A stretch of 64,000 bases of DNA from Alphaproteobacteria bacterium (GTDB lineage: Bacteria; Pseudomonadota; Alphaproteobacteria; MPNO01): assembly GCA_964291675.2 (NCBI GenBank), contig OZ219866.1, forward strand, positions 2,208,001-2,272,000, in the 5' to 3' direction. The notes under the pieces were generated by a model. That model was not told the DNA's origin, made no database searches, and was given only the letters and a program-made list of their open reading frames with translations. The position numbers were made by a program, and so were the translations under genes. This document shows, piece after piece, positions 1 through 64,000 of the stretch (the stretch's first letter is position 1; each line of letters begins with the position of its first letter).

Positions 1-1
1 G

Positions 2-262
2 GAGCCCGCCCCCATCCCGGTCGGGGAGCATTTTTCCATCCGTTTCCATCTCTGCGGGCCGCCGGTCGGCCGGGTCGGCGTGCGCGGCTGGATGCCGGAC
101 CACCGGCACGGCATGAACTACCGCCCCGCGGTGACCCTGGACGGCCTGTCGGGCACGGCCGAGGGCCTGCTGTTCCACATGCCGGGGCGCTGGCAACTGA
201 TTCTGGACATCCGCGGCGCGGCGGGACGTGACAGGCTGACCGCCGAAACGGTGCCGGAGTGA
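2..262 (+). CDS. YtkA/FixH-like protein, C-terminal part (truncated by window start)
   Basis: Open frame from the window edge: ...GWMPDHRHGMNY...GLLFHMPGRWQL. The MPxHxHGM and F-x-MPGxW motifs are typical of YtkA-like domains. Stop overlaps the start of the next gene (GTGA). Confidence 0.6.
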   Translation, partial: EPAPIPVGEHFSIRFHLCGPPVGRVGVRGWMPDHRHGMNYRPAVTLDGLSGTAEGLLFHMPGRWQLILDIRGAAGRDRLTAETVPE

Positions 263-1473
263 CGCCTCGGCGCTCCGGCGCGTCCCTCGCCGCCCGGCTG
301 TCGGGATTCTCGATCGTGATTTGCATGCTTTCCGGCCTCGCCTCGCCGGCGCCGGCGCTCGACTTCACCGCCGAGGAAAGGCGCCGCATCCTGCGCCACG
401 GGCCGTGGCCGCCGGCCTTGCTGCCCGATCCGAGCAACCGGGTTTCCGGCAAGCCGGCCGCCATCGCCTTCGGCCGGGCGCTGTTCTTCGATCGGCGCCT
501 GTCGGTCTCCGGCGCGGTCTCCTGCGCAACCTGCCACAAGCCGGAGCGGGCCTGGACCGACGGCCTGCCGCGCAGCCGCGGGCAGCGGGTTGTCGACCGC
601 AACGCGCCCAGCCTGTTCAACCTCCGCTTCAACCGCTGGTTCGGCTGGGACGGCGCGCAGGACTCGCTGTGGGCGCAGAACCTCAGGCCCCTGCTCGATG
701 CGCGAGAGATGGGCGTCGGCCCCGGCGGCGCGGCGCGGCTGGTGCGCTCCGACGGCCAGCTTTCCTGTCTCTACCGGCGCGCGTTCGACGCAGCGCCCGG
801 CGCGGACGACGCACGGGTCTTCGTCGATCTTGGCAAGGCGCTGGCGGCGTTCCTGGAAACCCAGGTCACCGGCCGGACGCCGTTCGACGAATTCCGCGAC
901 GCGCTCGCGCGCAACGACGCCGCCGGCCAGGCGCGCTATCCCGCCGCGGCCAGGCGCGGCCTGCGACTGTTCCTCGGCCGGGGCAACTGCGCCTTCTGCC
1001 ATTTCGGCCCGGCCTTCACCAACGGCGAGTTCGCCGATGCCGGCGTGCCGCATTTCGTCGAGCCGGGCCGGGTCGATCCCGGCCGGCACGGCGGCATCCG
1101 CAAATTACGCCGGAGCCCCTACACCCTGCTGGGCCGCTTCAACGACGATGCAGAACGCTCCACCGCCGCCAAGACCCGCTATGTCCGCCTGCGCCACGGC
1201 AATTTCGGCGAGTTCCGGGTGCCGGGCCTGCGCAACGCGGCGCTGACGGCGCCCTACATGCATGCCGGCAGCCACAAGACGCTCGCCGATGTCGTGCATC
1301 ACTATTCGACGCTCGACGAGGAACGGCTGCACGCCGGAGGCGAACGCATCCTGCGCCGCCTCGACCTCGGCGCGCGCGAACGGGCCGATCTCGTCGCCTT
1401 CCTCGAAACGCTGACGGAGAACGAGCCGCTTCGCGAATCCGCAGGCGAGACCGGCGACGCCGAGTGCCGGTAG
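259..1473 (+). CDS. Di-heme cytochrome c peroxidase, MauG/MbnH superfamily, exported
   Basis: Two CxxCH motifs (CATCH, CAFCH), GRALFFD, RNAPSL, F-x-WDG, FRVPGLRN, TAPYMH; N-terminal signal-like segment. Confidence 0.88.
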   Translation: MTPRRSGASLAARLSGFSIVICMLSGLASPAPALDFTAEERRRILRHGPWPPALLPDPSNRVSGKPAAIAFGRALFFDRRLSVSGAVSCATCHKPERAWTDGLPRSRGQRVVDRNAPSLFNLRFNRWFGWDGAQDSLWAQNLRPLLDAREMGVGPGGAARLVRSDGQLSCLYRRAFDAAPGADDARVFVDLGKALAAFLETQVTGRTPFDEFRDALARNDAAGQARYPAAARRGLRLFLGRGNCAFCHFGPAFTNGEFADAGVPHFVEPGRVDPGRHGGIRKLRRSPYTLLGRFNDDAERSTAAKTRYVRLRHGNFGEFRVPGLRNAALTAPYMHAGSHKTLADVVHHYSTLDEERLHAGGERILRRLDLGARERADLVAFLETLTENEPLRESAGETGDAECR

Positions 1474-1594
1474 CCATGCCAGGCTGGCCGCCCGGCCCCG
1501 CCGCGCTCCGCCCAGCGGCCGGCTTGGCGGAGAAATCGCCGATGCACTAACATCCGAAACCGAGCCGTCTCCGAAGGCAGGTCAGGAGGATCGC

Positions 1595-2491
1595 TTGCTG
1601 CCGGGTCACGCACGATACGGGCCGTCGGCCATACCCGCGCGACCGGTCTACGACTGGCCGGACGGCAAGCGGCTCGCGTTCTATGTCGGCATGAACATCG
1701 AGGTCTTCGGCTTTCTCGCCGGCCTCGGCCCCGACCCCGTCCTTCTCTCCGCGCCGCAAACCCACCGGAACTACGCGTGGCGGGATTACGGCAACCGCGT
1801 CGGCATCTGGAACCTGTTCGACCTGTTCGACGAGTTCGCGCTGCCCGCCTCGTGCATCGTCAACGCGTGGCTCTACGACCACTATCCCGAGATCTTCGAT
1901 CGCATTCGCGCCCGCGGCGATGCGATCGTGGGGCACGGCCGCACCAACGCCGAGCGGCAGAGCGGGCTCTGGGAGGAGGACGAGCGGCGGCTCATTGCCG
2001 AGGCGACGGATACCATCGAGCGCCACGAGGGGGTAAGGCCCAAGGGCTGGCTCGGGCCCGGCTCGGTGGAGACCGCGGTTACCCCGGACCTGCTGAAGGA
2101 GGCGGGCTACCGCTACTGCCTGGATTGGCCGTGCGACGATCAACCGATCTGGCTGAGCACGCGGAGCGGAAGGCTGCTATCGGTGCCCTATCCGTTCGAG
2201 CTCAACGATATCGGCCAGATCGTCTTCCGCCACCACACCGCGCGCGAGTTCGCCGACATGGTCGTCGATCAATTCGAAGCCATGGTCCGTCAGTGCGTCC
2301 ACCGGCCGCTGGTGTTCTCGGTCTCTCTGCACAGCTTCATCGCCGGCCAGCCATTCCGCATGACGGCGCTGCGGCGGGCCTTCGAGCACATCCGCAAGCA
2401 CGAGCTCAGCGACCGGGTCTGGTTCACGCATTCGGATGCGATCGCGGAGTATTGCCACGGTCTCGATCCGGCCAAGCTGCCCGGAGGCTGA
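1595..2491 (+). CDS. Polysaccharide deacetylase family protein (PuuE-like NodB/CE4 amidohydrolase)
   Basis: WPDGKRLA, WRDYGNRVGIW, GHG, GWLGPG, DDQP, PYPFELND, SLH motifs; RBS GGAGG before a TTG start. Confidence 0.85.
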   Translation: MLPGHARYGPSAIPARPVYDWPDGKRLAFYVGMNIEVFGFLAGLGPDPVLLSAPQTHRNYAWRDYGNRVGIWNLFDLFDEFALPASCIVNAWLYDHYPEIFDRIRARGDAIVGHGRTNAERQSGLWEEDERRLIAEATDTIERHEGVRPKGWLGPGSVETAVTPDLLKEAGYRYCLDWPCDDQPIWLSTRSGRLLSVPYPFELNDIGQIVFRHHTAREFADMVVDQFEAMVRQCVHRPLVFSVSLHSFIAGQPFRMTALRRAFEHIRKHELSDRVWFTHSDAIAEYCHGLDPAKLPGG

Positions 2492-2506
2492 TCCCGCGAC
2501 CGCGGG

Positions 2507-3406
2507 CTATGCGGGTTCGAGGAGGTCCTCCACGGGCGTGCCGTGCCAGCCCTCCTCGCGCCGGCTCCAGTAGCGCGACTGGAGGTGGCCGGTCAGAAGG
2601 CCGGCATGGCCGTTGCCGACCGGCCTGTCGCCGATGCGGATCACCGGCATGACGCCGCCCGCCGTGGTGCTCGCGAACACCTCGTCGGCCGCGCGCAGCT
2701 CCTCCGGCTCCACCCGGCGGCATGAGAAGGGGATGCCGTCCTCGCGGCAGAGCTCGGCCACCGCGCGCCTGGTGATGCCCTCCAGGACGTTGGCATCGGG
2801 CGTCGCGACCGCGCCGTCCTTCACCACGAAGACGTTGTAGCCCGGCCCTTCCGTGAGCGCGCCGTCAGCACCCACCAGCAGCGCATCGTCGCAGCCCCGG
2901 TCGTAGGCCTCGAAGCGGGCCTGCACGAAGTCGGCCCGGTTGTAGTTCTTGCAGCGGGCGTCGATCGCCCTCGACGAGACGCGCTCGACGCCGCTGACAT
3001 GGAGCGCGGCGCCGTTGCGGCACTTGTCCTCGCCCCAGATCCAGACATAGGGCATGGCGTAGGCCACGAACTCGGGCGCGCCGAGGCGGGGATCGCGGGC
3101 CCCGCTTTGGATGACGCCGCGGGTGAGCTGGAGCTTGACGTAGCAGTTGTCGTGCCCCGACCGGGCCACGCATTCGGCGAGGATACGGCGCATGTCGTCG
3201 GCGCCGTAGGGATTCTCCAGCCGGAACCCGGCGCAGGACCGGGCGAAGCGCTCCAGATGCTCGTCCAGCATGAAGAACCAGCCGGCCCAGGTTGAGGTCA
3301 CGTCGTAGACCGTGTCGCCCCAGACGAAGCCGGCATCGAAGATCGACATCCGGGCGTCCTCGGGCAAGACGTACTCGCCGCCGATGAACACGCATCCCTC
3401 GGTCAT
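2507..3406 (-). CDS. Aminotransferase class IV (branched-chain/(R)-amine transaminase-like)
   Basis: D-x-GF-x-x-GD-x-VYD, HLER, KNYNRAD (PLP Lys), EGPGYN, LEGITR, STTAGG. Confidence 0.9.
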   Translation of the reverse strand: MTEGCVFIGGEYVLPEDARMSIFDAGFVWGDTVYDVTSTWAGWFFMLDEHLERFARSCAGFRLENPYGADDMRRILAECVARSGHDNCYVKLQLTRGVIQSGARDPRLGAPEFVAYAMPYVWIWGEDKCRNGAALHVSGVERVSSRAIDARCKNYNRADFVQARFEAYDRGCDDALLVGADGALTEGPGYNVFVVKDGAVATPDANVLEGITRRAVAELCREDGIPFSCRRVEPEELRAADEVFASTTAGGVMPVIRIGDRPVGNGHAGLLTGHLQSRYWSRREEGWHGTPVEDLLEPA

Positions 3407-3488
3407 CGTTTCGTCCTCCGGCAGTCCCTGGCCGTCGTCCCGCGGGTTTCGATGATAGCCGCAGCGACGCCGGCCGCCACCGCCACCC

Positions 3489-3524
3489 CGTCAAGGCCGG
3501 CCCCCGGATCGAGTCCGGGCGTGA
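3489..3524. repeat. REP-like palindromic intergenic repeat (copy A)
   Basis: cgtcaaggccggcccccggatcgagtccgggcgtga is 33/36 identical to the reverse complement of 5565-5600, with an internal hairpin cccgga-tcgag-tccggg. A related degenerate palindrome lies at ~3571-3593. Confidence 0.75.
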
Positions 3525-3794
3525 CGAGGGGGCAGGCATGGCGGTGGGGCGGCCCGCCCCGCCCGTGGGTGCCCGGAACGAGGCCGGGGTGACAACGGAG
3601 GGGCAGGGACGGCAAGTGCGGGCGTGCGGCGATCCGTGTCCCGATCCGGCGGATGCGCCGATATCCCGCCCGGAACAAGGCTTTGCGCCCGGTCCAGCTC
3701 ATATAAACCGTCATGGTCTCGGCGGTGCTGAGCCACCCCGTGGCATGAAACTCGGGGCGTTCGGCTGAGGGTTTGCCGATCGTCGCGCGGGTCT

Positions 3795-4013
3795 GCCGTG
3801 GCAGGATGGGAACGGTGGAGGCGGCGACGCGTGAGCGTTCCGTTTATCGGTGATGTGGTTCCCGAGATATAAACTGCTTCCGGCGGTCGGCTCCGCACCC
3901 CGTACTGTGCCCGGCCCGCGGCCGTGGACGCGCGGCAAATCGAACCGCACCCGCTCGACGGGTGCGTGTCCTTCCGACCGCTGTCCCCGCCTCCACCGTG
4001 GCGATGCCACGGC
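3795..4013 (+). ncRNA. Putative IS110 bridge RNA (structured non-coding end upstream of the recombinase)
   Basis: Nested stems 3795-3803/4005-4013 (9 bp), 3812-3824/3987-3999 (13 bp), 3883-3890/3974-3981 (8 bp), and a hairpin at 3946-3966. Short segments match the target flank (atataaac, 3867-3874) and the donor end (cggcaaa, 3933-3939). RNA ends are inferred. Confidence 0.6.
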
Positions 4014-4058
4014 GCGATCCTACGCCGCCGTGGCGAGAGCGCAACGAGGAGGACAGCG

Positions 4059-5309
4059 ATGAAGACGGAAGGCTTGCACGTCGTGCGGCCGCACGCGGCG
4101 GGTCTGGACGTGCACAAGATGGAGATCACCGCGACGGTTCGCCTGTGCGAGGGCGAGGGCGAGCCGGTGGTGGAGACGCGCTGCTTCAGCTCGCTTCCGA
4201 GCGGTCTGGCGGAGATGGTCGCCTGGCTGACCGGTCGCCGCGTCGAGGCCGCTGTCATGGAAGGGACCGGGATCTACTGGCAGGCGCCCTTCGCGGCGGT
4301 GGAGGCGGCGGGGATCGAAGCGATCCTGGTGCACGCGCGTCAGGTCAAGCAGTTGAAGGGGCGCAAGACCGATGTCGCCGACAGCGTGTGGCTGGCCTGC
4401 GTGTGCCAGTTCGGGCTCTGCACGCCTTCCCATGTTCCCCCCGAGCCGTTCCGGCAGCTGCGCTCGCTGAGCCGCCAGCGGCGCACCCTGGTCAGGCAGC
4501 GCTCGACCGTGCGCAACCGGGTGCAGAAGATCGTCGACCGCGCCGGCCTGCGCATCGGCGGCATCCTCTCCGACGTCTTCGGCGTCAACGGCCGCAAGAT
4601 CCTCGACGGGCTGGCGCAAGCCACGCCGCGCGCGGTCATCCTCGCCTCGCTCACCGGCCACGTCGCCAACAAGCTGGAGGGGCTCGGCGAGGCGCTCTCC
4701 CTGAGCCTGGGCGACAACGACCGCTTCATGCTCGGCGATCTGCTGGACGAGCATGACGCGCTCGAGGCGCGCATCGCGTCCTACGGCGAGAAGATCGACC
4801 GGCAGATGACGCCGTGGCAGGAACAGCTCCGCCTGCTGACCACCATCCCCGGCATCGACCGCATCGCCGCCTCGACCATCCTGATCGAGATCGGCCCGGA
4901 TATCGAGGCGTTCGCCTCCAAGCAGCACTTCGCCGCCTGGGCCGGGCTCTGCCCCGGCAACAACGAAAGCGGCGGAAAGCGCCGCAACGCGCGCACCCGA
5001 AGGGGCTCCAAGACGCTGCGCGCCAGCCTCGTCGAATGTGCCCACGGCGCGGCCCGAACCAAGGGGTGCCAGTTCGAGGCCCACCACCGCGCGCTCGCCG
5101 CCCGGCGCGGATACAAGCGCGCCATCGTGGCCAGCGCACACAAGATGCTGCGCATCGTTTATGTCGTGCTCAAGACCGGCAGGCCCTACTACGACCGCAC
5201 CGCCGACTACGACGCGCTGATGGTCAAGCGCAACGCCCCGCGCTGGATCCGAATGCTCCGCCGCTACGGCTACATCCAACCCCGGCGCGCCGAACCCAAG
5301 GCCACCTGA
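4059..5309 (+). CDS. IS110-family transposase/recombinase (DEDD RuvC-like domain + Tnp20 domain), 416 aa
   Basis: GLDVHK, MEGTGIYW, KTDVADS (DEDD); TIPGI, AWAGLCP, NESGGK (catalytic Ser); AIVASAHKMLR. RBS GAGGAGG before ATG 4059. Confidence 0.95.
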   Translation: MKTEGLHVVRPHAAGLDVHKMEITATVRLCEGEGEPVVETRCFSSLPSGLAEMVAWLTGRRVEAAVMEGTGIYWQAPFAAVEAAGIEAILVHARQVKQLKGRKTDVADSVWLACVCQFGLCTPSHVPPEPFRQLRSLSRQRRTLVRQRSTVRNRVQKIVDRAGLRIGGILSDVFGVNGRKILDGLAQATPRAVILASLTGHVANKLEGLGEALSLSLGDNDRFMLGDLLDEHDALEARIASYGEKIDRQMTPWQEQLRLLTTIPGIDRIAASTILIEIGPDIEAFASKQHFAAWAGLCPGNNESGGKRRNARTRRGSKTLRASLVECAHGAARTKGCQFEAHHRALAARRGYKRAIVASAHKMLRIVYVVLKTGRPYYDRTADYDALMVKRNAPRWIRMLRRYGYIQPRRAEPKAT

Positions 5310-5466
5310 CCGGCCCGCATAACGCCGGACCGTCGCGCGGGACCGCTTCGGGCCACATCGGGGAAGTCCACCGCTCGTCTCGCCGCCCCCTTCCGGCGAT
5401 CTCAGCCAACTCCCTCCCGGCGTTGGATGGGGCCCTCGCGCGCCCCCACCGAAACTGTTTCACGGC

Positions 5467-5697
5467 AAACCGGACAGCAGTGGACTCGATCCGGGCATCC
5501 ATGGGCGCCGCCGCCCCTCTCGTCGGACCGTCGTGCGGGCGGAGAGGCCGCGTGGATGGCCGGATCACCCCCGGACTTGATCCGGGGGCCGGCCATGACG
5601 TAGGGGTGACAGCGGGAGCGGAGATGCAGATGTTCACGGGCGCGGAGCCCGCGCCGAAAATCTAAACCGGACAGCAGTGGACCTGATCCGGGCATCC
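5467..5697 (+). repeat. 34-bp direct repeat pair (5467-5500 and 5664-5697), AAACCGGACAGCAGTGG motif
   Basis: aaaccggacagcagtggactcgatccgggcatcc vs aaaccggacagcagtggacctgatccgggcatcc, 32/34 identical. Confidence 0.85.
5554..5600. repeat. REP-like palindromic intergenic repeat (copy B)
   Basis: ggatggccgg-atca-cccccgga-cttga-tccggggg-ccggccat: nested perfect palindrome, inverted relative to copy A. Confidence 0.8.
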
Positions 5698-5822
5698 GTC
5701 GCGTGGCGGGGGCGCCGTGCGGATGGGCGTGAATTTCCGAACCGGGACACTGGATGCGCGCATGCGGTTTGCGGTCGTGCCGGGGTTTCAATACGCTTTT
5801 TCCGGCACGCTGGAGACACGAG

Positions 5823-8039
5823 ATGCTTCCGATCACCGGCTATGCCGACCGCTATTCCGTAGCGCCCGGCCAATCCATCGCGTTCAAGGTATCCTCGACC
5901 GTGCCGGAGGACTACGAGGCGCGCCTGGTGCGCGTGATCTGCGGCGACCCCAACCCGGCCGGACCCGGCATGCGGGAACAGCCCGTCGAGGCCGCCTTTG
6001 CCGGAAGCTACCCCTCCCGGGTGCAGCCGATCCACAACGGCTCGTGGGCGCGCGTCGCCGCCACCGCACCGCTCGATGCGCTGAGCAGCTTCACGGTGAC
6101 CGCCACCGTCTGGCCCACCCTGCCCCGCCTCCCCCGCCGGCAGGGTCTGGTGTCGCGCGTCGATGCCGCCACCGGCGCCGGCTTCACGCTGGAGATCGAC
6201 GAGGCCGGCTCGCTTGCCGCCACGCTGAGCGACGGCGCCCGCACGGTCGTCCTCGACACCGGCAAGGCACTGCGTGCCCGCGCCTGGTACCGGGTCTTCC
6301 TCAGCTACGACGCGGGCACGGGCGAAATCCGCGTCGGCCAGCGTGCGCTCGCGCCCACGATGACGGTGGACGATTCGGGCACCGCCGCCGCCTCGGCCGC
6401 CTTCGAGGGCGGATGCACCGGGAGCGGCGATCTCGCGTTCGCGGCGCGGGCGGGCTCGCCTCCCGGCGATCACTATAACGGCAAGCTCGAAGCGCCGCGG
6501 ATCGTGGCGGCCGCCCTCGACCCGGATTCGGCATTCCGCGCCGCGGAGGAAGACCCCGCGCGATCCGGCGAGCGCCTGGTCGCCGCGTGGGACTTCTCGC
6601 GCGAGATGTCGTCGGCGCGCATCCTGGACACCGGCCCGCACGCGATGCACGGCGAGACCGTCAACCTGCCGGCGCGCGCGATGACGGGCTGGCGCTGGAC
6701 CGGCGAGGAGATGTGCTGGCGCCACGCTCCGGCGCAGTACGGCGCCATCCACTTCCACGACGACGACCTCTACGACTGCGGCTGGGAGACCGATTTCAGC
6801 TTCGAGGTGCCCGACGACTTCAGGAGCGGCGCCTACGCGGTGCGCCTCGCCGCCGGCGGCGAAGAGGACATGATCCCCTTCTTCGTGCGCGCCCGGGCGG
6901 GCCGGGCGCAGTCGAGCGCCTGCGTGCTGATCCCCGTCTTCACCTACACCGTCTACGCCAACTTCGCCCGCGGCAATGTCGACGACGCCTATCGCGCGCA
7001 GGTCGCGCGCTGGAGCGCGCGCCCGTGGACGCCGGACGAGCACCCCGAATACGGGATCTCGACCTACAACCGCCATAGCGACGGCAGCGGGGTCGCCTAT
7101 TCGTCGCGGCTTCGTCCGATCCTCAACCAGCGCTCCGGATACTGCGCCTATGCGGACCCCAAGGGCGGCTCCTGCCTGCGCCACTTCCCCGCCGACACCC
7201 ATCTTCTCGCCTGGCTGAATGCGCTCGGCCACGATTTCGACGTCATCACGGACGAGGATCTCGAGGCGGACGGCGTCGGCGCGATCGCGGACTACAAGGC
7301 GGTGATGACGGGCTCCCACCCGGAATACCACACCCCGGGCTCGCTCGACGCGCTCGCCGAGTACACCGAACGGGGCGGGCGCCTGATGTATCTCGGCGGC
7401 AACGGCTTCTACTGGCGCGTCGCGGTGAATGCGGCGCTGCCGGGCGCGGTCGAGATCCGCCGCGGCGAGACCGGAATCCGCGCCTGGGCGGCCGAGCCGG
7501 GGGAGTACTACAACGCCTTCGACGGCGGCTATGGCGGGCTGTGGCGGAACAGCGGCCGCGCGCCGCAGCGTCTCGTCGGGGTGGGGTTCATCGCCCAGGG
7601 CGACTTTCACGGCACCGCCTACCGGCGCCTGCCCGCCTCGCGCGACCCCCGCGCCGCCTGGATCTTCGAGGGGATCGAGGACGACGAGCTTTTGGGCGAT
7701 TTCGGCCTGAGCGGCGGCGGGGCGGCCGGGTTCGAGCTCGACTGGCTCGACCCGAGCCTCGGATCGCCGGCCCACGCCCTGGTGCTCGCCCGCTCGGAGC
7801 CGCAGGACGACACCTTCATGCTGGTGCCGGAGGAGATGCTGAACCACTACGTCAACCGCCCCGGCCTGCCGACCGAGGACCTCATCCGCTCGGAGATCGT
7901 GTACTTCGAGACGCCCAACGGCGGCGCAGTGTTCTCGGTCGGCTCGATCACCTTCTGCGGCAGCCTCCCGCACAACGACTTCCACAACAACGTCTCGCGC
8001 ATGCTCGACAACGTGTTGCGCAGGTTCCGGGCGGGCTGA
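5823..8039 (+). CDS. N,N-dimethylformamidase large (beta) subunit family protein with LamG-like domain
   Basis: ITGYADRYSVAPG, AIHFHDDDL, SGAYA, TYTVYAN, STYNRHSDG, ADTHLLAWL, GSHPEY, LGGNGFYW, GFELD. RBS GGAG before ATG 5823. Confidence 0.88.
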   Translation: MLPITGYADRYSVAPGQSIAFKVSSTVPEDYEARLVRVICGDPNPAGPGMREQPVEAAFAGSYPSRVQPIHNGSWARVAATAPLDALSSFTVTATVWPTLPRLPRRQGLVSRVDAATGAGFTLEIDEAGSLAATLSDGARTVVLDTGKALRARAWYRVFLSYDAGTGEIRVGQRALAPTMTVDDSGTAAASAAFEGGCTGSGDLAFAARAGSPPGDHYNGKLEAPRIVAAALDPDSAFRAAEEDPARSGERLVAAWDFSREMSSARILDTGPHAMHGETVNLPARAMTGWRWTGEEMCWRHAPAQYGAIHFHDDDLYDCGWETDFSFEVPDDFRSGAYAVRLAAGGEEDMIPFFVRARAGRAQSSACVLIPVFTYTVYANFARGNVDDAYRAQVARWSARPWTPDEHPEYGISTYNRHSDGSGVAYSSRLRPILNQRSGYCAYADPKGGSCLRHFPADTHLLAWLNALGHDFDVITDEDLEADGVGAIADYKAVMTGSHPEYHTPGSLDALAEYTERGGRLMYLGGNGFYWRVAVNAALPGAVEIRRGETGIRAWAAEPGEYYNAFDGGYGGLWRNSGRAPQRLVGVGFIAQGDFHGTAYRRLPASRDPRAAWIFEGIEDDELLGDFGLSGGGAAGFELDWLDPSLGSPAHALVLARSEPQDDTFMLVPEEMLNHYVNRPGLPTEDLIRSEIVYFETPNGGAVFSVGSITFCGSLPHNDFHNNVSRMLDNVLRRFRAG

Positions 8040-8060
8040 GCAGCGTACGATACCGGCAGC

Positions 8061-8840
8061 TCAGACTTGCGAGAAATCCGGGCACCATTTCAGGATGCCG
8101 TCCCTGTAGCTCTCCCTGTCCCGATGTGCCGCCGCCCAGCGCCAGACGTTCGGGTAGCTCTCGAACGGATAGCCGCACCCGACCAGCACGAAGTGCACGG
8201 GGATCCAGGAAATATCGGCCAGGGTGTAGCGATCGCCCATCATCCAATCGCGGCCCTCCAGGGCGTTCTCGAGCTTGGCGAAACACGCTTCCAGCGTCTC
8301 CCGCGCGCGGGCGATATCCTGTTCGCCGAACGCGGCGCCGCCGGCGTGTTTTGCGTGAAACTCCTTCAGCTCCTCGTTCTTCTGGAGCGCGTCGTATTTT
8401 TCCTGTTCCGCGGCGGTCTTCTTCAATTTTTTCTGCATCCTGGTCGCGTAGACATAGGGCTTGATCGCCGGCACGTGGATGGATGCGGCGAGACGAAGCC
8501 ATTCCAGCATCTCGTCTTCATCGCCCGCCGCACGCAGCGAGGGTTCGGGGTAGGTTCGGTCGAGATAGTCGATGATGTCGTTGGACTCGATATGGACGAC
8601 GCCGTTGTCGATCAGGGTCGGCACCAGGCCGTTCGGATTGATGCCGAAGTAGTCGTCCGAAATGTTCTCCTTCAGCTTCAAATCGAGGTGATGGCTGGTC
8701 CAGGGCAAGCCTTTCTCGATCAGCGCCATGCGGACCCGCATCGAGCAGTTCGAGATATCGCCGTGATAGAGGTGGATTCCCTCGAATGATTCCACCGACT
8801 TGTCGGTCGGAACGATAACTGCCATGGGAAGGCTCTCCAT
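8061..8840 (-). CDS. Glutathione S-transferase family protein
   Basis: SNCSMRVR, INPNGLVPTL, ESNDIIDYLD, GDRYTLADI. Confidence 0.9.
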   Translation of the reverse strand: MESLPMAVIVPTDKSVESFEGIHLYHGDISNCSMRVRMALIEKGLPWTSHHLDLKLKENISDDYFGINPNGLVPTLIDNGVVHIESNDIIDYLDRTYPEPSLRAAGDEDEMLEWLRLAASIHVPAIKPYVYATRMQKKLKKTAAEQEKYDALQKNEELKEFHAKHAGGAAFGEQDIARARETLEACFAKLENALEGRDWMMGDRYTLADISWIPVHFVLVGCGYPFESYPNVWRWAAAHRDRESYRDGILKWCPDFSQV

Positions 8841-8861
8841 TCAGGTTCAACGACCTCGGCC

Positions 8862-9332
8862 TCAATCCCCCGCGAACGCGATCAATCGTCCGCAGACCAG
8901 CGCGCCCAGCCAGCAGACCATGGACAGCACGGCGTGACCGGCGAGCCGGGCGCGCGGGGCGTCCTTGAGCAGGAGCCCGTGGCGCCGGCAGAGGGCGAGC
9001 GCGGACAGGACCGCGACGGCGATGAAGACCAGCTTGAGCTGCAGGAAGCCGACGGCGCCGTATTCCCGCGCCCGCACCGCGAACAGCAGCGGCCCCGTGA
9101 GCAGGGCGAGCACGAGCCCGCTCGCGGCGACGGGGGCGAGCAGCCGCACCGCCGCCTCGCGGGAGATCCCGCGCCACAGGCCGAGCAGCCGCAGGTTGAG
9201 CGGGACCACGGAGCCGATCAAGAGGGCGATGGCGAGGATGTGCGCGGCATTGACGCCGGCATAAAGCCAGCGGGAGCCCCGCAGGGCCTCGGCCAGCGCC
9301 GTCCCTTCCAGCGCGGCGAACAGGGACTCCAA
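8862..9332 (-). CDS. Four-TM membrane protein (DUF6644/DUF2214-like)
   Basis: LRGSRWLY..VNAAHILAIALLIG, ALLTG.LLF, FLQLKL, S..CW...L.CGRLIAF. Confidence 0.7.
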   Translation of the reverse strand: MESLFAALEGTALAEALRGSRWLYAGVNAAHILAIALLIGSVVPLNLRLLGLWRGISREAAVRLLAPVAASGLVLALLTGPLLFAVRAREYGAVGFLQLKLVFIAVAVLSALALCRRHGLLLKDAPRARLAGHAVLSMVCWLGALVCGRLIAFAGD

Positions 9333-9336
9333 GGTC

Positions 9337-9705
9337 TCAGTCGCGCTCGGGGTAGAGCACGTACTCCCGCTTGCCGAGGAACAGCCGCTCCACCTTGACC
9401 CGCCTTTCCGACAGATCGGCGGCGGGCTCGCCGATCACCCGGATCTCGACCCCTTCCGCCAGATCGCCTTCCTTCAGGCCGGCGCGCCGGTTGCGCCAGG
9501 GCTGACCGACCTCGACCCTCCACTCCTCGCCCTCCGCGTCGACCTTCAGGATGCCGTGGGGATTGCCCAGGCGGACGGTCTTGATGATGCCGGTCAGATC
9601 GATATTGCCGCCGGCGGTCCACGACCAGCCGTGATGGGCCAGAGCCCCGGCCGCCGGGGCCGTGAGCCCCAGGGCGAGGACCGCGATCGACAAGAGCCTC
9701 GTCAT
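9337..9705 (-). CDS. Exported OB-fold protein, DUF6152-like (HHG N-terminus after the signal peptide)
   Basis: Signal peptide, then AHHGWS, NPHG, W.VE, YPER; RBS GGAGG; paired with the membrane protein gene. Confidence 0.7.
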   Translation of the reverse strand: MTRLLSIAVLALGLTAPAAGALAHHGWSWTAGGNIDLTGIIKTVRLGNPHGILKVDAEGEEWRVEVGQPWRNRRAGLKEGDLAEGVEIRVIGEPAADLSERRVKVERLFLGKREYVLYPERD

Positions 9706-10008
9706 CGTGCGCCTCCGATGCTTCACGCGCTGCCGGAAAGGTTGCGCCGCACGACCGGACAATCAACCCGGCACTTCCCGGACAGGCAGCGGGTCCATGG
9801 CGATCATACCCCGGGAGTATGGACGACCGTGAGGCGGATCGCGGGGGTGGTGCTCCGGACGCCGCCGCCGGTGCCGCGAGAGCGGGTATCGACACCGGCG
9901 AGCAGAAGGTGGCACGCTTGATCCCGCAACGAGGGTTGCACGGGACGGCGGCACCGGGTCCGGCGGAATTCCGGCGCGGCGTCGTGGCGCGGCTCGACCG
10001 GGGGACGC

Positions 10009-11835
10009 ATGGATCCGATCACGTTTTCGATCATCCGCCATCGCCTGTTTCGCGTCGTCGACGAGGCGGTGATCACGCTGAAACACGTGTCGGGCACCGC
10101 GATCACCAATGAGGGCCACGACCTCATGGCCTCGCTCTACCGCGCCGACGGGTCGCTGCTGATGGGCGGGGTCGGGTTCCTGCATCACCTGACCAGCGCG
10201 GCCGAGGCCTGCAAGGCGATCATCCGCCGCTTCGGGGACGATATCCGCGACGGCGACATCTACCTCCTCAACGATCCCTACACGGCGGCGCTGCACACCT
10301 CCGACGTCTATCTCGTCGCCCCCATCCACCATCGCGGCGAGCTCGTCGCCTGGAGCGCCTGCTTCGTCCATGTCTACGACATCGGCGCGACCAATCCCGG
10401 CGGCTTCTGCCCCGATTCCCGGGACATCTTCACCGAGGGCTATTCCTCGCCGGGCATCCGGCTGGTGAGCGGCGGGACCGTGAACCGGGACGTGCTCGAC
10501 ACCCTGCTCAACATGGTCCGGTCCCCGGAGATGGTCGCGCTCGACATCGCCTCGATGATCGCCTGCAACAACGTCGCGCGCGAGCGCATGCTCGCGCTGA
10601 TCGACAGATACGGCTACGAGACCGTCGATATGGCCTGCCGCACCCTGATCCAGCAATCCGAAGACCTGCTGCGCCGGCGGTTGCGCGACCTGCCCGACGG
10701 GGAGTGGCGTTCACGGCAGTATCTCAGCGTGAAGGACGACGTCTATCGGGTCGCGCTCAAGATGACCAAGCGCGGCGACGCGTTGGAGTTCGACTTCTCC
10801 GGGTCGAGCCCGCAGGCGCCGGTCGCGGTCAACTGCACCAGATGGGCCTCGCTCGGCGGCCTGTTCGCACCGCTGTTTCCCCTGCTGTGTTTCGACATCA
10901 CCTGGAACGAGGGGGTCATTCGCCCGATCAGCATGATCGCGCCGGAGGGCACGATCGTGAACTGCACCCGGCCGGCACCGGTCTCGGTGGCGACGGTGGG
11001 CGCCATCCAGTCGGTGAACAACGCGGCCTGCGCGACCATCGGCAAGATGCTCGACGCAAGCGATGCCCATGCCGAACAGGCCACCGCGGTCTGGCACGCC
11101 AACCACTTCGCGGTCTTCCTGTTCGGCCGCAATCAGTACGGGCAGGACTCGATCGGCACGCTGACCGAGACCTTCGCCGGGTCGGGGGGCGGGCGCAATA
11201 TCGGCGACGGCGTCGATGTCGGCGGCGAGATGCCCAACCCGATCTCGCGCATGGCCAATGTCGAGACGCTGGAGAGCACGCTCCCGCTGCGCTACCTGTT
11301 CCGCCGGCGGGTAACGGATTCGGGCGGTCCCGGCAAGCACCGCGGCGGCACCGGCATGGAGTTCGCGCTCACCCCCCACGATGCGCCCGATGGCGGCCTG
11401 CACTGCGTCATCACCGGCAAGGGTGTGGCGTTTCCGATGAGCGACGGCCTGTCGGGAGGCTATCCGGGCGCGCCCAACCGCTACCAACGGGTGCGCAACG
11501 GCGCCGCGCCGGGCGACGGACGGGCGGCCTTCGCCCGGAGCGTGGCCGAGATGGCGGGCGAGCCCGAGACCGTGAGCTGGGGCGTCTATCCGGTGATGGG
11601 AGGGGATGTCTTCTACCTGCGCTGGAACGGCGCCGGCGGGTACGGCGATCCGCTGGCGCGCGACCCGCAGGCGGTGCTCACGGATTGCGAGGACGGCGTG
11701 GTGTCGATGGAGGCGGCACGCGACGTCTACGGCGTTGTGTTCGAGGGCGGCCGGCCGGCGGTCGATCTTGCCGCCACGGCTGCCAGGCGCCGCGCGCTGA
11801 TGGCCGGGCGCATCGGCCGGGCGGAAGCCGGATGA
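10009..11835 (+). CDS. Hydantoinase B/oxoprolinase family protein (acetone carboxylase alpha-like)
   Basis: MDPITFSII, NDPY..ALHTSD, HVYDIG...PGG, FDFSGSSPQ, DSGGPGKHRGG, GAGGYGDPL.R. Confidence 0.9.
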   Translation: MDPITFSIIRHRLFRVVDEAVITLKHVSGTAITNEGHDLMASLYRADGSLLMGGVGFLHHLTSAAEACKAIIRRFGDDIRDGDIYLLNDPYTAALHTSDVYLVAPIHHRGELVAWSACFVHVYDIGATNPGGFCPDSRDIFTEGYSSPGIRLVSGGTVNRDVLDTLLNMVRSPEMVALDIASMIACNNVARERMLALIDRYGYETVDMACRTLIQQSEDLLRRRLRDLPDGEWRSRQYLSVKDDVYRVALKMTKRGDALEFDFSGSSPQAPVAVNCTRWASLGGLFAPLFPLLCFDITWNEGVIRPISMIAPEGTIVNCTRPAPVSVATVGAIQSVNNAACATIGKMLDASDAHAEQATAVWHANHFAVFLFGRNQYGQDSIGTLTETFAGSGGGRNIGDGVDVGGEMPNPISRMANVETLESTLPLRYLFRRRVTDSGGPGKHRGGTGMEFALTPHDAPDGGLHCVITGKGVAFPMSDGLSGGYPGAPNRYQRVRNGAAPGDGRAAFARSVAEMAGEPETVSWGVYPVMGGDVFYLRWNGAGGYGDPLARDPQAVLTDCEDGVVSMEAARDVYGVVFEGGRPAVDLAATAARRRALMAGRIGRAEAG

Positions 11836-12101
11836 GCACCCGGGTCTCCGAGGCGCTGGAGCGCAGCCAGGGCATGATCTGCTGCCGCGCCTGCGGGCAC
11901 GGGATCGCGCAAGCGGGGACGCCCTGGAAGCCGGCGGCGGCGCTCGACGAGGCGCCGATGCGCGGTGCCGGGGGCGCGGTCTACAGCGCCGGGCCGGAGG
12001 TGTTGCTGCGCCGCTTCTGCTGCCCGGGCTGTGGCGCGTTGCTGGATTGCGAGACGGCGCTCGAGGGCGATCCGTTCCTCGACGACGTGATCTTCGGCTG
12101 A
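11832..12101 (+). CDS. Acetone carboxylase gamma subunit-like zinc-binding protein (89 aa)
   Basis: ATGA overlap with the upstream gene; CRACGH ... RFCCPGCGALLDCE. Confidence 0.75.
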   Translation: MSTRVSEALERSQGMICCRACGHGIAQAGTPWKPAAALDEAPMRGAGGAVYSAGPEVLLRRFCCPGCGALLDCETALEGDPFLDDVIFG

Positions 12102-12144
12102 GGGAGATGCAGATGTACCGTGCCGGGCGCAGGCAGGCGAAGCC

Positions 12145-12831
12145 ATGACCGCGACCGTCCGCCTCGAAGCACGGCCCGGGCCGGTCGAGATCGGGCTCGA
12201 CACCAGCGCGGTCATCGTGAACGACATGCAGAACGCCTTCGTGTCGCCCGGCGGCTATCTCGACAAGGCCGGGTTCGACATCGCGGGCGCGGGGGCCGTG
12301 GTGGACGCCGTCGACACCACGCTCGAAGTCGCCCGTGCGGCCGGGCTGCCGGTGTTCTATTTCCGCAACGGTTTCGATGCCGAGCTTCACGCCGCCCCGG
12401 CCGGCTCGCCCTGGCGGGTAAAGTCCCACGCGCTGCGGCTGATGCGCGAGCGCCCGGAGCTCGAAGGGACCCTGCTGATCCGGGGGAGCTGGGACCACGA
12501 CATCGTCGATGCGCTGACGCCGAGGCCGGGCGACGTCGTGGTCGACAAGACGCGGCCGAGCTGTTTCGCCGGGACCGATCTTCAGATGATGCTGAACGCG
12601 CGCGGCGTCCGCAGCATCGTGGTGGTGGGAATCGCCAGCAATGTGGGCGTCGAGTGGACGCTGCGCGACGGGCTGTCGCGCGAGTTCTTCGGCATCATGC
12701 TGGAGGACGCGACGATGCCGGCGGGGCCCGACTACCTTCAGGCGGCCACGGCGTTCAATGTCGAGACCTTCATCGGCTGGGTCTCCACCAGCGCCGCGTT
12801 CGCGGACGCGCTCGGGGCCGGCCGGCGTTGA
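12145..12831 (+). CDS. Isochorismatase/cysteine hydrolase family protein, RutB-like, with the nucleophile Cys replaced by Gly
   Basis: VNDMQNAF.SPGGYLD.AGFD, GSWD..IVD.L.P, DKTRPS.F, GIASNVGVEWTLRDG. Confidence 0.85.
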   Translation: MTATVRLEARPGPVEIGLDTSAVIVNDMQNAFVSPGGYLDKAGFDIAGAGAVVDAVDTTLEVARAAGLPVFYFRNGFDAELHAAPAGSPWRVKSHALRLMRERPELEGTLLIRGSWDHDIVDALTPRPGDVVVDKTRPSCFAGTDLQMMLNARGVRSIVVVGIASNVGVEWTLRDGLSREFFGIMLEDATMPAGPDYLQAATAFNVETFIGWVSTSAAFADALGAGRR

Positions 12832-14351
12832 GCGCCGGCCCCGACAGCGAGCCCGTCCTCGAGCTCCGGGGCATAACCAAGTCCTACCCGGGCGTGTTGG
12901 CCAACGACGATGTGAGCCTGCGGCTCCACCGTGGCGAGGTTCTGGGCCTGCTGGGCGAGAACGGAGCCGGCAAGTCGACGCTGATGAACATCGTGTCGGG
13001 GCTCGCGACGCCGGATGCGGGCAGCGTTCTGGTCGACGGCGCGCGCGTCCGCATACGCTCGCCGCGCGACGCGATCCGCCTGGGCATCGGCATGGTGCAT
13101 CAGCACTTCCTCCTGGTCCCCACGCTGACGGTGGCGGAGAACGTCATCCTGGGGGACCGCCGGCGGTTCCGCTTGCGGTTGCCGGTCGGCTCGCTGGCGC
13201 GGCAGGTGCGCCGGATTGCCGAGCGATACGCGCTGCCGCTCGATCCCGATGCCGTCGTCGGCACCCTCGACATCGGCGCGCAGCAGCGCGTCGAGATCGT
13301 CAAGGCGCTCTACCGCGACGCCCGCATCCTGATCCTCGACGAACCCACCGCCGTGCTGTCGTCGGCCGAGGCCGACCGGCTGTTCGAAACCGTCCGCACC
13401 CTGGCCGGTCGCGGTGCGTCGGTGATCCTGATCAGCCACAAGCTGGACGACATATTCGCGGTCTGCGAGCGCGTCGCGGTCATGCGCGGCGGGCGGGCGG
13501 TCGCCGAGCGGGAGATCGGCGACGTTGCCAGGGACGAGCTCGTCCGCCTGATGGTGGGCGAGGACATCGCGATGCCGGGCCGCCCGTCCCCCGCCGCCGG
13601 CGGCCGGCCGGTGCTTTCCGTGCGCGGGCTTTCCGTCGCCGGGCGCGGCGGCAGGCCTGCCGTGGACCGCGCGAGCTTCGAGCTGCACGGGGGCGAGATC
13701 CTCGGCCTCGCCGGGGTCGATGGCAACGGCCAGAAGGAGCTCGTCGAGTCCCTCACCGGACTCTGTCCCGCGGCGGCGGGGCGGATATTGATCGACGGCG
13801 AAACGCGGGCCGAGCGCATGAGCGTCCGGCGCAGGCGGCTCGGCGGCATGCGCCACGTGCCGGCGGACCGGCACGCCCATGGCATCCTTCCCGGCCTGTC
13901 GCTCGAACGCAACTTCCTCCTGTCCCATTTCTTCGCCCGGACATTCAACCGCTGGGGCGCGCTGCACAACGGCCGCGCACGCCGCATGCTCGCGGGCCTG
14001 GTTGCCAGGTTCGACGTGCGCGCTCCGGGAACCGGGACCCGCATCGATGCGCTGTCCGGAGGCAACCAGCAGAAGCTCGTCCTCGCCCGCGAGCTCGCCC
14101 TCTCGCCCAGGATTCTGGTCGCGTCCCACCCGACGCGGGGGCTCGACGTCCGCACCATCGCGTTCGTCCGCGCGACCCTGCTGGAGCAGCGCCGGGCGGG
14201 CACCGGCATTCTTCTGGTGTCCTCCGACCTGTCGGAGATCTGGGAGCTCTCCGATCGCATCATGGTCATCGCGGACGGCCGGATACGCGGCCCCGTCGCC
14301 CTGGAACAGGCGGATCTGCAACAGGTCGGGGCGTGGATGACCGGGCGGTGA
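12828..14351 (+). CDS. ABC transporter ATP-binding protein (CUT2/nucleoside type, two ABC domains)
   Basis: GENGAGKST, LILDEPT, LSGGNQQK, PTRGLDV; TTG start overlapping the previous stop. Confidence 0.92.
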   Translation: MSAGPDSEPVLELRGITKSYPGVLANDDVSLRLHRGEVLGLLGENGAGKSTLMNIVSGLATPDAGSVLVDGARVRIRSPRDAIRLGIGMVHQHFLLVPTLTVAENVILGDRRRFRLRLPVGSLARQVRRIAERYALPLDPDAVVGTLDIGAQQRVEIVKALYRDARILILDEPTAVLSSAEADRLFETVRTLAGRGASVILISHKLDDIFAVCERVAVMRGGRAVAEREIGDVARDELVRLMVGEDIAMPGRPSPAAGGRPVLSVRGLSVAGRGGRPAVDRASFELHGGEILGLAGVDGNGQKELVESLTGLCPAAAGRILIDGETRAERMSVRRRRLGGMRHVPADRHAHGILPGLSLERNFLLSHFFARTFNRWGALHNGRARRMLAGLVARFDVRAPGTGTRIDALSGGNQQKLVLARELALSPRILVASHPTRGLDVRTIAFVRATLLEQRRAGTGILLVSSDLSEIWELSDRIMVIADGRIRGPVALEQADLQQVGAWMTGR

Positions 14352-15397
14352 CCGCCGGCTTCCGCCCGCCGCGCGGGCTCGCCGCGCTCGCCGGCGTCGG
14401 CGGGGTCGCGACGATCGCCATCGCCGTTGCCGCCGCCTTCATCGCCGCTTCCGGCGTCGATCCCTGGCATGCGTTCTCGGTGATGGCGGCGCACGCGCTG
14501 GGGTCGGCGGACGGCTTGCTCGAGGTGCTGGTCCGCGCCATCCCGTTCACCATCGCCGGCCTCGGCATCGTCGTCGCGTTTCGCGTCAACGCCTTCAATA
14601 TCGGCGCCGACGGCCAGATCATCGTCGGCGCGATCGCCGCGGTGTGGCTGGCGACCGCGCTTCCCGATCTCGCGGGATGGCTGCTCGCCCCGCTGTTCCT
14701 GATCGCCGGGTTCGTTGCCGGCGGCCTGTTCGGCGGCTTCGCCGGGTGGCTCCGGGCACGCTACAACGCGAGCGAGATCATCAGCACGATCATGCTCAAC
14801 TATGTCGCGATCCAGCTTCTCGGCCACCTCGTGCGCGGGCCGCTGCAGGAGACCATGCGGATCATGCCGCAGTCGGAGCGGGTTCCCGACAGCGTCGTCT
14901 TCGACATCCTGATCGACGGATCGCGCGTCCATGCGGGGCTGATCCTCGCCGTCGTGCTGACCGCCCTGTTCTGGGGGCTCAAGCGGTTGACTGCGTTCGG
15001 ATACAGCCTCCACGCGGTGGGCAGCAACCCGGACGCTGCGCGCTACGGGGGCATCGACGACCGCCGGGTGCTGACTCTCGCCATGGCGCTCTCGGGCGCC
15101 ATGGCCGGGCTCGCCGGGGCGGTCGAGATCGCCGGGCTGCACCATCGCCTGCAGGAGAATTTCGCCCCCGGCTTCGGGATCACCGCGATCGCGGTCGGGC
15201 TGCTCGCGCGGCTCAACCCTTTGCTCGTGCCGGCGATGGCGGTGCTGTTCGGCATCCTCCATGTCGGCTCGGGCGCCATGCAGCGCGAAGCGGCGGTCCC
15301 GCTCCCCATAGTCTGGGTGATCGAAGGCGTCGTCATCCTCGCCTTCCTGGTCTACGGGCGGCTCCGTCCGGGTTCGGCTTCCGCGGCGGCCGGTTGA
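14348..15397 (+). CDS. ABC transporter permease (nucleoside/BMP type)
   Basis: FNIGADGQ, SEIISTIMLNY, GAMAGLAG, GFGITAIAVGLL; multiple TM segments. Confidence 0.9.
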   Translation: MTAGFRPPRGLAALAGVGGVATIAIAVAAAFIAASGVDPWHAFSVMAAHALGSADGLLEVLVRAIPFTIAGLGIVVAFRVNAFNIGADGQIIVGAIAAVWLATALPDLAGWLLAPLFLIAGFVAGGLFGGFAGWLRARYNASEIISTIMLNYVAIQLLGHLVRGPLQETMRIMPQSERVPDSVVFDILIDGSRVHAGLILAVVLTALFWGLKRLTAFGYSLHAVGSNPDAARYGGIDDRRVLTLAMALSGAMAGLAGAVEIAGLHHRLQENFAPGFGITAIAVGLLARLNPLLVPAMAVLFGILHVGSGAMQREAAVPLPIVWVIEGVVILAFLVYGRLRPGSASAAAG

Positions 15398-16332
15398 TGT
15401 GGGACCTGGTGTTCTGGACGGGGTTGCTCGGCGGCGCGTTGCGGCTCGCGACCCCCATCCTGTTCGCCGCAATCGGCGAGACGCTCGCCCAGCGTTCGGG
15501 GGTCCTCAATGTCGGCATCGAGGGAACCATGCTGGCCGGCGCCTTTCTCGGCTTCTACGGGGCCGTGGAGTCCGGCTCGCCCTGGATCGGGCTGCTGGCG
15601 GCGATGGCCGGCGGCGCCCTGTTCGGGCTGCTCCACGCCGTCTTCTGCGTCAGCTTGCGGGTCGACCAGATCGTGGCCGGGATCGCGCTGGTGGTGCTCG
15701 GGCTCGGGCTCTCCGGCTTCGCCTACCGCCTCACCCTCGGCGCCGCCGACCGGCCGCCCGATGCGCCGACCTTCGACCGGCTCGATTTCGGCATGCTCGG
15801 CAGGCTGGACTTCGTCGGCCCGGTCCTGTTCGGCCATCATGCGCTGGTCTATATCGGCATCGGCGCCGCGCTCGCGCTGTTCTGGTTTCTCTACCGCACC
15901 GCGCCGGGTCTTGAGATCCGCGCGATGGGAGAGAGCCCGGCGGCCGCCGATGCCGTCGGCGTGGACGTCGTCCGGACCCGCTATGTCTGCACGATCTTCG
16001 GCGGCGTCATGGCGGGCATCGGCGGCGCCTATCTTTCGATCGGCCAGGTCGGCGGTTTCGTCGAGAACATGGTGTCGGGCCGCGGCTTCATCGCCATCGC
16101 GTGCGTCGTCTTCGGCCGCTGGAACCCGCTGGGCGCCATGTCGGCGGCGCTGTTCTTCGGCCTCGTCGACGCCGCGCAGATCAGGCTCCAGGTGCTCAAC
16201 TCGGACATCCCCTACCAGTTCTTCGTGATGCTGCCCTATGTGCTTGCGGTGGGGTTCCTGATCCTGTTCGCCGGCCGGGCGCGGATGCCCGCTGCGCTGG
16301 GCATCCCGTTCTTCGGCGGGCGGCGGCGCTGA
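15397..16332 (+). CDS. ABC transporter permease (nucleoside/BMP type)
   Basis: ATPILFAAIGE, SGVLNVGIEG, GRGFIAIA.V.FGRWNP, LPY. Confidence 0.9.
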   Translation: MWDLVFWTGLLGGALRLATPILFAAIGETLAQRSGVLNVGIEGTMLAGAFLGFYGAVESGSPWIGLLAAMAGGALFGLLHAVFCVSLRVDQIVAGIALVVLGLGLSGFAYRLTLGAADRPPDAPTFDRLDFGMLGRLDFVGPVLFGHHALVYIGIGAALALFWFLYRTAPGLEIRAMGESPAAADAVGVDVVRTRYVCTIFGGVMAGIGGAYLSIGQVGGFVENMVSGRGFIAIACVVFGRWNPLGAMSAALFFGLVDAAQIRLQVLNSDIPYQFFVMLPYVLAVGFLILFAGRARMPAALGIPFFGGRRR

Positions 16333-16425
16333 GACCGGCGAAGCGATCGCCCGTTGCACGCGAACAGACGACGCGGGATAGTGAATTCGATAACCAAACG
16401 AAGCTCGATCGGGGAGGACAAAATC

Positions 16426-17403
16426 ATGGCCTTTGGACGTTCGATTCTTGCCTGCGCGGCGCTCTTGCTGCTCGCGCCGGTCGCGGTCGATGCCCAGGAC
16501 AAGCCGCTGCGCGTGGCTCTCGTGCTGCCCGGGCCGATCACCGACGGCACTTTCAACTCCGCCGCCAACAAGGGCATCGAGCTCGCCAAGAAGAAATACA
16601 AGCTCGACGTGTCCATGCAGGAGAACACCCCCTTCGCCGGGATGGAGGAGGCGCTGCTCAACTATGCGCGGGCCGGCTATGACGTGGTCATCGGCCACGG
16701 TTTCCAGTTCGCCGAACCGGCCAGGAAGATCCACAAGCGCTTCGCCAAGACGTGGTTCGTCGTAACCATGGCCAAGGTGTCCGGCGGTCCCAACCTCGCG
16801 TCGCTCGACGTGCGGCTCGGCGATTCCGGCTATGTCGCCGGCGCGCTCGCGGCGCTGGTCAGCAAGACCGGCGTGATCGGCACCGTCGGCGGCATTCCGG
16901 TCCCGGTGATCCAGGAATACACCGACGGGTTCGAACGCGGCGCCAAGCGCTTTCGTCCCGACATCGAGGTGCTGTCGGCCTATGTCGGCTCGTTCACCGA
17001 CGTGGCCAAGGCCAAGGAGATCACCACGTCGATGATCGAGCGCCGCGCGGACGTGGTGACCGCCCAGGGCAACGAGTCGGTTATGGGCACCATCAACGCC
17101 GCCAAGGAAGCCAAGATCATGGCGATCGGGACGTTCTTCGACGCGCACATGGCGGCGCCCGAGAGCATCGTATCGACGGCGCTGGTCAACATGGATGTCG
17201 GCATAGATCTGCTGCTCGGCAAGATCATCGACGGGTCCATCGAGCCGCGGAACTACCTGTTCGGCTTCAAGGAAGGCGTGCTCGGCCTCGCGCCGTATCA
17301 CGCCTTCGACGCCAAAATACCCGCCGCAGACAAGGAGAAGATCCGCGCCCTGATCGCCGACATCGAGGCGGGCAAGGTCGAGGACCTGCCGAAGATTCGC
17401 TAG
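16426..17403 (+). CDS. BMP family ABC substrate-binding protein
   Basis: Signal peptide; PGPITDGTFN, GHGFQF, GYVAG, GSFTDVAKAKE; RBS GGAGG. Confidence 0.9.
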   Translation: MAFGRSILACAALLLLAPVAVDAQDKPLRVALVLPGPITDGTFNSAANKGIELAKKKYKLDVSMQENTPFAGMEEALLNYARAGYDVVIGHGFQFAEPARKIHKRFAKTWFVVTMAKVSGGPNLASLDVRLGDSGYVAGALAALVSKTGVIGTVGGIPVPVIQEYTDGFERGAKRFRPDIEVLSAYVGSFTDVAKAKEITTSMIERRADVVTAQGNESVMGTINAAKEAKIMAIGTFFDAHMAAPESIVSTALVNMDVGIDLLLGKIIDGSIEPRNYLFGFKEGVLGLAPYHAFDAKIPAADKEKIRALIADIEAGKVEDLPKIR

Positions 17404-17633
17404 CCGGGCGGGCAAAGACGGGTTCGACGTCCGCTTCGGAGCGCCGAACGCCGGCGTTGGCCGGTTTCAGCGAAAGGCAACTTTGACCGTCGGCGGCGGC
17501 GACCGGCGTTACGAGTTCTTGCAGTTGTCGGGCCTATGCTTGACGCTGAGAACCGGCAGTGAGAGCATGCCGCGGTCGAGCTTCGTTCCGAACTCCCCCA
17601 ACGCGTTGCCCGCCGGGGCCTGGAGGGCGAGCC

Positions 17634-18845
17634 ATGTCGAGGAACCTTGCTGAGTGGCGGGCGGTTCCCGCGTTGCCGCACAGCCACTTCGTCGACAATT
17701 CGATCTACACCGACGAAGCCGTGTTTCGCGAGGAACAGGCGAAGATATTCGGCGGCATCTGGAAGTTCGTCTGCCACGAGGGCGAAATTCCCGATGCCAA
17801 CGATTTTCGCACCTGCCAGGCCGCCGGCCAGCCGCTGGTCGTCACCCGGGGAGAGGACGGCCGGGTGAGGACGTTCGTCAACGCGTGCTCGCACCGGGGC
17901 ACGATGGTGGTCACTGAACCCGCGGGCAATGCCACGCACTGGACCTGCGTCTTCCACCAATGGGTCTACGACAACCTGGGCGCCTGCGTCGCCATACCGC
18001 GGGACGAGGCCTACCGGCATTGCGATATCGACCGTTCGAAGCTCGGCTTGCGCGAGGTGCGCACCGAGGTCCGGCTGGGCCTGGTGTTCGTCAATCTCGA
18101 CGACGGCGCGGAACCGCTCGATGCGTTCCTGGGCGATGCGCTGAGCCCGCTCGAGAGCGTGCTGGGCGAACGGCCGCTGGAGCCGTTCCACTATCATCGC
18201 TGCGTGCTCGACACGAACTGGAAGCTCTGGCAGCTCACCAATACCGAGCCCTACCACGAGTTCATGCACGTCTATAACCGGAAGACGAGCCTCACCCGGA
18301 ACGATTTCTTCGATCGCGCGTTCAACTGCCTGCCCAACGGTCATCTGAGCATCGGCTCCTTCAAGCCCAACTACGCGCGCGGGACCGATTACGGGACGGA
18401 CGAGGTGCGGATGCGGCCGCTCCCGGGCCTCCAGCCCGACGAGTGGATCATCGTCGACCTTTTTCCCGACGTGATGATCAACGTCCGGACGACCGTGGCC
18501 CGCATCGACTCCCTGGTCCCGCTGAGCCCGACGAAGACGCTGGTGGAATACCGCGGCCTCGGGATCAAGGGCGAGCCCGAGGAAGACCGCGCCATGCGCA
18601 TCCGCCACCACAACGACGTGTGGGGACCGTTCGGGCGCAACCTGCCGGAGGACAACCGGGGCACCGAATTGCAGATGAAGGTGATGCGCGGCGATGCGAT
18701 TCCCTACAGCATCCATGCGCGGGAGGAGGGAGGCACCGGCCAGGACGACAAGCCGGTGCGCGCGTTCTTCGCCGAATGGGGCCGGTTGATGGGCCGCGAT
18801 CCGGCAAACCCCTTCAATGGCGCGCCGGCGACCCGGGTTTCGTGA
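17634..18845 (+). CDS. Rieske non-heme iron oxygenase alpha subunit (MsmA-related), copy 1
   Basis: CSH-x17-CVFH Rieske motif; NWKLW..TN.EPYHEFMH; WGPFGRNLPED. Confidence 0.9.
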   Translation: MSRNLAEWRAVPALPHSHFVDNSIYTDEAVFREEQAKIFGGIWKFVCHEGEIPDANDFRTCQAAGQPLVVTRGEDGRVRTFVNACSHRGTMVVTEPAGNATHWTCVFHQWVYDNLGACVAIPRDEAYRHCDIDRSKLGLREVRTEVRLGLVFVNLDDGAEPLDAFLGDALSPLESVLGERPLEPFHYHRCVLDTNWKLWQLTNTEPYHEFMHVYNRKTSLTRNDFFDRAFNCLPNGHLSIGSFKPNYARGTDYGTDEVRMRPLPGLQPDEWIIVDLFPDVMINVRTTVARIDSLVPLSPTKTLVEYRGLGIKGEPEEDRAMRIRHHNDVWGPFGRNLPEDNRGTELQMKVMRGDAIPYSIHAREEGGTGQDDKPVRAFFAEWGRLMGRDPANPFNGAPATRVS

Positions 18846-18848
18846 ACC

Positions 18849-19313
18849 ATGACGGTCACGCGCGATGCCGTCATGGAGGTCATCTACGGCTCGTGCCTGC
18901 TGCTCGACGAAGAGCTCTACGACGATTGGCTCGACGAGCTCTGCGATCCCGGGTTTCGCTACAGCATCACCGCGTATTCCAACGAGATAAAGAAGCGCAT
19001 GACCTGGCTCGATCACGGCGCCGAGTCGCTGCGCGCGCTGTGCGCGATGATCCCCGAGCACGTGACCTACCAGGGCCGGTTCCACCGCCACGCGACCCTG
19101 TACCGGCTCTCGCTCGCGAAAGTCGCGGGTACCGCCGAGGCGGTGTCGTCGCTGGTGGTGATCCACACCGACCTCGAGGGCGAGTCGCGGTTCTATGCGG
19201 CGGGCCGCTACAACGACACGCTGGACCTGTCGGGCGCCCAGCCCCGCCTGCTCGCGCGCAATGTCGACCTCGATACCCGCGTCCTCGAATTCGGCTCGCA
19301 CAGGCCGTTGTGA
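18849..19313 (+). CDS. Rieske oxygenase beta subunit (MsmB-like), copy 1
   Basis: IY.SCLLLD, F.Y.ITAYS.EI, GRY.D, R.V.LDTR; directly downstream of the alpha subunit. Confidence 0.85.
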   Translation: MTVTRDAVMEVIYGSCLLLDEELYDDWLDELCDPGFRYSITAYSNEIKKRMTWLDHGAESLRALCAMIPEHVTYQGRFHRHATLYRLSLAKVAGTAEAVSSLVVIHTDLEGESRFYAAGRYNDTLDLSGAQPRLLARNVDLDTRVLEFGSHRPL

Positions 19314-19412
19314 CCGCAAGGCGGGACGCGCGATCGCGTCTTGTTACCGGGGGATCTGCGCGCGAGGCAGGATCGACGATAAAGCTGCAACAAGACCAAG
19401 GGAGGACAACAG

Positions 19413-20411
19413 ATGAAGAACTCGTTCGGACGCATCGTCCTTGCAGCCTCTGTGGGCTGCCTTTCCGCCGGCGCCGGGTTGCACGCCGTCGCGGCGGAAG
19501 TGACGCTAAAATCGCTCTCGGCGGCGCCCCGCCATCTCGTCTTCATGAAACCGATGGACGAGTTCGAACGGCTGGTCAACGAGAGAGGCGAGGGGGTCGT
19601 GAAGATCAGCTATCTCGGCGGGCCCGAAGCGATTCCGACGCCCGAGCAGTTCCGTGCCATCAGCACCGGCCTGGTCGATGTCCATGTCGGGCCGAACCAA
19701 TGGTTCCAGGGCCAGCTCGCCTACTCCCAGGTCTTCAATCCGGGCAACAAGTCGGTCGCGGAGCTGCGCGAGGGCGGCGGCTTCGCGGCGATTCAGGCGG
19801 AGTATCGCAAACACGCCAATCTTGAACTGTTGAACTACCTGGGGGAGCCGGTCAGGTTCTATCTCTACTTGCGGAAACCGCCCAAGCGGACCGCCGACGG
19901 CGGCATCGACCTGTCCGGGCTGACCATCCGCGGGACCGGCACCGAGAAAACGTTTCTCCACAAGCTCGGCGCCGTGCATCGCAATATCCAGGTGCCGGAG
20001 ATGTACACCGCCTTGCAGCGGGGCGCGATCGACGGGGTCACCTATGTCAACATCGCGGTTACCCAGCTCGGGCTTCACAAGTTCCTGAAGTATCGGGTTC
20101 GGCCGACATTCGCCCAAGGCGATCTCGCCACCAACGTCAATCTCGACCGGTGGAAGTCGCTGTCCCGCGAAGCCAGGGCCGTCCTGAACCAGGCAGCCCG
20201 CGATACCGAGACCTGGACCAATGCGTTTTGGGAGAAGATCGCCGCCGAAGAGCTCGCCAAGCTGCGGCAGGCCGGCATGCAGGACATCGCCCTGACGGGC
20301 AAGGCCGCCAAGACCTATGTCGGGCATTACACGAACTCGCGTTGGGCAGAGATCGCCAAGCGAATCGGGCCCGACGAGTCCAAGCGCTTTCATGACCTCT
20401 TCACCAAGTAG
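19413..20411 (+). CDS. dctP: TRAP transporter substrate-binding protein
   Basis: Signal peptide; GGPEAIP, LSGLTIR, EMYTALQRGAIDG. Confidence 0.88.
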   Translation: MKNSFGRIVLAASVGCLSAGAGLHAVAAEVTLKSLSAAPRHLVFMKPMDEFERLVNERGEGVVKISYLGGPEAIPTPEQFRAISTGLVDVHVGPNQWFQGQLAYSQVFNPGNKSVAELREGGGFAAIQAEYRKHANLELLNYLGEPVRFYLYLRKPPKRTADGGIDLSGLTIRGTGTEKTFLHKLGAVHRNIQVPEMYTALQRGAIDGVTYVNIAVTQLGLHKFLKYRVRPTFAQGDLATNVNLDRWKSLSREARAVLNQAARDTETWTNAFWEKIAAEELAKLRQAGMQDIALTGKAAKTYVGHYTNSRWAEIAKRIGPDESKRFHDLFTK

Positions 20412-20436
20412 CGGTTGTTGACCGGGCGCCGAACGC

Positions 20437-20949
20437 GTGCAGCGTTTGGCCAGGATCTATGACGCCACGATCGTCGCCTCCGCGGTCGTGGCGGGCGCGC
20501 TCGTCGCATTCATCTTCGCGGCGATCTTTGTCGATGTGACGGTTCACGCCTTCGGTGTTCAGCCCCCGGTCTGGGCGGCCTCGGCGGTCGAGTATTCCAT
20601 GCTTTATCTGACCATGCTTGCGGCCCCCTGGCTGGTGCGCAAGAAGGCTCACATCGTCATCGATATCGTCCGGTCCCAGGTTTCCGAGGCGGCGCGGCGG
20701 AGGCTTGAGCTCATCGTCTGTGCGACCGCGATCGTCGCCTGCTTCATCCTCGCCTATTTCGGCGCGGAGCTGACCATTGACACCTACGAACGCGGCGATC
20801 TCGACATCCGCTCGGTCGACGTGCCGCGCTGGCTGCTATACGCGCCGATGCCGGCCGGGTTCCTGTTGCTCGGGTGCGAGTTCGTGCGCCTTCTGTTCGG
20901 TGCCGACTCGCTCTATCGCGACAAGCCGGCCGAGGGCGGAGGCCTGTAG
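20437..20949 (+). CDS. dctQ: TRAP transporter small permease
   Basis: Four TM segments, EYSMLY, HIVID. Confidence 0.85.
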   Translation: MQRLARIYDATIVASAVVAGALVAFIFAAIFVDVTVHAFGVQPPVWAASAVEYSMLYLTMLAAPWLVRKKAHIVIDIVRSQVSEAARRRLELIVCATAIVACFILAYFGAELTIDTYERGDLDIRSVDVPRWLLYAPMPAGFLLLGCEFVRLLFGADSLYRDKPAEGGGL

Positions 20950-20951
20950 AC

Positions 20952-22265
20952 TTGGCCTGGTACGAAGCCGGCGGATTGATGCTGGGCCTGCTCCTTGCCC
21001 AGATGGCCATCGGCATGCCTGTCTTTCTCGCCTTTCTCACGACCAATGCGATAGGCGTCATGCTGTTCATGGGCGGGACCGGCGACTTCGCCCAGCTCAT
21101 TTCGAACGCGACCGTGACGGTGACCAGCTTCCTGCTGGTTCCGGTTCCCCTCTTCATCCTGATGGGGGAGATATTCTTCCACACCGGACTCGCGCTTCGC
21201 GTCTTCGAGGGCGTCGACAAGATGGTCGGGCGCCTGCCGGGGCGATTGTCGTATCTGGCGGTCGTCAGCGGCACCATCTTTGCGACGCTCTCCGGTTCGA
21301 GCATCGCCAGCGGGGCGATGATGGCCTCGATGCTGGTGCCCGAAATGACCAAGCGCGGCTACAGCATCAACCTCTCGGTCGGTCCCATCCTGGGGTCGGG
21401 CGGCCTCGCGATGATCATCCCGCCCTCGGCGCTCGCGGTGCTGCTCGGCAGTCTGGCGCGAATCGACATCGGTGCGCTTTTGATCGCCGGGTTGTTCCCC
21501 GGCATGATCCTGGGCGGCCTCTACGTCATCAATATCTTCATCCACGTCAAGGTGAACCCGGAAGCGGCGCCGGAATACGACGTCGCGTCGACATCGCTCC
21601 TCGAAAAGCTGTGGGCATTCGTCGCCAATATCCTGCCCATGGTGGTGATCGTGTTTGCGGTCGTCGGCGTGATCATCCTCGGCATCGCGACGCCGTCGGA
21701 ATCGGGCGCCTTCGGAGTGTTCAGCGTTCTCGCTCTCGCCGCCGCCTACAGACGGCTCAGCGTGGACGCGATCGTGCGCGCCGTAAGGGGGACGCTGATC
21801 GTCACCGCGATGACGTTCATCATTCTCGTCGGCTCATCCACCTTCAGCCAGATCATGGCGTTCGCCGGCGCGAGCTCCGGGCTGGTGGTGCTGGCGGGCG
21901 AGCTTCGCCTCGGGCCCACCGAGATGCTGCTGGTGATGTTCACCGTGCTCGTGCTGCTCGGCATGTTCGTCGATCAGCTATCGCAGATGATGCTGACGCT
22001 GCCGATCTTCATGCCGCTGATCGTCGCCCTGGGGTTCGATCCGATCTGGTTCGGCGTGGTCATGCTGCTGGCGATGGAAATCAGCCTGATCACGCCGCCC
22101 TTTGGCGTCCTCCTGTTCGTCATGATGGGCGCCGGCCCGCCCGGAGCGACATTGCCCAAGGTCGCCCTGGCGGGGCTGCCCTATATCTTGTGCGGGATCG
22201 TGCTGCTCGGTCTGCTGATAGCGTTTCCCGGGATAGCGCTCTATCTGCCCGGGCTTGCCGGTTGA
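20952..22265 (+). CDS. dctM: TRAP transporter large permease
   Basis: VPLFILMGE, SGSS, IIPPS, ATPSESGA, ITPPFG; start codon (TTG) uncertain. Confidence 0.9.
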   Translation: MAWYEAGGLMLGLLLAQMAIGMPVFLAFLTTNAIGVMLFMGGTGDFAQLISNATVTVTSFLLVPVPLFILMGEIFFHTGLALRVFEGVDKMVGRLPGRLSYLAVVSGTIFATLSGSSIASGAMMASMLVPEMTKRGYSINLSVGPILGSGGLAMIIPPSALAVLLGSLARIDIGALLIAGLFPGMILGGLYVINIFIHVKVNPEAAPEYDVASTSLLEKLWAFVANILPMVVIVFAVVGVIILGIATPSESGAFGVFSVLALAAAYRRLSVDAIVRAVRGTLIVTAMTFIILVGSSTFSQIMAFAGASSGLVVLAGELRLGPTEMLLVMFTVLVLLGMFVDQLSQMMLTLPIFMPLIVALGFDPIWFGVVMLLAMEISLITPPFGVLLFVMMGAGPPGATLPKVALAGLPYILCGIVLLGLLIAFPGIALYLPGLAG

Positions 22266-22287
22266 GGCCGCCGCGGCGACGCCGTCC

Positions 22288-25053
22288 TCAGAACCCGTCC
22301 GGAAGCAGCCCCATCTCCCGCGCGCGGCGCACCGCCTCCGTGCGGTTGCGCGCCTTCAGCTTGGCGAACAGCTTGCGGATGTGATAGCGCACGCCGTAGG
22401 CGCTCAGCCCCAGCGCGTCGGCGATCTCTGTGTCCCGCTCTCCCTCGAGCCGCCGCAGAACCTCCCTCTCTCGCTCGCTCAGGGCTGGAGGTCGAGCACC
22501 ATCGAGCCTTTCCATCGCCGCCAGAATCGAGCGCGCGCTCTCCTTGCCGGGAGACTCCGGGGCGGCTTCGAGCAATGCCGCCAGGGGTCCGGCGCAGTCC
22601 GCGCGCTCCCGCACCAGCGGGCCCGCGTAGGGCGTTTCGGCGTACAGGTCGAGATACGCCTCCATATGTCCGGCCGCGGCCGCTGCCGCGCCGGCGCGGA
22701 TTTCGAGCACAACGGTCAGCGCGAGCGCGCGCATCAGCGTCCGCCGCAACCCCCGCGCCGCCACCGCCGCGCGCAGCTCGTCGGCGAAGCCGCGGCCTTC
22801 CTCGAAGCGCCCGCGCCCGATCGCCAGGCGAAGGCGCGCACAGGACAGCGCCTCCATCTCGCGCCAGGTCTGGCCGGTCAGGTCCAGGCAGCCGGCCGCC
22901 GTCTCCGGCAGATCGTCCGACTTCCAGGCGCTTTCCGCTTCGCCGACCAGCCCCGCCATCGCCAGCAGCGAAACCCGGAGCGCCGAAACGTACCGCACGA
23001 GGGCCGGCAGCCGGGCGCCGCGCACGTAACCCAGCATGTCTTCCGCCGCGGTCAGCGCGCTGTCGACACCGTCGTCCCGCAGCTTCAGCTCCACCACCGT
23101 GCCGCTCGCCCCCGCAGCGGCCCGCAAGGGCGAGCTTCCCGGCTCCAGCGCCCGCGGGATGCGGGTGAGCTCCGCCTCCGGCGCCGCGCGGCCGCATTCC
23201 AGGGCAAGCTCCTGCGACAGAACCTCGCAGATCGCCGCCGACTCGCTCTCGACCCCGTAACTCTCCCGCGCGACCCTCGCGGCTCGACCGTAATGCGCCG
23301 CCGCGTCCTTCACCCGGCCCTGCGCCATGGCGATCTGCCCGACGTGGATTTCGAGGAACATCGTCATGTAGCGACTCTTGCCCAGGCACGCCTGCGCCCG
23401 CGCGGCATGGTCGAGGCCGGTCCTGAAATTCGCCGTCATGCTGCCCACGATGCAGAGGCTGACCTCCATGATGCCCCGCGTCAGAACGTCGATCGACGGC
23501 GAGTCCGCGAGCCGTTCGACCTCGGCCAGAAGCGTCCGCACCAGCGAAGAGCCGAAGCGCTCCGCGCCGTACAGGACGATCATGCCGCGTACCACGCAGT
23601 GCTCCGCCGCCGTCTCCAACGCCACCTCGCTCGCATCGTCTTCGAGACTGCCGATAAGCGCCGCCAGGGGACGGTATCTCTCCTTCGCCTCTTCCATCCG
23701 CCCCGACAGGATCAGCGCCAGGCAGCGCGCCAGCCCGAGCCGCGGCCGCGCGCCGATGACGTCTTCGCTCAGCAGACGCTCGGCGGCCTGGAACTGGACC
23801 AGCCCCTCCCGGGAGAGCAGGCGAACGCCGCCCGCCCGCTCCATGATCTCGCCCGCGAGCGCCGCCTCTCCCGCCTCGACGGCATGACGCATGGCGACCG
23901 CCGTCTGGCCCCGGCGCGCGAGAGCTTCGGCGATGCGCCGATGGATGATGCGAAACCGCTGCGGCGCCTCCCGGAAGCGGCGTCTGACGCAATGTTCGCG
24001 GATCAACGGATGCAACCGCCAGATATCCGTCGCGCCGTCGCGGACAGGCTCGAGCATGCCGACCAGGACGGGCATCGTGTCGATCCGGTGCATCGAATCG
24101 CTGCGCTGCAATACGTCGTCGAGAAGCGCCGCGTCCATCCACTCGAACAGCCCGATATCGAGCAGGAATTCCCGGTCCTCCCACCCGAGCCCGGCGAAGA
24201 GCCGCGACTCCACCCAGTTCTCCACGATTTCCTGCGCCGCCCGCGCGGCATCGCGCCCGCCGCCCGCCAGCTCGTTGCGGGAGATCCGGAGCGCGAACGG
24301 CCAACCGGCCGATTCCGACATCAACGCCGTCAGCCGCTCCCGCGTGAGCTTGCCGTCGAAAAACGCCGCGACCTCCGCGCGGGAAAACCGCAGGTCTTCC
24401 GCCGACAGGATCGCCGCCCGGCCTTCCAGCACGGCGCCGGCCACGTTCACGCCGGCGGGCAACTGCCGGCACGCGAATGCGAAATGCAGGTTGGGCGGGC
24501 CGCGCTTCAGCAGGTATTCCAGCAGCGCCGCCGAATCCGGGTTCCCGAGCCGTTCAAGCTCGTCGAACACCAGCACGAACGGCTCTTCGAGATGCGCGAT
24601 CTCGCGCAGCGCGATCTCGCTGCGGCGTTCCGTCCCGCCCTCCGTCTGGCCCAAATCGGACATCGCGAGGCCCTCCAGCCCCGCGACGGAACCCGCCGCG
24701 GCGGACTGGCAGGCATAGGCGATATAGGTGTCGAGAACGGCGGGCTCGTCCTGCTCGTCCACGGAAACCCAGGCGGTGCGGACCCCGTCGTCGCGCAGGC
24801 GGCGGCAGCATTCCGCAAGCAGGATGGTCTTGCCGAACCCGGCAGGCGCCTGCAGCACCGTGAGACGCCGGCGGGTCGGCATGGCGAGCTCGACCAGCGC
24901 CGCGCGCTCCAGGTAGCCGGCCACCCGGTCCGGCACCGCGACCTTCTGGCCCAGCAACCAGGGAAGAGACCGTCCGTCCCCGGAGTGTCCGCCCGCGCCG
25001 GCGGGCGATCCCTCCGCCTTGCCGCCTCGCATGTCCCGATCGGTTCCGCTCAT
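22288..25053 (-). CDS. MalT-like large ATP-binding LuxR regulator (STAND ATPase + C-terminal LuxR HTH)
   Basis: Walker A APAGFGKT, Walker B VFDELE, DLRFS, AGWP, RLHPL, LSEREREVL...IA..LGLS...VRYH; start may be 25032. Confidence 0.9.
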   Translation of the reverse strand: MSGTDRDMRGGKAEGSPAGAGGHSGDGRSLPWLLGQKVAVPDRVAGYLERAALVELAMPTRRRLTVLQAPAGFGKTILLAECCRRLRDDGVRTAWVSVDEQDEPAVLDTYIAYACQSAAAGSVAGLEGLAMSDLGQTEGGTERRSEIALREIAHLEEPFVLVFDELERLGNPDSAALLEYLLKRGPPNLHFAFACRQLPAGVNVAGAVLEGRAAILSAEDLRFSRAEVAAFFDGKLTRERLTALMSESAGWPFALRISRNELAGGGRDAARAAQEIVENWVESRLFAGLGWEDREFLLDIGLFEWMDAALLDDVLQRSDSMHRIDTMPVLVGMLEPVRDGATDIWRLHPLIREHCVRRRFREAPQRFRIIHRRIAEALARRGQTAVAMRHAVEAGEAALAGEIMERAGGVRLLSREGLVQFQAAERLLSEDVIGARPRLGLARCLALILSGRMEEAKERYRPLAALIGSLEDDASEVALETAAEHCVVRGMIVLYGAERFGSSLVRTLLAEVERLADSPSIDVLTRGIMEVSLCIVGSMTANFRTGLDHAARAQACLGKSRYMTMFLEIHVGQIAMAQGRVKDAAAHYGRAARVARESYGVESESAAICEVLSQELALECGRAAPEAELTRIPRALEPGSSPLRAAAGASGTVVELKLRDDGVDSALTAAEDMLGYVRGARLPALVRYVSALRVSLLAMAGLVGEAESAWKSDDLPETAAGCLDLTGQTWREMEALSCARLRLAIGRGRFEEGRGFADELRAAVAARGLRRTLMRALALTVVLEIRAGAAAAAAGHMEAYLDLYAETPYAGPLVRERADCAGPLAALLEAAPESPGKESARSILAAMERLDGARPPALSEREREVLRRLEGERDTEIADALGLSAYGVRYHIRKLFAKLKARNRTEAVRRAREMGLLPDGF

Positions 25054-25639
25054 CGCGCGCGCCGCACGGGACACGGCGGCCCGCGCCGATGTCGCGCGCC
25101 TGCCCGCGCGGTCGCGACCGCCCGCGGGCTGGGCGGCCCGGCACCGCAAATTGTCGGCCTGCTACACATCGACCTTCGTCAAGCCTGTCGGCTGGATGAC
25201 GGCCGCGCCGTCAATCGAACCTGTGGTAAATCGCTTTGCGCCAAACTATATAAAATTTTGCCCTTTGCTAAAATTCCCGGGCTTCACCGCAGATGAATTT
25301 CGCGCACGCGCTCGACCCGAAGCGGCACGACCGGCGATCGCGCCCGCTCGCAAGAGCTCGATCGTCTCGCCCATCCTTGCGAGATCGGCGAGACTGGCCG
25401 TCCGCCGCGCGGCCCTCCGATCGGGGGTCGGTCTTCCAGGCCGACCGCCAAGCAGGGGGCCGGCGCGTGACAGGCCGCTGCCGGCCGGTCGGCGGCAACC
25501 GCATTGAACGGATTTCCCGTGGAAACTCAGTAACGTACAAGAAGTCGCCCGGGTGTCTTCCCGCCGTTTCGGTCCTCTGGTCGCGCTTGCGCCGGCCGCG
25601 GTGGCCACCTAGATTCCAGACCGGGACGGGAGAAACGAG

Positions 25640-25777
25640 ATGGGCGAGGATCGGGAGTTCAGGGCCGCGGCCCCCGAGCGGCAGGCGAACGCGCTCCTGA
25701 AGCCGACGAAGAACACGGCATCGACCGACACCGGCCGCACGGCCGAAAAGGAAGCGGAACGCGCTTCCGCCGCCTAG
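25640..25777 (+). CDS. Possible small protein (45 aa, MGEDREFRAAAPERQANALLKP...)
   Basis: ATG with upstream GGGAG, open to TAG 25775-25777; below the ORF-track cutoff; no recognisable domain. Confidence 0.3.
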   Translation: MGEDREFRAAAPERQANALLKPTKNTASTDTGRTAEKEAERASAA

Positions 25778-25791
25778 CCCGGGATCCGGCG

Positions 25792-26043
25792 ATGTCTCAG
25801 ACGAAGACCGTCAGCACTGCGGTTGTCGCCTCGCTGTTGATTGCTTTCGCATCAGCCATTCGAGAAGTCGATTCCCTTCAAGAAGCAGGCTATCAAGAGA
25901 AATTGCTGCAGTCCCTCGATCGCCACCTCGCGCCCCTGCTCGCCGAGGATTCTCCGCTGCCGGAGACTGACAGGAGGAACCTTGAGACGCTTCGGACGGC
26001 GTTCGAGAAATATCTTGAGAGCCCGCTCTTGTGGTCTCACTAG
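25792..26043 (+). CDS. Hypothetical protein (83 aa, predicted helical)
   Basis: Non-shadow amino-acid composition; lower GC than the surroundings. Confidence 0.5.
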   Translation: MSQTKTVSTAVVASLLIAFASAIREVDSLQEAGYQEKLLQSLDRHLAPLLAEDSPLPETDRRNLETLRTAFEKYLESPLLWSH

Positions 26044-26586
26044 CGCTTGACATCGGAGGTGCCCCGATCGGCGATGATTTGTACCTTATGCCGGATGCGC
26101 CGGCAGGGCCGTCAAGTCAAGTATGTGAGTGCAAAATGGGACGGTGTCATGCCGCTTCGGCGAGACCGCCTTGTAGTGCCGACTTGTAGTACGCGCTTGC
26201 AGTTAATGGATCGACAACACTGCACACGCCAGCATTGCATTTGCCGAATTCGCGAGAGCGGAGCGGGAAGAGAGCCACGACCGCATGACATCGGAGGGGA
26301 TCGCAATGCGTGACGGGGCGTTGCGGGCTTCAACGCTCTCCGAGCGCTCTGCCGGTCCCGATCACCAAGATGCCGACGGCGAGAACCGACGGACAGGAAC
26401 GCCCGCGCCCCGGCAAGAGACGCGCCGCCCGGGTCGGGTCTTCCGGGTCGGGATGGGCGTGCGGCGCGAAGCGGATGCGACCGGCTCCGCCGTCCGGGGA
26501 TCGCGGAGGCTCCGGTCCGCACTGGCGCCGGCGGCGCAACCGTGTCAAAACGCCCGGACAAACGCAGAAATCCGGGAGGATTCTCC

Positions 26587-27663
26587 ATGTTACAGCGTCT
26601 TCTGGCGGTCCTGGCTGCCGTCGTCCTTGTCTGGTCGGGCGGCTTCGCGAAGGCCGCGGACTATTTCGACGGCAAGACCATCACCGTCCTCAGCCCGGTA
26701 CCGGGCGGCAGCGGGCTCGACCGGCTGACGCGCGCCTTCGTCAGGCACTGGCCGAAGCATATCCCGGGCGAGCCGAAGGTGATCGTCAAGAACATGCCCG
26801 GCGCGGGCGGCGCCAAGGCGCTGAACTTCCTGCAGGAACGCGCCCGGCCCGACGGGTTGACGCTGTATCTGGGTCCCTGGGCCGCGCCCGGCATCATCGC
26901 CGGCGACCCGGCGCTGCGCTACGTGCCGGAAGAGCTGGTGATGATCGGCGCCGGCGGTCTCGACCGGGTCACGCTGATGCGCACCGACGTCGCGCCGGGA
27001 ATCAAGAAGCCGGCCGACGTGATGAAGGTGAAATCGTTCAATGTCGGCGGGCGCCGCCCCGACCAGATGCTGGACTTTTTGGGCAACCTCTCGATGGAGA
27101 TGATCGGCGCCAACTATCGCTTCATCGGCGGCTATCGCGGCATGGCCAAGATCCGCCCGGCCTTCATGTCCAACGAGGTGCAGGCCGCCAATAGCGGCAG
27201 CATCGGCTACTACATATTCTTCAAGGACACCATGCTGAAGGACGGCTCGGCGATCGCGCTGTGGTCGCACCCGAACTTCGACGAGGACGGGAATATCGTC
27301 AAGGCGACATCCTTCCCCGGCGTGCCGAGCTTCGAGGAGGTCTACAAGGAGGTGCACGGGAAAATGCCGGGCGGCCCGCTGTGGAAGACCTACAAGTGGT
27401 ACTCCATGGCGCTCAGCAACGCGACCATGACCGTGTTCGCCGCGCCGAAGACGCCCGGGGAAGCCGCCGATATCCTGCGCGCGGCCTACCAGGCGGCGGC
27501 GAAGGACCCGGCCTATGTCGGCCCGGAAACCAAGCGCCTGGGCGGCACGGGGGTCAACTTCGTCAGCACCGAGGACGCGCTAAAAATCCAGTCGACTTAC
27601 CGCAACGTCGACGACGAAATCCTGGCGACGCTGAAGAGGGTGAGCAGGATCGGGCAGAACTGA
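26587..27663 (+). CDS. Tripartite tricarboxylate transporter substrate-binding protein (TctC/Bug-like)
   Basis: GKTIT.L...PGGSG.D..TR, V.NMPGAGG, PDGLTL, GYRG; RBS GGAGG. Confidence 0.85.
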   Translation: MLQRLLAVLAAVVLVWSGGFAKAADYFDGKTITVLSPVPGGSGLDRLTRAFVRHWPKHIPGEPKVIVKNMPGAGGAKALNFLQERARPDGLTLYLGPWAAPGIIAGDPALRYVPEELVMIGAGGLDRVTLMRTDVAPGIKKPADVMKVKSFNVGGRRPDQMLDFLGNLSMEMIGANYRFIGGYRGMAKIRPAFMSNEVQAANSGSIGYYIFFKDTMLKDGSAIALWSHPNFDEDGNIVKATSFPGVPSFEEVYKEVHGKMPGGPLWKTYKWYSMALSNATMTVFAAPKTPGEAADILRAAYQAAAKDPAYVGPETKRLGGTGVNFVSTEDALKIQSTYRNVDDEILATLKRVSRIGQN

Positions 27664-27683
27664 GGGACGTATTCCGGGTGCCG

Positions 27684-27720
27684 GAGACCGGCGGGGCCCG
27701 CGCGGCCCCGCCTTCGTCTC
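27684..27720. terminator. GC-rich stem-loop between convergent genes (possible bidirectional terminator)
   Basis: ggcggggcc (27690-27698) / ggccccgcc (27704-27712), extended by gagac/gtctc; no long U tract. Confidence 0.45.
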
Positions 27721-27730
27721 TGGAGGGGGG

Positions 27731-29710
27731 TCAGCCGAACAGCAGCGGCTGGTGCCAGAAGACGTTCATCACCCTGCCGTAGAAGAGGTAGAGAAACGCC
27801 CAGCCGGCGGCCGCGTAGCCGAGAGACACGGTCCACCCGTACCCGCCCCAGCGCCGCAGATAGGCCGCGACGAACAGCGGCAACGCCACCATCTGGCCGA
27901 ACAGGTAGCCGATTGCGAGCAGGGCGGTCAGGTAGCCGAAGAAAACGCACGCCCTCCCCAGCACCGCGTTCTCGGTATCGACCGCGGCCACGACCCGAAA
28001 GCCCCCGGCCTTTGCCGCCGCCTCGCGCAACGCCCGGCCCTCGATGCACAGAACGGCGAGCGACAGCGCCGCTGCCGGAATGGCCGCCGTCAGCGGAAAC
28101 TGGCGCACCATGGCGGGCCAGGCGAGCGACTCGATTGCGGCCCAGACGAACAGCGCCGTCATCGCCGCAGCCAGCGGGACCGAGACGGTGAGATTGCGTT
28201 CCGTCCCCTCGCCGATGGCCGGCCCGTCCGGCCGGCGCCTCGATGTCGCGTATCGGTAGGCGGACAACGCCAGCGTCAGCACCACCAGGGCGGCGATCAC
28301 CAGGACGATCGGCCGGCCGAGCCAGCCCGGGCCCGCATACACCCGCATGCTGATGTGGAACGCGTTTTCGAGGATGGGCCCGAGGATCAGGGCGAGCACC
28401 AGCGGCGGCCGGGGCCAGCCGCCGCGCTTCATGACGAAGCCGACAACCCCGAGCGCCAGGCAGGCCATCCAGTCGCCCATCGACGCCCCGCCGAGCCACG
28501 CCCCCATGAATACGAACAGGATCACCCCGGGGACGATCAGGTGGCCCCGGATGAAGGCGACCTTGGCGACCTGGTTGCTCCAGACCATCAGCAGCCCGGC
28601 GACCAGGATGTTGGCGATCACGATGGTCCAGATCATGCTGAAGGTGAGGTCGAGCTTGTCGGTCAGCATTTCCGGGCCGGGCTTGAGGCCCTGGATCAGC
28701 AGCGCCCCCATCAGGATGGCGGTGCCGAGGCTGCCCGGGATGCCGAACGCCACCATGGGCAACAGCGCGCCGCCCCGCGTGGCGTTGTTGGCGGCCTCCG
28801 GCGCGATCACGCCGCGGACGTCGCCGCGCCCGAACATCGATGCGTCCTTGGCCGACTGGACGGCGTGCCCGTAGGCGAACCAGTCGACCACCGCCGCGCC
28901 CAGCCCCGGCAGCATGCCGACATAGGTGCCGAGCGCGGCGCAGCGCAGCGTCAGCCACCAGTGCCGGAAGGCGTCCCTGATTCCCTCCAGCATGCCGCCG
29001 CCCTGGGTCTGCTCCCTGGGGATGCGGGCGATCGAGGAATCGCGGATCGCGAGCTCCATCAGCTCGGGAATCGCGAACAGGCCGAGCACCACCGGGATCA
29101 GCGGCAGCCCGTCGAGCAGATAGGTGGTTCCCATCCAGTAGCGCGGGATCGCCGCCATCTCGGCATAGCCGATCATCGATATCATCAGCCCGAGCAGGGC
29201 GACGATCAGCCCCTTGAGGATCGAGCCGCCGCTGAGCGAGCCCACCATGGCGAGGCCGAGGACCCCCAGCATCAGCAATTCGGGCGATCCGAAGGCGAGG
29301 ATGATGGGGAGCACCAGCGGGATCGACGCCGCCAGGATCAGCGCGCCGAACACCCCGCCGAAGGCGGAGACGGTGAACGCGGCGCCGAAGGCGCGGGCGG
29401 CCTTGCCCTGCTGCGCCATCGGGTAGCCGTCGAGGATCGTCGCCTGCGACGCGGCGGTGCCGGGAATCCCCAGCATCACCGAGGCGATGGTGTCGCTGGT
29501 CGAGGTGACCGCGAACATGCCGAGCAGCAGCGCGAAGGCGGAGACCGGGTCCATCCCGTAGGTGAAGGGCAGCAGGATCACCAGGCCGATGATGCCGCCG
29601 AGCCCGGGGACCGCGCCGAGCCAGATCCCGAGGAGCACGCCGAGCACCAGAAAACCGATCGCCGGCCACTGGAACACCAGCACGAGGCCGTCCAGCACGG
29701 CATCGATCAT
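27731..29710 (-). CDS. tctA: TTT large permease TctA with fused C-terminal TctB-like domain
   Basis: GAVPGLGG, GIPGT, DGYPMAQQG.A, GVIAPEAANNA, FGIPGS, PLVLALILGP..E, plus ~170 aa of extra TM helices. Confidence 0.9.
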   Translation of the reverse strand: MIDAVLDGLVLVFQWPAIGFLVLGVLLGIWLGAVPGLGGIIGLVILLPFTYGMDPVSAFALLLGMFAVTSTSDTIASVMLGIPGTAASQATILDGYPMAQQGKAARAFGAAFTVSAFGGVFGALILAASIPLVLPIILAFGSPELLMLGVLGLAMVGSLSGGSILKGLIVALLGLMISMIGYAEMAAIPRYWMGTTYLLDGLPLIPVVLGLFAIPELMELAIRDSSIARIPREQTQGGGMLEGIRDAFRHWWLTLRCAALGTYVGMLPGLGAAVVDWFAYGHAVQSAKDASMFGRGDVRGVIAPEAANNATRGGALLPMVAFGIPGSLGTAILMGALLIQGLKPGPEMLTDKLDLTFSMIWTIVIANILVAGLLMVWSNQVAKVAFIRGHLIVPGVILFVFMGAWLGGASMGDWMACLALGVVGFVMKRGGWPRPPLVLALILGPILENAFHISMRVYAGPGWLGRPIVLVIAALVVLTLALSAYRYATSRRRPDGPAIGEGTERNLTVSVPLAAAMTALFVWAAIESLAWPAMVRQFPLTAAIPAAALSLAVLCIEGRALREAAAKAGGFRVVAAVDTENAVLGRACVFFGYLTALLAIGYLFGQMVALPLFVAAYLRRWGGYGWTVSLGYAAAGWAFLYLFYGRVMNVFWHQPLLFG

Positions 29711-29967
29711 CGCCCGGCCCCCGGTTCTCCGGGCGTGCCGGCCGGGTCGCGGCTCGGGACGTAACGCACCGAACCGGCCGCGCAAACCTCCCCGACCGCT
29801 TCGGAACGCAGGATGCGGTTAGCCATGTCCGCATGATAACCGCCGACGCAGAGGCTGCGCGCCCCTTCGACCGTCATGCGATCCGCCTCATTAGTAAATT
29901 GACTTCATAGCGGCCGGGCGGACACTGTGACACGAGACCGGCCAACGCCGCGGGGGGAGGATCTGCC

Positions 29968-30903
29968 ATGCCAAGGGCCGTCGATCTGTCGCATGTCGTT
30001 TATCGGGTCGCCGACCTGGACTCGATGGAGACGTTCATGAACGACTTCGGGTTGGCCACGGCGCAAAAATCGCGCGACGCGCTCTTCCTGCGGACGGCGG
30101 GGCCCGCGCCCTACGTCCATGTCAGCCTTCCGGGCGAGGAGAACCGCTTCGTCGGCGCCGGCTTCAGGATGCAGTCGCGGGCCGATCTGGACACCCTCGC
30201 CGGGCTCCCCGGCTCTTCGCCCGTCGAACCCATAGAGGACGCGCCGGGCGGCGGCTGGCGGGTTCGCATGACGGCCCCGGACGGTTTTCTGATCGACGCG
30301 GTATGGGGGCAGGAAGAGGCGGAAATCCTGCCGCATCGGCCGCCCAACCCGTTCAACTGGGGCGAGCGCAAGGAGCGGGTGAACCGGTTCCTCAGGCCGA
30401 AGCGGGAGCCGGGGACGGCTCTGCGCCTGGGGCACTTCGTCCTTGCCGCGAGCGACCACGACGCCATGCTGGACTGGCTGTGCGAGCGCTTCGGTCTGCT
30501 CACCTCCGACGTGATGTGCACCCCGGACGACGAGTCCCGGGTCATCGGCACCTTCATGCGGCTCGACCGCGGCGACGAGCCGGTCGACCATCACTGCATT
30601 CTCATCACCCAGGCCGGAACGGTCGGGGTGCACCATTGCAGCTTCGAGATGCAGGACATCGATTCGGTGATGGGGGCGCACGACTACCTCAAATCGAGAG
30701 GCTACGAGCACGATTGCGGCGTCGGCCGCCACCTCATCGGCAGTCAGATCTTCGACTACTGGCGGGACCCGTTCGGCTTCCGCGTCGAGCACTACACCGA
30801 CGGCGATGTCGGCAACGCGGATTACGAGACCGTCCGCTACGCCGTGTCGATCGAGGACACGACGCAATGGGGCATGGATCCGACGCCCGACTTCTTCGAC
30901 TGA
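29968..30903 (+). CDS. VOC superfamily protein, type I extradiol ring-cleavage dioxygenase-like
   Basis: Two VOC domains; LGHFVL, DHH, HHCSFE, GVGRH..GSQIFDYWRDP.GF.VEH (His/His/Glu metal ligands). Confidence 0.85.
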   Translation: MPRAVDLSHVVYRVADLDSMETFMNDFGLATAQKSRDALFLRTAGPAPYVHVSLPGEENRFVGAGFRMQSRADLDTLAGLPGSSPVEPIEDAPGGGWRVRMTAPDGFLIDAVWGQEEAEILPHRPPNPFNWGERKERVNRFLRPKREPGTALRLGHFVLAASDHDAMLDWLCERFGLLTSDVMCTPDDESRVIGTFMRLDRGDEPVDHHCILITQAGTVGVHHCSFEMQDIDSVMGAHDYLKSRGYEHDCGVGRHLIGSQIFDYWRDPFGFRVEHYTDGDVGNADYETVRYAVSIEDTTQWGMDPTPDFFD

Positions 30904-30940
30904 CGATCCGCCCCGCCCAACCGGCACCGAGGTCCGCACA

Positions 30941-31354
30941 ATGGCAGACAAGATCGAACGATTCGTGTCCCCGAAGGTCGCGGAGTACCCGCCCGGGCAC
31001 TGGTCCAACTGCCTTCGCGTCGGCGACCACATCTGGCTGTCGGGCTTCACGGCGAGAGACGCCGACCTGAAGACGATCGGCGGCAAGGGCAGCGCCTACG
31101 AACAGGCGAGAATCGTCTTCGCCAAGGTGAAGGACTGTCTCGAAGGGGCGGGAGCTTCGATGGGGGATGTGGTCAACATGACGATCTACCTGACCGACAT
31201 CGCCGACAACCGGGAGGTCTGGCGCGCGCGCCGGGAGTTCTTCACGGGCGACTTCCCGTGCTCCACCCTGGTCGAGGTATCGGCGCTGGCCGATCCCGAC
31301 ATCCTGGTCGAGATCACCTGCCAGGCGATGGCGGGGAGCGGCCATGACCGATAG
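30941..31354 (+). CDS. Rid (YjgF/YER057c/UK114) family protein lacking the RidA Arg
   Basis: WLSG, AYEQAR, GASMGDVV, FPCSTLVEVSAL, LVEI. Confidence 0.85.
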   Translation: MADKIERFVSPKVAEYPPGHWSNCLRVGDHIWLSGFTARDADLKTIGGKGSAYEQARIVFAKVKDCLEGAGASMGDVVNMTIYLTDIADNREVWRARREFFTGDFPCSTLVEVSALADPDILVEITCQAMAGSGHDR

Positions 31355-32879
31355 CGCCGCGGTTCCCCTCACCGGGAAGGAATATCTCGACAGCCTCGAC
31401 GACGGCAGGGAAGTCTGGATCTACGGCGAGCGCGTCGCGCGGATCGCCGAGCATCCCGCGTTCCGCAACGCCGCCCGCATGGTCGCCCGGCTCTACGATG
31501 CGCTGCACGATCCCGAGCGCCAGCACATCCTCACCGAGCCGACCGAGTGGGGCGGCTTCACCCACCGGTTCTACCGCGCTCCCCACACGGTGGAGGACCA
31601 GGTCGCGCAGCGCGATGCGATCACCGAATGGCAACGCATCGCCTGGGGCTGGATGGGCCGCTCGCCCGACTACAAGGGCTCGTTTCTCGGCACGCTGGGC
31701 GCCAATGCCGGCTTCTATCGGGGCTTCGAGGAGAACGCCGCAAGGTGGTACCGCAAGGCGCAGGAACGCACCTGGTACATCAACCACGCCATCATGCACC
31801 CGCCCGTCGACCGTCACTTGCCGACGGCCGACGGATCGGACGTCTTCGTGCGGGTGGAGAAGGAGACCGATGCCGGGATCTACCTCAGCGGCGCGAAGGT
31901 GGTGGCGACCAACTCGGCGCTCACCCACTTCACCTTCGTTGCCCATATCGCGCAGGTGCCGATCGCCGATCCCGATTTCGGGCCGGTGTTCATGGTCCCC
32001 ACCGGAGCGCCCGGGGTGAAGCTGCTTTGCCGGGTTTCCCACGAATACCGGGCTGCCGCGCTCGGCAGCCCGTTCGACTACCCGCTGTCCTCCCGGCTCG
32101 ACGAGAACGACGCCATCCTGGTGCTCGACAACGTCTTCGTCCCATGGGAGGACGTCTTCATCCACGGCGACCTGGAGCAGTCCAACAAGTTCAATGTCGG
32201 GTCGGGGTTCCTCGAGCGGGCCTCGCTGCACGGTTGCACGAGGCTCGCGGTGAAGCTCGACTTCATCTGCGGCCTGCTCGCGCGGGCGCTCGAGATCACC
32301 GGCGCCGAGACCTTCCACGGCGTCCAGTCCAGGTTCGGCGAGGTGATCGCCTGGCGGAACGCGTTCTGGGCCCTCTCCGATGCCATGGCCAAGAGCGCCG
32401 TGCCCTGGAACGGCATGATCCGTCCCGACGAGCACTTCGCCGGCGCGTATCGGGTGCTGAGTCAGGAGGCGATGCCGAAGATCAAGAACATCATCGAGCA
32501 GATCGTCGCGGCCGGGCTGATCTACATGAACTCGCACACCGCCGACTTCAAGGCGCCCGAGATCCGCGGCTATCTCGACCGCTATCTGCGGGGCTCGGGC
32601 GGGACCGGTGCAGAGGAGCGGGTCAAGGTGATGAAGATGCTGTGGGACTCGATCGGGTCCGAGTTCGGGTCCCGGCACGAGCTCTACGAGATCAACTATA
32701 TCGGCAGCAACGACATCACCCGCCTGACCAATCTCTGGGCCGCGCAGGGGACGGGGAATCTCGCCGATTTCAAGGCCTTCGCCCAGTCCGCCATGGACGA
32801 GTACGACCTCGACGGCTGGACCGCGCCCGACCTCGTGAACCCCGACGATGTGTGCATCCTCGACCCGAAGCGGGGCTAA
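31344..32879 (+). CDS. 4-hydroxyphenylacetate 3-hydroxylase family FADH2-dependent monooxygenase (HpaB-like)
   Basis: TGKEYLDSL.DGREVWI.GERV, GWMGRSPDY, GAKVVAT, DYPLSSR.DEND, EFGSRHELYE. Confidence 0.9.
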   Translation: MTDSAAVPLTGKEYLDSLDDGREVWIYGERVARIAEHPAFRNAARMVARLYDALHDPERQHILTEPTEWGGFTHRFYRAPHTVEDQVAQRDAITEWQRIAWGWMGRSPDYKGSFLGTLGANAGFYRGFEENAARWYRKAQERTWYINHAIMHPPVDRHLPTADGSDVFVRVEKETDAGIYLSGAKVVATNSALTHFTFVAHIAQVPIADPDFGPVFMVPTGAPGVKLLCRVSHEYRAAALGSPFDYPLSSRLDENDAILVLDNVFVPWEDVFIHGDLEQSNKFNVGSGFLERASLHGCTRLAVKLDFICGLLARALEITGAETFHGVQSRFGEVIAWRNAFWALSDAMAKSAVPWNGMIRPDEHFAGAYRVLSQEAMPKIKNIIEQIVAAGLIYMNSHTADFKAPEIRGYLDRYLRGSGGTGAEERVKVMKMLWDSIGSEFGSRHELYEINYIGSNDITRLTNLWAAQGTGNLADFKAFAQSAMDEYDLDGWTAPDLVNPDDVCILDPKRG

Positions 32880-35262
32880 CCCCGCCGGGAGCGAGCCCGG
32901 GGCCGGCCCCGTCCGCGACCGGCCGAACCACCAGGGCATCGGTGCGGCGGTTCCGAGGCTGGAAGACAGGCGGCTGCTGACCGGACACGGGCGCTATGCC
33001 GACGACGTCCGCGTCGAAGGCCAGGCCCGCGGCTACGTGCTCCGCTCGCCGCTGTCGCATGCGAGGATAAGGCGTATCGACGCCAGCGGGGCGATGGGCG
33101 TCCCCGGCGTCGTCGGCGTGTTGACCGGCGCGGATTACGCGTCCGACGGTCTGGGCCGGATCCCCTGCGTCAGCATCCCGCCCAGCATAACGGGCGGGCC
33201 CTATCACCCCACCCCCTTTCCGCCGCTTGCCTCGGACCGGGTGCTGACCGTCGGCGCCGGCGTGGCGTTCGTCGTGGCGGAGAGCCTCGCCGCGGCCGCC
33301 GAGGCGGCCGAGCGGATCGTCGTCGACTACGAACCCCTCGATGCCGCGCCCACGGTCGAGGCGGCGATCGCGCCCGACGCCCCTCTCGTCTGGCCCGACG
33401 CCGCGGGCAACCGCTGCTTCGTGCACGAGCTGGGCGACGCCGAGGCGACCGCGCAAGCCTTCGCCCGGGCCGAGCACGTGACGCGGGCCCGGATCCGCAG
33501 CCAGCGCCTCGCCGGCAATCCGCTGGAGCCGAGGGCCTGCATCGGCAGCTACCATGTCGGGCAGGAGCGCTGGCACCTGACCACCTCGGGCGCCAACCCG
33601 CACCGCATCCGCCTGTTGCTGGCCGAGCACATCTTCCGCGTGCCCGCGTTCCGCATCCGCGTCGTCGCCGGCGATCTCGGCGGCGGTTTCGGGACCAAGG
33701 GCGGGCTCTACCCCGAGGAGATCCTGGTCCTGTGGGCGGCAAAGCGCATCGGGCGTCCGGTCAAGTGGGTGAGCGACCGGAGCGAAGCCTTCGTCTCGGA
33801 TTTCAACGGCCGCGACCAGATCGCCGACGCCGAATTCGCGCTCACCGCCGAGGGCGACGTGCTCGGCGTGCGCGTGGCGGTGCATCACAATCTGGGCTGC
33901 CAGCTCGGCCCGTCCACCGCGCATCCGCCTCTGGTCGGCACGCGCATGCTGTCGGGCGTCTACGCCTTCCCGGCGATGCACGTGACCGTGAATGGCATTT
34001 TCACCAACACCTGCACGCTGACCACCTATCGCGGGGCCGGACGCCCGGAGGCGACGATGATCCTGGAACGGATGATGGATCTCGCCGCCGCGGAGCTCGG
34101 GCTCGACCCGGTCGAGATTCGCCGTCGCAACCTCATCGCGCCGGACCGGATGCCCTATCGGACGTCGATCGGCGAGACCTATGACTGCGGCCAGTTCGAG
34201 GCGATCTTCGACCGCGCGCTCGACCAGGCCGACTGGCACGGGTTCGAAGCCCGGCGCCGGCAGAGCCAGGCGCGCGGCAGGCTGCGCGGCCGCGGCGTGT
34301 CGATGTATGTCGAGGTCTGCGCCACCATCAGCGAGCGCATGGAGATCCGCTTCGATCCGACCGGAGGGCTCAGCATCCTGGCCGGCACCTTCTCCTACGG
34401 GCAGGGCCACGAGACCAGCTATCCCCAGATGGTCAACGAGTGGCTGGGCATGCCGCTGGACCGCATCCGGGTCGTCCAGGGCGATACCGACACGATCGCC
34501 ACCGGCCGCGGCAGCTTCGGTTCGCGCAGCATGACCGTGGGCGGCTCGGCGCTCAAACGGGCGTGCGAGCAGGTTGTCGAGCGCGGGCGCATCGCGGCCG
34601 CCGTTCTGCTGGGTGTCGACCCGGACGAGCTGCGCTTCGCGGACGGCGCCTACGCCACCGCATCCGGCGAGAAGCAGATCGCTCTCGACGCCGTCGCCCG
34701 GGCCACGTTTGCGTGGGCGTCTCCCCGCCCCTTGCCGCCCGAGCTGCGATCCGGCCTGGAGGGTCGCGGCTACTTCACCGCCGATCCGCAGAACTATCCC
34801 AACGGATGCTATGCGGCGGAGGTGGAGGTCGATCCGGAGACCGGCCAGGTCGAGCTCGTCGCGGTGTCCGCCGTCGACGATGTCGGCGTCGTCATCAACC
34901 CCCTGATCCTGGAGGGGCAGGTCCATGGCGGGATCGCGCAGGCCGCCGGCCAGGTGCTCAAGGAGGCCGTCGTCTTCGATGGCGACGGCCAGCTCCTGAC
35001 CGGCTCGTTCCTCGACTACGCGATGCCCCTGGCGGCCGACTTCCCCGATTTCCGCCTCGGCTCGCGCCCGGTTCCGACCGCGACGAACCCGCTCGGCGTG
35101 AAGGGCGGGGCCGAGACCGGTACGGTGGGCCTGCCGCCGGCGATCGTGGCCGCCGTCGTCGATGCCCTGCGCCCGCTCGGCGTGCGCGACATCGACCCGC
35201 CGGTCACGCCGTTCGCGGTATGGAAGGCGATAGCGGATGCCAAGCAGGGAGGCGCGGTTTGA
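32848..35262 (+). CDS. Xanthine dehydrogenase family molybdopterin-binding subunit (CoxL/CutL-like)
   Basis: R.ED.RLLTG, GGGFG.K, YRGAGRPE, GQGHET, GSFGSRS, GQVHGG, KGGAE; the only in-frame start overlaps the upstream gene by 32 nt. Confidence 0.9.
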   Translation: MCASSTRSGANPAGSEPGAGPVRDRPNHQGIGAAVPRLEDRRLLTGHGRYADDVRVEGQARGYVLRSPLSHARIRRIDASGAMGVPGVVGVLTGADYASDGLGRIPCVSIPPSITGGPYHPTPFPPLASDRVLTVGAGVAFVVAESLAAAAEAAERIVVDYEPLDAAPTVEAAIAPDAPLVWPDAAGNRCFVHELGDAEATAQAFARAEHVTRARIRSQRLAGNPLEPRACIGSYHVGQERWHLTTSGANPHRIRLLLAEHIFRVPAFRIRVVAGDLGGGFGTKGGLYPEEILVLWAAKRIGRPVKWVSDRSEAFVSDFNGRDQIADAEFALTAEGDVLGVRVAVHHNLGCQLGPSTAHPPLVGTRMLSGVYAFPAMHVTVNGIFTNTCTLTTYRGAGRPEATMILERMMDLAAAELGLDPVEIRRRNLIAPDRMPYRTSIGETYDCGQFEAIFDRALDQADWHGFEARRRQSQARGRLRGRGVSMYVEVCATISERMEIRFDPTGGLSILAGTFSYGQGHETSYPQMVNEWLGMPLDRIRVVQGDTDTIATGRGSFGSRSMTVGGSALKRACEQVVERGRIAAAVLLGVDPDELRFADGAYATASGEKQIALDAVARATFAWASPRPLPPELRSGLEGRGYFTADPQNYPNGCYAAEVEVDPETGQVELVAVSAVDDVGVVINPLILEGQVHGGIAQAAGQVLKEAVVFDGDGQLLTGSFLDYAMPLAADFPDFRLGSRPVPTATNPLGVKGGAETGTVGLPPAIVAAVVDALRPLGVRDIDPPVTPFAVWKAIADAKQGGAV

Positions 35263-36011
35263 AAGCGGACGCGACGCCGGTCGTGAAACCCATCGGCGGG
35301 GCCACGCGGGCGCGTCTGTTGCGATGCGGCGCGGCGAATCTGAGCAACGCCCTGCTCAGGCGCGGGCTGCGCAACGCCTTTCTGCCCGGCCTGTCGCCGG
35401 TTGCGCCCGACCAGGAACCCATGGTGGGGCCGGCCTTCACGCTGCGCTTCATTCCGGCGCGCGAGGACATCGATTCGATGGACCTCTACGCGCGCGAGGA
35501 CAGCCTGCACCGGCGCGCCATCGAGGAGTGCCCCCCGGGCGCGGTGCTGGTGATGGCCACGGGGGGCGATGCCCGGGCCTCGGCGATGGGCGATTTGATG
35601 GCGCTTCGACTGCGCATGCGCGGCGTCTCCGGGGTGGTCACCGACGGTGGATTTCGCGACTCGCCAGGGATCCGCGATACCGGCCTGCCGTGTTTTCAGC
35701 TTCAGGGCTCGGGGCCGCCCACGCCGATCGCCCTGCATCCGGTCGAGTTCAACGCGCCCGTCGGCTGCGCCGGGGTCGCCGTTTATCCGGGCGACGTCAT
35801 CGTCGGCAACGGCGAGGGCGTGGTCGCGATCCCCCGGCACCTTGCGGACGAGGTGGCCGCCGAAGTCGCCGGGGAGGTCGACTACGAGGCGTTCGTGAGC
35901 TTCCAGCTGAAGCGCGGCCGCTCCATTTTCGGCCTGTTCCCGGCGACGGCGGAGAGCCGCAGGGAGTACCAGGCCTGGCTGGCCGACGGACGCCGCCAAT
36001 CGGAGGACTAG
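35259..36011 (+). CDS. RraA-like / HMG-CHA class II aldolase family protein
   Basis: MVGPAFTLRFIPARED, GDLM, VTDGGFRD, V.PGDVIVG..EGVV.IP; TTG start overlapping the previous stop. Confidence 0.85.
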   Translation: MKADATPVVKPIGGATRARLLRCGAANLSNALLRRGLRNAFLPGLSPVAPDQEPMVGPAFTLRFIPAREDIDSMDLYAREDSLHRRAIEECPPGAVLVMATGGDARASAMGDLMALRLRMRGVSGVVTDGGFRDSPGIRDTGLPCFQLQGSGPPTPIALHPVEFNAPVGCAGVAVYPGDVIVGNGEGVVAIPRHLADEVAAEVAGEVDYEAFVSFQLKRGRSIFGLFPATAESRREYQAWLADGRRQSED

Positions 36012-36014
36012 AAG

Positions 36015-36446
36015 ATGACCGACACATCGTCCCAGGAGTCGCTGGCCAAGTCGCTGGAGCTGCTGATCCACCGGGACGGCCTGGATCCGGAACAGTGGCT
36101 CGACTTTCCGGATTACGGGCTCAGGCAGTACTTCCTCTGGAAGAACCCGGAGACCGGCGCCAGCATCGCCCTGGTCGAGTTCGAGAAGGGCGGGCACATA
36201 CCGGTCAAGCACACCCATGCGTCGAACCAGTTCATGTATTGCCTGGAAGGCGACTACGAGTACACCGATGTCGGCTTGCGCCTGAAGCCCGGCTCCTTCT
36301 ACATGAACCCGAAGGACCATCCCCACGGTCCGACGATCGCGCACGAACGCAGCCTGCTGATCGAGATCTACGACGGCCCGCACTACTACGAGCGGCCGGA
36401 ATTTCACACCGACGAGACGATCGGCGAGTTCCTCGCCAAGGACTAG
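36015..36446 (+). CDS. Cupin domain protein (ChrR-like/cupin_7)
   Basis: HTHASNQ..YCLEG, GSFY.NP...PHGP. Confidence 0.8.
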   Translation: MTDTSSQESLAKSLELLIHRDGLDPEQWLDFPDYGLRQYFLWKNPETGASIALVEFEKGGHIPVKHTHASNQFMYCLEGDYEYTDVGLRLKPGSFYMNPKDHPHGPTIAHERSLLIEIYDGPHYYERPEFHTDETIGEFLAKD

Positions 36447-36677
36447 CGGGTTTTTCGGAAGCGCTCATCGTGTTGTTGCGGGTGGACGGGTGCGACCGGA
36501 GGCGTCCCGATCTTCGCCATGGCCATCGCGCGGCGCGCGTGAAGGGCGAAGCGGGGAACCGGCCGGCGGCGGGGCTTGCACGGCCGCAAATCCGCCGCAT
36601 AAGATGCTTTGCCGGATGCGCCTGAGCCTTCCTTGTTCGAGGTCCCGGACTGTCCCAACGCCGATGGGGAGGGACAC

Positions 36678-37610
36678 ATGGTAACGAAGCACGAATTCTG
36701 GTCGCGCGTTTTCACCTTCGTCCCGACGCCGCTCAAGGACGACGGCGAGGCGATCGACGAGGACGGCCTGCGGCGCGTGCTCGATCACCAGATCGAGAAC
36801 CGCGTGGACGGGGTCTGCGTGTTCGGCTCGACCGGCGGCAACGGCTCGTTCTCCGAAGACGAGATGAAGCGCGGCATCGAGGTCGCGGCGCGGCACGTGG
36901 ATGGCCGCATCTCCGTGATCGCGGGCACCGGCGCGCGCACCACCTCCGGCTGTACGCGGCTCTCCCAGCATGCCGGGGCGGTCGGTTGCGACGGCGTGAT
37001 GATCCTGCCGATGACCTACTGGCCGCTGACCCTCGACGAGGTGCGCGCGCATTACGAGCGCGTCGCCGACGCGATCGACTTGCCGATCTGCGTCTACAAC
37101 AACCCGTGGACCACCGGCATCGACATGCCGCCCGAGTTCCTGGCCGAGCTCGCGCGGCACGAGAACATGCGCTGTATCAAGGAGAGCACCGGGGATCTCG
37201 CGCGGATCAGCGCGATCCGCAGGCTGACCGGCGACGGTGTCGCGATCGTCGCCGGCTGGGAGTCGACGAGCCTCCAGGCGTTCAGCGCCGGCGCCACCGG
37301 CTGGGCACCGGTCGTCACCAATTTCCTGCCCGACCTTGCGATGGCGTTCTTCCGTGCCGCGGTGCATGACCACGACCTCGCCGGAGCGCGCGCGATCTGG
37401 GACCGTTTGTTCCCGATCTGCGAGCTGATCTGCGCCAAGTCGCATATCCGGGTGGGGCATACCGGGCTCGACATTCTGGGCCGGCCGGTCGGCCCGCCGC
37501 GGCGGCCGCTCGGAATGCTCGACGAAGAAGACCGCGCGAGGCTGCGATCGCTGCTCGAAGCCGCGGGCGCGTTCGGCGCGGAGGCCGGCGCGGGGATCGC
37601 GGCCCAGTAG
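36678..37610 (+). CDS. DapA-like class I aldolase/lyase
   Basis: PTP, GSTG, AGTG, YNNP..TG, IKESTGD (Schiff-base Lys), G.PRRPL. Confidence 0.88.
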   Translation: MVTKHEFWSRVFTFVPTPLKDDGEAIDEDGLRRVLDHQIENRVDGVCVFGSTGGNGSFSEDEMKRGIEVAARHVDGRISVIAGTGARTTSGCTRLSQHAGAVGCDGVMILPMTYWPLTLDEVRAHYERVADAIDLPICVYNNPWTTGIDMPPEFLAELARHENMRCIKESTGDLARISAIRRLTGDGVAIVAGWESTSLQAFSAGATGWAPVVTNFLPDLAMAFFRAAVHDHDLAGARAIWDRLFPICELICAKSHIRVGHTGLDILGRPVGPPRRPLGMLDEEDRARLRSLLEAAGAFGAEAGAGIAAQ

Positions 37611-37666
37611 CGGGCCGGCGAAACCCGCCGCGGCTCGTGCGCCACTGACGGGAGGAGCAGGCGGAC

Positions 37667-38878
37667 ATGTCCAGGACTGCGATCGAATGGGCGAAGCGAC
37701 CCGGCCTGCCGGCCAGCCATTTCGTGGACAACGCGATCTTCACCAGCGAGGAGATCTTCCGGGAGGAGAAGGAGAAAATCTTCGACCGGGTGTGGAAATT
37801 CGTTTGCCACGACCAGGAACTGCCCGAGCCGTTCGACTATCGGACGACCACGCTGGCCGGCACGCCGCTGATCGTCTCCCGCGACGGCGACGGCCGGGTC
37901 CGCGGGTTCGTCAACGCCTGCTCCCACCGCGGCTCCCTGGTCCTGCGCCGGCCGCGCGGCAATGCGCGCCGCTGGGTTTGCCCGTTCCACCAATGGGTCT
38001 ATGACAGCGGCGGCAACTGCGTCGCCATCCCGCGCAACGAGGCCTACGAACACTGCGACGTCGCGACCGGGACGATGGGTCTCCGCGAGGTGCGGACCGA
38101 GGTCCGGCTGGGCCTGGTCTTCGTCAACCTCGACGACGATTGCGAGCCGCTCGACGATTTTCTCAGCGGCTGCCTGGTCTCGCTGGAGGAGTGCATGGGG
38201 ACGCGGACGCTGGAGCCGTTCCACTTCCACCGGGTCGTGCTGAACACCAACTGGAAGCTCTGGCAGCTCACCAATCTGGAACCCTATCACGAGGGCATGC
38301 ACATCTACAACGTGAAGACCAATATGAGCCAGCCGAACTACATGGAACGCCGCATCCGGCCGCGGCCGCGGGGGCATTCGTTCCTGGAATCGTTTGCGCC
38401 GGACTACAAGCTGTCGCGCGCGGGAAAAGCGGGCGAGAGCCGGGCGCGCGGGCCGTTCCCCGGGCTGGCGGCGGACGAATGGCGTCTGGTGAACATCTTT
38501 CCCGACGTGATGGTCAATGTGCGAACCACCGTGGCGCGGGTCGACTGCGTCATTCCCCTCGGCCCGACGCGCACCGTCGTCGAGTACCGCGCGCTCGGCA
38601 TCAAGGGGGAGTCGGCGGACGACCGCGAGATGCGCATGCGCCACCACAACGAGATCTGGGGGCCGTTCGGGCGCAACCTGCCGGAGGACAATGTCGCCTC
38701 CGAGATCCAGATGGCGACCATGCGCGACGGCAGCTCGGTCTTCAGCATCCACGCGCGCGAGGAGGACCAGCGCGGCCAGGATGACATTCCCTTGCGAAAC
38801 TATTTCGCCGAGTGGAGCCGCCGCTTGGGGCGCGACCCGTCCGACCCGTTCGCCGGCGGCCCCGCGGCGGTGCATTGA
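37667..38878 (+). CDS. Rieske non-heme iron oxygenase alpha subunit (MsmA-related), copy 2
   Basis: CSH-x17-CPFH; NWKLWQLTNLEPYHEGMH; WGPFGRNLPED; clear paralog of 17634-18845. Confidence 0.9.
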   Translation: MSRTAIEWAKRPGLPASHFVDNAIFTSEEIFREEKEKIFDRVWKFVCHDQELPEPFDYRTTTLAGTPLIVSRDGDGRVRGFVNACSHRGSLVLRRPRGNARRWVCPFHQWVYDSGGNCVAIPRNEAYEHCDVATGTMGLREVRTEVRLGLVFVNLDDDCEPLDDFLSGCLVSLEECMGTRTLEPFHFHRVVLNTNWKLWQLTNLEPYHEGMHIYNVKTNMSQPNYMERRIRPRPRGHSFLESFAPDYKLSRAGKAGESRARGPFPGLAADEWRLVNIFPDVMVNVRTTVARVDCVIPLGPTRTVVEYRALGIKGESADDREMRMRHHNEIWGPFGRNLPEDNVASEIQMATMRDGSSVFSIHAREEDQRGQDDIPLRNYFAEWSRRLGRDPSDPFAGGPAAVH

Positions 38879-38895
38879 GAGCGCGCCGGGCCCCG

Positions 38896-39360
38896 ATGGC
38901 GATCTCGGAAAGGGAAGTCGAGAACCTGATCCGCGCCGCGTGCCTGCGGATGAATGCCGACGACTACGCGGGCTGGCTCAACGATCTGTGCCTGCCGGCG
39001 TTCCGCTACAGCATCACCGCCCATAGCGAAGAGATCGGCCAGCGCATGACCTGGTTCGATCACCAGCGCGAACCCCTGCTCGAGCTGTGCCTGTCGGTCG
39101 GCGATCATTTCACCAATCTCGGCACATACCACCGGCATGCCAGCGTCTATCGCGTCGAGATCGACGGCGAGGCCGGAGAAGCCGAGGCGGTCTCCTCGGT
39201 GATCGTCATGCACACCACGCTCGAAGGCGAGTCGCGGTTCTACGCGACGGGCTATTACGAGGACCGGATCGACGTCTCGGGCGCGCGCCCGCTGTTCCGG
39301 CGGCGCAATGTCGCCCTGACGACGACATTGCTGGTGTCCGGCTCGCATCTCCCCCTCTAG
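38896..39360 (+). CDS. Rieske oxygenase beta subunit, copy 2
   Basis: FRYSITA.S.EI..RMTW.DH and LEGESRFYA.G shared with 18849-19313. Confidence 0.85.
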   Translation: MAISEREVENLIRAACLRMNADDYAGWLNDLCLPAFRYSITAHSEEIGQRMTWFDHQREPLLELCLSVGDHFTNLGTYHRHASVYRVEIDGEAGEAEAVSSVIVMHTTLEGESRFYATGYYEDRIDVSGARPLFRRRNVALTTTLLVSGSHLPL

Positions 39361-39435
39361 CCCGCCCGACAACCGACATTGACTCCACGCGCCGCGCCGT
39401 AACATCCTTGTGAACTTCCCACACAGGAGAGCGTT

Positions 39436-40470
39436 ATGACGAGAGCTCTCGCTATTCTCGCCGTTCTGGCAGCGCTGGCTGTCTTCGGTCCGGCCGACAC
39501 TGCGCGCGCCGCGGATTACACGATGCGGCTGCACCATCTCTCGCCCCCGGTCTCGGCCGCGAGCCGCCTGTTCTTCGCGCCGTGGGTCAAGCGGGTCAAC
39601 GAGCGTTCGGGCAAGCGGCTGCAGATCGACGTGTACCCGTCCATGCAGCTCGGCGGCCGGCCGCCGCAGCTGATCGACCAGGTCCGCGACGGCGTCGTCG
39701 ACATGGTGTGGACGCTGCCCGGCTACACGCCGGGACGCTTCCCGAGGCTCGAGGTGTTCCACCTGCCCTTCGTGCACACCACGACCCATGCCACCAACAT
39801 GGCGCTGCAGGACTTCCAGGAGATGCATCTCCAGGACGAATTCAAGGACTACAAGATCCTGCTGCTCCACGTGCATGCCGGCAACGTGTTCATCATGCGC
39901 AACAAGCCGCTGCGGCGGCTCGAGGATTTCAAGGGCCTCAAGATCCGCACGCCGCATCGCGGCGGTTCCTGGTTCATCGAGGCGATGGGCGCGACCGCGG
40001 TCGGGACGCCGATCGGAGAGGTCACGCCGCTGCTCTCCCGCGGCGTGATCGACGGGGCGCTGGTCCCCTACGAGATCATCTGGCCCTTCAAGATGCACGA
40101 GATGACCAAGTACTCGGTGGACATCCCGGGCAACGCGCGCGTGCAGACCGCGGTGTTCTTCCTCGGCATGCACAAGAAGAGCTACGAGAAGCTGCCGGCC
40201 GATCTGAAGAAGGTGATCGACGACACCACGGGCCGCGCGCTCGCCCCGATCGCCGCCGAGGTGTGGGACAAGGCGGAGCAGCCCGGCATCGATGCCGCCA
40301 AGAAGCGCGGCAACGAGTTCATATTCCTGTCCGACGCGGAGACCGACCGGATCCGCCAGGCATCGGAAGCCGCGATCGGCCGCTGGCTCGCCTTGGTCAA
40401 GGACCGCGGCATCGACGGCGAGAAGGTCCTGTCGGACGCGCGCGCGCTGCTCGCCAAGCACGCGAAGTAG
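39436..40470 (+). CDS. dctP: TRAP transporter substrate-binding protein
   Basis: Signal peptide; YPSMQLGG, QVRDGVVD, YTPGRFP, DFKGLKIR. Confidence 0.9.
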   Translation: MTRALAILAVLAALAVFGPADTARAADYTMRLHHLSPPVSAASRLFFAPWVKRVNERSGKRLQIDVYPSMQLGGRPPQLIDQVRDGVVDMVWTLPGYTPGRFPRLEVFHLPFVHTTTHATNMALQDFQEMHLQDEFKDYKILLLHVHAGNVFIMRNKPLRRLEDFKGLKIRTPHRGGSWFIEAMGATAVGTPIGEVTPLLSRGVIDGALVPYEIIWPFKMHEMTKYSVDIPGNARVQTAVFFLGMHKKSYEKLPADLKKVIDDTTGRALAPIAAEVWDKAEQPGIDAAKKRGNEFIFLSDAETDRIRQASEAAIGRWLALVKDRGIDGEKVLSDARALLAKHAK

Positions 40471-40481
40471 CCGCCCGCGCC

Positions 40482-41000
40482 GTGGACGAGCCCGGTTCGG
40501 GCGGGCCGTCGACCGACGGCCCGGTCGGCCGCTGCCTCTCGCTGTTGACCCGCGCCTTCGCGCTGGCCGGCGGGGCGATCCTGGTCGCGATGACCGTCAT
40601 GGAGACCGTGAGTATCTCGCTCCGCGCCGTGGTCGGCGCGCCGATCCCCGGCGACTTCGAGCTGATCAAGATGGGAACGGCGATCGCGGTGGTCGCCTTC
40701 CTGCCCTACTGCCAGCTGGTGAAGGGGAATTTCATCGTCGATTTCGTGCTCGCCAGGGCGCCGGACCGGGTGAGGGCGGCGATGGATGCGCTCGGCGGGC
40801 TGGCGCTGGGGTTCATCGCGGCGATATTGCTGTGGCGCATGACGCTCGGCGGCATCGATCTTCGGGCCAGCGCCGACAAGTCGATGGTCCTGAGCCTGCC
40901 CATCTGGTCGGCGTTCCCGCCGATTATCCTGTCGCTCGCATTGCTGGTCGTCGTCAGCCTCTATGTGTTCTGGCGCGACTTCAAGGCGGCGGTTCGGTGA
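40482..41000 (+). CDS. dctQ: TRAP transporter small permease
   Basis: PIPGDFEL, FLPYCQL..GN..VD; four TM segments. Confidence 0.85.
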   Translation: MDEPGSGGPSTDGPVGRCLSLLTRAFALAGGAILVAMTVMETVSISLRAVVGAPIPGDFELIKMGTAIAVVAFLPYCQLVKGNFIVDFVLARAPDRVRAAMDALGGLALGFIAAILLWRMTLGGIDLRASADKSMVLSLPIWSAFPPIILSLALLVVVSLYVFWRDFKAAVR

Positions 41001-42316
41001 GCGGCCCCGAGCTGGGGGCGGCGGGATTCCTCGTCCTGCTCGTCCTGCTGGCGCTGCGTATCCCGATCGCCGTCGGGCTGATGGTGGTGGGGCTCACCGG
41101 GTACTCGATCATCAACGGGGTCGGCCCGCTCCTCAACTATCTCAAGACCGCGCCGTTCTGGACCTATCACGTCTACGACCTGTCCGTGGTGCCGCTGTTC
41201 ATGCTGATGAGCCAGTTCGCGACCAAGGCCGGGCTCAACGCGGCCCTGTTCCGGGCGGCCAATCTGTGGCTCGGCCACCGGCGGGGCGGCGTCGCCATGG
41301 CCACGGTCGGCGCCTGCGCCGGCTTCGGCGCGATCTGCGGGTCGTCGATCGCAACCGCCGTCACCATGGCGCGGGTCGCGCTCCCCGAGCTCCGCCGCTA
41401 CCGCTATTCCGGAGCGCTGGCGACGGGGACATTGGCCGCCGGCGGTACGCTCGGGATCCTGATCCCGCCCTCCATCGTGCTCGTGCTGTATGCCATCATC
41501 ACCGAGGCCAATATCGTCACCCTGTTCCAGGCCGCGATGGTGCCGGGCATCCTGGCGGCGCTCGGCTATGTGATCGCGATCGGCATCTACGTGCGCTTGC
41601 GTCCCGATGCCGGTCCGGTCGGCGACCGCGCGAGCCGGCGGGAACAGTGGCGGGGCCTGTTCGATGTCTGGCCGGTGCTGCTGATATTCGTCCTGGTCAT
41701 CGGCGGCATCTATGTCGGCATATTCACCCCGACCGAGGGCGCCGCGGTGGGCGCGTTCGGCACCGGGCTGATCGCCTTCGCCAAGGCGCGCATGGGCCTG
41801 CACGATTTTCTCGACTGCCTGGTCGGCACCGCGATCCCCACCGCCGCGATCTTTATGGTCCTGCTGGGCTCGGAATTTTTCAACGCGTTTCTCGGTTTCA
41901 CCCGGATGCCCCTGATCCTGGCCGAGCTTATCGGCGAGAGCGGCCTCAGCCCCATGGCGGTGCTGGCGGTGGTGTTGATCTTCTTCATCGCGCTTGGCTG
42001 CATCATGGACAGCTTCGCGATGATCCTGCTCACCGTCCCCGTGCTGTGGCCGATCATCGCCGGGCTCGACTTCGGGCTCGACGGCGAGGAGACCAAGATC
42101 TGGTTCGGCATCATCGCCCTGATCGTGGTCGAGGTCGGCCTGATCACCCCGCCGGTCGGGCTCAACGTCTTCATCATCAACTCGTTCGCGAAAGACGTGC
42201 CGATGACCGAGACCTACAAGGGGGTGGTCCCCTTCCTGCTGTCGGATGCCGTGCGGGTCGCGCTGCTGGTGCTGTTCCCGGCGCTCACGCTGACCTTTCC
42301 GAGATTGATAGGCTGA
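40997..42316 (+). CDS. dctM: TRAP transporter large permease
   Basis: VPLFMLM, CGSSIAT, GGTLGILIPPS, FTPTEGAA, ITPPVGLNVF. Confidence 0.92.
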   Translation: MSGPELGAAGFLVLLVLLALRIPIAVGLMVVGLTGYSIINGVGPLLNYLKTAPFWTYHVYDLSVVPLFMLMSQFATKAGLNAALFRAANLWLGHRRGGVAMATVGACAGFGAICGSSIATAVTMARVALPELRRYRYSGALATGTLAAGGTLGILIPPSIVLVLYAIITEANIVTLFQAAMVPGILAALGYVIAIGIYVRLRPDAGPVGDRASRREQWRGLFDVWPVLLIFVLVIGGIYVGIFTPTEGAAVGAFGTGLIAFAKARMGLHDFLDCLVGTAIPTAAIFMVLLGSEFFNAFLGFTRMPLILAELIGESGLSPMAVLAVVLIFFIALGCIMDSFAMILLTVPVLWPIIAGLDFGLDGEETKIWFGIIALIVVEVGLITPPVGLNVFIINSFAKDVPMTETYKGVVPFLLSDAVRVALLVLFPALTLTFPRLIG

Positions 42317-42334
42317 GGCGCAGGCGGGCCCGGG

Positions 42335-42958
42335 TCAGCTACAGAAGGGCCAGATCTGATACCAGGAATCGCAGCGGAAGCGCCGCTCGCATTGCGCGAG
42401 CTGCGACCGGTAGCGGCTGGCGGTGTCCCGCACCCGCGCCGCGGTGCGCCGCACCCCCGGCTTCTTCTTCCAACTGCCGCGGCTGTAGCCGCCCCGCCCT
42501 TCGTGATAGGCGAGGTAGAGCCGGTACGCGTCGGTGCGGGGGATCTTCAACTGGCGCCAGGTCTTGTGGTTGTACCAGCCGATGAAGTCGAGCGCGTCCT
42601 CCATGTCCGACCGGCTCCTGAACAGCCGGCCCCGCTCGGCCTGGTACTCCGACCATACCGGGTCCTGGGCCTGGGCGTAGCCCTTGGCCGAGGATACGCG
42701 CCCCCAGGGGATGAACCACAACCACTTGCGCGGCGGACGGGCGTCGGACCGGTAGCTCGACTCGTGGCGCACGAAGGCCATCTGGACGTGCACCGGCGTC
42801 CCCCATTTCTTCGCCGAGCTCCGGGCGTAGTCGTACCAGTCGGGCTCTTGCTCGAAGACCGCGCACAGATCCGCCTGGCGCGTCGGCGGGGCGGAGGCGC
42901 ATCCCGCCACGAGCACCGCCGCGGCGAGGGCGATGCAGATCGCATTGACGGCTTTCAC
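42335..42958 (-). CDS. Lytic transglycosylase-like lipoprotein (SLT_3-type)
   Basis: Lipobox LVAGC; HESSY..DARPP, SSAKGYAQA, YLAYHEG.GGY. Confidence 0.8.
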   Translation of the reverse strand: MKAVNAICIALAAAVLVAGCASAPPTRQADLCAVFEQEPDWYDYARSSAKKWGTPVHVQMAFVRHESSYRSDARPPRKWLWFIPWGRVSSAKGYAQAQDPVWSEYQAERGRLFRSRSDMEDALDFIGWYNHKTWRQLKIPRTDAYRLYLAYHEGRGGYSRGSWKKKPGVRRTAARVRDTASRYRSQLAQCERRFRCDSWYQIWPFCS

Positions 42959-43210
42959 GGCAGCCGTTGTCCCGGATCCGGTTACAATCCGATTGTACCT
43001 CGCCCGAGGCGTCGCCGCGATGACCGAATGCGACTCAGGCGACGGATTTTCCGTCCGGCGCCGGGCAACCGGGCGGTCGGACTATGGGCGCACGGGGCTA
43101 TCTGCTATCCTCCCTCGATCATGGTCACGGCTCGAGCCCCCGTAGCGGGGGCGGCGGTCATGGCGCGCCAGGATCGCCGGGCCGGCAAGTCGGTGGGGTC
43201 AGGCGGCTGA

Positions 43211-44326
43211 ATGATCGAGAGCGGAACCAGCGTCGTCCGGTTCGACAGGGTTCAGAAGAGCTATGACGGCGAGACGCTGGTCATCAAGGATCTCAACCTG
43301 GAGATCGAGGCCGGCGAGTTCCTGACCATGCTGGGGCCGTCGGGCTCCGGCAAGACCACCTGCCTGATGATGCTTGCCGGCTTCGAGCCGGCGACGCACG
43401 GCGAGATCTATCTCAACGGCAGGCCGATCAACAACGTGGCCCCGCACCGGCGCGATATCGGCATGGTGTTCCAGAACTACGCCCTGTTCCCGCACATGAC
43501 GGTGTCGGAGAACCTGGCATTCCCCCTGCAGGTGCGCAGGCTGTCCAGGGCGGACATCCGGGCCAGGGTCGAGCGGGTGCTCGACATGGTGCGGCTGTCC
43601 GGGTTCGGCAACCGGCGCCCGGCCCAGCTCTCCGGCGGCCAGCAGCAGCGCGTGGCCGTGGCGCGGGCGCTGGTATTCGAGCCCGCGCTGATCCTCATGG
43701 ACGAGCCGCTCGGCGCGCTGGACAAGAACCTGCGCGAGGAAATGCAGTACGAGATCAAGCACATCCACGAGAATCTCGGCGTGACGGTGATCTACGTCAC
43801 CCACGACCAGACCGAGGCGCTCACCATGTCGAGCCGGATCGCGGTCTTCAACGACGGCGTCATCCAGCAGCTGGCGGCCCCGAGCGTCCTCTACGAGGAG
43901 CCCGAGAACTGCTTCGTCGCGCAGTTCATCGGCGAGAACAACCGCTTGCAAGGCACTGTCGAATCGGTACACGGGGAGTTCTGCCGGGTGGCGCTCGACG
44001 ACGGGGAAACGATCCGCGCGCTCAAGGTGAACGTGGACGGCGAGAGCGAGCCGACGACGCTCTCGCTCCGCCCCGAACGGATCGCCATCGACCCCAACGG
44101 GGAGGCGGCGGACAACCTCGTCAGCGGCCGCGTCGAGGAGCTGATCTATCTCGGCGACCACATCCGCGCCCGCCTCACCGTTGCCGGCAACGACGCGTTC
44201 ATCGTCAAGGTGCCCAACGCCCAGGGGCACGCGTCGCTGCGCGAAGGCGCGCGGGTTCGCCTCGGCTGGGCGGCGGAAGACTGCCGGGCGCTCGATGCGC
44301 CCGGAACCGGGTCCGCGCCCGGATAG
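43211..44326 (+). CDS. PotA-like ABC ATP-binding protein
   Basis: [36 protein letters not shown]; TOBE C-terminus. Confidence 0.93.
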
Positions 44327-44389
44327 CGCGGTATTTGCATTGGGACCGGACGGGCCGGTCCAACGGAGCGTTCAACGAGGAGATGCCCA

Positions 44390-45493
44390 ATGAAACATGC
44401 GTTCAAACCCCTGGCAACGGCGGCCGCCCTCGCGCTGGCGGCCGGCGGCGCGCACGCGCAAAACCTGACCATCGTGTCCTGGGGCGGCGCCTATACGGCG
44501 AGCCAGCAGAACGCCTACCACGACCCCTACATGGCCGCGAACCCGGGCGTGAAGATCATCAGCGACGATTCGGCCGCCGAGGGTCTTGCCAAGCTGAGGG
44601 CCCAGGTCGAGTCCGGCAAGGTGACCTGGGATATCGTCGACATGGTGGCCGCCGATGCGATCGTCGCCTGCGACGAGGGGCTGCTCGAGCCGGTCGAGCC
44701 GGATAGCTGGCTGGCCGCCGCGCCGGACGGCACGCCGGCGTCCAAGGACTTCATCGCCGGCACGCTCACCATCGGCGGAACCAACTGCTTCATCCCGCAG
44801 ATCGTCTATTCGACGACCTTCGGCTACCGCACCGACGCCTTCAAGGGCAGGCAGCCGTCGACCATCGCGGACGTGTTCGACATGAAAACCTTCCCCGGCA
44901 AGCGGGCGCTGGAGAAGAAGCCGATCGCGAACCTGGAATGGGCGCTGATCGCCGACGGCGTTCCGGGCAAGGACGTGTACAAGGTGCTGGCCACGCCGGA
45001 AGGCGTGACGCGGGCATTCGCCAAGCTCGACACCATCAAGGACCATGTCGTCTGGTGGACCAAGGGCGCGCAGCCGCCGCAGCTCCTGGCGGACGGCGAG
45101 GTCGTCATCGCCTCGGCCTATAACGGCCGCCTGTTCTCGGCGATCGTCGAGAAGAAGCAGCCGATCGCCATGCTGTGGGACTGGCAGGCGTTCGATCTGG
45201 ACGGATGGGTGGTCCCCAAGGGAGCCGAGCAGCTCCCGGCCATCAAGAAATACCTGCGCTTCGCCACCGATACGCAGCGGCTGGCCGACCAGGCGAAATA
45301 CATCTCCTACGGTCCGGCGCGCAACTCGTCGATCGCGCTGGTGGGCAAGCATGCCAAGCTCGGCATCGACATGAAGCCGCACATGCCGACCAACCCCAAG
45401 AACGCGAAGACCATCCTGATCTTCGACTATGTGTGGTGGGCGGACCATCGCGCGGAGCTTGACGAGCGCTTCAACGCCTGGCTCGCCAAGTAG
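44390..45493 (+). CDS. PotD/PotF-like ABC substrate-binding protein
   Basis: Signal peptide; SWGG.Y..SQ, FPGKR.L, AYNGR, ERFNAWL. Confidence 0.9.
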   Translation: MKHAFKPLATAAALALAAGGAHAQNLTIVSWGGAYTASQQNAYHDPYMAANPGVKIISDDSAAEGLAKLRAQVESGKVTWDIVDMVAADAIVACDEGLLEPVEPDSWLAAAPDGTPASKDFIAGTLTIGGTNCFIPQIVYSTTFGYRTDAFKGRQPSTIADVFDMKTFPGKRALEKKPIANLEWALIADGVPGKDVYKVLATPEGVTRAFAKLDTIKDHVVWWTKGAQPPQLLADGEVVIASAYNGRLFSAIVEKKQPIAMLWDWQAFDLDGWVVPKGAEQLPAIKKYLRFATDTQRLADQAKYISYGPARNSSIALVGKHAKLGIDMKPHMPTNPKNAKTILIFDYVWWADHRAELDERFNAWLAK

Positions 45494-45502
45494 AGCGTTT
45501 CC

Positions 45503-45538
45503 GGCCGGGCGGCAGGCTTCCGAGCCGCCCGCCCGGCC
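45503..45538 (+). other. Intra-operon stem-loop downstream of the substrate-binding gene
   Basis: ggccgggcgg (45503-45512) / ccgcccggcc (45529-45538). The position is typical of mRNA-stabilising hairpins in ABC operons. Confidence 0.5.
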
Positions 45539-45574
45539 ATTCTCTCCTCCCGGCCCGGCAAGCGGCGCGTCCGG

Positions 45575-46837
45575 ATGGCGACGACAACCGACGGGGCGAT
45601 GCGAACGGCCGACGGCCTGCCGCTGAAGGTCAGCCTTCAGAAGGCGCTGATGCGCAGCCGGCTCCGGGCGGCGTTGCTGGTCCTGCCCCTGCTGGGCTTT
45701 CTCCTGGTCGCGTTCCTGCTGCCCATCGGCGACATGCTGTTCCGCAGCGTCGACAACCGGATCGTCGGGTCGATCCTGCCGCGCACCGCGGTGGCCATCC
45801 AGAGCTGGGACGCCGAGGGAACGGAGCTCCCGGACGAAGCCGTCTTCGAAGCTCTGGTCCGCGACATGCAGGCGGCCGCCAAGGAACGGACGCTCGGCCG
45901 CGCGGCCCGCCGGCTGAACTACGAAAAGCCCGGCATGTCGAGCCTGTTCCGCAAATCGGGCAGGCGGGCGAAGCGGATAACCGGACCGTCCTGGCGGGAT
46001 TCATTGATCGCGGTCGACAAGCGCTGGGCGGACATCAACGTGTGGCGCCTGATCCACCGCGAGTCGGGTGCCCTGACGGGCGGCTACTTCCTCGCCGCCG
46101 TCGACATGAAGCTGGACAACCGGGGCGAGATCGTCAGGCAGTCGGAGGCGCGACGCATCTACCTCACGCTGTTCTGGCGCACGCTGTGGATGAGCGGGCT
46201 GATCACCGTGCTCTGCCTGCTGCTCGCCTACCCGGTTGCCTACCTCCTGGCCACGCTGCCGCTCCGGGTGAGCAATCTGTTGATGATCCTCGTCCTGCTG
46301 CCGTTCTGGACGTCGCTGCTGGTGCGGACCACGTCATGGATCGCGCTCTTGCAGACCGAGGGCGTGCTGAACGACCTGCTGGTCTTCACCGGGCTGATCT
46401 CGGAGGACGGGCGGCTGCAGATGATCCACAACAAGTTCGGCACCTTCGTGGCGATGGTTCACATCCTGCTGCCCTTCATGATCCTGCCCCTCTACTCGGT
46501 GATGAAGACGATTCCCCCGTCCCTGATGCGCGCCGCCCGCTCGCTCGGCGCGACGCCGTTCACCGCCTTCGTCCGGGTGTACATGCCGAACACGGTCTCC
46601 GGCGTCGGCGCCGGCTGCATCATGGTGTTCATCCTCTCCATCGGCTACTACATCACGCCGGCGCTGGTCGGCGGGCGCACCGGGACCTTCATCTCCAATT
46701 TCATCGCCATCCATGTGAGCGAGACCCTCAACTGGGGTCTCGCGGCCGCGCTCGGCGTCCTTCTGCTCGGCCTGGTGCTGGCGCTCTATCTGCTCTACGA
46801 CCGGATCGTGGGCATCGACAACATGAAGCTTGGCTGA
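45575..46837 (+). CDS. PotB-like ABC permease
   Basis: LLPFWTSLLVR, HILLPFMILP, AARSLGA (EAA loop), YITPALVGG. Confidence 0.92.
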   Translation: MATTTDGAMRTADGLPLKVSLQKALMRSRLRAALLVLPLLGFLLVAFLLPIGDMLFRSVDNRIVGSILPRTAVAIQSWDAEGTELPDEAVFEALVRDMQAAAKERTLGRAARRLNYEKPGMSSLFRKSGRRAKRITGPSWRDSLIAVDKRWADINVWRLIHRESGALTGGYFLAAVDMKLDNRGEIVRQSEARRIYLTLFWRTLWMSGLITVLCLLLAYPVAYLLATLPLRVSNLLMILVLLPFWTSLLVRTTSWIALLQTEGVLNDLLVFTGLISEDGRLQMIHNKFGTFVAMVHILLPFMILPLYSVMKTIPPSLMRAARSLGATPFTAFVRVYMPNTVSGVGAGCIMVFILSIGYYITPALVGGRTGTFISNFIAIHVSETLNWGLAAALGVLLLGLVLALYLLYDRIVGIDNMKLG

Positions 46838-47693
46838 GCCGATGCCTCCGCCGCCCTACGCCTCCCCGACGGAAAAGGCGTGGCATTACGCCTATCGGGT
46901 CGTCTGCGCGGCGATCTTCGTGTTCCTGATCGGGCCGATATTCGTGATCGTCCCGTTGAGCTTCAACGAGCTGCCCTATTTCACCTTCACCCCGGAGATG
47001 CTGTCCCTCGACCCGGCCGGCTACAGCACCAAGTGGTATGCCGAGTTCTTCGCCGAGGATTCATGGCAGCAGGCGGTGCAGAACAGCCTCGTCATCGCCG
47101 TCTTCGCGACGCTGATCTCGACCTTTCTCGGCACGCTGGCGGCGCTCGGGCTGAGCCGCTCCGAGATGCCCTTCAAGACCGGCATCATGGCGGTGCTGAT
47201 TTCGCCGATGATCGTACCGCTGATCATCTCGGCCACGGGCATGTACTTCTTCTACACCCGCATCGGGATCTCCTCGACGCATCTGGGCGTGATCGTCGCG
47301 CACGCCGCGCTCGGGACCCCGTTCGTGCTGATCACCGTCACCGCGACGCTGGTCGGGTTCGATCGGTCCCTGACCCGGGCCGCGGCCAGCCTCGGCGCCA
47401 GCCCGGTACAGACCTTCTTCAGGGTGACGATGCCGCTGATCCTGCCGGGCGTCGTATCCGGGGCGTTGTTTGCCTTCATCACCTCCTTCGACGAGGTGGT
47501 CGTGGTGCTGTTCGTCGGTTCGGTGGAACAGCGCACCATCCCGTGGAAGATGTTCTCGGGCATCCGGGAAGAGATCCGCCCGACCATTCTCGCCGTGGCG
47601 ACGCTGCTCGTCGGGGTCTCGATCCTGCTCCTGACGACGCTGGAGCTGCTGCGCCGGCGCGGCGAGCGGTTGCGCGGCATCGCGCCACGCTGA
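46830..47693 (+). CDS. PotC-like ABC permease
   Basis: LSFN, S.KWY, AAASLGA, AFITSFDE. Confidence 0.92.
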   Translation: MAEPMPPPPYASPTEKAWHYAYRVVCAAIFVFLIGPIFVIVPLSFNELPYFTFTPEMLSLDPAGYSTKWYAEFFAEDSWQQAVQNSLVIAVFATLISTFLGTLAALGLSRSEMPFKTGIMAVLISPMIVPLIISATGMYFFYTRIGISSTHLGVIVAHAALGTPFVLITVTATLVGFDRSLTRAAASLGASPVQTFFRVTMPLILPGVVSGALFAFITSFDEVVVVLFVGSVEQRTIPWKMFSGIREEIRPTILAVATLLVGVSILLLTTLELLRRRGERLRGIAPR

Positions 47694-47718
47694 GCGGCCC
47701 CGCGAAGGAGGCACGGCA

Positions 47719-48921
47719 ATGGAACAGCTCAAGAGCATCCGGAACGGCGCCAAGGTCGTGCCCACCTTCTCCGACGCCGAGATGAACCGCCGCCTGGAGG
47801 CGCTGCGCGCCCACATGGCCGACAGACAGGTCGATGTCTGCCTGTTCACCTCGCATCACAACATCAACTATTTCAGCGATTTCCTCTACTGCGCCTTCGG
47901 GCGCAATTACGGGCTGGCGGTCGGCCAGGAGGGACAGACCACGATTTCCGCCAATATCGACGGCGGCCAGCCCTGGCGGCGCAGTTTCGGGGACAACGTC
48001 GCCTACACCGACTGGCACCGGGACAACTTCTTCGCCGCCGTCAAGAGCCTGATCCCGGACGGATCGCGGGTCGGCATCGAGTACGACCACGTCACCGTCG
48101 AGAACCTGCGCAAGCTGCAAGGCGCGCTGCCGAGCGCGGAGCTGGTCGATGTGGGCAAGGCGACGATGCGCATGCGCATGGTCAAGTCCAAGGAGGAGAT
48201 CGCCTGGATCCGCGAGAGCGCGCGCATTGCCGATATCGGCGGCGCGGCCTGCGTGGAAGCCATCGCCGTCGGCGTGCCGGAATACGAGGTGGCGCTGCAT
48301 GCCACGAGGGCCATGGTGCGCGAGATCGGCGGCAGCCAGCCGCATGTCGAGCTGATGGACACATGGACCTGGTTCCAGTCCGGCATCAACACCGACGGCG
48401 CCCACAACCCGGTCACCTCGCGCAGGATCGAGCGCGGCGACATCCTGAGCCTCAACTGCTTCCCGATGCCGGCGGGCTACTACACGGCGCTCGAGCGAAC
48501 CCTGTTCGCCGAAGAGTGCTCGGACGAGCACCTCCGCCTCTGGGAGATCAACGTCGAGGTGCACGAGGCGGGGATCGGCCTGATCCGGCCGGGGGCGCGG
48601 TGCTGCGACATCGCGGCGGAGCTCAACCGGATCTATGCGCGTCACGGCCTGCTGGAGAACCGGACCTTCGGATACGGCCACAGCTTCGGCGTGCTCTGCC
48701 ACTATTACGGCCGCGAGGCGGGGCTCGAGCTGCGCGAGGACGTGACGACCGTGCTCCAGCCCGACATGGTGGTGTCGATGGAGCCGATGATCATGATCCC
48801 CGAGGGCCGCCCAGGCGCCGGCGGCTATCGCGAGCACGACATCCTGGTGGTGACCGAGGACGGGGCCGAGGACATCACCCGGTTTCCCTACGGGCCGGAG
48901 CACAACATCGTCTGCAAGTGA
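47719..48921 (+). CDS. Creatinase (creatine amidinohydrolase), M24 fold
   Basis: NG.KV.PTFS..EM..R, FLYCAFGR.YGL, DTWTWFQSGINTDGAHN, LSLNCFPM, YYTALERT, HYYGREAGLELRED, GGYREHDIL are creatinase-specific motifs. Confidence 0.93.
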   Translation: MEQLKSIRNGAKVVPTFSDAEMNRRLEALRAHMADRQVDVCLFTSHHNINYFSDFLYCAFGRNYGLAVGQEGQTTISANIDGGQPWRRSFGDNVAYTDWHRDNFFAAVKSLIPDGSRVGIEYDHVTVENLRKLQGALPSAELVDVGKATMRMRMVKSKEEIAWIRESARIADIGGAACVEAIAVGVPEYEVALHATRAMVREIGGSQPHVELMDTWTWFQSGINTDGAHNPVTSRRIERGDILSLNCFPMPAGYYTALERTLFAEECSDEHLRLWEINVEVHEAGIGLIRPGARCCDIAAELNRIYARHGLLENRTFGYGHSFGVLCHYYGREAGLELREDVTTVLQPDMVVSMEPMIMIPEGRPGAGGYREHDILVVTEDGAEDITRFPYGPEHNIVCK

Positions 48922-48950
48922 CGGGGCGGTGGGGCGGGCAAGGCCCGCGT

Positions 48951-50063
48951 CTATTCGAGGCGCGCCACCACGAGCTCCTGGAAGCGGCGCACCGAGTCCT
49001 CCCACACCGGAGAGAGCACCCCGCCCCCCGCGGCGTCGGATGCGCGCCCGGTCTGGAGCCGTTCGCAGATGTCCCGGTCCTCGCGATGCACGTCGCGCCA
49101 CAGCCCGACCAGGCGCTCGGTGTCCTCGGCGGAGACCGGGCCCGGCCCGAGGCGGTAGATGGCGCGGCGCTGGCGGGTGCGGCCCGGCGCCGACGGGATG
49201 TTCAGGTGCACCCCGATTTGGTCGGGGAGGTAGAGCCCGAGCACGAAGTTGGGAAACAGGGTCAGGTAGCGGGAATCCGCCGACAGCGTGTCTTCCCGCT
49301 TCGCATCGCGCGAGACGTCCACCGCGCACCCCAGACAGCCCGGATCGACGATCGTGTAATGGTCGGCGAGCGGTTGCTCGGTGGTCGTCGGGTGCACGAA
49401 CTGGACGTGGTAGGGCTCGATGAAGTTCTCGATCAGCAGCTTCCAGTTCGCCGCCACCTCGCCCAGGTCGATGGTGACCAGATGGCGGAGCGCCGCGAGG
49501 TCGAGCCCGTCGAGCCGCTTGACCAGCGGGGCGACGAAGTCCTCCAGCGGCGGCGCGGTCCCGCTCAGATTGACGAAGATCCAGTCGTGCCAGGTCGCCG
49601 ACCTCACGGGGACCAGCCCGTATCGATTGCGGTCGAAACCGGCCGGCGCGGCGTGCAGCGCGCTTCCCCCGAAATAGGGTGCGAGATGCAGTGCGCCGTC
49701 GAGATCGTAGGTCCAGGAGTGGTAAGGGCAGCGGATCTTCGATCCCAGATTGCCCGGCTCGTCGACCAGCTTGAGGCAGCGGTGGCGGCACACGTTGTGG
49801 AACGCGCGAACCTGACCCTCGGCATCGCGAACCAGGAGCACGGGCCGGCCGGCCACGGTGACCGGTACGGCATCGCCGGTCCGGGCCAGCTCCTGCGCAA
49901 AGCCCGCGAACACCCATGCGTCCGGGAACAGCCGCTCGTTCTCCAGCGCGAAGAACGCCTCGCTCGTGTAGGCCGCCCCGGGCAGCCCGCACGCCACCGG
50001 CCCCTCGGCCTCGAACGCCGCGAGCGCCTCCGTCCCCAGGATCGATCGCAGCGACAGGCTCAT
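48951..50063 (-). CDS. Rieske oxygenase alpha subunit (choline monooxygenase/quaternary amine oxygenase-like)
   Basis: CRH-x17-CPYH; ANWKL..ENFIEPYHVQFVH; ED..ICE.LQ.G. Confidence 0.88.
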   Translation of the reverse strand: MSLSLRSILGTEALAAFEAEGPVACGLPGAAYTSEAFFALENERLFPDAWVFAGFAQELARTGDAVPVTVAGRPVLLVRDAEGQVRAFHNVCRHRCLKLVDEPGNLGSKIRCPYHSWTYDLDGALHLAPYFGGSALHAAPAGFDRNRYGLVPVRSATWHDWIFVNLSGTAPPLEDFVAPLVKRLDGLDLAALRHLVTIDLGEVAANWKLLIENFIEPYHVQFVHPTTTEQPLADHYTIVDPGCLGCAVDVSRDAKREDTLSADSRYLTLFPNFVLGLYLPDQIGVHLNIPSAPGRTRQRRAIYRLGPGPVSAEDTERLVGLWRDVHREDRDICERLQTGRASDAAGGGVLSPVWEDSVRRFQELVVARLE

Positions 50064-50090
50064 TTCGGTCTCCCGAGAGCGCAGACCCGG

Positions 50091-50600
50091 CTAAGGCACG
50101 TGGCGCTTGAGGAGGAACTGGTTCTTGAACATGCCGAGGCGGGTCATGACCTCGACATGCGCGATATCCGAATGGCCGTGGATGTGCTCGTTGAGGAAAG
50201 ACGCGAACTCGGCTTCCTCGTCGCACACCACCTCCACGAGCAGATCGTAACGGCCGCTGACCCACATGACGTAGACCACGGCGGGATAGGGATCGAGCCG
50301 CTGCGCCACCGCCGCGGGGGCGAACCCTGACGCGGTCTTGATGCCGAGCATCGCGTTGGTCTCGTAGTCGACGGCCACCGGGTCCACCAGGGCCACGATG
50401 CGAAGCATGCCGGCCTCGCGCATCCGGGCGACCCGGTTGCGGACGGTACCGCCCGATACGCCGAGCTCCTGTCCGATGACGTCGTAGGCCGCCCGCCCGT
50501 CCTCCCGCAGCCGGCGGATGATCTCCTGGTTGAGACCGTCGTAGGGAGACGACAGCGGCGAGACGTTCTCAGCGGGCACGACGACGGGTGGCACGGTCAA
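50091..50600 (-). CDS. Lrp/AsnC family transcriptional regulator
   Basis: II..L.EDGR....I...LGVS..TVRNRV; GRYDL. Confidence 0.9.
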   Translation of the reverse strand: MTVPPVVVPAENVSPLSSPYDGLNQEIIRRLREDGRAAYDVIGQELGVSGGTVRNRVARMREAGMLRIVALVDPVAVDYETNAMLGIKTASGFAPAAVAQRLDPYPAVVYVMWVSGRYDLLVEVVCDEEAEFASFLNEHIHGHSDIAHVEVMTRLGMFKNQFLLKRHVP

Positions 50601-50679
50601 CCGCCGCGATACCCGCGCCGCGTTCGATGGCGTCGGTTCGGCTCCCGGCGAGCCGGCGGGCGGGTCATGTTCGCCATTG

Positions 50680-50810
50680 CCATATTCACACCATGATGTG
50701 TATGGTCTGCGGAATCATGAGCAATAGTCAACCGATTTTTTGAATTCCTTTGCCAACTGTATTTCAATATTCGGATTCCTCGAGGAAATCGATCGACGGG
50801 AAGGAAGGAC
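50680..50810. promoter_or_regulatory. AT-rich divergent promoter region between the Lrp gene and the glutamine synthetase-like gene
   Basis: Sharp local drop in GC (e.g. gattttttgaattcc, tgtatttcaatatt) between divergent genes; exact boxes not resolved. Confidence 0.5.
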
Positions 50811-50819
50811 AAATACGCG

Positions 50820-52235
50820 ATGACCGAGACAGCATCGACCATGGCGGACGCACTTCCCGACATCGAACGCGTCCGTGACGAACAGGCGAAGCTGGCCGAA
50901 GCGGGCGTCCGCTACGTCTTCTCCTGCTGGATCGACATGCACGGCCTGCCCAAGACCAAGCCGGTGCCGCTCGGCGAATTCGCGGAGCTGTGCATGGGCA
51001 GGGGTCCGCAATTCGCGGTGCATTCGGTCTCCTTCGTGCCGGAGCTCGGCGCGGCCGATCCCGACCAGATCCCGATCCCCGACCTCGATTCCCTGGTCGT
51101 CTGCCCCTGGGACCGCAGCTGCGCGTGGATGTTCGCGGATCTGTGGTGGGAGGATGCGCCCTACAACCTCTGCCCCCGCCAGGCGCTCAAGCGCGCGGTG
51201 CGCGACACCGCGGCCAGGGGGTTCATGGGGTTCGCCGGCATCGAGCCGGAATTCATCGTGATGCGCTGGCGCGACGGCCGGCCGGTCAAGGCGTTCGACG
51301 ACGATCCGCTGCCCGGCGAGGGGCTGCGGCCGCGGCGCCAGGCGTTTGGCTACGACATCGAGTACAGCATCGATTCCATGGGTTTCCTCGGCGCCGTCAT
51401 CGACATCCTCGGGGAGCTCGGCTGGGGGCTGAAGGATGTGGTCTGCGAGGGCAGCTACTCGCAGATCGAGCTCGATTTCGGATACACCGATCTGGTCGGC
51501 ATGGCCGACCGGCTGGTGTTCCTGCGCGTGTTGTTGAAGGAGGTCGCCAAGCAGCAGGGCCTGTTCGTCACCTACATGCCCAAGCCCAGCACCGGCGACT
51601 GGCGGTCGGGCGCGCACATCAACTATTCGATGCGGCGGGTCGACGATCCGGGGGTGAATATCTTCGAGGATTCCGGCGGCTGGGCGCAAGCCGCCTACCA
51701 TGCGGTCGGGGGGCTGTTGCGCCACGGCGCGGCGCTGACCGCGATCGCCGCCTCGACGGTCAACTCCTATAACGGCCTGGTGGCCCGCGTGCCCGGGTTC
51801 GAGGGCGGCGTCTATACCTGGGCCCCGACCCACATGACCTACGGCAACAACAACCGCTCGGCCATGCTGCGCCTGCCGCAGAACCGGTTCTGCATCGAGA
51901 ACCGGGCGTCCGATCTGTGCATGAACCCTTACCTGGCGCTGGCGATGACGACCGCGGCGGCGGTTGCCGGCGTGACCGGGGGGATCGACCCCGGGCCGCC
52001 CCTGAACAAGGATCTCTATCTGCTGACGGACGACGAAATCCTCGCTCACGGTGGGCGGCGCCTGCCGCGGAACCTGCTCGAGGCGACCGAGAAGCTCAAC
52101 GAGGACCCGCTGGCGGCCGAGGTTCTCGGCGCTGCATTGCTGAAATCCTGGTCGGAGTACAAGTTCGACGAGTGGGAGCGCTACCACCAGGCGGTGACCG
52201 ATTGGGAGGTGCAGGAATATCTGCGGCTCTACTGA
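50820..52235 (+). CDS. Glutamine synthetase-like protein, GlnT/GmaS (gamma-glutamylamide synthetase) type
   Basis: D.HG.PK.K.VP, GIEPEF, QIELDF, TYMPKP, SGAH, TVNSY, YG.NNRSAMLR, IENR..D...NPYL. Confidence 0.85.
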   Translation: MTETASTMADALPDIERVRDEQAKLAEAGVRYVFSCWIDMHGLPKTKPVPLGEFAELCMGRGPQFAVHSVSFVPELGAADPDQIPIPDLDSLVVCPWDRSCAWMFADLWWEDAPYNLCPRQALKRAVRDTAARGFMGFAGIEPEFIVMRWRDGRPVKAFDDDPLPGEGLRPRRQAFGYDIEYSIDSMGFLGAVIDILGELGWGLKDVVCEGSYSQIELDFGYTDLVGMADRLVFLRVLLKEVAKQQGLFVTYMPKPSTGDWRSGAHINYSMRRVDDPGVNIFEDSGGWAQAAYHAVGGLLRHGAALTAIAASTVNSYNGLVARVPGFEGGVYTWAPTHMTYGNNNRSAMLRLPQNRFCIENRASDLCMNPYLALAMTTAAAVAGVTGGIDPGPPLNKDLYLLTDDEILAHGGRRLPRNLLEATEKLNEDPLAAEVLGAALLKSWSEYKFDEWERYHQAVTDWEVQEYLRLY

Positions 52236-52257
52236 ACGCCGCCGGAGGTCGCCGGAT

Positions 52258-53274
52258 ATGGCGCGGGACTACGAGGTCTGCGAGCTCGGCCCGGTGACGT
52301 TGCAGTCGGGTGTCACGCTGCCCGATGCGCGGCTCGCCTACAGGACCTACGGCTCGCTCAATGCGCGCGGCGACAACGCGATCGTCATGCCGACCTTCTA
52401 TACCGGCACGCATGTGCGCAACGAAGGCTACTTGCGGCGGATGCCGGCGCTCGACGCTTCGCGCTACTTCATCGTCTCTGTCAACATGTTCGGCAACGGC
52501 CTCTCCTCGTCGCCAAGCAACACCGCGCCGCCCTTCGACGGGCCGCGCTTCCCCGACGTCACCCTCCACGACAATATCGCCTGCCAGCACCGGCTGCTCA
52601 CCGGGACGCTCGGCGTGACCCGCCTCGCCCTGGTTCTCGGGTGGTCCATGGCCGGGTGCCAGGCGTATCAGTGGGGCGCGCAGTTCCCGGACATGGTCCG
52701 TGCCATCCTGCCCTTTTGCGCCTCGGCGCGCACGTCCGCGCACAACGCCGTGTTTCTCGAAGGACCGAAAGCGGCACTCCTGGCCGACCCGGCGTTCGCG
52801 GGCGGCGATTACGCCGCGCCCCCCGAGGCGGGTCTCAGGGCCTTCGGCCGGGTCTATGCGGGGTGGGCGTATTCGCAGGCCTTCTACCGCGAACGGCTGC
52901 ACCGCGAGCTCGGGTTCGAGACCTGGGAAGAGCTGCTGCTCGACTGGGAGCGGGATCACCTCGGCTGGGACGCGAACGACCTGCTGGCCAAGATCCGCAC
53001 CTGGCAGTTGGGCGACATCAGCGCCAATCCGCGTTACCGGGGTAACTTCGAACGCGCGCTCGGCGCCATTCGCGCCCGGGCGATCCTGGTCCCCTGTACG
53101 ACGGATCTCTACTTCCGGCCCGAGGACAACGCCGTCGAGGCCGGGCACATGCCGAATGCCGAGCTTCGACCCTACGAGTCGGCCTGGGGCCATTGCGTTG
53201 CGTCCCCCAACCGGGAGGACGGCGATTTCATGCGGTTTCTGGACGTCTGCGCATCCGAGCTGTTGGCCGCTTAG
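52258..53274 (+). CDS. Alpha/beta hydrolase, homoserine acetyltransferase-like
   Basis: L.Y.TYG.LN...DN, MFGNGLSSSPSN, GWSMAG (Ser nucleophile), DLYF, WGH. Confidence 0.85.
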   Translation: MARDYEVCELGPVTLQSGVTLPDARLAYRTYGSLNARGDNAIVMPTFYTGTHVRNEGYLRRMPALDASRYFIVSVNMFGNGLSSSPSNTAPPFDGPRFPDVTLHDNIACQHRLLTGTLGVTRLALVLGWSMAGCQAYQWGAQFPDMVRAILPFCASARTSAHNAVFLEGPKAALLADPAFAGGDYAAPPEAGLRAFGRVYAGWAYSQAFYRERLHRELGFETWEELLLDWERDHLGWDANDLLAKIRTWQLGDISANPRYRGNFERALGAIRARAILVPCTTDLYFRPEDNAVEAGHMPNAELRPYESAWGHCVASPNREDGDFMRFLDVCASELLAA

Positions 53275-55287
53275 CCCGACTTCCGCAACTCAACGGTTAT
53301 GGAGGCTCTAACCCATTGATTCTCTGTGATCGCACCTCCAAAGGTCGGCACTACAGGGCGCCGAACGGAGAGGCGCGGCGTGGGTTGTCAGGCGGCGATG
53401 CGCGGCGCCGGTTGTTGCGGCAGGGTCATTCCGAGCTGGTGCAGCAGAAGCTCGTGCTGCTTGTTCGGCCGGGTGTGGCGCGGCAGGACGAGGTGGCGGC
53501 CGTCGGCGGTCGGCAGGTGGACGTCGACCATCTGGATGGTGGCGAAGGCCTCGATGATGGCACGCGGGGTCAGGCCGTTGGCGCGGGGGCGGGCGAGGTT
53601 CTTCAGCGTCACCAGCAGGCAGTAGGCGATGAAGGACACGAAGATGTGCGCCTCGATCCGCGCCTCGCGCCGATGGAAGATGGGCCGGATTGCAAGCTCG
53701 TGCTTGAGCTCCTTGAAGGCTTGCTCGATCTCGATGAGCCGCATGTACAGGCGCCACAGCGTGGCCGGGTCTTCGGCCACCATGTTGGAGCGCAACAGGT
53801 AGCGGCCCTCGCGGCGGCGGACGCGGCGCAGCCGGTCGCGCCGCAGGCGGAATGAGAAGCCGTTGGCGGCGAGTTCCTCGTCGGTCTCGGGCAGGCGGAT
53901 GTCGACCAGGCTCCAGGCCCGGCCCGCCTCCTTCTTGGCGGCGCCGAGCTTGAGCATCAGCCGGTCCCGGCTGTTGGACTGCCCTTGCAGCTCGGCCAGC
54001 CGGCGCCACAGCTTGCCGAGCCGGCGCCGGCGCATGCCGCGCTCCTTCAAGAGCCGCCCCTCCGAGCGCACCAGGACGTAGAGTTCGCCGTCTTCGACCA
54101 GCAGCTTCACGTCCACGGACTGGCGCACCTCCTGCCAGGGCAGGCCGAGGAATGCCGTCTCGAGCCGCGTCAGCCGGCCCTTGGGCGTGCCCACCAGATA
54201 GCGCAGCGGCGCCTCGCCCTCGCGCATCGAGGCCAGCGTCTCCTCGCTGGGGATGCCGCGGTCCATGATCCAGATCCGCTCGGAGCGGCCGTATTGACCC
54301 TCGATCTTCTCCAGGAACGCCGCCAGCGTGGCCTGCTCGGCGGTGTTCCCTGGCATCACCTCGTAGGCCAGCGGGAAGCCCTCGGGCGTGACGATCAGCG
54401 CGATCACCACCTGTACGCAGTCCGGGCGCCGGTCCCGGCTGTAGCCGAAGCGGCGCTTGTCCTCGAACGGCGGATCGCTCTCGAAATAGGTCGAGGTCAG
54501 ATCGTAGAGCAGCACGTCGAAGCGCGCGTCGAACAACGTCGCCCAGCGGGCGCGCAGGAACGAGAAGAAGTCCTGCTTGTGCGCGACCAGCTTGTCGAGG
54601 CAGCGATACAGCGTGTCGTCGGCGATCGCCCGGTCGCTGCCCAGAAGATCGCGCAGCGCGCTGTGCTCGTACCAGTGACGGTGAAGACGCCACTCACTGC
54701 CAGGGTCGATCAGCCGGTAGCAGACCAATATCTTCAGCACGTCCAGCCACCGCGTGCCTTGCCGGCTCGGCGGCAGGCGCGCACCCCAGAAGCGGTCCAG
54801 ATCCAGGCGCTCCCACAAGGCCAGAGCGAGCCAGCGCGCCCCCCACTGGCGCGGATCGTGCAGCGACACCTCCGCCACGTCGATCTTGACCACCTCGCAG
54901 TCCAGCGCCGGCGCGTCGCGATCCTCGGGAAACAGCGCCATCTGGCGAGACCCCGACTTGCCCTCCACAACCTCGATGGAGCGGCACCACGCCGCGCGCT
55001 GGCTGTCGTTGATCTCGCCGAGATAGAGAACCTGACGCTGAACGACCCGCCCGCCGCGAACCCGGACGTTCTCCACCACGCTCCAGTAACGGTGCTCCTT
55101 ACCGTCCTTGAAGCGCCGCTTGCAGCGCACGAACATCGGCGCAGCGTCCGGCGCTTCGCCGGCCCGATCAAGGGGGTAGGTCGGCACTACACGCGGTTCT
55201 CGAGAGCCAAAGCCCGGAAAGCTGCCACTTCACGCGCCGAAAAAACGTCAAATTAATCGAAACGCGTGCCGAGTTGCGGAAGTCGGG
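53275..55287 (-). mobile_element. IS1634-family insertion sequence, 17-bp perfect TIRs, 4-bp TTAG target duplication
   Basis: cccgacttccgcaactc (53275-53291) and gagttgcggaagtcggg (55271-55287); TTAG at 53271-53274 and 55288-55291. Confidence 0.92.
53388..55136 (-). CDS. IS1634-family DDE transposase
   Basis: KDGKEHRYWSVVEN, YDLTSTYFE, GYSRD.RPD, MDRG, IEQAFKELK, IRPIFH, RIEAH. Confidence 0.93.
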   Translation of the reverse strand: MFVRCKRRFKDGKEHRYWSVVENVRVRGGRVVQRQVLYLGEINDSQRAAWCRSIEVVEGKSGSRQMALFPEDRDAPALDCEVVKIDVAEVSLHDPRQWGARWLALALWERLDLDRFWGARLPPSRQGTRWLDVLKILVCYRLIDPGSEWRLHRHWYEHSALRDLLGSDRAIADDTLYRCLDKLVAHKQDFFSFLRARWATLFDARFDVLLYDLTSTYFESDPPFEDKRRFGYSRDRRPDCVQVVIALIVTPEGFPLAYEVMPGNTAEQATLAAFLEKIEGQYGRSERIWIMDRGIPSEETLASMREGEAPLRYLVGTPKGRLTRLETAFLGLPWQEVRQSVDVKLLVEDGELYVLVRSEGRLLKERGMRRRRLGKLWRRLAELQGQSNSRDRLMLKLGAAKKEAGRAWSLVDIRLPETDEELAANGFSFRLRRDRLRRVRRREGRYLLRSNMVAEDPATLWRLYMRLIEIEQAFKELKHELAIRPIFHRREARIEAHIFVSFIAYCLLVTLKNLARPRANGLTPRAIIEAFATIQMVDVHLPTADGRHLVLPRHTRPNKQHELLLHQLGMTLPQQPAPRIAA

Positions 55288-56859
55288 TTAGAGCCCCCGG
55301 CCCGCCATCTGCTTGAGCGCGAGCTTGTCGATCTTCCCCGGCCCCTTCTTGGGCAGCGCATCGAGGATGTGGATGGCCTTTGGCTGCTTGTACCTGGCCA
55401 GGTTCTCCTCGGCATGGCGTTGCAGGGCATCGACGCTCGCCGATGCGCCCGGTCGCAGGGCGACGAAGACGCAGACCGCCTCGCCGAGAAAATCGTCCGG
55501 CACGCCGACCGCGGCGGCCTCGGCGACCGCCGGGTGGTCGGTCATCGCCTCGTCGACCTCGCGCGGGTAGACGTTGAAGCCGCCGACCAGGATCAGCTCC
55601 TTCTTGCGGTCGACGAGGAACAGATACCCGTCCTCGTCGAGATAGCCGATGTCGCCGGTATGCAGCCAGCCGTCGCGGATCGCCTCGGCGGTCTCCTCCG
55701 GCCGGCCGCGATAGCCGATGGTGAATTGCGGGCCGCGCACCCGGATTTCGCCGCGCTCGCCCGTCGGCAGGACGCGCGTCCCGCTCTCCAGGTCGACGAT
55801 CCCGATGTCGGTATCGGGCGGGCGAGGCCCGACGGACAGGCGCTTCTTCACCCCGTGGGTCGGGTTGAGACAGACCGGCGCGCCCTCCGACATGCCGAGG
55901 CCTTCGAGTATCTCGTTGCCGGTGCGCGCCTTCCAGCGCTCCAGGAGATCCGCCGGGCAGGGCGAGCCTCCGGCGAGGCTGTACCTGAGCGCGCCCAGAT
56001 CGGCGTCCGCCATCGCCTCCGAGCCGAGCAGGCCGAGAAAGATCGCCGCCGGCCCCCCGGCGAACACGCTGACCCGGTGGCGCACCAGCTCGGCGATGAC
56101 GAGATCCGGCCGGTAGCGCGGCACGATGACCATCGTCGCCCGGATGAAGAGCGGGAAGACGACGGAGAAATGGTGCCCCCAGATGTGGAACATCGGGGCG
56201 ACGTTCAGGATGGTGTCGCCGTCGAAATCGAAGCGCCAGAGGGCGTGGGTCTGTCGGCAGAACGCGTCGTAGGAGAGGTGCACGTGTTCCGCGCCCTTGG
56301 GCAGGCCGGTGGTGCCGCCGGTGAAGAACATCACGCAGCGGTCTTCGGGAAGCGGCCGGTCGGCGGGCAGCGTGAGGCGCTCATCCGCGGCCCAGCGCCA
56401 GACGTCGAGCTCCGCCGCGCCGACCGAGAGGATATCCGGCCCCGCCCCGCCGCCATCCAGCGCGGCCACCCGTTCGGCGAGCGCCGGAGAGCAGGCGATC
56501 GCCGCCGGCGCCACATCGGCGATCAGCCGGGCGAGCTCGGGATCGGTATAGGCCGGGTTGAGCGGCGCGATCTGCAGGCGCGCGGCATACGCGCCCATCA
56601 TCGCGACGGCGGTCTCTATGCCGTTGCCCATGACCAGCGCGATCCGCGCGCCCGGCGGGTAGCGCCCGGAGAGGTGCCGTGCCATGCCCGCGGCGGCGCG
56701 GCGGTACTCGGCGAAGGTAAGCCGCCGGTCCTCGCAGATCAGGGCCACGCGGTCCGGCCGCAGCTCGGCCGCGGCGTCCAGCGCGTCCACGATCGTCGGG
56801 TAGCGCGGGTCGCCGTCGACATAGTCGAAAGGCGGGCTGTCGAAGTTCATGGTCGCCAT
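55288..56859 (-). CDS. AMP-binding acyl-CoA synthetase/ligase
   Basis: FTGGTTGLPKG, GLGMSEG, WLHTGDIG, DRKKELI..GGFNVYPREV, LPK...GKIDK. Confidence 0.92.
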   Translation of the reverse strand: MATMNFDSPPFDYVDGDPRYPTIVDALDAAAELRPDRVALICEDRRLTFAEYRRAAAGMARHLSGRYPPGARIALVMGNGIETAVAMMGAYAARLQIAPLNPAYTDPELARLIADVAPAAIACSPALAERVAALDGGGAGPDILSVGAAELDVWRWAADERLTLPADRPLPEDRCVMFFTGGTTGLPKGAEHVHLSYDAFCRQTHALWRFDFDGDTILNVAPMFHIWGHHFSVVFPLFIRATMVIVPRYRPDLVIAELVRHRVSVFAGGPAAIFLGLLGSEAMADADLGALRYSLAGGSPCPADLLERWKARTGNEILEGLGMSEGAPVCLNPTHGVKKRLSVGPRPPDTDIGIVDLESGTRVLPTGERGEIRVRGPQFTIGYRGRPEETAEAIRDGWLHTGDIGYLDEDGYLFLVDRKKELILVGGFNVYPREVDEAMTDHPAVAEAAAVGVPDDFLGEAVCVFVALRPGASASVDALQRHAEENLARYKQPKAIHILDALPKKGPGKIDKLALKQMAGRGL

Positions 56860-56937
56860 CTTCCCGTCGGTTGCCGGTCGAACGCAACGCCGCCGATTGC
56901 GCAGCGCCGCCCGGCCTCCGTCAAGCCGGCAAACGCG

Positions 56938-57645
56938 TCACAGGCCGAGATAGGCCTCGCGGACGCGGTCGTCCCGCAGCAGCTCCTCGCCCCGCCCGCT
57001 CAGCACGATGCGGCCGTTCTCCAGCACATAGGCGCGCGAGGCCATTTTGAGCGACACGGCGACATTCTGTTCGACCAGGATGATCGGCGTGCCCTCCGCA
57101 TTGAGCCGTTCGACGATGCGAAACACCTCCTGGACGATCGCCGGCGCGAGGCCGAGCGACGGTTCGTCGAACATGATCAGCTCCGGCCGGCCGAGCAGGC
57201 AGCGGCCGATCGCCAGCATCTGCTGCTCGCCGCCGGACAGCGTTCCCGCCGGCTGTTCGGCGCGTTCGCGGAGGATCGGAAACATGGCGAAGACCCGCTG
57301 CATGGTCTCCGCGCTGTCCCGCCTGCCGCGTTCGAGATAGGCGCCGACCTCGAGGTTCTCGCGCACCGTAAGCCCGGCGAAGATCTGACGTCCCTCGGCG
57401 ACCTGTCCGATACCGAGATTGCAGACCCGGTGGCTCGGCCAGCCGGCGATGTCGACGCCCTTGTAGACGATCCGGCCCGAGCGCGGTTTCTGTATGCCTG
57501 CGATCGTGCGGATCAGGGAGCTCTTGCCGGCGCCGTTCGATCCTACCACCGCGACGATATCGCCGGCGTCGACCTCGAGCGATACGTCGTCGAGCGCCTG
57601 GGCGTCGCCGTAGAACAGGTTCAGGGCGCTGACGCTCAGGATCAC
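56938..57645 (-). CDS. Branched-chain amino acid-type ABC ATP-binding protein (LivF-like)
   Basis: GSNGAGKS, LSGGEQQMLA, DEPSLGLAP, VEQN. Confidence 0.92.
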   Translation of the reverse strand: MILSVSALNLFYGDAQALDDVSLEVDAGDIVAVVGSNGAGKSSLIRTIAGIQKPRSGRIVYKGVDIAGWPSHRVCNLGIGQVAEGRQIFAGLTVRENLEVGAYLERGRRDSAETMQRVFAMFPILRERAEQPAGTLSGGEQQMLAIGRCLLGRPELIMFDEPSLGLAPAIVQEVFRIVERLNAEGTPIILVEQNVAVSLKMASRAYVLENGRIVLSGRGEELLRDDRVREAYLGL

Positions 57646-58367
57646 AGCTCCTGATCCCCCAGGTAGCATTCCAGCACCGCCGGATCGCGGACGATGCGCT
57701 CCGGCGCGCCTTCGCTGATCTTCTCGCCGTGATGCAGGACGGTGATGCGCTCGGACAGCGCCATGACGGCCCGCATGACGTGCTCGATCAGCAGGATCGT
57801 GAGCCCCGTCTCGTCGCGCAGCCGGCGCAGGGTGGCGACCATCCGGTCGGTCTCGGACGGCCGCAGCCCGGCCATCACCTCGTCGAGCAGCAACAGGCGC
57901 GGCCCGGTGGCGAGCGCCCGGGCGACTTCGAGGCGCTTGCGGTCGGGCAGGGTGAGGTTGGCGGCGTGCTGGCCGGCTCGGGTGTCGAGCTCCAGCAGCT
58001 CCAGAAACCCCCGCGCCGAGGCTTTCGCCTCCGCCACGCTGCGCGCGCCGTGCAGCGCCGCCACGGTCACGTTCTCCAGCACCGTCATCTGGGCGAACGG
58101 CTTGACGAGCTGGAAGGTGCGGCCGATCCCGGCATCGCAGATCTGGTCCGGACGCCGGCCGGTGATATCGGCGTCGCCCAGCCGGACGCTGCCGCGGTCC
58201 GGCCGGAACACGCCGGCGATCACGTTGAACAGGGTCGTCTTGCCGGCGCCGTTGGGGCCGATCAGCGCGGCGATCCCGCGCTCGGCCACGTCGAAGGTCA
58301 CGTCGTTCAGCGCCAGCAGCCCGCGAAAGCTTTTGCTGACGCCGTCTACGCGGAGCAGCGCGGCCAT
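57642..58367 (-). CDS. Branched-chain amino acid-type ABC ATP-binding protein (LivG-like)
   Basis: GPNGAGKT, GIGRTFQ, LDEVMAGL, IEH. Confidence 0.92.
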   Translation of the reverse strand: MAALLRVDGVSKSFRGLLALNDVTFDVAERGIAALIGPNGAGKTTLFNVIAGVFRPDRGSVRLGDADITGRRPDQICDAGIGRTFQLVKPFAQMTVLENVTVAALHGARSVAEAKASARGFLELLELDTRAGQHAANLTLPDRKRLEVARALATGPRLLLLDEVMAGLRPSETDRMVATLRRLRDETGLTILLIEHVMRAVMALSERITVLHHGEKISEGAPERIVRDPAVLECYLGDQEL

Positions 58368-58372
58368 CGCCG

Positions 58373-59419
58373 TCAGCCCTCCGCCCCGGGGCGGGTGAGG
58401 CGCAGCCGGTCGCACACCCAGGGCCACAGCCCGGTCGGCTTGAACAGCACGATCAGCACCACGATGAAGCTCCAGACCAGCAATTTCAGCCCGTCGAGCC
58501 TGGTCTCGGGATCGATCACCCGCCAGTGCTTCAACAGGTCGATCGCCTCGGTGACGAGCTCGCCCAGCGGCGTCAGGATGAAAGTGCCGAAAATCGGGCC
58601 GAACAGGGTGCCGACGCCGCCGACGATGGAACCGAGCGTGACCTCGATCGAGCGCTCGATGTTGAAGACGATCTCCGGGAACAGGCTGTTCTGGTAGAAG
58701 GCGTAGAAGACGCCGGCGACGCCGGCCATCCCGGACGAGATCGCCACGGCGTACATCTTGTAGCGCAGCAGGTTGATTCCGAGCGCCTCGGCGGCTTCCG
58801 GATCGTCGCGGATCGCCTGCCAGTAGTAGCCGAGCCGGCTGCGCAGCAGATAACGGCACAGCACCAGCGCGCCAAGGGCGAGCGCCATGATCAGATAGTA
58901 ATACATCTCCGGCGCGCCCCGCAGGTTCGCCAGGTCGACGCCGTACCGGTCCGCCGCCGAGACCTTGAGGAAGAAACCCTCGGTGGCCCCGAGCCACGGC
59001 ACGTGATCGACCACGATGCGCACGAATTCGGCGAACGCGATGGTGAGCAGGGCGAAGTAGACGCCCCCGATGGCGAAGCGGAAGCCGAGATATCCGACCA
59101 GCAATCCGATCGACACCGAGAGGGCCACGGCCGGAACCACGCCGATCGCCGGCGGCAGCCCGATGGCGGAGAACAGATAGGCCGAGGTGTAGGCCCCGAC
59201 GCCGACGAACAAAGCGTGGCCGATGGACAACAGCCCCGCGAAGCCGAGCATCAGGTTCCAGGACTGTCCGACCAGCGCCAGGTAGAAGACCGTCGTGGCG
59301 ACGGTCATGACGTAGGAGCTTCCCCAGAAAGGCAGCAGCAGCATCGCGACCAGGAACGCCGCGCCCAGCCAGCGCCCGGAAGCCGACAGCGGGCTCAGGA
59401 AGCGGTCGATCGACTTCAT
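58373..59419 (-). CDS. LivM-like ABC permease
   Basis: WNL..GFAGLLSIGH, YFALLTIAFAE, AIRDD..AA, GGVGTLFGP. Confidence 0.9.
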   Translation of the reverse strand: MKSIDRFLSPLSASGRWLGAAFLVAMLLLPFWGSSYVMTVATTVFYLALVGQSWNLMLGFAGLLSIGHALFVGVGAYTSAYLFSAIGLPPAIGVVPAVALSVSIGLLVGYLGFRFAIGGVYFALLTIAFAEFVRIVVDHVPWLGATEGFFLKVSAADRYGVDLANLRGAPEMYYYLIMALALGALVLCRYLLRSRLGYYWQAIRDDPEAAEALGINLLRYKMYAVAISSGMAGVAGVFYAFYQNSLFPEIVFNIERSIEVTLGSIVGGVGTLFGPIFGTFILTPLGELVTEAIDLLKHWRVIDPETRLDGLKLLVWSFIVVLIVLFKPTGLWPWVCDRLRLTRPGAEG

Positions 59420-60288
59420 CGAACCGCCTTGCCCAGCAGGCCCTGCGGCCTGAGCAGCAGGACCAGGATCAGCAGGGCAAAGCTGAAGGCGGTCTTCATC
59501 GATGGCTGGAACAGGACGGCCGCCAGCGCCTCGGAAACGCCGATCAGGATGCCGCCGACGAGCGCGCCGAACAGGCTGCCCAGCCCGCCGACGATGACGA
59601 TGACGAAAGCGAGCAGGGTATAGCCCGGCGCGAGATAGGGATGCACCTCGAACAGCAGCAGGATGATCGCGCCGGCGGCGCCGAGGCAGGCCGAGCCGAT
59701 GCCGAAGGTGAGCGCGTAGAGCCGGCCCACGTTGAGGCCGACGACCTGCGCTCCCATGCGGTTGTCGGCGCAGGCGCGGATCGCCTTGCCGGTCGCCGTG
59801 TACTTGAAGAAGGCGAGCAGCAGGGCGGCGACGACGATCGCCGCGACCGCCGCGAACATCTTCGGATAGTCGACGATCAGCTCGGCGAAGGCGAACGAGT
59901 CCCACGCGTAGCCGACCTGAACGCCCTGGGCGTCCGGCCCGAAGACCAGCAGCAGCGCGCTGACGATCATGATCGCGATGGCGGCCAGCAGCAGGAACTG
60001 CATGTGTTCCGGCAGGTGGGACACCCGGCTGACCACGACGAGCTGCAGCACATAGCCGAAGCCGAACATCAACGCCGCCGCCAGCGGGACCGACAGCAGC
60101 GGGTCGAGCCCCAGCCAGCGGAACATCAGCAGCGCGAAGAACATGCCCACGACCATGATCTCGCCATGGGCGAAGTTGACGATGCGGATGACGCCGAAGA
60201 TGACCGAGAGGCCGAGAGCGCTCAGCCCGTATACCAGCCCGATCAACAGCCCGCTGACCGTGGCGTTGGCCAATGTCCAGGGATCCAA
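59416..60288 (-). CDS. LivH-like ABC permease
   Basis: YGL.ALGL..IFG, NFAHGE, GKAIRA, GGLGS..GA, RPQGL.G. Confidence 0.9.
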   Translation of the reverse strand: MDPWTLANATVSGLLIGLVYGLSALGLSVIFGVIRIVNFAHGEIMVVGMFFALLMFRWLGLDPLLSVPLAAALMFGFGYVLQLVVVSRVSHLPEHMQFLLLAAIAIMIVSALLLVFGPDAQGVQVGYAWDSFAFAELIVDYPKMFAAVAAIVVAALLLAFFKYTATGKAIRACADNRMGAQVVGLNVGRLYALTFGIGSACLGAAGAIILLLFEVHPYLAPGYTLLAFVIVIVGGLGSLFGALVGGILIGVSEALAAVLFQPSMKTAFSFALLILVLLLRPQGLLGKAVR

Positions 60289-60366
60289 GCCTGACTCCCC
60301 GTCAGTGCCCGGGTGCCGGCGGCCGGGCGCGGCCTGCCACCCGGCGCCGGCGATGGCGGCCGGCGG

Positions 60367-61596
60367 CTAGCGGTCGCGCCAGGGCCGCATCGGCCAGATC
60401 GGCTCGGCGACCGCCGCGAATTTGGGCAGAACGACCAGCTGCTTGCCGTCGCGGTTCTGCACCGCGCCGCACGGCACGTAGGGCACCTGGCCCTTCTCGT
60501 TGAACTTGATGCCCTTGCCGATGGTCGTGTTGTTGCTGATGTTGGTCGTCCGCAGCGCCGCCTGCAGGTCGGTGTTCCTGGTCGATCCGGCGCGCTTGAA
60601 GGCGTCGGCGACGATCAGCACCGCATCGAAGGTGTAGCCCTGGTTCGCCGTTATGCTGCGACCGGGGAATTTCTTCTCGTAGGCGTCGCGCATCTTGCGC
60701 GCCATCTCCTTCTTGTAGTCGACCCACGGCACCAGGCTGATCACGTCGTCGCCGTACTTGCCGGTCGCCTGAAGATAGGGGTCCTCGTACCAGCCCGGAC
60801 CGGTCGACAGGATGCCCATCAGCTCGACGCGCTGGCGCACCAGCTCCTTGGTGATGGCGATGGCGTCGTTGAGCCGGCTGACCGCCCAGAGCGCCTCCGG
60901 CCTGGCGGCCTTGACCTTGCGCACCTCGGCGGAGAAATCGCGCCCGTAGGGATCGTAGGGGATCTTCTCGACGATCTTGTAGGGCATCTTGAACTTGGGC
61001 GCGAGCGCCATCAGCGCGCCGGACAGGCTGGTGCCGAAGGTGTCGTTGACGTGCAGCAGCGCCACGCTCTTCGGCGTCGCGCCGCTCTCGGCGAACAGCG
61101 TCTTCTGGTTCTTGAACGCATCGCCCACGATCATCGGGCCGGTCGGGAAGTTGCGGAACACCCACTTGTAGCCGAGCTCGGTCAGCTTGGTGACGGCCGC
61201 GATGTTGACCACGAGGGGAATGTTCTTCTGCTCGCAGACCTGCGCCGCGGCCATGGTCTGACCCGAGTCGAAAGCGCCGACGATGATGTGCGCGCCGGCG
61301 TCGATCAGCTTCTCGGCCTGCGCGCGGGCGACATCGACCTTGGTCTCGGTATCGCCCAGTATGTACTCCATCTCCGGGTAGCCCATCGCGCCGAGCACTT
61401 CCGGGGCGACATCCGCGCCGCGCTGGCAGTCGATGCCGACCTGCGCCTGCGGACCCGACCGGGGGAGCAGGATGCCCACCTTGATCTTGCTGGCCGCCAG
61501 GCCGTGGCGCAGCGGGACGGAAGCGGCCAGCGCGCTCGCGCCCACCCCGGCCAGCAATGTGCGGCGGCTCACCGCCGACGTCATACGGGAATTCAT
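60367..61596 (-). CDS. Liv-type ABC substrate-binding protein with Tat signal
   Basis: SRRTLL Tat motif; IKVG.L.P.SG, GAFDS, LT..GYKW.FR. Confidence 0.88.
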   Translation of the reverse strand: MNSRMTSAVSRRTLLAGVGASALAASVPLRHGLAASKIKVGILLPRSGPQAQVGIDCQRGADVAPEVLGAMGYPEMEYILGDTETKVDVARAQAEKLIDAGAHIIVGAFDSGQTMAAAQVCEQKNIPLVVNIAAVTKLTELGYKWVFRNFPTGPMIVGDAFKNQKTLFAESGATPKSVALLHVNDTFGTSLSGALMALAPKFKMPYKIVEKIPYDPYGRDFSAEVRKVKAARPEALWAVSRLNDAIAITKELVRQRVELMGILSTGPGWYEDPYLQATGKYGDDVISLVPWVDYKKEMARKMRDAYEKKFPGRSITANQGYTFDAVLIVADAFKRAGSTRNTDLQAALRTTNISNNTTIGKGIKFNEKGQVPYVPCGAVQNRDGKQLVVLPKFAAVAEPIWPMRPWRDR

Positions 61597-61679
61597 GGCT
61601 TCCTCGCTTATCTGCGGCAATGTTCGCGAAAGTGTATCGGCTCGCCCGGGAGGGGTCCACAGAATGCCCCGGCCGAAGG

Positions 61680-62828
61680 TCAGAGCGTCGAGGCGGACCC
61701 GAGCACGGCGGTCACCTGGCTCGACAGCAGCCCGCCATTGCCGTTGCAGAGCGCGATCTCCGCGCCCTCGACCTGCCGGTCGCCGGCCATGCCGCGCAGC
61801 TGCTCGACGGCTTCGATGAGGAGGAACATGCCGTACATGCCGGGATGGACGCAGCTCAGCCCGCCGCCGTTGGTGTTGACCGGCAAGGCGCCGCCCGGCG
61901 CGATCCGCCCGCCCTCCACGAAGGCGCCGCCCTCGCCCTTGGCGCAGAACCCGAGATCCTCCAGAAACAGGATCGTGTTGATGGTGAAGGCGTCGTAGAG
62001 CTCGACCACGTCGACATCGGCGAGCCCGATGCCCGCCATGGCGAGCGCGCGGGGCGCCGACCGGGCCACCGCGGTCACCGTGAGGTCGGGCATGCAGGCG
62101 ATCTGGCTGTGGGTGGCCGACGTTCCGATGCCGAGGAGATACGCAGCGGGAAGCGGGAAGTCCTGCGCGCGGTCCGCCCTGACCATGACCATGGCCGCGC
62201 CGGCATCGGTGACCAGGCAGCAATCCCTGACAGTGAACGGATCGACGACCATGCGCGAACCCAGCACCTCGTCCAGCGTCAGCGGATCGCGCATGAAGGC
62301 GGCCGGGTTCAGGCCCGCCCAGCGCCGCGCGGCCACCGCCACCTCGGCGAGCTGTTCGCGGGTCGTGCCGTATTCGTGCATGTGGCGGGAGGCGGCGAGC
62401 GCATAGGCGTTGATCGGCTGGCGCGGCCTGTAGACCGTCTCGTAGGGCACCGGGCCCGGCCCCCGGCCGCCGCGCCCGGCGCTGCGGGCGTTGCTGCCAT
62501 AGGCGATCAGCGCGACCTCGCAGAGCCCCGCGTCCAGGGCGAGCGCCGCAGATTGCAGGAAGTTGACGTAGGACGAGCCGCCGATATTGGTGCCGTCGAT
62601 GACCGTCGGGTTCAGCCCGAGATACTCCGCCATCGCGAGCCCGATCAGCGAGTCGGCGAAGTCGGCGCCGAACACCCCGTCGACGCGCTCCCTGGCGATC
62701 CCGGCGTCGGCAAGCGCATGGTGGACGGCCTCGGCCATGATCTCCATCCCGGAGCGGCCCGGCAGCTCGCCGAACTCGGTCAGCCCGATGCCGACGATCG
62801 CCGCCGCCCCCCGCAGGCCGCTGGTCAT
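61680..62828 (-). CDS. Thiolase-like protein (SCP2/Ltp2 type)
   Basis: AAIVGIG.T, IGGSS, DCC.VTD, ELYDAFT, NTNGGGLS..HPG, VEQLRG. Confidence 0.88.
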   Translation of the reverse strand: MTSGLRGAAAIVGIGLTEFGELPGRSGMEIMAEAVHHALADAGIARERVDGVFGADFADSLIGLAMAEYLGLNPTVIDGTNIGGSSYVNFLQSAALALDAGLCEVALIAYGSNARSAGRGGRGPGPVPYETVYRPRQPINAYALAASRHMHEYGTTREQLAEVAVAARRWAGLNPAAFMRDPLTLDEVLGSRMVVDPFTVRDCCLVTDAGAAMVMVRADRAQDFPLPAAYLLGIGTSATHSQIACMPDLTVTAVARSAPRALAMAGIGLADVDVVELYDAFTINTILFLEDLGFCAKGEGGAFVEGGRIAPGGALPVNTNGGGLSCVHPGMYGMFLLIEAVEQLRGMAGDRQVEGAEIALCNGNGGLLSSQVTAVLGSASTL

Positions 62829-63235
62829 CGGCCGCCTCCGCTCGCGGGCGCCGCCGCGGGGCGGAACAGGACCACCCGGTTGCCCTCGATCTCGCCCACG
62901 AAGGCGGTCACCGCATCGCCGATCCGGACCTCTTCCGGGTCGATGTCGACCACCCGCGTCATCATGCGCGGCCCCTCCGCGAGGTCGACCAGCGCGATGT
63001 TGTAGTCCTCGCCATGCCCCGGCCGGACGCGGACGACCGACGTGGCGTAGACCGTTCCCTCGCCGGACGCGGGGACGGCGTCCAGCTCCGCCGAGCCGCA
63101 ATCCGGGCAGAGCGCGCGCGGGTAGTGGACGTGGACGCCGCAGCTTGCGCAGCGCTGGATCCTGAACTCGCCCTCGGCCAGCCCGGCCTCGAAGGCCGCA
63201 TCGGGCCCCGTCCCCTGGAACCTTGTGTCCGCCAT
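62825..63235 (-). CDS. DUF35 Zn-ribbon/OB-fold protein (thiolase partner)
   Basis: QRCASCG...YPR..CPDCG, SG.GTVY, Y.IALVDLAEGPRMM. Confidence 0.88.
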   Translation of the reverse strand: MADTRFQGTGPDAAFEAGLAEGEFRIQRCASCGVHVHYPRALCPDCGSAELDAVPASGEGTVYATSVVRVRPGHGEDYNIALVDLAEGPRMMTRVVDIDPEEVRIGDAVTAFVGEIEGNRVVLFRPAAAPASGGGR

Positions 63236-63327
63236 CCGGTCCGCCCCGTTTCTCCGTCCCTGACGGCGCGGTTTTCGACTGCCGGCGCGCGCGCGTCAAC
63301 GCCGCCCCGCCGGACAGCCGCTCCGGA

Positions 63328-64000
63328 TCACCTCATCAGCCCGGGGAGGAACAGGGAAATCTCCGGGAAGGCGACCAGCAGGGCGACGACGACGACCTCG
63401 CAGGCGAGGAACCAGGCCACGCCGCGGAAAATTGTGCCCAGCGGCACCTCGTCGCCGACCACGCTCTTGACGATATAGACGTTGAACCCGACCGGCGGGG
63501 TCATCAGCCCGATCTCCAGATATTTTATGACCAGCACGCCGAGCCAGACCAGGTCGAGGTTGAGCGCCTCGAACATCGGCAGCAGCAGCGGCAGCGTCAG
63601 CAGCATCAGCCCGAGCGGCTCGAGGAACATGCCGAGGACGACGTAGATCAGCGAGGTCGCCAGCACCAGCAGCAGCGGATCGAGCGCCCAGTCGCCGATC
63701 ATCTCGCCGATGAAGAAGGGAACGCCGCTGAGCGCGAGGAAGCGGGTGAGCAGCACGGCCCCGATGGCGATGAAGAAGATCTTCGCCGTGCCGAGGAGCG
63801 CCTCCATGACGCTGGTCCTGAACAGCTCCCAGCTCATGCGGCCCTGGGCCGCGGCGATGACCAAGGACAGGAACGCGCCGAACGCGCCCGCCTCGGTCGG
63901 CGTCACCAGCCCGGTATAGATGCCGCCGACGATGCCGAGGATCAGCACCAGGATCGGCCACACGTCGCCGAGCGCGGCGATCTTGCGCCCGAGCGGAATC
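63328..64000 (-). CDS. dctM: TRAP transporter large permease (5' end beyond window)
   Basis: TPTEAGAFG, GMFLE, EIGLMTPPVGFNVY. Confidence 0.88.
   Translation of the reverse strand, partial: IPLGRKIAALGDVWPILVLILGIVGGIYTGLVTPTEAGAFGAFLSLVIAAAQGRMSWELFRTSVMEALLGTAKIFFIAIGAVLLTRFLALSGVPFFIGEMIGDWALDPLLLVLATSLIYVVLGMFLEPLGLMLLTLPLLLPMFEALNLDLVWLGVLVIKYLEIGLMTPPVGFNVYIVKSVVGDEVPLGTIFRGVAWFLACEVVVVALLVAFPEISLFLPGLMR

Follow-up and report, generated by a model that had tools for sequence, protein, structure and literature searches.

The 64,000-nucleotide stretch of DNA analysed here (hereafter, the window) contains the gene of an IS110-family recombinase preceded by a long non-coding end, which raises the question of whether this end encodes a bridge RNA and, if so, which of its segments would read the target and donor DNAs, and in which order. 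To our knowledge, no guides other than bridge and seek RNAs specify both DNA partners of a recombinase. In the text of published accounts, the only arrangements worked out experimentally are those of IS621/ISCro4, ISEc21, and IS1111 members. Our analyses indicate that positions 3707-5466 very probably constitute an IS110-family element whose 348-nt left end encodes a bridge RNA on the recombinase strand, with its core at 3812-3999; the RNA itself, its pairing, the strand order, and the handshake role we infer from the comparisons between relatives set out below.

The 416-residue recombinase contains both domains of the IS110-family DEDD recombinases, namely (i) the N-terminal DEDD/RuvC-like domain PF01548 (E = 4.9e-22, residues 14-161) and (ii) the C-terminal Transposase_20 domain PF02371 (E = 3.5e-23, residues 258-342), and scored 266.2 bits against the model NF033542, 'IS110 family RNA-guided transposase' (cut-off, 140 bits). 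Among solved structures, only the IS621 and ISCro4 transposase chains matched it, and these distantly (E ~1e-14 to 1e-15); its best plasmid-borne relative showed 43% identity. The genome from which the window derives contains eight full copies of the element at 99-100% identity. All lie within a REP-like repeat, of which both the left and the right half are present dozens of times, and the genome also holds empty versions of the target site. The ends of the element were set where the flanks diverge between copies and 88-99% relatives, and the junctions of single-copy relatives were positioned with the aid of the conserved AA. Because three of the eight copies lack one A downstream of the right core, we favour AA as the crossover dinucleotide over a core further right. 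Moreover, we found no long terminal inverted repeats at the element ends, so that the element shows the attributes of an IS110-family insertion sequence, namely multiple copies, defined ends, a specific site, a shared core, and no long terminal repeats. Its non-coding ends are unequal, measuring 348 nt upstream of the recombinase gene and 157 nt downstream. At the left terminus, an RNAalifold run over 23 families, from which eight near-duplicate loci had been omitted, gave a hairpin of six pairs, four of which are changed on both sides. The coordinates of all of these features are collected in Table 1.

Table 1. Positions in the window of the element, its junctions, and the parts of its predicted RNA.
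Feature	Positions	Strand	Remarks
IS110-family insertion sequence body	3707-5466	+	1760 nt; 1762 nt counting one core copy
Left target flank (LT)	3695-3704	+	From junction comparison of the 8 own copies and relatives
Left AA core copy	3705-3706		AA is the sole sequence common to both junctions in all families
Left-terminus hairpin	3714-3719 with 3730-3735	+	Followed by a conserved motif to ~3750
Outermost stem	3795-3803 with 4005-4013	+	Perfect 9 bp here
Closing stem P1	3812-3828 with 3983-3999	+	16 pairs, 13 changed on both sides
Target-loop basal stem	3833-3837 with 3875-3879	+	98.1% paired; 2 pairs with 10 and 15 double changes
Target-loop 5' strand	3838-3847	+	3839-3845, proposed right target guide; 3846-3847, conserved linker
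Target-loop distal hairpin	3848-3864	+	98.7% paired; 2 pairs with double changes
Target-loop 3' strand	3865-3874	+	3867-3870, left target guide; 3871-3872, AA core; 3873-3874, handshake-like
Donor-domain basal stem	3883-3890 with 3974-3981	+	8 of 8 pairs changed on both sides
Donor-domain 5' single strand	3891-3906	+	Expected place of a right donor guide
Donor-domain hairpin H1	3907-3929	+	99.2% paired; 3 pairs with double changes
Putative left donor guide strand	3930-3940	+	3932-3936, right-end sense; 3937-3938, AA; then A at 3939
Donor-domain hairpin H2	3946-3966	+	5 of 8 pairs with double changes
DEDD recombinase gene (416 aa)	4059-5309	+	PF01548, PF02371, NF033542
Right end of element (left donor, LD)	5457-5466	+	Conserved in all families
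Right AA core copy	5467-5468		From junction comparison
Right target flank (RT)	5469-5480	+	Belongs to the REP-like repeat

A scan of species-representative genomes yielded 78 related loci at 58-99% protein identity, the titles of the relatives' metagenome-assembled genomes naming Alphaproteobacteria, Thalassobaculaceae, Vicinamibacterales, Pseudomonadales, Rhodobacterales, Candidatus Azotimanducaceae, and Candidatus Binatia; a metagenome scan added 15 further loci. A covariance model (R1), built on 11 closer relatives with its structure set by hand, recovered all eight copies in the window's own genome and matched the RNA region upstream of the recombinase gene in 35 of 36 sources. The one source without a match is a contig that lacks the left end. 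In a sample of 150 other genomes of the same class, searched with stricter filters, the model found no match. The junction tables exclude L070, L104, L105, and L111, whose left ends are not on the contig, as well as L114, which has no left end. L106 was omitted from the guide scans as a duplicate of L108, and tandem-junction flanks, together with the right flanks of L007 and L008, were omitted from the permutation, right-flank, and B-type site tests.

Folded as a single sequence, the region was no better than chance (z = -1.17, with 12 of 100 shuffles folding as well), and an Rfam 15 scan of 3300-6000 at E values up to 10 returned six chance-level matches, none of them near the gathering score; the meaning of the region was therefore settled by comparison. 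A core of ~190 nt (3812-3999) is conserved in 35 related loci. In its alignment of 32 distinct rows, standard pairs make up 94.1% of cells, and both sides have changed in 33 of the 50 base pairs. The covariation score was 0.319, as against 0.132 ± 0.006 after shuffling (reached in 0 of 500 shuffles) and 0.041-0.065 with the partners slid, figures that are favoured by the fitting of this alignment to the covariance model and that, like every shuffle test in this work, overstate significance because the families are related by descent. An independent MAFFT/RNAalifold analysis of 20 families recovered these main helices, and 16 of its 40 pairs were compensated. Furthermore, G.U cells outnumber A.C cells in the paired columns (106 vs 42), and the + strand, which is that of the recombinase, is favoured for this reason.

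The helices outline a target loop and a donor domain inside one long closing stem. The original prediction had been made from the window alone, and every string that it quoted is present in the sequence at the coordinates it gave. Its three stems (3795-3803/4005-4013, 3812-3824/3987-3999, and 3883-3890/3974-3981) are perfect, and the second of them extends to 17 nt (3812-3828/3983-3999); this is stem P1, whose covariation at 13 of 16 pairs bears out the long closing stem that had been drawn around two subdomains. The outermost stem occurs in closer relatives only, being absent from L019 and from the families at 58-63% identity. The donor domain forms a three-way junction, in which the basal stem encloses two hairpins joined by single strands. 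Thus, the left end has what is structurally expected of a bridge RNA, that is, a conserved two-domain non-coding element adjoining the recombinase gene, and the earlier claim of a conserved, covarying structured element in the left end, on the recombinase strand, holds across the relatives.

Within this structure, the comparisons support a role for segment 3867-3874 as the target guide, through both its covariation with the left flank and the occupancy of sites. The identity of this 8-mer with 3701-3708, from which the role had originally been proposed, is found at just those two places in the 64-kb window, on both strands, where 0.04 would be expected. When all RNA columns were scanned against all junction positions, the top cell paired 3870 with LT-1, the two agreeing in all 29 rows and each of the four letters being represented. 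Anchored at its 3' end and followed 5'-wards, the target-loop 3' strand showed identities to the left junction of 1.00 (five positions), 0.97, 0.97, 0.66, and 0.17 (n = 29); on the basis of this profile, the guide spans four letters of the flank, the AA core, and two further letters. The flank letters in question are the last 4 nt of LT (3701-3704), and across the 29 family/site rows, 3867-3872 reproduces the left flank followed by the AA core, with flank identities of 0.66, 0.97, 0.97, and 1.00. A permutation over 18 guide groups gave 0.745 for the observed pairing of guides and flanks, compared with 0.273 ± 0.047 for shuffles (0 of 20000 reaching it). In a mutual-information scan, most of the high cells beyond the two guide cells (e.g. 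LD-10) were clade signal and were set aside.

The occupancy of sites within single genomes points the same way. In the window's own genome, 80 sites are of the type N4-AA(A)C-right flank. Five of the eight occupied sites have no mismatch to the guide and three have one, whereas the empty sites number 0, 22, and 50 at zero, one, and at least two mismatches, respectively (Fisher p = 2.3e-6 vs occupied). An abundant relative designated B-type, with 52 copies and 37 unique sites, has a different guide, and its flanks follow that guide at LT-1 (36/37), LT-2 (37/37), LT-3 (33/37), and LT-4 (18/37). Copies of one element differ in their flank letters but share an unchanged internal segment, and the match is therefore not the product of a misplaced boundary.

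These results bear directly on the reading in which no RNA guide exists at all, the left end being a structured 5' UTR or a DNA site and its likeness to the flank reflecting a misplaced boundary or a copied flank. Such a reading could appeal to the shortness of the matches and to the promoter search, in which a sigma-70 consensus scan of the left end and of the natural right-end/left-end junction in tandem array L035 found no promoter, in agreement with the original prediction, which had noted no clear junction promoter. We give it almost no credence, since it is opposed by (i) the variation of the flank letters between copies of one element type around a fixed internal segment, (ii) the existence of empty sites, (iii) internal segments that differ between families in step with their flanks, and (iv) stems that keep pairing through G.U pairs on the + strand. 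For a guide RNA, 3867-3872, being the top-strand sense of the left flank and AA, would pair with the bottom strand.

The two letters that follow the core in the RNA, 3873-3874, are the same as those with which the element begins (RD+1 and RD+2) in 29 of 29 rows. Against the right flank, their identity is 0.76 at RT+1 and 0.40 at RT+2 (25 rows). In one family, L102, a differing letter occurs in both the RNA and the element, and the changed letter also equals RT+1. In IS621, two letters adjoining the 3'-side guide, the so-called handshake guides, pair with the non-cognate DNA once the strands have been exchanged, according to the text of PMC11208158. By this comparison, 3873-3874 may serve as a handshake-like guide, a suggestion drawn mostly from invariant letters and from the single family L102; the arrangement would be a mirror image of that in IS621.

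Evidence for a guide to the right flank is less even. The segment 3839-3845, in the target-loop 5' strand, is complementary to the core A plus RT+1 to RT+6, with six of seven positions paired in the window copy. In a fixed register, positions 3-8 from the 3' end of the strand are complementary to the second core A and the first five RT letters, with a Watson-Crick mean of 3.44 of 6, compared with 2.29 ± 0.19 for shuffles (0 of 20000), and the corresponding diagonal in the right-flank scan has a mean of 0.65, compared with 0.38-0.51. None of the shuffles reached the observed value in any of three right-flank tests (0 of 5000 or 0 of 20000). Contiguous pairing over 5-6 nt is seen in L082, L108, and L107, and in L103 by eye in a shifted register; in the fixed register, L065, L066, L102, L103, and L110 score just 1-2 of 6. 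In addition, the 37 sites of the B-type relative show no right-flank preference beyond RT+1, which itself misfits that relative's 5' strand. We therefore regard 3839-3845 as a plausible but weakly supported candidate for the right target guide, above chance overall and uneven across families. The original prediction had chosen 3837-3847 for its 9/11 match to the reverse complement of the rebuilt target; that match is real, and part of the segment may indeed act as a guide, to a modest degree and in the register of 3839-3845, whereas the register over left-flank letters is unsupported by the relatives and the right-flank signal is absent from the B-type.

The two target strands might merely pair with each other, and we rejected this explanation, as the longest run of pairing between them averages 3.59 in cognate and 3.48 in non-cognate combinations. 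The window's own 6-bp match between its target strands is the largest of the 29.

In the donor domain, the segment 3932-3938 reads in the same sense as the five terminal letters of the right end followed by the core, with one G.T wobble. Position 3934 is identical to LD-3 in 25 of 25 rows, with G/A variation in the DNA, and the fifth donor-guide position shows either identity or a G.T wobble in all 26 rows. By these sequence comparisons, the assignment of 3932-3938 as a putative left donor guide that tracks the right end of the element is well supported. The original prediction had compared 3931-3940 with 5461-5470; the 8/10 match is as it claimed, and the donor guide within that segment tracks the right end across the relatives. 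In contrast, 3770-3778, which had been proposed for its exact inverse match to 5463-5471, does have that match and is not conserved in relatives. As a guide, we rejected this 9-mer: L016 carries an altered version of it, the B-type has a different sequence there, and in L019, L060, and L063 it is deleted. It has three matches in the window, compared with 0.68 expected.

For a right donor guide, we scanned the donor-domain 5' strand against the core and the first 12 nt of the element and found no covarying diagonal. The best diagonal (offset 5) had a mean of 0.60, resting on conserved letters, and the only complementarity of this strand to the first 2 nt of the element is an invariant two-letter one. 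This result, together with the sites of the B-type relative that lack right-flank specificity beyond RT+1 and the several families scoring 1-2 of 6, is what would be seen if only the left target and left donor guides were real. The 5' strands (3838-3847 and 3891-3906) would then serve in structure or in binding protein, and the right half of each DNA would be recognised by the protein or left unread; in keeping with a protein site, both the right end and the left start of the element are conserved in sequence. We consider such a half-guided system decidedly improbable. Flanked by two conserved stems, the target-loop 5' strand is hypervariable, as expected of a guide, its complementarity to the cognate right flank lies above all shuffles, with runs of 5-6 nt in L082, L108, and L107, and IS621 requires both guides, according to the text of PMC11208160.

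Under the preferred reading, with a guide on each strand of the target loop, a complex of recombinase and RNA would, by analogy with known bridge RNAs, pair its guide segments with the target and with a circular donor. The segment 3839-3845 would be complementary to the top strand of the core and right flank, and strand exchange would take place at the AA core, as shown for the core of IS621. The guide order is thus the top-strand complement 5' and the bottom-strand complement 3'. In IS621 and ISEc21, it is the bottom-strand match that comes first, on the 5' side (texts of PMC11208160 and PMC11187229, and a review table), and the claim that the target segments here are ordered opposite to those of IS621 is sustained when judged against the text of PMC11208160 and PMC11208158. 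Because flipping the DNA labels (top for bottom, left for right) makes the target loop IS621-like, we propose the same synaptic geometry with the cargo reversed with respect to the recombination site; after such a flip, the loop would present flank, core, and a two-letter handshake on its 3' side. By the same logic, we infer that the bottom strand, in the orientation of the recombinase gene, would be exchanged first.

Compared with IS621 of E. coli, so far as the texts of PMC11208160 (Durrant 2024) and PMC11208158 (Hiraizumi 2024) describe it, the element shares (i) an RNA located in the left end, upstream of a DEDD recombinase, with one target and one donor domain; (ii) left guides that are each top-strand sense and include the core; (iii) a two-letter extension matching the non-cognate partner; and (iv) a REP-like site. 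It differs in that the guide sides are swapped, the top-strand-pairing guide being 5' and the bottom-strand-pairing guide 3'; in that the extension lies on the bottom-strand guide; in its core, which is CT in IS621 and AA here; in its donor domain, which is an internal loop in IS621 and a three-way junction here; and in the enclosure of both domains within one long stem. The proteins are also only distantly alike (E ~1e-14), with 328 aa on record for the IS621 chain and 416 aa here. ISPpu10 of P. putida resembles the present element as an IS110-group element that uses one REP-type intergenic repeat and has several copies per genome, whereas the text of its description (10.64898/2026.03.19.712850) assigns it the IS621 pairing logic and a CT core, compared with the AA core and swapped order here. 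The seekRNA of ISEc21 likewise shares the upstream non-coding region and matches to both target strands, with a guide order that is the reverse of that here (text of PMC11187229).

The order found here does have a published counterpart. In the IS1111-type seekRNAs of ISEc11, ISPa11, and ISKpn4, the top-strand complement lies 5' of the bottom-strand complement, as described in the text of PMC11187229, and multi-loop donor recognition is described for IS1111 members in that of Durrant (PMC11208160). The element resembles these seekRNAs in its guide order, in its short specific targets (REP or other), and in its multi-loop donor recognition. The text of PMC11187229 further places the IS1111 non-coding region downstream of the recombinase gene, and gives subterminal inverted repeats of 7-17 bp and recombinase lengths of 330-350 aa for IS1111 and 395-455 aa for the IS110 subgroup. 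Here, the RNA region is upstream, repeats of 7-17 bp are lacking, and the protein is longer. The long upstream non-coding region is thus that of the IS110 group (Siddiquee 2024, PMC11187229) without the guide order of that group, and the guide order is that of the IS1111 group without its subterminal repeats, downstream non-coding region, or protein length.

One explanation of this mixture is that the element belongs to the IS1111 lineage, its non-coding region having moved upstream and its order being ancestral IS1111 logic. The order of the matches and the multi-loop donor domain are those of IS1111-type RNAs (texts of PMC11187229 and PMC11208160), and an upstream non-coding region is recorded for the IS1111 relative ISMtsp17 in the text of PMC11187229. 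We nevertheless find this descent unlikely, as a search for subterminal inverted repeats gave a best match of only 6-7 nt, at unequal offsets from the two ends, and as 416 aa lies within the IS110-subgroup range of 395-455 aa and outside the 330-350 aa of IS1111 (text of PMC11187229).

A further reading is a separate bridge-recombinase subtype, in which the site is inverted relative to the genes, the bottom strand is exchanged first, the handshake letters sit on the left guides, and guidance comes mainly from a short left guide (4 + 2 + 2 nt); this could possibly be the rule for the 395-455 aa IS110 subgroup. We advance this proposal tentatively, giving it slightly less than an even chance. 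The 'distinct subtype' of the original prediction stands as far as the order is swapped relative to IS621, and falls short in that the same order is published for IS1111-type seekRNAs (text of PMC11187229). What is new is the combination of an IS110 layout with the guide order of IS1111-type RNAs, together with a core of AA, a short left guide bearing a handshake-like extension, and a donor domain that forms a multi-loop within one closing stem. A search confined to the text of published work gave no account of a swapped order in upstream-encoded RNAs. The diversity of bridge RNAs per se is no longer surprising, given the 86 diverse models presented in a 2026 preprint, which does not discuss their order.

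The combination bears on the relationship between the IS110 and IS1111 groups, and on whether guide order fixes the strand that is exchanged first and, hence, the direction of insertion versus excision. If the subtype is real, IS110-type layout and IS1111-type guide logic would be separable, and IS621 and ISCro4 would be orthogonal to this system; being compact and sequence-distant, it could also be orthogonal to current tools. It further raises the question of the minimal natural guide length, as the B-type relative spreads with ~6-7 specified base pairs.

Lastly, RNA-derived sequences cover parts of close relatives. Metatranscriptome contigs from two studies contain the left end and gene of 90-95% relatives, in which ends and strand are invisible and DNA carry-over is possible. 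One RNA run holds pieces at an identity of at least 99%, as contigs only and with the same possibility of DNA carry-over, and in neither case were uncovered parts or differences in depth given any weight. In one contig from the RNA libraries, position 3710 is joined directly to letters of the right flank.

The target of the window element is a REP-like repeat family, which is represented in the window at 3650-3710, 5467-5520, and 5664-5697 and occurs genome-wide as well. In the element's own genome, the right-flank word has 166 occurrences at ≤1 mismatch, and 80 of these 166 conform to the pattern N4-AA(A)C, namely four left-flank letters, the AA core with an optional extra A, and a C, followed by the right flank. 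The window also contains an intact, unoccupied copy of the target repeat, situated 197 nt downstream from the element.

In the B-type relative, an abundant related element with its own, different guide, two to three full elements stand in head-to-tail tandem arrays (loci L033, L035, L025, L028, L041, and L080). Three or four A's are present at the inter-copy junction, which equals either (i) the expected circle junction or (ii) the same junction with one extra A. Together, the arrays and these A counts suggest either that elements inserted beside a right end already in place or that two donors recombined with each other.

Irregular right ends were observed among L008 and L009 (both from the element's own genome, second contig) and L007, and concern two copies. 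In one copy from the own genome, the right end is succeeded by a second, incomplete one that repeats the last ∼178 nt; in another copy, a duplication of the final ∼14 nt stands at the right junction. Moreover, the left end of the relative L055 is split; since its first ∼100 nt stand about 1.4 kb upstream of the remainder, something has been inserted into its non-coding end.

The extreme left terminus contains a hairpin, in which four of the six pairs show compensation (23 families), and the motif 3' of this hairpin is kept in all families. The hairpin and motif could serve the RNA as a 5' stem-loop, provide the recombinase with a site on the donor, or act as a promoter element. Short elements of ∼250-300 bp, lacking a recombinase gene, were found at six loci; their start resembles the left terminus of the elements described here, and a right-end-like motif is located inside. 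They may be non-autonomous (MITE-like) derivatives.

Coordinates of the left-terminus hairpin and of the short elements
Feature	Locus	Position	Strand	Remark
Left-terminus hairpin	window	3714-3719 paired with 3730-3735		compensated pairs in relatives
Hairpin and 3' motif	window	3714-3750
Short element	L020	about 1045
Short element	L038		-
Short element	L044	about 4373
Short element	L045	about 74
Short element	L046	about 1920
Short element	L093		-

The right junction recurs in exactly inverted form at window 3770-3778, and this segment shows complementarity to the left donor guide (3933-3939) as well. Because this match is confined to the window's own element type, it is probably due to chance, or perhaps reflects a lineage-specific self-pairing. 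A terminator-like match on the minus strand (3946-3966), returned by the promoter/terminator scan, was rejected, as it is H2, the second hairpin of the RNA donor domain, read from the other strand.
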